A stretch of 63,991 bases of DNA, the filler included, from Octopus bimaculoides (Eukaryota), in assembly GCF_001194135.2 (NCBI RefSeq). It is 8 parts of 7 records of this genome, joined end to end, with 100 filler letters (N's around TTAATTAATTAA, not from the genome) between each part and the next. Parts side by side here need not be neighbours in the genome. Positions count along the whole stretch, not along the records: positions 39,434 to 44,366 come from NC_068988.1; 7 more parts are not named here. One strand, 5' to 3'. A program made the translations under genes and the position numbers. Below the pieces are notes generated by a model. The model was not told the origin of the DNA, made no database searches, and saw only the letters and a list, made by a program, of their open reading frames with translations. Within the stretch, counting starts at the first letter, position 1. Every line of letters starts with the position of its first letter. Below are positions 1-63,991 of this stretch, piece by piece.

Positions 1-3000
1 TATATATATATATATATATATGTATGTATCTATGTGTGTGTGTGTCATTGTGTTCCCCCCCCCACTATCACTTGACCCTTGGTGTTGATTTGTTTATGTC
101 TCTGTAACTTAGAAGTTTGGCAAAAGTAACTGATAGAATAAGTACTAAGCATAAAAAAAAGATTTGACTAAAAGTTCTTTGAGGCGGTGCCCCAGCATGG
201 CTACAGTCTAATGATAAGAGACACATCTTTTTAGATGTTTTATCTTTCACTTGTTTTAGCCAGTAGACTGTGGCCATGCTGGGGCACCACCTTCAAGGGT
301 TTTAGTTGAAGAAATCAACCCCAGGACTATTTTTTAAGCCTAGAACTTATTCTGTCACTCTCTGTGCTGAATCGCTAGGTTATGAGAATGTAAACAAACC
401 AACACCAGTTGTCAAGTGGTGGTGTTGGGGTATGGCAAACACACACAAACAGACACACTCATTCTTTTATTCCTTTATTACTTTACTTGTTTCAGTCATT
501 TGACTGTGGCCATGCTGAATCACTGCCTTTAGTTGAATAAATTGATCCCGATCCTGGGACTTATTCTTTGTTAACCTAATGCTTATTCTATAGGTTTCTT
601 TTACCGAACTGCTAAGTTGCAGGGACGTAAACATACCAACATCAGTTGTCAAGCTGGGAGGACAAATACAAAGACACACACACATAGAAATACATATAAT
701 ATATATATATATATATATANNNNNNNNNNNNNNNNNNNNNNNNNNNNNNNNNNNNNNNNNNNNNNNNNNNNNNNNNNNNNNNNNNNNNNNNNNNNNNNNN
801 NNNNNNNNNNNNNNNNNNNNNNNNNNNNNNNNNNNNNNNNNNNNNNNNNNNNNNNNNNNNNNNNNNNNNNNNNNNNNNNNNNNNNNNNNNNNNNNNNNNN
901 NNNNNNNNNNNNNNNNNNNNNNNNNNNNNNNNNNNNNNNNNNNNNNNNNNNNNNNNNNNNNNNNNNNNNNNNNNNNNNNNNNNNNNNNNNNNNNNNNNNN
1001 NNNNNNNNNNNNNNNNNNNNNNNNNNNNNNNNNNNNNNNNNNNNNNNNNNNNNNNNNNNNNNNNNNNNNNNNNNNNNNNNNNNNNNNNNNNNNNNNNNNN
1101 NNNNNNNNNNNNNNNNNNNNNNNNNNNNNNNNNNNNNNNNNNNNNNNNNNNNNNNNNNNNNNNNNNNNNNNNNNNNNNNNNNNNNNNNNNNNNNNNNNNN
1201 NNNNNNNNNNNNNNNNNNNNNNNNNNNNNNNNNNNNNNNNNNNNNNNNNNNNNNNNNNNNNNNNNNNNNNNNNNNNNNNNNNNNNNNNNNNNNNNNNNNN
1301 NNNNNNNNNNNNNNNNNNNNNNNNNNNNNNNNNNNNNNNNNNNNNNNNNNNNNNNNNNNNNNNNNNNNNNNNNNNNNNNNNNNNNNNNNNNNNNNNNNNN
1401 NNNNNNNNNNNNNNNNNNNNNNNNNNNNNNNNNNNNNNNNNNNNNNNNNNNNNNNNNNNNNNNNNNNNNNNNNNNNNNNNNNNNNNNNNNNNNNNNNNNN
1501 NNNNNNNNNNNNNNNNNNNNNNNNNNNNNNNNNNAAATATATATATATATATATATACATGAAGAATTTCTTTTAAAATTAGCGTTATTAAAAACATAAC
1601 ACGACTTCAGTTTTATGTTATTTTGTTTTCTCATGGATGTTTCATACTTCCTTATTTTTGTTCTTTTATTTTGTTCAGAACAATAAAGCTCCTTCAACGA
1701 TCAACTGTTTCTAGAGCTTTCCGGAATGAACTATTTTCATAAAGTGGTTATTTGTTATATTTTCTGTTTTCCTCAGTTTTATTGTAGAGTTTGAATGATT
1801 TAAGTTGTTCACAAAAACACAAACAGGAAATTGTGTCTAAAAAAATGAGGTTTTGACATACTTAATTCAGCAAGACACAATAACATCAGTTATCTGAGAT
1901 TACACCTGTAACGAGAACAGGTAAAAATTGTTGAGCAATGCCCAAGTCAAAGGGTTAAACTTCTGTAATGCGACACGTTCCTGTTGAACTGGTGTGAACT
2001 GGTGCCAGTGTGTGTGATTGTTATATTAAGTTTTGCAATGTAATCTTCTTAGTGTCACTGTGTGTGACCTTGGGCAAGTGTCTCGTCTTCTGCTATAGCC
2101 TTGGGCTGACAAATACCTTGTAATTGAATCTGGTAGATGGAGACTGTGGAAGCCCATTGCGTGTGTCTTTGTGTTCGTCCTTCACCGCTGCTTGACAACA
2201 GATGTTAGTTTGTTTACATCCTTGTTACTTAGCAGATTGGCGAAAGAGACCAATAAAATGAGTACTAAACTTTAAAAAAAATTAGCATTAGAGTTGACCT
2301 GTTCTTCCACTTTAAACCTTTCAAGGTGGTGCTCCAGCATGGCCACAGTCCAATGACCAAAACAAAATAAAAATAAAGAAGCAAGTGAAGAAAAAAATGT
2401 ACATATTTACCTGAAACACATGTAAAGGGAAAAAAAACCTCATTAATTTTCCATTTTGTTTTATTTTGTATTTTAACCCCACCCATCTCCCCGCACCCAT
2501 CTGCAAATTTTTGACATCTAATTAGTCAATTAGCTTTTCATTATGCTCTTCTTCTTCTTCTNNNNNNNNNNNNNNNNNNNNNNNNNNNNNNNNNNNNNNN
2601 NNNNNNNNNNNNNNNNNNNNNNNNNNNNNNNNNNNNNNNNNNNNNNNNNNNNNNNNNNNNNNNNNNNNNNNNNNNNNNNNNNNNNNNNNNNNNNNNNNNN
2701 NNNNNNNNNNNNNNNNNNNNNNNNNNNNNNNNNNNNNNNNNNNNNNNNNNNNNNNNNNNNNNNNNNNNNNNNNNNNNNNNNNNNNNNNNNNNNNNNNNNN
2801 NNNNNNNNNNNNNNNNNNNNNNNNNNNNNNNNNNNNNNNNNNNNNNNNNNNNNNNNNNNNNNNNNNNNNNNNNNNNNNNNNNNNNNNNNNNNNNNNNNNN
2901 NNNNNNNNNNNNNNNNNNNNNNNNNNNNNNNNNNNNNNNNNNNNNNNNNNNNNNNNNNNNNNNNNNNNNNNNNNNNNNNNNNNNNNNNNNNNNNNNNNNN

Positions 3001-3594
3001 NNNNNNNNNNNNNNNNNNNNNNNNNNNNNNNNNNNNNNNNNNNNNNNNNNNNNNNNNNNNNNNNNNNNNNNNNNNNNNNNNNNNNNNNNNNNNNNNNNNN
3101 NNNNNNNNNNNNNNNNNNNNNNNNNNNNNNNNNNNNNNNNNNNNNNNNNNNNNNNNNNNNNNNNNNNNNNNNNNNNNNNNNNNNNNNNNNNNNNNNNNNN
3201 NNNNNNNNNNNNNNNNNNNNNNNNNNNNNNNNNNNNNNNNNNNNNNNNNNNNNNNNNNNNNNNNNNNNNNNNNNNNNNNNNNNNNNNNNNNNNNNNNNNN
3301 NNNNNNNNNNNNNNNNNNNNNNNNNNNNNNNNNNNNNNNNNNNNNNNNNNNNNNNNNNNNNNNNNNNNNNNNNNNNNNNNNNNNNNNNNNNNNNNNNNNN
3401 NNNNNNNNNNNNNNNNNNNNNNNNNNNNNNNNNNNNNNNNNNNNNNNNNNNNNNNNNNNNNNNNNNNNNNNNNNNNNNNNNNNNNNNNNNNNNNNNNNNN
3501 NNNNNNNNNNAAACCTGATGATTGTTACATATTACTTAATAAATATAATCTACTTCATTCTTGACATCTTATATATTTTTCTTTCCACATTTCT

Positions 3595-3640
<46 letters not shown>

Positions 3641-4429
3641 CTGTACTTGCAATTTTATTTTTATTTTACAAAGAAATTAGTTACCGCATATTCCTGCCTA
3701 TATTTTCTCTTTTACATCCTTGTTTCTCTTCATTCATATTCCTTCATCATTAACGTTCTTATACAAATAAATCTTTCTTTCTCTATCAAATTATACATCT
3801 CCTAATTATAGCTCTATGGTGTGTGTGTGTTTGTGTGTTTGTGTATATGTGTGTATGTTTGTGGAATTCTCCCCTGATAAAATACCCAATTTTCAATATG
3901 AAAATTTTATATTAATTTAATTTAATTTAATTTCTCTAATTGAATTAATTGGATATGAAAATGGCTGTAGGGATAAGAATTTCATATCATATTGATTTGA
4001 ATATCTTTGAATAAACTGATGTCTGTATGTCAATTTTCTTCTCTCTCCCTCTCTCTCTCTCTCACACACACACACACATACACACGCATATATATATGTA
4101 NNNNNNNNNNNNNNNNNNNNNNNNNNNNNNNNNNNNNNNNNNNNNNNNNNNNNNNNNNNNNNNNNNNNNNNNNNNNNNNNNNNATATATATTAAAGTAAT
4201 AAAGTTAATATCTGGTCATAGAATGAACAAATGGTTTCACATCCATGAAAGGTGTAGCTTCGTGGATGACTCAATCCGAAGACAAATTTAACTCTTTTAT
4301 ATAGATATGTTTTACGTTTCGAGCATAGCTCTACTTCGTAAACAGGAAACATAGTAAAGTCCAAAAGAAAAAGGAGGAAAAAATCACCAACAGTCCACAT
4401 GTAGTTACATTTTGTAATGTATAAAGATC

Positions 4430-4700
4430 ATCATCATCGTCGTCATTATTTAATGCCTGTTGTCCATGCTGGCATGGGTTGGACAGTTTAACAGGGCTGG
4501 CACACTGGAAGGCTGTACCAGGATCCAGTCTAACTTGGCATGGTTTTCTACGGCCGGATGCCCTTCCTAACGCCAACCACTCTGAGAGTGTCATGGGTGC
4601 TTTTATGTGCCACCAGTACGGGTGCCATTTGCATGACACCGGTATCTGCTGCGACTGTGATTTTTGCTTGGTTTAATGGGTCTTCTTCTCTAGTACGACA
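4430..4700 (-). mobile_element. Repeat family D (SINE or LINE 3' end with (ATG)n tail)
   Basis: CCATGCTGGCATGGGTTGGAC..GGATGCCCTTCCTAACGCCAACCAC. An inverted partner lies at 7675-7953. Confidence 0.75.
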
Positions 4701-5827
4701 TAATGCCAAAGGTCTTGGTCATTACCCCTGTGAGACCCAACACTCGAAAGGACGAGGCCCAGGACTGTGTTCTGTTCTAGTACTTGTTTTGGTCCTTCTT
4801 AGCACCAACCCCTGTACAGAGGGTACTGGGTACTTTTGATGTGGCTGAGGCACTGATAAGGATACTTTTCAGCTTGCAAGATTAAAGGGCCTAAAGAGGC
4901 CCCTATAAATGAAGAAGAATAGGAAAGAGAGGGGGGGAGAGAAAGTGAGTGATTGTAGGCAAAGTGATAAAAGGTATTAAGATATGATGAGAGAAATAAA
5001 TTCATAGTTGTGAGGGTGGTGGTGGCGGTGGTGGAGAGTGTAACAGAGCAGACACTGTTAGGGGTTTAGAGTGAAGAAGGGATAGAGGAAAAGGAAGGGA
5101 TTAGCTGTGCTGGTTATTGAGAAAGTGGGGGGATAAAGTGGTAAGGGTGATGGAGTGGGTTGTGTGGGCCAGGGTAAGCATCACAGGTGGTGGCGGTAGA
5201 AGATGAGAGAGAAAGAGAGAGAGAGGGGTGGATAATGAAATGATGATTGAAGTGAGGGGTGATGGGTAGAGGAAAGAAGGGGAGCACATAGAGCGTGATG
5301 AGGAGGGACCAGGTTAGTCTTTCATGAACATGTTAAGAGAGGGATGGAGGAGGTAGAGAGATAGGTAGTGGGGTGGGTGTGTTTTCAGTGGGGCTGTATG
5401 CAGGGTGGTTATTATATGCAATTTGTGAGCTTCGTAGGTGGTGGGGTGAGGGGGGGGGTGATAAGAAATGAAGGAGTATGAGTAATAGGGAGATGAGATA
5501 ATTAAAGTGCATCGGGCGTGGGTGGGGGAGATGGATGAAAAAAAAAAGGGAAGGTGATCAACAGGTAGATAAAAGAGGGGAATCAGGAGTGAAAAAGGGT
5601 GGAGGCAAATCTAGGCTTGGGAGGATACAAATACATACATACATACATACATACATACATAAATAGACATAGATACATACATACATACTGCATGTATGCA
5701 TACATACATGCATATATTGATTCATACATACATTCACACATACATGCATATATGCATGCATACGTACATACATACATACATACATACATAGACATAGATA
5801 TACATACATGTATATCCCTGTATGTGC

Positions 5828-5867
<40 letters not shown>

Positions 5868-5870
<3 letters not shown>

Positions 5871-6067
5871 GGCACTTGGCTTGGTGGTTAGGACATTTGG
5901 CTCACAATTGTAAGGCCGTGAGTTCAATTCCCGGCGATGTGTTGTGTCCTTGAGCAAGACACTTCATTTCACGTTGTTCCAGTCCACTCAGTTGACAAAA
6001 ATGAGAAGTACCTGAATTTCAAAAAGGGCCAGCCTTGTCACACTGTGTCATGCTGAATATCCCTGAG
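5868..6067 (+). mobile_element. SINE family C (tRNA-derived)
   Basis: TGGCTTGGTGGTTAGG A box, GAGTTCAATTCCC B box, GTGTCCTTGAGCAAGACACT. Related copies at about 59785-60090(-) and 60722-60943(+). Confidence 0.75.
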
Positions 6068-6111
6068 NNNNNNNNNNNNNNNNNNNNNNNNNNNNNNNNN
6101 NNNNNNNNNNN

Positions 6112-6123
6112 TTAATTAATTAA
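6112..6123. other. Assembly gap placeholder TTAATTAATTAA inside a 100-bp N run
   Basis: The same 44N+12+44N pattern occurs at 12077, 21444, 39378, 44411, 60988 and 62894. Confidence 0.95.
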
Positions 6124-6329
6124 NNNNNNNNNNNNNNNNNNNNNNNNNNNNNNNNNNNNNNNNNNNNGACTTTGAAGAAAATATGTTTTTTATAAAAGTT
6201 CACATACAATAATTATATCAGCTAAATAAAAACCTTCTTTAAATGCAGTAAAACCTATAACATATTCAGAACGCTATCTCAGAAAATTATCACTGATCTT
6301 TTTGAGCATACAGAAAACAAATCCAGGCG

Positions 6330-6650
6330 GGGCAAAATGAATAAGACAAGATAAGGTAAATTTGCCTCTCCAGTTCTCCAGAGTTACATTTGGAAAGAGA
6401 GCCATACACATAAGCATCCATCCTTAGACATCAGACAGATCAGAAATGCAACAAAATTTGAAATATCTTGGACAAATGAAAGAGTATCATAGAAAAATAG
6501 CACATGATATGAAATTAATGAAACTCAATGAAGTCTAAAAATTCAACAAAAAATATTCTGTGTAGCTTTTTCAAAAATTATAAATATTTTATGAGCTACT
6601 TCAATTACATTCGGGTCAAATTTGAGGAAAAAATTCTTAGAAAAAATACC
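6330..6650 (+). mobile_element. Degenerate LINE RT C-terminal remnant (RTE-like)
   Basis: LKYLG at 6458-6472 and EEKILRK at 6624-6644 (cf. FKYLG ... ERKILRKI). Confidence 0.45.
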
Positions 6651-7674
6651 TGTCACCTATGTTTGAAAGTCTCCACTTCAACAACAATTATGTAATCTAT
6701 ACTGATCAAATTTTATTCCCAAAGATTATGCAATGGGAAAAAATAACAAATAATCAGAAATTATTCACTTTGACTCAGTTCCTAATTTTGTCCCACTTCC
6801 ATATAATACTTCTAAGTGTTTGACAAAATGACAAAATATATAGGAAAAAATAAGAAAGAAAAAAGGCCCAATTTAATGAAATACATTTGAATGTATATGC
6901 AATAATTCTAAAGCCAAAAGAGAATGCTTTTAGCTGTTGAAAGATGTAATCTATAATATATACAATTAAAGCTAAATTGAAAATTAAAATTTTGTTACAT
7001 ATTTATTTACTTGTTTCATAAAATACAACCAGTTTTCAATACCTCAGAGAAATAAGTTGAGAAGTAAAAATGTGTGTGTGTGTGCGTGCACGTACGTGCA
7101 CTTTTAACTGNNNNNNNNNNNNNNNNNNNNNNNNNNNNNNNNNNNNNNNNNNNNNNNNNNNNNNNNNNNNNNNNNNNNNNNNNNNNNNNNNNNNNNNNNN
7201 NNNNNNNNNNNNNNNNNNNNNNNNNNNNNNNNNNNNNNNNNNNNNNNNNNNNNNNNNNNNNNNNNNNNNNNNNNNNNNNNNNNNNNNNNNNNNNNNNNNN
7301 NNNNNNNNNNNNNNNNNNNNNNNNNNNNNNNNNNNNNNNNNNNNNNNNNNNNNNNNNNNNNNNNNNNNNNNNNNNNNNNNNNNNNNNNNNNNNNNNNNNN
7401 NNNNNNNNNNNNNNNNNNNNNNNNNNNNNNNNNNNNNNNNNNNNNNNNNNNNNNNNNNNNNNNNNNNNNNNNNNNNNNNNNNNNNNNNNNNNNNNNNNNN
7501 NNNNNNNNNNNNNNNNNNNNNNNNNNNNNNNNNNNNNNNNNNNNNNNNNGCTATAATTCCCTTGGGAACTATATAAGCTGCTTCCAGACTGAGTAGTTTT
7601 TTTAATTGAATTAATTGGTGTCTCTAATGTGGCAAAATCTGCCTCACGGAGGCAATGAGAAATGAATGAGACCT

Positions 7675-7953
7675 TTAGCATTGTCGTGCTTGAAAAGAAG
7701 ACCCATCAAGCCAAGTAAAGTCACAGTTGTTGCAGATGTTGGTATCACGCAAATGGTAACCTTGCAAGTGGCCTATAAAAGCATCCATTACTCTCTTGGA
7801 GTGGTTGGTGTTAGGAAGAGCATCCAGTTGCAGAAACCATGCCAAATCAGACTGGAGTCTGGTGCAGCCTTCCAGCTTACCAGCCCTGGTCAATCCATCC
7901 AACCCATGCCAGCATGGACAACGGACACTGAATGATGATGATGATGATGATGA
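7675..7953 (+). mobile_element. Repeat family D copy
   Basis: Reverse-complement similarity to 4430-4700; ends in (TGA)n. Confidence 0.75.
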
Positions 7954-9982
7954 TTTATCACAAAAGAGAATCCATCAAATTTTTTAAAAGTCAAGCTATC
8001 CTTGTATATTCAAACTGACCTTCTTCAAGCCTGATTCATGATTTAATCAAGTGTTACATACCCTTCTTAGCAGGCAGCTCCCAATATCTAACAGACACCC
8101 AAGGCAGTTGCCCACTCTACCCCACTATAAATCCAGCCTTGACTGTGACAATCATTTTTTTCTTTTTACTTTTATGTTTTCATTATTTTTTCCTCCACAT
8201 GTTTATTATTTTCACTTCCATGTGTATGCTGAACATTTTTCACTTGTATCATGTCTGTAATGCAATTTTCAAGCTATATANNNNNNNNNNNNNNNNNNNN
8301 NNNNNNNNNNNNNNNNNNNNNNNNNNNNNNNNNNNNNNNNNNNNNNNNNNNNNNNNNNNNNNAAAGTGTATATTTTAGTCATTACATGTCTCAGGGTCAC
8401 TGCCTTTCCTATCTTCACTTGCACAGGTTTATGCTGAATATATATATATATTTTTTTTTTACTCATACAATTCCCTCTCCTCTCCCAAATCTTCACCCTG
8501 ATTTTCTCTATTTAATTTCTTGCAAGATACCAGAGTAAATACTGTGAGTCTGTATGTGTGTGTGTTTGAATGTATATACTGCCATCGTCTTCCTCATCAT
8601 TATCTTCATCATCATCATTACCTTAGATGTTTCAATGTCTACTCTGCCTTGCATGTCTCACACAGAATTCATGGAAGTATATTTTCTACAGGATGATGCT
8701 TTTCCTGTCATCAACTCTTATCCATTTCCATTACATATCATCAGATAATACACACTCACACATACACACACACTACAAGCTTCTTTCAGTTTCCATTTAC
8801 ATATAGTTTAATTTTTATTTTCCAAAAGTAGGAAGGAGATGCTAACTTAGCTTGAATTGTCATAATTAGTAACCAGGGATATATTATGTTGAAGGATGGA
8901 AATTGATATTGAAATATTATCTATACGTTGGCAAGAATGAAATAATTTGAAAATGAGATTCGGATGTACGTCTGGAAGTAATGCAAGTAAGAATGGTGTG
9001 TCAAATGACTGCTGTTTATGAGTTCAGATAATCAGTAACTATTGATGTAGTAATAAACCATCCATATCCAGCCCAAATATTTTACTTTTTTTTTATGTTC
9101 AAACAAGCCAGATCTGGCTTTTCACACTAACTCAACAATATCATTCTAGAAATAAATAATTATATCATCAAAATCTTGAAGCTATGAGATAATGCTTGAT
9201 TATTTCAAAACAATGCGACTAAATAAGCATTAAACTTGCCAAATTAATCTGAATGCTAAAGGATTAAAAGTAAGATATCTGGTGAGCAGTAAATAAAAGT
9301 TTACTCATCAGGTGGATGGGAAACAGGGTTTGTTAATCTCTGGGACAATAATTCAAAGACTTCATAGAAACTGGAAGATGCAGTCAATTGCGCCATTTTA
9401 TAACTAAATGCTTGTCTCTTTTATATATTTGTTTATAGAATACTGAAATACTAGAAAGTCATATTTTCATGTTTTATCTAAAGGGGAATTTTCTTCAGAT
9501 TTTATTGGTTATGTATGATCAGACATGTATTTTCGCTACTTCAATCCTACAAGGGGATTTTATTGAGACACTTTTAAAGCCAAATCATTCAGCACCATTT
9601 TCATTTATAAGCTGAGATGTGAAGTGAAAAACAAAGAGAAGCGATTTTAAACATTTTTCTTAGCATTTGCTATAGCAGCGTTTGATATAGTATTTACTAA
9701 AGCATTACAAGAAGACCTTTAAAATGTATATTTTTGCTTACTTGTTCCTGAGGGGAAACAATAAAAGTTTGGGAACATTCAGTTCAGCCACTAATTATCA
9801 TAATTGTTCAGGTTTGCTCTCTTACATCCACCACAGAAAAAAAATCAAATGTTAATCTCACTTTGATTAGAATATCTTTTAACTTCATAGTTCATTATTT
9901 TGTAATATTAAATGCATCAGTTAATATTAACATAACAAATGGTTAATTATCTCTGCTTTACAACAAAATTATTTATTTTCAG

Positions 9983-10157
9983 ATGCGAGACCTGGGATAT
10001 TTTGCCATGATTCTGTTTATTTTCATGACTGCCTTTGGCATTGCTACCCAATCAATTCTCAATCCAAGTACACCGGCTTCATTTGAGTTGATTAAAGAAG
10101 TCTTTAGAAAAGCATATTTTCATATATATGCAGAAATTTTTATTGAAGAATATGAAG
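9983..10157 (+). CDS. Internal exon of a TRPM-family cation channel (S5, pore helix, selectivity filter)
   Basis: Translation MRDLGYFAMILFIFMTAFGIATQSILNPSTPASFELIKEVFRKAYFHIYAEIFIEEYE matches the TRPM pattern M.DL..F..IL..F...FG.A.Q.IL.P...W.L...IF..PY..IYGE.F..E. Acceptor ttatttattttcAG at 9981-9982 (phase 0) and donor GTaaac at 10158 (phase 1). Paralogue cannot be assigned. Confidence 0.9.
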
Positions 10158-10758
10158 GTAAACATATTTGATATATTTTTCAATTTGGGTTTGGGGAATT
10201 GGCAGAAACAATGGCTTACAAACATATTTTTGAGTTTCATTAGGAAAAGTTATTTCCTAATTTGGTGCAATTTGTTAGCAGAAATTGTAAATATAGTTTT
10301 AAAGAATATATTTTTAACCCTTTGCATTCTAAAATGAAATCATGTCTGATTCAACTTTGCTTTCATCCATCTGCTATCAATACATTAAGTTCTAGTATTA
10401 TTTAGAATTTGATTCAGTCTAGACAAAATCTGTCCATGTGCTCTGACAAAATAAATTTGTACATTTTCTATTTTTGACAATATTTTGGATAACATGACCA
10501 ATAAGATCCAATTGTAATGTCTTTTTCATGGTCCATCCAAGAAGAAATATTTTATTCTGCTACCTAATTGCAGTTGATACGAGGAAATAAAAGAAATTAA
10601 AAGATATTATTTCAGGAATATGTCAGTTAAAACTTTAGACTCCATATTTAACAAGTTATCGCAATCATCATTATCATCATCATCATCATCAACATCATTG
10701 ATGATGATGATGATGATGATGATGATAAAAAAATCATAGAAATAGTCAATAATAACGA

Positions 10759-10799
<41 letters not shown>

Positions 10800-10801
<2 letters not shown>

Positions 10802-12300
10802 TAGTAGACAATCAACACAACTAAGTAACAAGAAGAAAACAAAAATACTGTACAAATACAACATTACAGAAAAAGATTTACCTGAGGCAAAAGAAAAGCT
10901 AAAGCAAGATATCCTGGCCAAAGCACAAAGGATCCGCCGGTATGAGAAACGCCAACGTTTCTTTGAACAAAACAAACAGTTAAAATCCAACCCCCAAAAA
11001 TTCTACCAGGAACTTGGCAAAAATAAGATAGACATTACTGCAGCACCAACAGCAGAAGAAGTGGAAGAATTTTGGAAACAAATATGGTCGGTGAAGCAAC
11101 AACCCCAGAAAAGGACCATTAAAACAACGAACTTAGCACCTGATCAAATCTGGACCCCTATAACAACTGAAGAGTTCACCCAGGCATTGCAAAGACTAAG
11201 CAACTGGAAGGCACCTGGGCACGACAAGATGCCCAACTTCTGGTTAAAATACCTGACAGGAATGTACAACAAGCTGGCTGAAAACTTTAACAACATACTA
11301 ACAGAGCCAGAGACAATGCCTGAATGGCTCACGAAAGGGAAAACCATCTTAATCCCCAAATCCACGGAAATAGAGAGACCACAAAACTACAGACCTATAA
11401 CCTGTCTCCCTACGATCTACAAAGCCTTTACTGCAATAATATCGCAGAGATTGAGTAAGCACCTGGAAAATAACAACCTGTTTCCAGAAGAGCAGAAGGG
11501 ATGCTGCAAGGGCTCATACGGCTGTAAAGATCAATTATTGATCCATAAAGCCATAACTGAAGACAGCCGCAGAAAGAAGAAAGGCCTCAGTATGGCCTGG
11601 GTCAACTACCGAAAGGCTTTCGACAGTGTTCCCCACATGTGGATCCTTGAAACACTAGCCATAAATAAGGTGGCACCAATTATTATAAAATACATACGGC
11701 ACTCTATGAATAAATGGCAGACAGTGCTACAGCTCCAAACAAAAGAGGGACTGGTGAAAACGAAAGCCATCCCCATTAGAAGAGGAATATTCCAGGGAGA
11801 CACGCTCTATCCACTCCTGTTCTGCCTGGCACTCACACCTTTAACTGAATTGCTAAATAGAACTGGATGCAGATACAAATGTTACGGCAAAACAGTCAGC
11901 CACCTTTTATATATGGATGACCTAAAATTATACGCTAGAAATGATAAAGAGCTGGAAACACTACTACAGGCAGTACATGGATTTACCAAGGAAATAGATA
12001 TGAAATTCGGATTAGGAAAATGTGCCAAAGCANNNNNNNNNNNNNNNNNNNNNNNNNNNNNNNNNNNNNNNNNNNNTTAATTAATTAANNNNNNNNNNNN
12101 NNNNNNNNNNNNNNNNNNNNNNNNNNNNNNNNGGTTTCTTAAACATTCACTTGAACAAAACTGTACAAATCCAAATATATGGTACCCTAGGCATAACACC
12201 TACATGAACTTCTAACTTGTTGTCTCTTGAGGTCTCTGGGTGAGACTTGGATCCAACTTGTACAAATGCAAAACAAAAGTCGAACATAAAATAATAATAA
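10800..12300 (+). mobile_element. 5'-truncated Dong/R4-type (RLE) non-LTR retrotransposon, RT region plus 3' end
   Basis: Stop-free frame from 10800 to the gap at 12033 with RT motifs WKAPGHD, NYRPITCL, EEQKGC..GSYGCKDQLLI, KAFDSVPH, RGIFQGD, YMDD (11910-11921). Flanked by (AAT)n at 10760-10800 and a TAA-type tail at 12290-12300. 12133-12300 is read as the 3' end across a placeholder gap. Confidence 0.88.
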
Positions 12301-12320
12301 CAATAGTCCTGGCACTAAAG

Positions 12321-12444
12321 GAATCTCGAGATGTCCTGTGCTGACACCAAACGAATCTCGGAATGCCCTGTGCTGAAACCAAACGAACTAATAAAACAAT
12401 AGACCATCTCGTCTCGTGATGTCCTGTGCTGACACCAAACGAAT
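12321..12444 (+). repeat. Short tandem repeat, ~32-bp unit x3
   Basis: GAATCTCGAGATGTCCTGTGCTGACACCAAAC at 12321 and 12353, with a third copy at about 12411 after an interruption. Confidence 0.8.
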
Positions 12445-12519
12445 AGAAAAATCGCTACCATAGGCTACGATATTATTTACATTAGAAAAAATGCAAATAC
12501 TACAAAGTCACCACGCCTG

Positions 12520-12790
12520 CTTACTGGTATGAACATCATCTTGAGCCAGTCATTGAAGGTAAAATTGTCACACCCTCTGGGATTTTTCAGTCAACACCGA
12601 CAGAACGTTCCAGGCTAATTGACCAGACATAATCATTAAAGACAGAGAAGAAAATACTTGTAGATTAATAGATGTAAGTATTCCTAATGATATAAATATA
12701 TCTGTAAAGCCATTTGAAAAATAATGTAAATATAAGGGCCTGGAAATTGAAATACAAAATATGTGGCATCTTAAATCGAAACACTACGTC
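12520..12790 (+). mobile_element. Decayed restriction-like endonuclease (PD-(D/E)xK) fragment of a Dong/R4-type LINE
   Basis: Reads WYEHHLEPVIEGK..LWDFSVNTDRTFQAN*PDIIIKDREENTCRLIDVSIPND...EK*CKYKGLEIEIQNMWHLK, with stops and a frameshift. Confidence 0.8.
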
Positions 12791-12869
12791 TTTAAAGGGA
12801 CTTTCCTTGGATGAAATATTGCAGCCAAAATGCGTTTAACAACATACATACATTACGCATTTGACATCG

Positions 12870-13082
12870 ACTACCCCCCCACACACACACACACTCAAGC
12901 ACACACACACTCAAGCACACACACGCACACTGAAGCACACACACACACTGAAGCACACACACACACNNNNNNNNNNCACACGCACACTGAAGCACACACA
13001 CACACTGAAGCACACACACACACTCAAGCACACACACACACACACACACGCACACACACACACACACACTCAAACACACACG
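12870..13082 (+). repeat. CA-derived minisatellite (CACACACACTSAAGCA units)
   Basis: Directly visible repeated ACTCAAGCA/ACTGAAGCA interruptions of (CA)n. Confidence 0.85.
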
Positions 13083-39701: not shown

Positions 39702-41722
39702 CAATTTCGACCGGCTACGTTGGACGCTAATCTTTCAGTTCTACTTGTCTCTTTCCTCCCTCTGACTGAAGAATATACATTGAAGCACTATCATACAATC
39801 GCTCACACATACATTAATCCAGTGAGTATGTTGTAATGAACACACTCCATTATGTTTTAGTTTGATCGTTTTTGTCAAGATTTATCGTAATATTCGATTA
39901 GTTCCCTGCAGTGCGTGTTTTCTGTATGTGTGTGTGCTCTTTATGTGTGGTTTATGTGCATGTATAATTTTCATATCGGTGACTTCAGTGAATATGAATA
40001 TTCGTCGTTTGACAATTGAAACTGGGCCATAGTCTAAGGTCATCGTCTACTTGCCTTTTCACTATGCCAGTACCAGCTCCCTATTATGCACTATCAATGA
40101 CCCCTCAAATCTGAGGTATTGAAAATGGTCAATGTTCGTGCTACGTGCCATAAAACCGAGCAGAGGCCCTTGAAATTGCGTATTCAAACTCCTAGATGTA
40201 CATAAAATAAACTAAAAGTAACCTATATATCATGTGAACCGACATAGCTTGAAAGTGAATCTTTGTGCATTGTATAACAATTTGATCTATTCATAATTAT
40301 TTCATTGTTGTCGACTGTTTTTTTTGTTTTCAACCGACAAACCTTGCACACCCAGAAAATTTCACTTTTATATTGTTGCTAAACACTTGCTAACTTCTGT
40401 GCGTGTATAATTTGAATTTTAAATTCATTGAATCGATGAAAAGCAACATATTTTATAAGTTTATTTAAGTATATCACCGTTTTTACATATCTAATTCAGT
40501 CTGGTTTACTTGTGTATTTAAGCAACGAATTATTAAACGTTTTAATTTTACGCGCCAGATAATTTTAGGGTCATATAGTGGAAAAAGACCATACATTCAA
40601 TTATATTTCATATTTGGTTTTACTGCTTTAAGAAAAATAAAATAAAATAAAAGGAAAAGATTTTCAATAAAATGTTTTGTGACATAAAGTTCTATCAGTT
40701 TTACGAAAGGGCATTTTTCAACTAATCGCTTTTGGAGCAGAAGGCATTTGAAATGTATGCGAATCAACCAGTGAGAGTGGTTTATCAGCAAATTATAACT
40801 AGATTATGTTTCAACTTAACTGCTTACCTTGAGAAATGTAAGAAGTAAGAAACGTCGTGCAATCTACGAAACATTGGTCTTGTACTACTTGACTAATGCT
40901 TCATAGAAAACGAATACGTCACCGATGTTACATATCAGATGATATTTTTTCAAGCATATTAAATTTGTGGGGGAGGAGACAAGTCGATTACATTGGTAAT
41001 TATTTTATCGAATTCGAAAGGATGGAAGGCAAAGTCGACCTCGTGTGAATTTGGAAGAAATGCCACTAATTATTCCTGAGGAAGAAGTAGAAAAGAGAGA
41101 GGAGGAAGAGGAGGATGACATAGAGGGGGACGAGGAGAAGGACGAGGAGAAGGAGGGGGCGAGGAGGAAAAGAAGATGAGTTGGGTGAAGGGTAAGTGGA
41201 GGAGAAGAATAAAAAGAAGACAGATTACGCCAGTAGCAACAACTACAACAAGAACCAGAAACAACAAAAACAAAACTCAGCGACTGTAGTTACAACAATT
41301 AAACGTAACAGCAACAGCAACAGCAACAATCAAGTGGTAACAAGTTAACTACTAAAATATAACAACTACTGGTAAGATTGTATTCATTATAAGCTGACTA
41401 AAAGTGAACATAACAAGTAAAAACAGGAAACGTTATCCCGAACCTACCGGAAGTAACTATGACGAAGCTTTTGGATCAACAATAAAGAACGAAGGTTTTT
41501 GTTTTTGTTTGGTTTATCGCTCTTTCTCTCCTCCTCTTTTTCTCCTTCCGTTTATTCTCTTTTCTCTTCCTCTTCTCCCCAACTTATTCCTCCCTCCCCT
41601 TGCTATTCTTCTTTTCATCCCCTATCATCTCCCCGTCTTCACTTTCACCTACACATCATTAATTGCCCATCCATTTCTCGTTAGTCTCTCACTATGCCCT
41701 AATCACTGTGTCTCTACCTATA

Positions 41723-42030
41723 GCCGCAGGAGTGGCTGAGTGGTAAGAAGCTTGCTTTCCAACTACATGGTCCGGGTTCAGTCGCACTTGCGTGGTAACT
41801 TGGGCACGTATCTTCTACTATAGCCTGGAGCCGACCAAAGGCTTGTGAGTGGATTTGGTAGCCGGAAACTGAAAGAAGCCCGTCGTATATGTGTGTGTGT
41901 GTGTGTGTGTGTGTCTGTATTTGTCCGCCCCCACCATCACTTGACAACCTGGGGTCGATTTGTTCGACTAAAGGCGGTGCTCCAGCATGGCCGCAGTCAA
42001 ATATCTGAAACAAATAAAAGAATGAAAGAA
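41723..42030 (+). mobile_element. SINE family A copy with internal deletion
   Basis: Head and tail match the 16947 copy; the CGATGCTGG..AAGTCC segment is missing. Confidence 0.8.
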
Positions 42031-43133
42031 CCCTGTCATATATTCGTATGTGTTTATGTCTTGAGTGTGTGTGTGTGTGTGTGTCTATATTGCATGTTTA
42101 TAAACGAATGTACTTTTTGTATATCATCTGTACAAGTAGACACCTATAGACATGGCAATTTCACTGTACTCTTTCGATATGTGTGTGTGTGTGCGTGTGT
42201 GCATACATGCGCATGGCGAACATATCGCATACATGACTATGTCAGACGTTTCTTATTTCTTTTTCAGAGAAAATTGTGAACTTATCCTGGGATTGTGTGT
42301 GCGTGCACATGTGTGTAATACTGCGTGTGTGTGTACTTGTCTGTCTATCTGTCTGTAGCACTACGCCTAACACTATACCTTTCTACAGCAGAAGGAAAAT
42401 GTTTGAAAATAATCACTGATGAAATGGTTTGTTGTCATTCAAGCTTTCTTATTTTAATGCCAAATCAAGTTAATTAAACTTAGTGTAGCCTTTGAAAGCT
42501 CTTGAATTTTCAGAGAAACACACAAATTTCATATCACAAGCAACATTTCTTCTTATCAGAAGTATCAGGCAACTTTTGGAAGCTTTAAATCCAGGTGCTG
42601 ATATGTATTCACAGGAAACAGAGGTCCTGGCAGTTACGCGGTTCTAAAAAAGGCTATTTTCATCAGCATTTTACACCTGTTTTGATTTATAAGCACTTTC
42701 TGCAATCAAATTCAACAGATCCCTAGAATAATTAATAGCAGCTTCTCTATCTATCATCACTGGCAGTTCATCGGTTGAATTTATATACAAAGTAATGTAC
42801 CTCTTAACCCTAAGACTTGCACCTTTACCTGCTGCCTATCGTGATAGAAATTTTTAGTTTTTAATGAATTAACCCTCATGTTTGTAGACTTGCAGTAGAA
42901 CCGTGTCACTGATCAGGTCGCAGGTGGTGCGGCGAAAATGTTGACACCAAATAATAACTGTTTAAGTGAAATTAACAGTTTTTGTGCGTTTTTTGAATGG
43001 CTAATACGTATCTTTCAGCCTGTAATTGCTTTAGTTTCAATACCTGATCTCAGATCAAATCACAAGTACATCGCGAATATCTATCTATCTATCCATTATC
43101 ATTCTATCTGTTTATTTATATATCTAGCTATAC

Positions 43134-43173
<40 letters not shown>

Positions 43174-43394
43174 NNNNNNNNNNNNNNNNNNNNNNNNNNN
43201 NNNNNNNNNNNNNNNNNNNNNNNNNNNNNNNNNNNNNNNNNNNNNNNNNNNNNNNNNNNNNNNNNNNNNNNNNNNNNNNNNNNNNNNNNNNNNNNNNNNN
43301 NNNNNNNNNNNNNNNNNNNNNNNNNNNNNNNNNNNNNNNNNNNNNNNNNNNNNNNNNNNNNNNNNNNNNNNNNNNNNNNNNNNNNNNNNAGTAT

Positions 43395-43481
43395 ATATTC
43401 TAAAATTGAAACGATACAAAGAAGATTAGCATGACCCCTACGCAAGGATGACACGTAAATTCGTGAAGCGTTCCATATTTT
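43395..43481 (+). pseudogene. U6: U6 snRNA pseudogene (about nt 20-106)
   Basis: ATATTCTAAAATTGAAACGATACAAAGAAGATTAGCATGACCCCTACGCAAGGATGACACGTAAATTCGTGAAGCGTTCCATATTTT is U6 with 6 substitutions relative to the vertebrate-type U6 I recall. The ACAGAGA box is mutated to ACAAAGA. The 5' end abuts a gap. Confidence 0.92.
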
Positions 43482-43749
43482 CACCTTTTGTAAACTTATA
43501 AACATCTAATTATTAAAGTGGAAAAATTATCACAAAAGGCACTTCTATTTTTCAAATACACACACACACACATATATACTGAATTCAAATTACGATGAAC
43601 GTAAACAAACAAACGAAGTCTGCTTTTAGAAGCGTTGAGATGTCTTAGAAAGTTAAAGACAATGATTTTAAATTCTCAAACGCAGGATAATGCTAATAAT
43701 ATAGACTGAACAGGATAAGCGACCCCTATTTTTCAGAAAAGGTGTTGGC

Positions 43750-43825
43750 GGCCACCTATGAGACTCGAACTCACACCTCCGCGATTACGCGCCGCGGTGC
43801 TTTAGACCGATTAAGCTAAACTGCC
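43750..43825 (-). pseudogene. tRNA-like sequence (apparent anticodon CGT; D and T arms resemble tRNA-Ile(UAU)/Met-e), left arm of palindrome
   Basis: GGCAGTT-TA-GCTT AATCGGTCTA AAGC-A-CCGCGG CGCGTAA TCGCGG-AGGT-GTGAG TTCGAGT CTCAT-AGGTGGC-C. D, anticodon and T arms pair; the acceptor is imperfect; a T4 run follows downstream. Confidence 0.7.
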
Positions 43826-43934
43826 CTCACCCCATATTCTTCTGCAAATTTAAGATGTATGGAAATCTCGCTTTATAGCGTCTCATAAAGCGAGATATCT
43901 ATATATCTTAAATTCGCAGAAGAATGCGGGAGAG

Positions 43935-44010
43935 GGAAGTTTAGCTTAATCGGTCTAGAGCACCGCGATGCGTAATCACTGGGGTGTGAGTTCGAGTCTC
44001 ATAACTGACC
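43935..44010 (+). pseudogene. tRNA-like sequence, right arm of palindrome
   Basis: GGAAGTT-TA-GCTT AATCGGTCTA GAGC-A-CCGCGA TGCGTAA TCACTG-GGGT-GTGAG TTCGAGT CTCAT-AACTGAC-C, followed by a T run at about 44019-44023 (Pol III terminator-like). Confidence 0.7.
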
Positions 44011-44056
44011 GCCAACACTTTTTCTGCAAAATAGAGGGTAGCTTATCCTGTTCAGG

Positions 44057-44101
<45 letters not shown>

Positions 44102-44466
44102 TATATATAATATCAGTATATCACTTAACTTATTAAATAAGGTAATGTAGGGGAAACAATAATATATATACTTGGATATTAACGGATATAATACAGGAGT
44201 ACGTAGATTTACATATACAAACGTAAATAGACTAACACTAATTTAGAAATATGTACATTCAAATTCTTTTGTACATACATACCAATACACAAATACTTAT
44301 GCGCATACATACCCATACAATTATATATGTATACATACATAAATTTATATATATATATATATATATNNNNNNNNNNNNNNNNNNNNNNNNNNNNNNNNNN
44401 NNNNNNNNNNTTAATTAATTAANNNNNNNNNNNNNNNNNNNNNNNNNNNNNNNNNNNNNNNNNNNN

Positions 44467-44659
44467 ATAATAATAATAATAATATAATAATAATAGTAAC
44501 ATCGATAGGAATGAGAACCCATGTTCGAAATTTCCCCAAGACACCTGACGAAGGCTGGAGAGTATATCAGCCGAAACGTTGTGTTAACAACAAACAAGAT
44601 GAGGACGAATATCCGTCAAATGTAGATAATGTAAATAATTCCTCATCTCTTAAATATAG

Positions 44660-44662
<3 letters not shown>
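44467..44662 (+). mobile_element. Second copy of the hammerhead-containing SINE-like element (head lost in gap)
   Basis: (AAT)n plus a body nearly identical to the reverse complement of 21608-21755, ending AATTCCTCATCTCTTAAATATAGAACT before (AT)n. Confidence 0.75.
44540..44585 (+). ncRNA. Minimal type I hammerhead ribozyme-like motif
   Basis: GACAC-CTGACGA-A-GGCTG(GAGAGTATAT)CAGCC-GAA-ACGT-T-GTGTT. Confidence 0.65.
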
Positions 44663-44706
<44 letters not shown>

Positions 44707-47700
44707 CGTATGCATGCACATATACTGTAACAAATGGATTATAATTAGATAATTGATACAGGTAAGGATCAGTCTGTTAATTTTGAGCTACTTGCAGAAA
44801 AAGATTGGCTTTCTCGATTCAAAATTATCCATGATTCAGTTGCCTAGCTAAGAACTGCATATTCTTACAGGTTTGTGGAATATGATTATCTCTATATACC
44901 ATACTGTTGAATCGGCAGGGTCGATTTAACTGTTTAGGACAACATTATTCCTGATCGGTACTGTATGAGATGAAAGGTAATCTCAGTATAAATATTAAGC
45001 CTTATGGTTATATTGGACATTATCAAATATCACTAAATTTATTTAAGACTAAGATTTTGTCAGAGAGCAAGAGCAAATTTAGTACTAACAGTCAGTAGCA
45101 GTCTGAGCCAAAAGTTAGAAACTTCCTTCACTGTTTCGAGATTAAATGATGCTAGTCTGTCAATGCGTCTTCTTGCGTGTGTATTTACGTATGGCTCTTA
45201 CAGCTGTCGTTCTTGAAACCGTGTTGCCTATGTTCACAATTGTGCACAAGCAATATTTCTCTTAGTACATATTTAACGTTATTTGATGTCAGGTATTGGA
45301 AACTAACAACCTCATATAAGGAAGTGCCCAGTTAACTTGAAAAGAATCGAACTAGTCATCTTCGTTGTCTCCCACATTATCTTATCTATAAAACCATTAG
45401 TGCTGAAATATATATCCCCATTTTCTTTTTCATTTAACTAATCACATGATGTTTAGTACCGTAAGTGAAATACTATAGAAGAATAGCATGTATACACATA
45501 TATTCTATATGGCATAAGTTGCTTTAACAGCTAATATTCACTATAATTTGAACGGCGTATTAAATTACTGACTGTGAAAGAGGAAGAATATGGTTTATGC
45601 ATTAATTTTGACAAAACTGTATCAATGGTTACCTCTTGAACATGTGATCATATGATAATTGATAATCAAACTGTCAAAGTGGTTCATGAGTTTTGTTATC
45701 TTACAAGTTTTATTAGAAATCGATGCGATGAGAGCAAAGAGATAAAAAGAACTGCCGTAGCACATGTTATCTCTTTAAGACATATTGGGAAAAATCCATC
45801 AATAAGAAAAAAATAGCTGAAATTTTAAAAAGTTGGAAACACTTTGATATTTTCATTTGAAACATACCAATGACAATACAAGACTCTTAAAACGCTAATA
45901 GAAATAAGATAGAGCATTTCCGGGTAAGCTGTTTTAGAAAAAGTGGTTGCAATTAGCTGGAATGAAAAAAAAAAACGACATATGAGACCGTCTTTGACCA
46001 AACTGAATTTGACTAACGTCTTGTAAATACTCTGGACAAAGAGAAACAAATATTTTAGGCATCCTTTAAGAGCAGGAGATGGTCAGTTTTTAGTCATTAT
46101 ATAATTGGGTGGTAAGAGCATCGGAATCATGATGTACATAATAGGATTAAAAATAAAACCAACAATAAGTGTAGTAGAAGATAGAGATACATGACGTACT
46201 TCTGCAGAAGCGAAGACATTTCAAGAGTTAAAAATTATGAAAGGTTAGACATGTTATACGTTGCGTCCAGAAGTAGCTGTGCGTTTAAGACATTCGCTTC
46301 AAAACAGATGGTCCCGAAGTTGATGACACTATGTACCAAATTCCGTGTTTTCTGATATAGCCGTGAGTTATAATTTCACCTAATTGGAAATAAGTTTACA
46401 TAAACTGTGGACATGCCCGTCTTATATATACACACATGTATACATACATTGGTTCATACATATATTTATATATATTTGTATATATGAATGTATATATTGG
46501 TCGAAATTACTTTTTATGCTTTGGAGTCCATAAAATAAGTTGAGTTCTGGTGTCGATGAAATCGACTTACTTTCTCGCCCGGATTTGATAGCCTTCTGCC
46601 AAAATTTAAACCAATATGAAGCTATACACTTGTAATCTTCTACAAATGTGCTAAAATTCTTACTAATTTGCAGGAAGAGTAAAAGAATGTTTTTTCTTTC
46701 ACGGGGAAGATACGTTTGACCTGTCTAACAAAAGAGATATGTTTTGGTAAAAGCGGAAGAATACTTCGTGTATCATGGAAGAAATAAAACAAAGAGTGAA
46801 TGAAAGGTAAGTCAATGCTAGTCTGTTTCATTCAGAGCAGTTTATTTGGGGAGCGGATTTCAATCAAGTGCCTGTACAGTGATGGTATTTCTTATAATAT
46901 TCTAATTTTTGGCAAGACAATTTCAGAAAATCTTGAAAGCATTCAAGATTTCGCATTTTCACATAAGTTATACATAGTTCAATTTTGATATGCCTTCTCG
47001 AATTTTCTACTTACTGTCAAATGTAGAATTGTGAACTACTAGATGCGCGAAGGAAATCGATAATGTATTGCCTAGAAGCTTATGTAAATATAGTATTTAT
47101 CACATATGATGTGAATAGGTTGAATTCTGCTTTATGTATTATCGGATCTGCATTGCATGGTGATCGTGCATTGGTCTTTCTGCGAGTGCGTGCAGTTTCT
47201 GCAAATTTAGATGAAATGTACATTATAATAACATATTTGAGGTGCATAGCGGGAAAACTGTTCGATGAGGAAAATTTTATCTATCAAACTTAGAGAACTT
47301 CGAACAATATTTTATTCAAAATATAAAGAAAATAAGGTACAAACCTAAAAGTATTTCGGGAGAGTATGTAGCTCAATAGGTAGAAATGTGAGAGTATGGG
47401 TTATAATATATTCAAACTCGCTGATGCCTAAATTAGGAATAAACGCATTTGGTGAAGATTTACTGGTTGAATGAGATTTTAGAGGAACTCCATCCGAGAT
47501 AATCATTAAAATGTATGTTCATAATGTAGTGATATCTATCTAGTAGTGATATCTATATTTATGCAGAAATTATCAAAGGTACAAACAGAATATTTTCTAA
47601 ATAATTCTAGTATACGGCTTGTTGCATATTGCGAAAACGCAAGGTAACAGCTGTGGATATTCTATTTAGCGTGTTTCTATATAGAGTAGACAGATATAAT

Positions 47701-49492
47701 TTTGTAGAGCGGAAGAGACACAATGGAATGCATTCATACTGACATGGAAGAAACATGTCACATCTCACTTCGTGGGCCAGTGGGGTGGTTTGATGAAGTG
47801 CAGAAACCTTTGAATGCATAAACGGTATCATCGACATTATAATATACATATCTCAGAATTCGAACGAAATCAAGAATTGTAATAAACAGACATTAAGAAT
47901 TCGACAAATAAAATTAGTCTATGAATAATTGCGTGAACTTGCATCCGTGAGTATAGCTAATTCAATAAGGAAAACAAATTACAGCACTACAAATATTCTA
48001 TTGCTTGAACTTGATTGCCTTCCTAACTTTATTATTAATATTTCTTGAGATGTTACCGTTAACGAAACCTACTACTGTTACTTTTCCGATTAATTGATCA
48101 GTATTATAGATACTAGGCAAAAGTTTCTTTGATAGATTCGATGCATGTAACATTTAATAATTTATCTTTGATTTCTGTAAATGCTTTGACTTCATGCTTA
48201 GAAATTGATTTCATAAACATATATACTGGTAAAATATTTCACAGATGAATTAAACATTCTAGAATATTGACGCACTGCTCATTGATAAGGATAATGATGC
48301 ACTTTTCGAGAGTGAACGAAAGAAATAACATAGGTAGGTAATCAGCTGCATCTAGCTATTAACCTACATCATTATAAATGACCTTTCCTGGTTTGAGGAA
48401 ACAAGTCACATTTTTACCTCGATGAGAGAAAAGTATCATATTATATTATGGAAATATTAAGTACAAAATAGAACTGCAATTAGACGCTTACCTGCAATTA
48501 GACAGGTTCTTAAAACGAGAAACAGTCCTACTAAGTATTAACCTACATTACAAAATCTTTTATCTTTTATGTTAGTTGTAGATGAGGTTTGTATCACTAG
48601 AAAAATGAAATAAAAGTATCTATAAATGAGTCTATGCGTATTAAACGTTCTATTGAAGCTGCATCAGAATGAGTTATTTGCATAACTGAAATCAAAATGT
48701 GTCAAAATTCTCGCCATCATTCTAACGGCAGAAGTTATCCAGGCATGATAAATAATCTATTATTTTATTTCATGACTACCATAGACATGGTTGACTAGAA
48801 TCATGTGAGACATTAAACAAGAAGAGACAAAGACAAATACATCAAACGATTTATTCCCTTTATTCTTCATTTTTGTTTCATATTACCATGGTAGGTTCCT
48901 AATTTAGAATTATCCAAATGACATATTTTCTTTAATCAGTCAAGCATCTTAATCTATTCGTTTAATTCTCCTTTTTAGAGATATGATTATTGTTGTTGTT
49001 TCCAAATTGTTCTCTTTGGTTGAAAATATTATTATTAATTTTACATCTAATTCACCATTCAAGATATTTTATACTTCGTTCAGTATTCACTGCTATATAT
49101 CACCAGACATATAATTGGTGCAATTAATTGTGTCGACAGTGAGAGAAAGTCAGTGACTACTACTAAATCACTCTTATTAACATTTCATAATCAACGTCAC
49201 ATAATGATTTGCAGTAATTATATTCATATATCTTATGAATGAAAGTAATTTGAAAAACTTTGCGTCAGAATTTATACGAACTTTATTTAAAAATTCTTTC
49301 TATATAATACGATGCATAGATAAGAAGCTGATATATATCTCCAAGCCTTTACTGTATATAATTTCTGAAAAATTATGATTTAAGTGTTTCTTGAAAAAAG
49401 CAGAAGGGAAGAAAGCCTTTTATTTATTCATTTATTGTTACAGCTACCACAAAATTGTTCCATCTCATACATCATTCTTGAAATGTGTGTGC

Positions 49493-49569
<77 letters not shown>

Positions 49570-50894
49570 TGGTAACTTAAAGTCAATATGTATGAGCGAT
49601 TCTTCAAGCAACAAAATCTATACACACTGTAATATATTTCATCAGAATAGGTACTCGAAATATGCCTCATAATTGTATACATTTGGGTAAAATAGCTTGC
49701 GGGCAAAATAGCTAACGGCATTTCGACTGTCTTCATGTTATAAGTACAAATTTCCCCGAGGTTATCGTTGCCTTTCAAATTTTGGGGATCAATAAGATAA
49801 ATGCCAGTTGTTTACTGGGGTCCATGTTAGCGACTTACGCTTCCTCTAAGAATTGCTGACTCTCCGTCGTAATCTAAAGGCAGTATTAAACCTTTGGGCA
49901 AATAGGTGTGAGTCTCGGTTAATCATTAATATCTTTTGGCGATCGGGGTAAGGTAATTAGTTCTGAAGGTGGCTTTAACGAAAGGGAGTGTTAACGAAAG
50001 GTAGTTCTAACGAAAGGCAGGCTCTTCCTTGCACTTTGTCGTCGACAAGTCAGTTATAACTACATCTCTTTTGAAATGCGGTTAAGACACAGTTCTCAAA
50101 CATATGGGTGGAGATTTTAATCTGATATACGATGTGTTTGTGTTCGAATTTATATGTATGCGAGTCTGTCTGATTGTGGATGCATGTGTAAGTGTTCTTC
50201 TGTTGTTAAGTATGCGTGAATGGCAAATATTGCATATGAATAGATATGTATACACGTACGTACACAAGCATTCACATATGTGAGTTGGTGCTTGGATTTC
50301 TGCAATGCGCGTGAAGTTTTCATACATATGTACATGGGAATGAAATAATACACATGTCAAAGCAGTTCACAATGGTGTTGGAGCGGATGTTATGAATTAT
50401 AATCAAGCAAATTACATTTATCATACGGCTGGTTGTTATGAGATCCTTATCATTAGTATGATCAAATCATATCTCTATAGTAAATACAGAGAATCGACAT
50501 AATACACAGTGATCTATTATGTCAGTGTAGATGAGCGATGTCTGATTAAGACCAGACACAATTTACTCAGACGCAACGATACTGCGTGATTATCTTAGTC
50601 AAATTACAAGATAAAATTGCTTTAACACAATTCTGTCATATCGGATTATTTTCAGATGTTTGCTTGTATCAAGTCTTCCAAGAACTGTTCTGACGGCTAT
50701 TTTTACAGCTCAATTCGGTCATTTGAGTTATTGATGTATTAATATACTTATAAATGATCTTGCATACATATAAGCACTCATTCAGAAATACAGTAACACA
50801 TTCACATATTCAAATATACGCTCATATTACACTTGTACACAAAATTAAGACCCATCTAAACACAAATGTGTACGTGTGTAAATATATATACATA

Positions 50895-50928
<34 letters not shown>

Positions 50929-51728
50929 NNNNNNNNNNNNNNNNNNNNNNNNNNNNNNNNNNNNNNNNNNNNNNNNNNNNNNNNNNNNNNNNNNNNNNNN
51001 NNNNNNNNNNNNNNNNNNNNNNNNNNNNNNNNNNNNNNNNNNNNNNNNNNNNNNNNNNNNNNNNNNNNNNNNNNNNNNNNNNNNNNNNNNNNNNNNNNNN
51101 NNNNNNNNNNNNNNNNNNNNNNNNNNNNNNNNNNNNNNNNNNNNNNNNNNNNNNNNNNNNNNNNNNNNNNNNNNNNNNNNNNNNNNNNNNNNNNNNNNNN
51201 NNNNNNNNNNNNNNNNNNNNNNNNNNNNNNNNNACGTAAACAAGTTGCCACATCGAAGTAGCAGTTCAACGATTGGGATCCTTTATATACAATACATTTC
51301 TAGCATGGGGAGCGAACCCGTAATAACGCTGCATTAGCTAACAGGAACGTGGGACTGGCCCAGTTTCGAGTTTGTCGTCTGTTCGTCAGCCACGCACACA
51401 TGCGCACTGGAGCGATAGCTAAGATCCGTTCGTGCCGTTAACATATCGTAAACAAAGTGACCACCTGTCACTGATTTGCAAGAAGCACAGTATAGCTAGT
51501 TATAAAATCTCAAAACCAGATAGAGTAGTAACGCGTACGAAAATGTAAAGTTGCCACATCGAAGTAGCGGGTGAATGCTACTACTCTATCTCGATCAAAT
51601 CCCCTGCGAGTCAACATGAAATCCCTTGACGACAATGTAACCTTCATTTGACTAAGGTATCTTCTGCATAATTATTTCTCGTTTGGGCTATTACTACTTA
51701 GAGGTTCTGCTAGCTATGAAACATACGC

Positions 51729-52668
51729 AATTCAATAATAGGACGAATTCTTTTACAAGAATTTATCAAGTAGCTAGCGTAAAAAAAACCTCATAAGGGA
51801 AAAATTCATCATTTATTCCCGAAATATATATTTATATTTATATAAGGGCATTACTATATAATAACGCCTCACGCCATGAGGGACTCTAAGGTCAGACTAC
51901 TATAAAAAAAACACATTTTTACCGAATGCGAGGAAATGCAACTCTCAAAGCCAACCCCTTAAAAAAAAACGAACTAAATTATAGATCATGATTTCGTAGT
52001 TATTGTAGTATTATACAACTTCTACTCGTCAGTATAATATGGTCCAGAAAAATAGAAATAAACAGTGAATCAACATACCAGACAAACACCATGTATCCAG
52101 CATAGCATATAGACGACTGTTCATCGCTATTTCCCTATGTAAGTGGCGGGAATTTCAGTAGTCTGAGCTTAGAGTCCCTCATGGCGTGAGGCGTTATTAT
52201 ATAGTAATGCCCTTATATAAATATAAATATATATTTCGGGAATAAATGATGAATTTTTCCCTTATGAGGATTTTTTCACGCTAGCTACTTGATAAATTCT
52301 TGTAAAAGAATTCGTCCTATTATTGAATTTAAATATATTACCAGAATATATTCAGTGCTGAATTTATTCTGAGTAAGAGGCATATTTACCGAGATGCAAT
52401 TCGAAATTCCCGCCACTTACATAGGGAAATACCGATGAACAGTTGTCTATATGCTATGCTGGATACATGGTGTTCGTTTGGTATGTTGATTCACTGTTTA
52501 TTTCTATTTTTCTGGACCATATTATACTGACGAGTAGAAGTTGTATAATACTACAATAACTACGAAATCATGATCTATAATTTAGTTCGTTTTTTTTAAG
52601 GGGTTGGCTTTGAGAGTTGCATTTCCTCGCATTCGGTAAAAATGTGCTTTTTATAGTAGTCTGACCTT
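51729..52668. repeat. Interleaved inverted repeats A-B-A'-x-B'
   Basis: A 51729-51901 = reverse complement of 52157-52329. B 51888-52156 = reverse complement of 52403-52668. Only a few substitutions or indels in each pair. Confidence 0.92.
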
Positions 52669-52683
52669 TGTTTAAAATAGTAG

Positions 52684-52850
52684 AATCTTAATTTCCCACG
52701 TAACCACAAGTACCATTCTATCTTTAACAGACCCACTTTGAGATTATCCTATTCATCTACACCAAATATAGAATCTATTATCACCTCGTCTAACAAGCGT
52801 AAACTTAGCTCTTACTATCTAACTGTATACAAAGCTACCATAGACGTACA
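52684..52850 (+). mobile_element. Penelope-like element fragment (RT thumb/linker fused to start of GIY-YIG)
   Basis: NFPRNHKYHSIFNRPTLRLSYSSTPNIESIITSSNKRKL (cf. HFPK.HKLHKIFNRNTVK.SYSC.PN...II..HNKK.L), followed by VYKATI. The Cys-rich linker is missing. Confidence 0.75.
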
Positions 52851-54888
52851 GAGTGAACGCATTAACACTGATCGCAATAATATATCTAATGTCCCTGGCC
52901 TGATCACTTTAAACAACTTAAACGTAATTAATATAGTCTCCACCTTGGAGGGTAATGGGCGCACTGCTGAAACCGACGCAAACACTAATAGGCACACTAA
53001 TACTAAGAACGCTAACTATATTATAACCACTGCAACTAATAATACCTATACTTCAACTACTAATAGGACTAGGAATAATATTAATACTAGCATCAACGGC
53101 AATATTACTATTACGGAAAATAATACTACTACTAACGCTCCTACCACAAACGCTACTACTAATAGTTGCAATAATAACATCACTAATACCACCTCCTCTA
53201 CCACTTCTAATACTAACACTACTACCAATGATACCACTACTCTAGCTGCTGCTGCTACTACTACTATTACTACTGCTATTACTACCACTAATACGACTAC
53301 TACTTGTAGTAGTAATGATAATAATAATTATAACAGCGTTGCTGATAACAACAATGAATATAAGAATAATTATGGTAACGCTGGCGTTGATATTAATACT
53401 AGAAATGACGGCAATAATAGCAGCTATATCACAAACGATTTATCTAATACTTCCCTAGCAACTACCTGTACTGCCATTCATTTTGCTCTATTTTGTTTAA
53501 TTTTTTACGTTATCTTCCTTTATTTACTCACCCTCTCTCTTATCTTCTCGGCTATCATTGTACACTATAATGTTAGACGCTATATGTCTATATACATTAC
53601 TTCAACCTAAAACCAATCCTTAACTTCCCCTCACTCTATCTGCCTCTCTTTCTATTTATTTATTTTTCTTTCCTTTTCCCACTTGATAGCCAAATCCGCT
53701 ACACTTCTAGTATTGAACATTGATATGTTCGCGTCTATTCTCTGGATGCTTACAATATCAGGACTTTAACCCACATGGATCTACGCAGGAATTTTCCTAA
53801 AGACTTATGGACTTATTTCTACAACATCGGAAAGTTTAACTGTGAACTTTTATGATTCTTTTTCTTCTCACTTTTCCTCTCCTCAGTAATTTACNNNNNN
53901 NNNNNNNNNNNNNNNNNNNNNNNNNNNNNNNNNNNNNNNNNNNNNNNNNNNNNNNNNNNNNNNNNNNNNNNNNNNNNNNNNNNNNNNNNNNNNNNNNNNN
54001 NNNNNNNNNNNNNNNNNNNNNNNNNNNNNNNNNNNNNNNNNNNNNNNNNNNNNNNNNNNNNNNNNNNNNNNNNNNNNNNNNNNNNNNNNNNNNNNNNNNN
54101 NNNNNNNNNNNNNNNNNNNNNNNNNNNNNNNNNNNNNNNNNNNNNNNNNNNNNNNNNNNNNNNNNNNNNNNNNNNNNNNNNNNNNNNNNNNNNNNNNNNN
54201 NNNNNNNNNNTATATATATATATATATAATTATAATTATAATTATAATTAAGGGTATCTAAAAGATACCACCATGCTAGATATAGCAGTCAAAATGTGAC
54301 TCTAAAACCACATCAAATATCCATACAGTACTAGGAGAGAAGACAAACGGACAAAATAAACTATCAGAAAATTATTGGATAATTCCAGATCCCGGATTTC
54401 TGGCTTTGCACAAAAAATGCTTTGCCTCACCAGTGGAATATACACAAAATGAATGGTAGTACAGGTAGTAGCTAGGAAAATATTAGGTAAATCGATTGTG
54501 ATATAGCTGCTATTATTTAAAGTTAAACGATTCTGAAACACTTATTAATTGTGATAAAACAAGATATTTAAAGAAAAAGAAACTGTAATAATAGTTCGTG
54601 GAATGGACCTAATAAAATAGCTAGGCTACACACTCGATATTTCATATTTAAATCCAATGTGACTATTTCTACTTGGATATTGGTCCTACCTCAGATTCGA
54701 AATCGAATATACAGTTCCCCACCTGGCCATACGGCCTATTATTCTGCACAGCCAAATCGCTTGATCAATCTGTACCAAATTTGGCATAAAGATTTTATAT
54801 TATTCAGGGAAGGTTCTAGCGGGGGTCACTAATTTTTTTACTTTTTTTCAAAAACAGAAATATGTTTTACATACATGTCGTATAAGAC

Positions 54889-55115
54889 GGCGAGCTGGCA
54901 GAATCGTTAGCACGCCGAGCAAAATGCTTAGCGGTATTTCGTCTGCCGCTACGTTCTGAGTTCAAATTCCGCCGAGGTCGACTTTGCCTTTCATCCTTTC
55001 CGGGTCGATTAAATAAGTACCAGTTACGCACTGGGGTCGATATAATCGACTTAATCCGTTTGTCTATCTTTGTTTGTCCCCTCTGTGTGTAGCCCCTTGT
55101 GGGTAGTAAAGAAAT
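54889..55115 (+). mobile_element. SINE family B, full-length (tRNA-like head; central domain resembling the Meta domain)
   Basis: GGCGAGCTGGCAGAATCGTTAG..GAGTTCAAATTCC..GCCTTTCATCCTTTCCGGGTCGATTAAATAAGTACCAG. Other copies at 33521-33750(-), 33942-34150(+), 31680-31890(-), 31905-32110(-), 32635-32770(-), 24056-24246(-), about 40960-41070(-). Confidence 0.85.
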
Positions 55116-56064
55116 ATTACATATCGTATATGTCGGTTGTGTTTTTTTCGCTTTAAAGGTAAACGATTCTGATAGAAGCAAACAAGATATTGAATAATTC
55201 TCCGTCATACGTCTACTACCCCACTTCTTTTTGTTCAAGTAAATATAAACGCTTTTTAATTGTGATAATGAAACAAGAGGTTTAGTCCGTACCGCCAAAA
55301 TTCCTATCTCTTGGGAAAGAGATATGAATCTTGGCGGTACGGAAGAGATATGATTTCATTCCACGGATCCCATTGATCCCACCTGGCCTCCCCTATTAAT
55401 TTAAACGGCTCCAGTTCACAGTGAAACGAAGTTTTGGTATGTCCATAAACAAATCTCAAGCACAATCTCTCAACATTGTTGGACAACCTTGCTTCTCCTT
55501 GCGAGTTGTAAGTCCCAACACTTTTTGTTTGTACACCAATCAAAGGAAACACTGGAGACATTGTATATTTAGAAGTTCTATAAAATTAAACTGTGATTGA
55601 TTTCGGGATATATTTTATTATCTCTGTGTATACTAACATCATTTGATAGAATTTTTCTGAAAATATCATTTTTATCAGAATAAATATTAATATTTCCGTA
55701 AACATTCTTTACATCTCCGAGCAATTCCGGATACTTAGGCTAGTGTGTATATATATATATATATATCAAAGTTAGGCAAATTAAATTCACATATACATTT
55801 AAAATTTATTTAAATTTATTCAGCCCTAGACCTAACATACATGAATTTCTCCGAAAGTATATTCAATATATCAAACATCAAAAATACATAGAGTAAACAA
55901 TAAATTATAAATATACACATAAAATACATAAATATATAGATATATACATTAAAAATATATTGAAAATTAAAGACATAGATAGGTTGACTTATGGATTATA
56001 AAACGAAGTCATAAATAGTTAAGACTCTATAAAAACATTTAGGTATTACTAATCCAGTTGATAA

Positions 56065-56151
56065 TCCTACGGCCGTTTCTGAGGGTCCGGTTGTCCTGTC
56101 ATATAAAAGATATTTACATCCAATATAGGGCACAGGCTCCTTCATCAGGGA
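56065..56151 (-). ncRNA. PLE-type hammerhead-like motif with extended stem II
   Basis: TCC-CTGATGA-A-GGAG..(about 55 nt containing CCTGT/ACAGG)..CTC-A-GAA-ACGGCCGT-A-GGA: palindromic stem III, GUA cleavage triplet, 3-bp stem I. Confidence 0.45.
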
Positions 56152-56784
56152 AAATAAGACAACACTCGGACAACTTATTTGATAACGAGTACTTTTGTAG
56201 ACGGAGAATAATTAACGACACTTAAGAAAAAGCTTCTTTTGTAATGGATTAAGCCAGTGTATATTGTATGTTTTGTGATTTAAGATCATGTGTGCGGCTA
56301 ATGATGTCGAGAATTTGTATTTTATATTATTGAAAGAATTTAAGTGAGCTCTATATCGCAGTTTAAAATCTATGGTGCTACCTATGTAGGTTCTTGTTTG
56401 GTGCTTACTTGGCTTTTCTACAAGTGACTGAATAGTGAAAAGTTTATTTTTTTAAAATTGAACTAAGTTTTTTTATATCACCTATCAATTAACACATAAG
56501 TGCAATGCCGTGAAACATTCCCGCTTATTTACGTGGCAGAAATATGCAATTTAACTAAAGGTTGTATCATATGTACGGCATATTCTTTTTTTTATGGGAA
56601 AAATAGAAAAATAAGAATGAATATTTATTTTATGTATATTAACTGTGCATAAAGTATATAAAGTGTATATATGAAGTGCATATATTAAGTAATCCTCATA
56701 TTCCTTTCACTTTTCAATGAGTAGTAGATGAGCGACTCTGTTTATCATTAATTCCGTGAAGTATTCACTGGTCCCGCTAGTGTT

Positions 56785-57490
56785 TATTATACAGTTCATT
56801 ACATCTTAATTTATCAATACCAATGCATGTTTCTGCTGCAAACCAGTGCACACTGTAAAGTCTGCATCTTGGTGTGCATTCTGATGCTAAATTACAAGCG
56901 CAGCTTCATCAGGGCAAATTTTAACTATATTTAAGATATCATGTCGACTGAGTTTTAGTTCAGCCAAAGTTGTCCGCGTTTGTGGTATTAGTGTTACTAA
57001 AAATAACTCTATATGCTGAACTTTACAAGCTAAATGTGGGGAATTAAAACCAGTTTCTGTTTGAAATTAGGTCAGTGCTCGCTGGTATGTAAAGTTTATA
57101 TCCCTGTTTTATTTTACCATTTCATCAGTGTAAAGAAGTTGTATTATTCTTATTTTTTAGTGTATCAAGTTAACTTTTAGTTTGTTGATGTTAATGTTAT
57201 TATTGTTGTTATTACTATTATTATAATTACTAAAAGGCCTGTTTTCTGGTATATATTTGCTAATTCTAAAAAGATTTAGTAACACTAACACGTCAAACGC
57301 GGACAACTTTGGCTGGAATAATACTCAGACCACATGATATCTCAAATATAGTTTAAATTTGCTCTGATGAAGCTGCACTAGTAATTTAATATCAAAATGC
57401 ACACTAAGATGCAAACTTTACACTGTGCACGGTTTGCAGTAGAAACATGTGTTGGTATTGATAAACTAAGATGTAATTAACTGTATAATA
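56785..57490. repeat. Inverted repeat, ~216-bp arms (56785-57001 / 57275-57490), 273-bp spacer; probably PLE-derived
   Basis: The arms align as reverse complements with moderate divergence. Both contain CTGATGAAGCTGC...GCAGYAGAAACATG. Confidence 0.85.
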
Positions 57491-57613
57491 TAACATGGAT
57501 ATGTAAATCTTTATTGTCCTGGTATTTTAATTTACTATATTTATATACATGGATGTGTGTGTATGTGTGTGTATGCATGCATACAAGTATGTATGTATAT
57601 ATACACATGTGTA

Positions 57614-58538
57614 TAGTCAGCGTAAAATCACAGAAAACCTGGAGATACGCGTTCTACAGTTAATAAGGTCATTGTAAAAATTCACCATAGTGGGGAAGGA
57701 GTCGACATAACCCTGCCAAGGTTGATCAAGGCTTTCTAACAGAACTCTTCTCTTTGTTAAGATAAGTTTGGAGAATAATCCTCGTTGCAAGGCCTCTGAC
57801 ATAACAGAACAAATTGATGTCAGTCACAGAACAGATGTTGGGTTTCTCCACAAACTTGGTTATTATAGCAGAGCAGCAAGAAGCCACTTCTTTGGCAGCC
57901 AATATCAAGCGGAGAAAATATTGGGCTAGTGAGATGATGCAGAGGCTACTACTATTTAGGAACAATGTTATATTTTCCAATGAGTCAAGATTTGCTGTAT
58001 TTTCTGACAGTGGTCGAATGTGGGTTTGTGATCAAGAATTTGACGTCAAAAGATAGCAACCAACAATGAAATATGGCAGCTATTCTGTGATGGTCTGGGG
58101 AGCAATTTGGATCAATGGTCAATCAGAGCTGGTGGAATGTGAGGGAAACATAAACGCAGAGGAATATATGTCTATATTGCAGGAAGGACTCCTTCCAATC
58201 ATCTCCATTAGTGAAATGATTAAAAAAGACTTTATTTATGGAAAATGGGGCTCCTTGTCACAGGGCTAAACTGACCCAAGATTTCTTAGATGAGAATGGC
58301 ATTAAAAAACTTCCATGGCCAGGCCAAACCCCAGATATGAATCCTATTGAACATCTCTGGCGCATAATGGACAAAAGACTTCATAAAAAAGAACAAGAAA
58401 GCATCTTCAAGACCAGATATTTTAAGATTACTGCATGAAACTTGCCAAGAAATTCTTCAAGAGAATATTCGCCATCTGATCAGTAACATGCCTAATAGGG
58501 TTCTTGCATTGAAAAATGCAAGAGGCATGTCAAGTAAA
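57614..58538 (+). mobile_element. Tc1-family (DD34E) transposase pseudogene
   Basis: Motifs FSNESRF, VMVWGAI, ENGAPCH, WPGQTPDMNPIEHLW, MPNRVLALKNARG. 34 residues lie between the second catalytic position (58244) and E (58349). Stops and frameshifts are present. Confidence 0.9.
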
Positions 58539-58974
58539 TNNNNNNNNNNNNNNNNNNNNNNNNNNNNNNNNNNNNNNNNNNNNNNNNNNNNNNNNNNNNN
58601 NNNNNNNNNNNNNNNNNNNNNNNNNNNNNNNNNNNNNNNNNNNNNNNNNNNNNNNNNNNNNNNNNNNNNNNNNNNNNNNNNNNNNNNNNNNNNNNNNNNN
58701 NNNNNNNNNNNNNNNATATATATATATATATATAATGAGTATATGCATATATACGTACAGGTGTGTGCATACCGACATCCACCTGTATGTATAGGTGCAT
58801 ATCTGGGTACAGGACATTGCAAACAAGACGTAGACGAGAAAACACACAAGCCAAATAGAGAACATTCTTTTTCATCAGCTACCTATATATATGTATGTTT
58901 GTGTCTGTGTCTGTGCCTGCGCGCGCGTAGGCTTTGGACGAATTAATTGAAGCTGTTTGTCAAATGAAAGTTAT

Positions 58975-59060
58975 ATATTTCCATACAGGTTTGGTCCACC
59001 TTTGGCCTGAATCATAGCTTTAATACGTTCGACAATCGTCTCCGAATTGTTACTATGTGC
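58975..59060 (-). mobile_element. Short Tc1 transposase C-terminal fragment
   Basis: Minus strand reads SETIVERIKAMIQAKGGPNLY (cf. SMP.R..AVI.AKGG.TKY). Confidence 0.5.
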
Positions 59061-61489
59061 ATTTTCAATCATTCTTTAAATTTTCTTCTTCCCATTTAGT
59101 CACTGCCTTTCCAGCGTCGAAGATGGAGAAAAGACGCTTCTCAAATGTTGTAATTGATGAGGATGATGGTGGTGATAGTGGTAGCGCTGCTAATGGTGTC
59201 GACGGCGGTGACGGCAGCCGTCGACATTGGTGGTACTCGCATTGGTGCTGGTGGTGGCGGAGAAATCTAAGTGCCCTACTACGTTTTTGTCTTCTGTGAA
59301 TTGAGCTGGAAAACTACGCTACCATTAGAGAGTGATGATCAGCTGATAGGATAGAAGCTATTAGCCAATAGACTTCTAAAATTTGAAGACATTTTTAAAC
59401 AGGCGACATTTCCATATATTATGATCTCTTTTTGTAACCTTTGCTTTTCGTCCAGAATTATGCTGGCCAAAGCATATTTTATCTTGGCTTTGAAATATCA
59501 GCATAAAATTACATGATTTTGCAAAGTGTGTCTCACAAAACACTTGAATAATTCCTCAGTTTTAGTTTCTGGAACTCCAGCCAACTGCGAACCAACGATT
59601 GTCACTTGTGGAAAGGTGATAGGACACGTTGTATAAATATAGTAACGTTGCAAAATAGGAGACAAATAGAGCTATAACATGAATTTTAAGACATATACAG
59701 CTTTAAATTTATCATATTCCAAATAGAAAAATAGGTAAATAAACATTACTTTTCAACAGTTACATATATGTATATCACTGTCACCCCATCGGTTTCGAAG
59801 ATGAGGGTCCCAGTTGATCCGTTCAACAGAATGGCTTGCTCATTGTACTAACGTGCAAGTGGCTGAGAACTCCGCAAGCACGCGTACCTTTAACGTAGTT
59901 CTAAAGGAAATTCAGTGAGACACAGAATGTGACAAGGCCGGCACTTTAAATTAGAGATACAACTCATTTTTGTCAGCTGTGTGGACAGGAGTATCGTGAA
60001 ATTAATTGTCTTGCTCAAGGACACAACGCGTTACCTGTAATCGAACACACGACCTTACGAACGTGAGCCGATTACTCCAACCACTAACAACAAACACACA
60101 CACATACACTCGTTAACGCAATCACAAACACAGGCCTATAATCACAAACACACAATCATTTGTATTTTAAGTCACAAATGGTTACCACACCGTACTGAAA
60201 AATTTCGCAGAAATCTTTCGTAGGAGTGATTTAATTTCCACTTGATTTAATATTCTCTCATTCGACACCTGCTCACATTGTGTCGTTCAGGCTAATAGCG
60301 TCCGTGAGTCTTTTTTTACATTATTACTCAAAATTGAATTGATAAATGCAGAATGGAACATTACTTCTGTTACTTGTATATTTGATTTCCACGTTAATAT
60401 TATTTATAGTAGCATATATGAATTTCTGTTTCTAAGTATATGTATATCAAAATTCGAATGCAGCACTGTTATAAGAAACTATCCAAAGTTGTCACGTAGC
60501 TCCATTAAACTAAAAGCCAATAAATTTAACAATATCTTGTCCATGCTTGCACCTATTTATCTATTTATCTATCTATCATTCTATCTATCTACCTATCTAT
60601 CTATCTATCTATTTATCTATCTGTCTGTCTGTCTCTCTGTCTGTCCGTATGACTGTCTTCTGCTCGTTTTCTGCCTGTTTATTTCTCTGTGTCTATCTAT
60701 CAATACATATACGCGCACAAATGTGTGACGGTGAATTGCTCAGTAGTTAGAGTGTGGGGTTCGCAATCATCATGTAGTGAGTTTGATTGCCGCGGCGGAC
60801 TGCATGTTGTGTTCTTCAGCAAGGCACTTTATTTCAGATTGTTCCAGTTCACTCATGTGTAGAAATGAAATGCGACATCACTGGTACCAAGCTGTATCTG
60901 CCTTTGAATCTCCCTTGGATAACATCGATGGTGTGGAGAGGAGNNNNNNNNNNNNNNNNNNNNNNNNNNNNNNNNNNNNNNNNNNNNTTAATTAATTAAN
61001 NNNNNNNNNNNNNNNNNNNNNNNNNNNNNNNNNNNNNNNNNNNCACACACACACACATATATAAATGGAGTCATGTACACTTGTGATGTACAAGTTTCAA
61101 CCCTCTGGCTGTTGTCATGCAGAAACGCTATAATGACTGACAGTAGTTCTTTAGATTTAATGGTGGCAGGAGTTAAGTTTCACGAGATGTTCTCAGTTAT
61201 ACACAACCAGTTGTCCATCTATAACCTTCATGTTTTTACTAACCTGCAAAGACGGGTTCTCCGTAGATTTCAACGATGATCATTCAGCTGTTCAACCAAC
61301 TGAGTTCCTCTTCGTGAAATTTACATGGAAGCGGCTGAATATTCTATAGAAATGTGCACCCACAATGCAATCTTCAGACCAAATCAACGTAACAAAATAT
61401 GATGGTCTCCAAATAACAGTTACAATCCATCCGATGGACTTTCTACACTTTTCCCAACTATCTCCGTCTACTCAATTTCATTCACAGAG

Positions 61490-61527
<38 letters not shown>

Positions 61528-61661
61528 CTCATTGTATGTATGTATGTATGTATGTATGTATGTATGTATGCATGTATGTATGTATCTATCTATCTGAACA
61601 ATATACACAAATACTGATGTATATATATATATATATATATTGAAAAAAAGTCGTATATATA

Positions 61662-61742
61662 CTTTATTTAAAAGTAGCAGAAATATAACAAAAACAAAAC
61701 CGCAACACTTTTTTGTTATATTTCTGCTGCTTTTAAATAAAG
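61662..61742. repeat. Hairpin, ~33-bp arms, ~14-nt loop
   Basis: CTTTATTTAAAAGTAGCAGAAATATAACAAAAA / TTTTTGTTATATTTCTGCTGCTTTTAAATAAAG, with one G-T pair. Confidence 0.85.
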
Positions 61743-63991
61743 CATATTACTCTACCTCTGGTATTTGAGTACTCTTTTTTCCACCTTGTTGCACATTTAT
61801 GTGCTTACTCNNNNNNNNNNNNNNNNNNNNNNNNNNNNNNNNNNNNNNNNNNNNNNNNNNNNNNNNNNNNNNNNNNNNNNNNNNNNNNNNNNNNNNNNNN
61901 NNNNNNNNNNNNNNNNNNNNNNNNNNNNNNNNNNNNNNNNNNNNNNNNNNNNNNNNNNNNNNNNNNNNNNNNNNNNNNNNNNNNNNNNNNNNNNNNNNNN
62001 NNNNNNNNNNNNNNNNNNNNNNNNNNNNNNNNNNNNNNNATATATATTCACATAGATGTTCTTTTTCGTTGTTATACACATTTCCTAACTTTCTCTTTTC
62101 CTGTGCATTTCCCTCTCGTAGAATAGTTCGATTTTAAATTTTTGCCATTTTGGAATTAACTATTGTTCGATGTCAACACCAAATAAAAGTCCGAAATCCA
62201 TTTAACGTTGAATTGTATTTACGAATAAGATTTTTCCAGCATCATCTGTAGTAATCAATATCAAGCAAATTGTGAAAATTCAAATCTAATTAAATCTAAG
62301 TACGTCAATACCTTGTTCAATGATCTCCCACGGAACGTTACCTACTTTAATGATATATTTTAAAAAAGATTGTATAAAAAAAAAAAATGTTTGGAGAACA
62401 TAAAAAATGCGAAATATTCGTAGTGATTGGTTTAGAAACCTATTTACCACAATGCGTGTCGATAATTTGCGCGTGAGAGTCTGTACATTCATTCAGTTAA
62501 TTTGCATGTTAACATTTTACGCGTATGGCTGTTTCCCATTCCTTTCGTAAATCTTGTATCTTTTAAATTTTTGAACGGATTCATTAGTAATTAGACTGAG
62601 AGTCAAATAACTGAAACACCTGATTATTGTTTTAATCACAAGAGGCCTTTTTACATATTCAATTGAGCCTTTTTACATATTCAAAATCTTGAAATTTTTC
62701 CATCGTAAGAGTCAAATTTTGAACGACTTAGAAAAACTGGTAATGGAAGCTGAAACCTGTTATCGTGAAATTTATGAAAGAAAAGAATAAAAAATCGTGA
62801 TAGAAACAATGAAAAGAAGCTCCTTCTGTTTCAAGGGAGCCATATGCGANNNNNNNNNNNNNNNNNNNNNNNNNNNNNNNNNNNNNNNNNNNNTTAATTA
62901 ATTAANNNNNNNNNNNNNNNNNNNNNNNNNNNNNNNNNNNNNNNNNNNNTGTTGGAGAAGCAACTCAATTGCTAATCCCTTATATTTATGATGATAAATG
63001 GTCTTACCGATAAAGGTTTATTTCATACTGAACTACTTGGCAAAATTGTTAATTGTTAATTCTATTATTAATTGACGATTCCCTGCCCTCATTTCTTGTA
63101 TATGTATATATATATGTATACATATATATATATATATATGTATATATGTATATAGATAGATAGATACACAGATAGATAGAAATAGATAGACAGATAGTTA
63201 TAAATATAGATATATGTCCGTGCATATATAATATATTATGTATATATTACATACATATACATACATAATATATACGAATGACATTTGTCCTTATACATAC
63301 AAACACGCACACAAGTGTGTGTATATATATACATATATTTATATTGTGATGGCCTATTGTATTAAATGATTTGGATATTAATAACATACGCGTTGTTGTT
63401 ACTATTACTGTTATTTTCAATACTCTTGAGATGGTCTTTTTGTAATAAAAATTAATCACAGAAGAGGAAAGCTCAGCGGAATATCATTATGGAAGATGCA
63501 TTTCCTAAATAATATGGCTGCCCTCACCAAAATACATAAGTTTCACCGTGAATGATAAATCTTCTAAAACGAACGTGCAGCTTGCTCATTCAAGCATGTA
63601 ATGTCATGTTATTATTTAGCCCCAGGCCAGAATTGATTGAAGAGACTTATGATCAAAAGTGTTCTAGTTATGCGCATGCCAATTCTTGTTATGCTGATTC
63701 TCTGCCGAAAAGTAGATTAACCGACTACATTAACGGATGTGCTTTCATTTTTTTTTAAGACTTAAGAGTATGAATTGAGGAAGATCTTTCTAGTACTTTA
63801 TCAGATCCAGCGACCATGTAGAGGTTGTAAAATGTGTTGGTTACATGTACATTTAATTTGCTGTTCTATAATTATAGAAAATATGCTTACATGTGATTGA
63901 GCATATTCAGTGTGTATAATCATGAATGGTGATTATTCCAAGAATAACATCTAGATGCTATATTTGTGTGTATGTGCGCATGTCTATATAT

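What the first reader, a model, noticed from the sequence alone, without database searches (positions are those of the whole stretch)
43700..44061. Palindromic element carrying two divergent tRNA-like Pol III units
Seen: ~177-bp inverted arms around an 8-nt centre. Each arm holds, outward from the centre, a TATA-like stretch (about -35), a 76-nt cloverleaf with A and B boxes, and a T4-T5 terminator, then about 35 bp of shared terminus ending in TA. Both cloverleaves share odd features: 10-nt D loop, 6-bp anticodon stem, G at position 33, anticodon CGT. Combining the arms restores a 6/7-bp acceptor (GGCAGTT/AACTGAC), so a better-folded ancestor existed. Inference: either a fold-back/MITE-like transposon whose inverted repeats contain a tRNA-like gene, or an inverted duplication of a non-canonical tRNA-like RNA gene. 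It could extrude a cruciform, and read-through host transcripts would form a long hairpin. This is not a standard SINE, since there is no body or tail and the termini are symmetric.
Basis: partly seen in the sequence, partly recalled or inferred. Interest (0 to 1): 0.8.

Follow-up and report, generated by a model that had tools for sequence, protein, structure and literature searches.

The report
Decayed palindrome of a tRNA-Thr pseudogene
A 364-bp hairpin-forming palindrome in octopus-like repeat-rich DNA consists of two mirror-image, mutationally decaying copies of an already defective threonine-tRNA gene with its flanks; this is most likely an ordinary genomic relic, and the tools here could not tell whether it is also one copy of a mobile family.

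Summary
Window 43699-44062 is a near-complete palindrome with two 177-nt arms, 87% identical, around an 8-nt centre (DNA hairpin -158 kcal/mol, z = -29). Each arm carries, reading outward, an AT-rich upstream stretch, a 76-nt tRNA-like sequence and a T4 or T5 run.

The tRNA-like units derive from tRNA-Thr(CGU), with Rfam scores of 36.6 and 28.8 bits against a threshold of 29. Both share disabling defects: G33, a 9-nt anticodon loop and a 2-71 mismatch. The duplicated unit was therefore already defective.

The arms differ as often inside the tRNA (10/76) as in the flanks (13/102). No difference is compensatory and four break stems. This is neutral decay, not a conserved RNA gene.

It is not a SINE, because the upstream flank is shared, a terminator follows the tRNA directly, and there is no body or tail.

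Best reading: an old DNA-level inverted duplication (fold-back or template switch) of a tRNA-Thr pseudogene unit, now inert. The main rival is a copy of a fold-back/MITE-like family. It could not be tested because no cephalopod genome is searchable here, and the TA-rich ends make target-site duplications unreadable. Interest is low to moderate.

The parts
43699..44062 (.). Whole palindrome (about 364 bp). The outer limit of arm homology is ATATAG...CTATAT.
43700..43876 (-). Left arm. On the minus strand, from centre to terminus: upstream flank, tRNA-like unit, T4 run, 37-nt trailer.
43877..43884 (.). 8-nt unpaired centre, AGCGTCTC
43885..44061 (+). Right arm. On the plus strand, from centre to terminus: upstream flank, tRNA-like unit, T5 run, 38-nt trailer.
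43750..43825 (-). tRNA-Thr(CGU)-derived unit, the better-preserved copy. Rfam 36.6 bits, 19 of 21 cloverleaf pairs, G33, 9-nt anticodon loop, 8 CpG.
43935..44010 (+). tRNA-Thr(CGU)-derived unit, the more decayed copy. Rfam 28.8 bits (below threshold), 17 of 21 cloverleaf pairs, two broken anticodon-stem pairs, 5 CpG. ARAGORN does not call it.
43737..43740 (-). T4 run (AAAA on the plus strand), 10 nt downstream of the left unit. Candidate Pol III terminator.
   Evidence: sequence read directly
44019..44023 (+). T5 run, 9 nt downstream of the right unit. Candidate Pol III terminator.
   Evidence: sequence read directly
43900..43906 (+). TATATAT at -35 to -29 of the right unit only. The left arm has CATACAT here.
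43843..43918 (.). Central 76-nt hairpin formed by the two upstream flanks. Its Rfam miRNA-family matches are far below threshold and reflect only a generic hairpin.

Best explanation
The locus is a relic. A complete tRNA-Thr(CGU) gene unit, with about 50 nt of 5' flank, the 76-nt tRNA-like body, a T-run terminator and about 40 nt of trailer, was copied at the DNA level in inverted orientation right next to itself. The unit already carried inactivating defects: G instead of U33, two extra nucleotides in the anticodon loop, and a 2-71 mismatch.

The copying was most plausibly fold-back priming or replication template switching. The switch back would have used TA microhomology at the adjoining (TA)n tract. 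This mechanism is inferred, not shown.

The result was a nearly perfect 2 x 177-nt palindrome with an 8-nt loop. Both arms have since drifted neutrally to 87% identity, partly by CpG decay. That level is similar to the divergence among neighbouring octopus SINE copies.

Neither copy is a working tRNA. The A and B boxes and terminators are still intact, so weak TFIIIC/Pol III occupancy and short outward transcripts remain possible. Any present-day effect would be structural: cruciform-prone DNA, or a long dsRNA hairpin if a host transcript reads through.
For: Shown:
- The palindrome and its strength.
- The tRNA origin. The anticodon loop C-G-CGT-A-A is the Thr-type C32/A37/A38 context with a single U33G change (plus general tRNA knowledge).
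- The defects are shared by both arms, so they predate the duplication.
- Homology covers the 5' flank up to the centre and the 3' trailer, so this was DNA-level copying and not retroposition.
- Divergence is uniform: tRNA 10/76, upstream 8/51, downstream 5/51, Fisher p = 1.
- There are no compensatory changes. Four changes break stems: 3-70, 28-42 and 30-40 in the right arm, 5-68 in the left. The cloverleaf energy is -14.3 against an MFE of -22.0 (left) and -4.0 against -15.8 (right).
- CpG count is 8 in the left unit and 5 in the right.
- There is no second copy in the 4.7 kb of readable sequence or in 24.8 kb of Octopus bimaculoides DNA, which holds 6 copies of the window's SINE.

From the literature: fold-back priming and template switching at short inverted repeats are established routes to inverted duplications (abstracts of PMC10622511, PMC7467729 and PMC10766183, listed).
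Against: Copy number in the host genome is unknown, so 'single local event' is an assumption.

Short, almost loop-free palindromes of MITE size (about 360 bp) with TA-rich ends are, as a base rate, more often transposon copies than one-off duplications.

Fold-back and template-switch events with arms of about 180 bp and an 8-nt loop are uncommon, and such palindromes are expected to be unstable, yet this one survived to 13% divergence.

The differences between the arms avoid the A and B boxes (0 of 23 positions; nominal p = 0.02-0.03, post hoc). This could hint at selection for Pol III promoter function, as in a transcribed or mobile element. A longest-identical-run test is not significant (p = 0.78).
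Confidence: 0.5

Rival explanations
1. The palindrome is one copy of a dispersed, non-autonomous fold-back/MITE-like DNA transposon family. Its long terminal inverted repeats are built from a captured tRNA-Thr pseudogene unit. It would be mobilised in trans by a transposase that cuts at the TA-flanked termini (Tc1/mariner-type), and the arm divergence would have accumulated since insertion.
For: - The size (about 364 bp), the lack of coding capacity, the near-full-length inverted repeat with a tiny loop, and the AT-rich termini TA|TAG(A/C)CTGAACAGG...CCTGTTCAG(G/T)CTA|TA, which are compatible with a TA duplication.
- Tc1 and Mariner elements are among the abundant DNA transposons in cephalopod genomes (PMC8967140).
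- A window sampled at random is more likely to hit a multi-copy element than a unique event.
- The A and B boxes are identical in both arms.
Against: - No second copy or fragment occurs in the piece, in 24.8 kb of O. bimaculoides, in the viral or metagenome collections, or among 5.8 billion predicted proteins through translated words. All of these have very low power. The control with a hugely abundant SINE gave only 3 protein hits.
- The termini do not match the TIR starts I know for Tc1/mariner, hAT, PIF or piggyBac (recalled from memory, not tested).
- TA or TATA at both ends is self-complementary, so it cannot be told apart from part of the palindrome or from the adjoining (TA)14 microsatellite.
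- The literature searches found no description of a MITE with tRNA genes as its TIRs.
Confidence: 0.3
2. These are two adjacent members of a locally or genome-wide amplified cluster of tRNA-Thr-like genes or pseudogenes. Cephalopods carry thousands of tRNA-derived loci. On this reading the head-to-head arrangement is one junction of a larger DNA-level amplification and not a dedicated palindrome-forming event.
For: The giant squid genome has about 17,000 tRNA-derived loci and per-isotype counts from 46 up to 2,541 (PMC6962438). A U6 pseudogene-like sequence lies 217 bp away, so small Pol III-type gene relics cluster here.
Against: There are no further copies within the readable 4.7 kb, apart from what a 216-nt assembly gap might hide. 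The two units meet with exact mirror symmetry around an 8-nt centre, which points to one fold-back event rather than to assorted duplications.
Confidence: 0.1
3. It is a functional pair of divergently transcribed non-canonical tRNA-like Pol III genes, or a TFIIIC-bound insulator-type element, maintained by selection.
For: In both arms the A box (TAGCTTAATCGG) and the B-box core (GTTCGAGTC) are intact, a T4 or T5 run follows 9-10 nt downstream, and an AT-rich element lies upstream. The differences between the arms avoid the boxes (nominal p = 0.02-0.03).
Against: - The rate of change is the same in the tRNA and the flanks (p = 1).
- Stems are broken without compensation, and the right unit falls below the Rfam threshold and is missed by ARAGORN.
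- U33 is lost and the anticodon loop has 9 nt.
- MFE folding shows no excess stability (z = -0.4 and +0.7).
- The box result is post hoc and is confounded by CpG hypermutability of the anticodon arm.
Confidence: 0.07
4. It is an assembly or library artefact, such as a chimeric fold-back read.
For: The piece comes from a gapped scaffold, with an N run at 43175-43390.
Against: Artefactual palindromes have near-identical arms. Here the arms differ at 23 of 178 columns, including 2 indels, with a CpG-decay flavour. That requires long independent evolution in a genome.
Confidence: 0.03

Closest known systems
tRNA pseudogenes / tRNA-derived loci of cephalopod genomes
   Same: The sequence is derived from tRNA-Thr(CGU). 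It has a low covariance score, lost invariant positions (U33), broken stems, and neutral divergence with CpG decay. Such loci number in the thousands in cephalopods (PMC6962438).
   Different: Here the whole gene unit, including both flanks, is present twice as an almost loop-free palindrome.
Fold-back (inverted) duplications formed by hairpin priming or replication template switching
   Same: Two inverted copies abut with only a few unpaired bases between them. The copying was at DNA level and included non-transcribed flanks. There is possible TA microhomology at the outer junction.
   Different: The described cases are mostly kilobase-to-megabase rearrangements in yeast, cancer or human CNVs. 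This one is 177 nt per arm and old. The mechanism is inferred from the architecture only.
MITEs / Foldback-type non-autonomous DNA transposons
   Same: The size, the lack of coding capacity, the hairpin-forming inverted repeats and the TA-rich ends.
   Different: Multi-copy status, target-site duplication and relation to an autonomous element are all untested or unreadable. I know of no described MITE family whose TIRs are complete tRNA gene units, and none turned up in the searches.
tRNA-derived SINEs (for example the octopus tRNA-Core/tRNA-Deu SINEs, one of which lies at 41715-41925)
   Same: A tRNA-like head with A and B boxes.
   Different: The upstream flank is shared between the copies. 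A T4 or T5 terminator follows the tRNA part directly. There is no body, no shared simple-repeat or A-rich tail and no direct repeats. There is no sequence similarity to the SINE in the same piece.

Membership tests
Functional cytoplasmic tRNA-Thr(CGU) gene | Covariance-model score clearly above threshold | tested here: inconclusive
   Rfam RF00005 scores 36.6 bits (left) and 28.8 bits (right) against a gathering score of 29. By my knowledge, genuine eukaryotic tRNAs usually score much higher. tRNAscan-SE is not available here.
Functional cytoplasmic tRNA-Thr(CGU) gene | 7-nt anticodon loop with U33 | tested here: not met
   Both copies have G at position 33. Rfam aligns a 9-nt loop.
Functional cytoplasmic tRNA-Thr(CGU) gene | Intact 7-bp acceptor stem and 5-bp anticodon stem | tested here: not met
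   The acceptor stem has 5 of 7 pairs in each copy. The right copy has 3 of 5 anticodon-stem pairs.
Functional cytoplasmic tRNA-Thr(CGU) gene | Purifying selection, seen as fewer changes than in the flanks and compensatory stem changes | tested here: not met
   10/76 differences in the tRNA against 13/102 in the flanks, p = 1. There are 0 compensatory changes and 4 stem-breaking changes.
tRNA-derived SINE | tRNA-like head with internal A and B boxes | tested here: met
   TAGCTTAATCGG and AGTTCGAGTCT are present in both arms.
tRNA-derived SINE | Copies start at the transcription start, so no upstream sequence is shared. A body and a 3' tail are present, with no internal terminator. | tested here: not met
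   About 50 nt of upstream flank is shared up to the centre. A T4 or T5 run lies 9-10 nt after the tRNA part. Only the right arm abuts a microsatellite.
MITE / Foldback transposon | Terminal inverted repeats and no coding capacity | tested here: met
MITE / Foldback transposon | Target-site duplication of defined length | tested here: inconclusive
   TA or TATA sits on both sides, but it is self-complementary and merges with the (TA)14 tract. The 8-bp flanks do not match each other.
MITE / Foldback transposon | Many dispersed copies with constant termini | not testable with these tools
   No cephalopod genome collection is available. The low-power checks were negative: the piece itself, 24.8 kb of O. 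bimaculoides, and the viral, metagenome and protein routes.
MITE / Foldback transposon | Termini related to an autonomous transposon | not testable with these tools
   No Repbase or Dfam library is on hand.
One-off fold-back / template-switch inverted duplication | Adjacent inverted copies with a very short spacer, including non-genic flanks | tested here: met
   8-nt centre, with homology from the centre to the outer ends.
One-off fold-back / template-switch inverted duplication | Unique locus, with a single-arm ancestral state in an outgroup | not testable with these tools
   No orthologous sequence is obtainable.
miRNA precursor families (mir-4679, mir-9, mir-297) | Rfam gathering score | tested here: not met
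   40.0 and 37.8 bits against 88, 34.4 against 58.6, and 38.8 against 90. These are generic hairpin or microsatellite matches.

The most novel reading that the evidence does not exclude
The palindrome is a member of an undescribed octopus fold-back/MITE-like transposon family. Its terminal inverted repeats are complete Pol III tRNA-like gene units facing outward, so that every insertion seeds two TFIIIC/Pol III sites and a cruciform or dsRNA-forming hairpin. The apparent sparing of the A and B boxes would then reflect selection on the element's Pol III promoter.
Probability: 0.25. Interest if true: 0.5.

Novelty: new member of a known kind. Interest (0 to 1): 0.25.

Why it matters
As a lone relic it matters little. 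It is one more tRNA pseudogene in a genome full of tRNA-derived repeats. It is still a tidy example of a small palindromic duplication that survived long enough to diverge by 13%, and a reminder that tRNA scanners will report such loci as Thr genes.

It would matter more if a genome-wide search showed a family. A DNA transposon that carries outward-facing Pol III units in both inverted repeats would be an unusual hybrid of MITE architecture and SINE-type promoter. It could scatter TFIIIC sites and long dsRNA hairpins, which are potential ADAR substrates in heavily editing cephalopods, through the genome.

Tried and rejected
1. Searches for other copies.
- Within the piece, a 21-mer with up to 3 mismatches and a 15-mer with up to 2 mismatches found only the two arms.
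- Two scans of viral contigs found nothing.
- The single metagenome scan gave one chance match to the degenerate pattern, with no tRNA and unrelated flanks.

2. Protein-word route. I concatenated the stop-free translations of both arms in all frames and searched them against 5.8 billion proteins. There were no hits.
- As a control, the same trick with the window's SINE gave only 3 hits, one of them an O. bimaculoides gene model. The negative result therefore has almost no power.
- That hit gave 24.8 kb of O. bimaculoides DNA (L002), which has 6 SINE copies and no arm.

3. Attempt to harvest more octopus DNA. I used a LINE-tail ORF from L002 as a query and made three contig look-ups. The contigs lack the octopus SINE and so come from other eukaryotes. 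I abandoned this route.

4. SINE reading: rejected, for the reasons in the membership test.

5. Dada-type transposons, which target tRNA and U6 genes, were considered from memory because a U6 relic lies nearby. I rejected this because the tRNA-like units are uninterrupted and mirror-imaged, not split by an insertion.

6. miRNA reading of the central hairpin: rejected, because the Rfam scores are far below threshold.

7. Assembly artefact: rejected because of the arm divergence.

8. Extension of the palindrome into the flanking (CA)n/(TA)n tracts: rejected, because those tracts are direct and not inverted.

9. Literature searches for tRNA-bearing MITEs, for the sequence motifs themselves and for octopus tRNA gene surveys returned nothing specific. 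Albertin et al. 2015 is not held in the library.

Full report
**What is there**

The readable piece (39434-44366) is AT-rich, non-coding and repeat-laden. It has microsatellites, no ORF of note and a 216-nt assembly gap at 43175-43390.

Two copies of a tRNA-derived SINE lie at 41715-41925 (+) and 39509-39625 (-). Related copies, 73-88% identical, occur six times in 24.8 kb of Octopus bimaculoides chromosome CM046624.1. The piece therefore comes from an octopus or a close relative. SINEs of tRNA origin dominate octopus repeat content (PMC8967140).

**The observation**

Positions 43699-44062 form a palindrome. The arms 43700-43876 and 43885-44061 align over 178 columns with 23 differences, so they are 87% identical, and they surround the 8-nt centre AGCGTCTC. 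As single-stranded DNA the region folds into one hairpin of -158 kcal/mol against -40 ± 4 for shuffles (z = -29). As RNA the value is -265 kcal/mol.

Each arm, read from the centre outward, holds four parts:
- about 50 nt of AT-rich flank;
- a 76-nt tRNA-like sequence;
- a T4 run (left) or T5 run (right), 9-10 nt downstream;
- a 37-38-nt trailer ending in CTATA.

Rfam's tRNA model scores the left unit (43750-43825, minus strand) at 36.6 bits and the right unit (43935-44010, plus strand) at 28.8 bits. The gathering score is 29. ARAGORN calls only the left one, as tRNA-Thr(cgt).

There is one correction. The TATATAT at -35 to -29 exists only in the right arm, where the left has CATACAT. Both arms share CTTAAATT at about -28 to -21.

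**What it derives from**

The loop C-G-C-G-U-A-A is the Thr-type context (C32, anticodon CGU, A37, A38) with a single U33-to-G change. The D arm and the T arm (GTGAG/TTCGAGT/CTCAT) are canonical (plus general tRNA knowledge). The units are therefore descendants of a tRNA-Thr(CGU) gene.

G33, the two extra loop nucleotides and the 2-71 mismatch are present in both arms. They were already in the unit that was duplicated. It was a pseudogene, or at least not a decoding tRNA, before the palindrome formed.

**How it has evolved**

Differences between the arms are spread evenly: 10 of 76 in the tRNA, 8 of 51 upstream and 5 of 51 downstream (Fisher p = 1 for tRNA against flanks).

None of the ten tRNA differences is compensatory. 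Four destroy stem pairs: 3-70, 28-42 and 30-40 in the right copy, and 5-68 in the left.

The cloverleaf retains 19 of 21 pairs in the left unit (-14.3 kcal/mol against an MFE of -22.0) and 17 of 21 in the right (-4.0 against -15.8). Neither unit folds better than its shuffles.

Six of the 23 differences lie in CpG contexts, and three of these are transitions. The right unit has lost 3 of 8 CpGs. This is the signature of neutral decay.

One weak counter-signal exists. No difference falls in the 23 A-box and B-box positions (nominal p = 0.02-0.03). This test is post hoc and is confounded by the CpG-rich anticodon arm. The longest identical run is unremarkable (p = 0.78).

**How it arose**

Homology includes the untranscribed 5' flank right up to the centre, and a terminator follows the tRNA part directly. 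The copying was therefore at the DNA level and not by retroposition, which excludes a SINE.

Exact mirror symmetry around 8 nt is what fold-back priming or replication template switching produces (abstracts of PMC10622511, PMC7467729 and PMC10766183). The copy arm ends in CTATA against a (TA)14 tract, which would offer microhomology for the switch back. That step is inference.

The 13% arm divergence is similar to the divergence among SINE copies in the same piece and in L002. This suggests an event of roughly the age of the octopus SINE expansions, which is also inference.

**The unresolved rival**

A 364-bp, non-coding, almost loop-free inverted repeat with TA-rich ends is also what a fold-back/MITE-like transposon copy looks like, and Tc1/Mariner elements are common in cephalopods.

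TA or TATA at both ends is self-complementary, so it cannot be read as a target-site duplication.

Copy number is the decisive datum and I could not obtain it:
- There is no other copy in the piece.
- Translated words searched against 5.8 billion proteins gave no hit. A control with the hugely abundant SINE gave only three hits, so that negative is nearly powerless.
- There is none in 24.8 kb of O. bimaculoides.
- Further contigs reached through a LINE ORF were not octopus.

I put the one-off duplication at about 0.5 and a mobile family at about 0.3. The remainder is split between a tRNA-pseudogene cluster junction, a selected Pol III/TFIIIC element and an artefact. The artefact is essentially excluded by the arm divergence.

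**What it does now**

It most likely does nothing as an RNA gene. The A and B boxes and the T runs are intact, and four or more T residues are the canonical Pol III stop (PMC3141230 abstract). Residual TFIIIC binding or short outward transcripts therefore cannot be excluded.

The two promoters point away from the centre, so their own transcripts would not pair with each other. Only a read-through host transcript would form the long hairpin.

The central 76-nt hairpin gives only sub-threshold, generic miRNA-model matches.

**Verdict**

This is a new member of a known kind, a tRNA pseudogene caught in a small inverted duplication. Interest is low to moderate unless a genome-wide search reveals a family.

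Noticed in passing
window 43378-43482 (+); real bases from 43391: A U6 snRNA-like sequence scores 86 bits on Rfam against a gathering score of 44. Its 5' end is lost in the assembly gap. It carries five transitions against the consensus, including ACAGAGA to ACAAAGA in the catalytic box, so it is probably a U6 pseudogene. It lies 217 bp left of the palindrome, so two Pol III-type gene relics sit side by side.
   Followed up: partly
window 41715-41925 (+) and 39509-39625 (-): Two copies of a tRNA-derived SINE lie in inverted orientation 2.2 kb apart. They are 77% complementary over 132 nt, and each ends in a microsatellite. Six related copies (73-88% identical) occur in 24.8 kb of O. bimaculoides (L002), which identifies the piece as octopus-like.
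   Followed up: yes
L002 10001-10429; protein P0001: The N-terminus of the O. bimaculoides gene model LOC106868758 (KIYIYIYIYIYIHDELLSVSVYQIHLHSFGRLEAIVEDTWPRC...) is a translated TA microsatellite plus an antisense SINE. This is either an exonised SINE or, more likely, a gene-model artefact in front of a real Myb-domain protein.
   Followed up: no
window 43175-43390: A 216-nt run of N marks an assembly gap. It hides the 5' end and promoter of the U6-like sequence, and it could hide further repeats.
   Followed up: no
window 41060-41230 and 41500-41660: A GA-rich block is followed 300-400 nt later by a TC-rich block. They are weakly complementary (28-29-nt arms, 71-72%). This is low-complexity sequence of unknown origin.
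   Followed up: partly
window 44058-44110 and 43553-43580: Compound (TA)n(CA)n(TA)n microsatellites flank the palindrome in direct orientation. The right-hand one abuts the palindrome terminus and obscures its true end.
   Followed up: partly
L003-L015: ENA assemblies (ERZ25067570 and others) and TARA Oceans scaffolds carry the same LINE C-terminal ORF as octopus (48-71% amino-acid identity) but lack the octopus SINE. The LINE lineage is therefore shared among unidentified marine eukaryotes.
   Followed up: no
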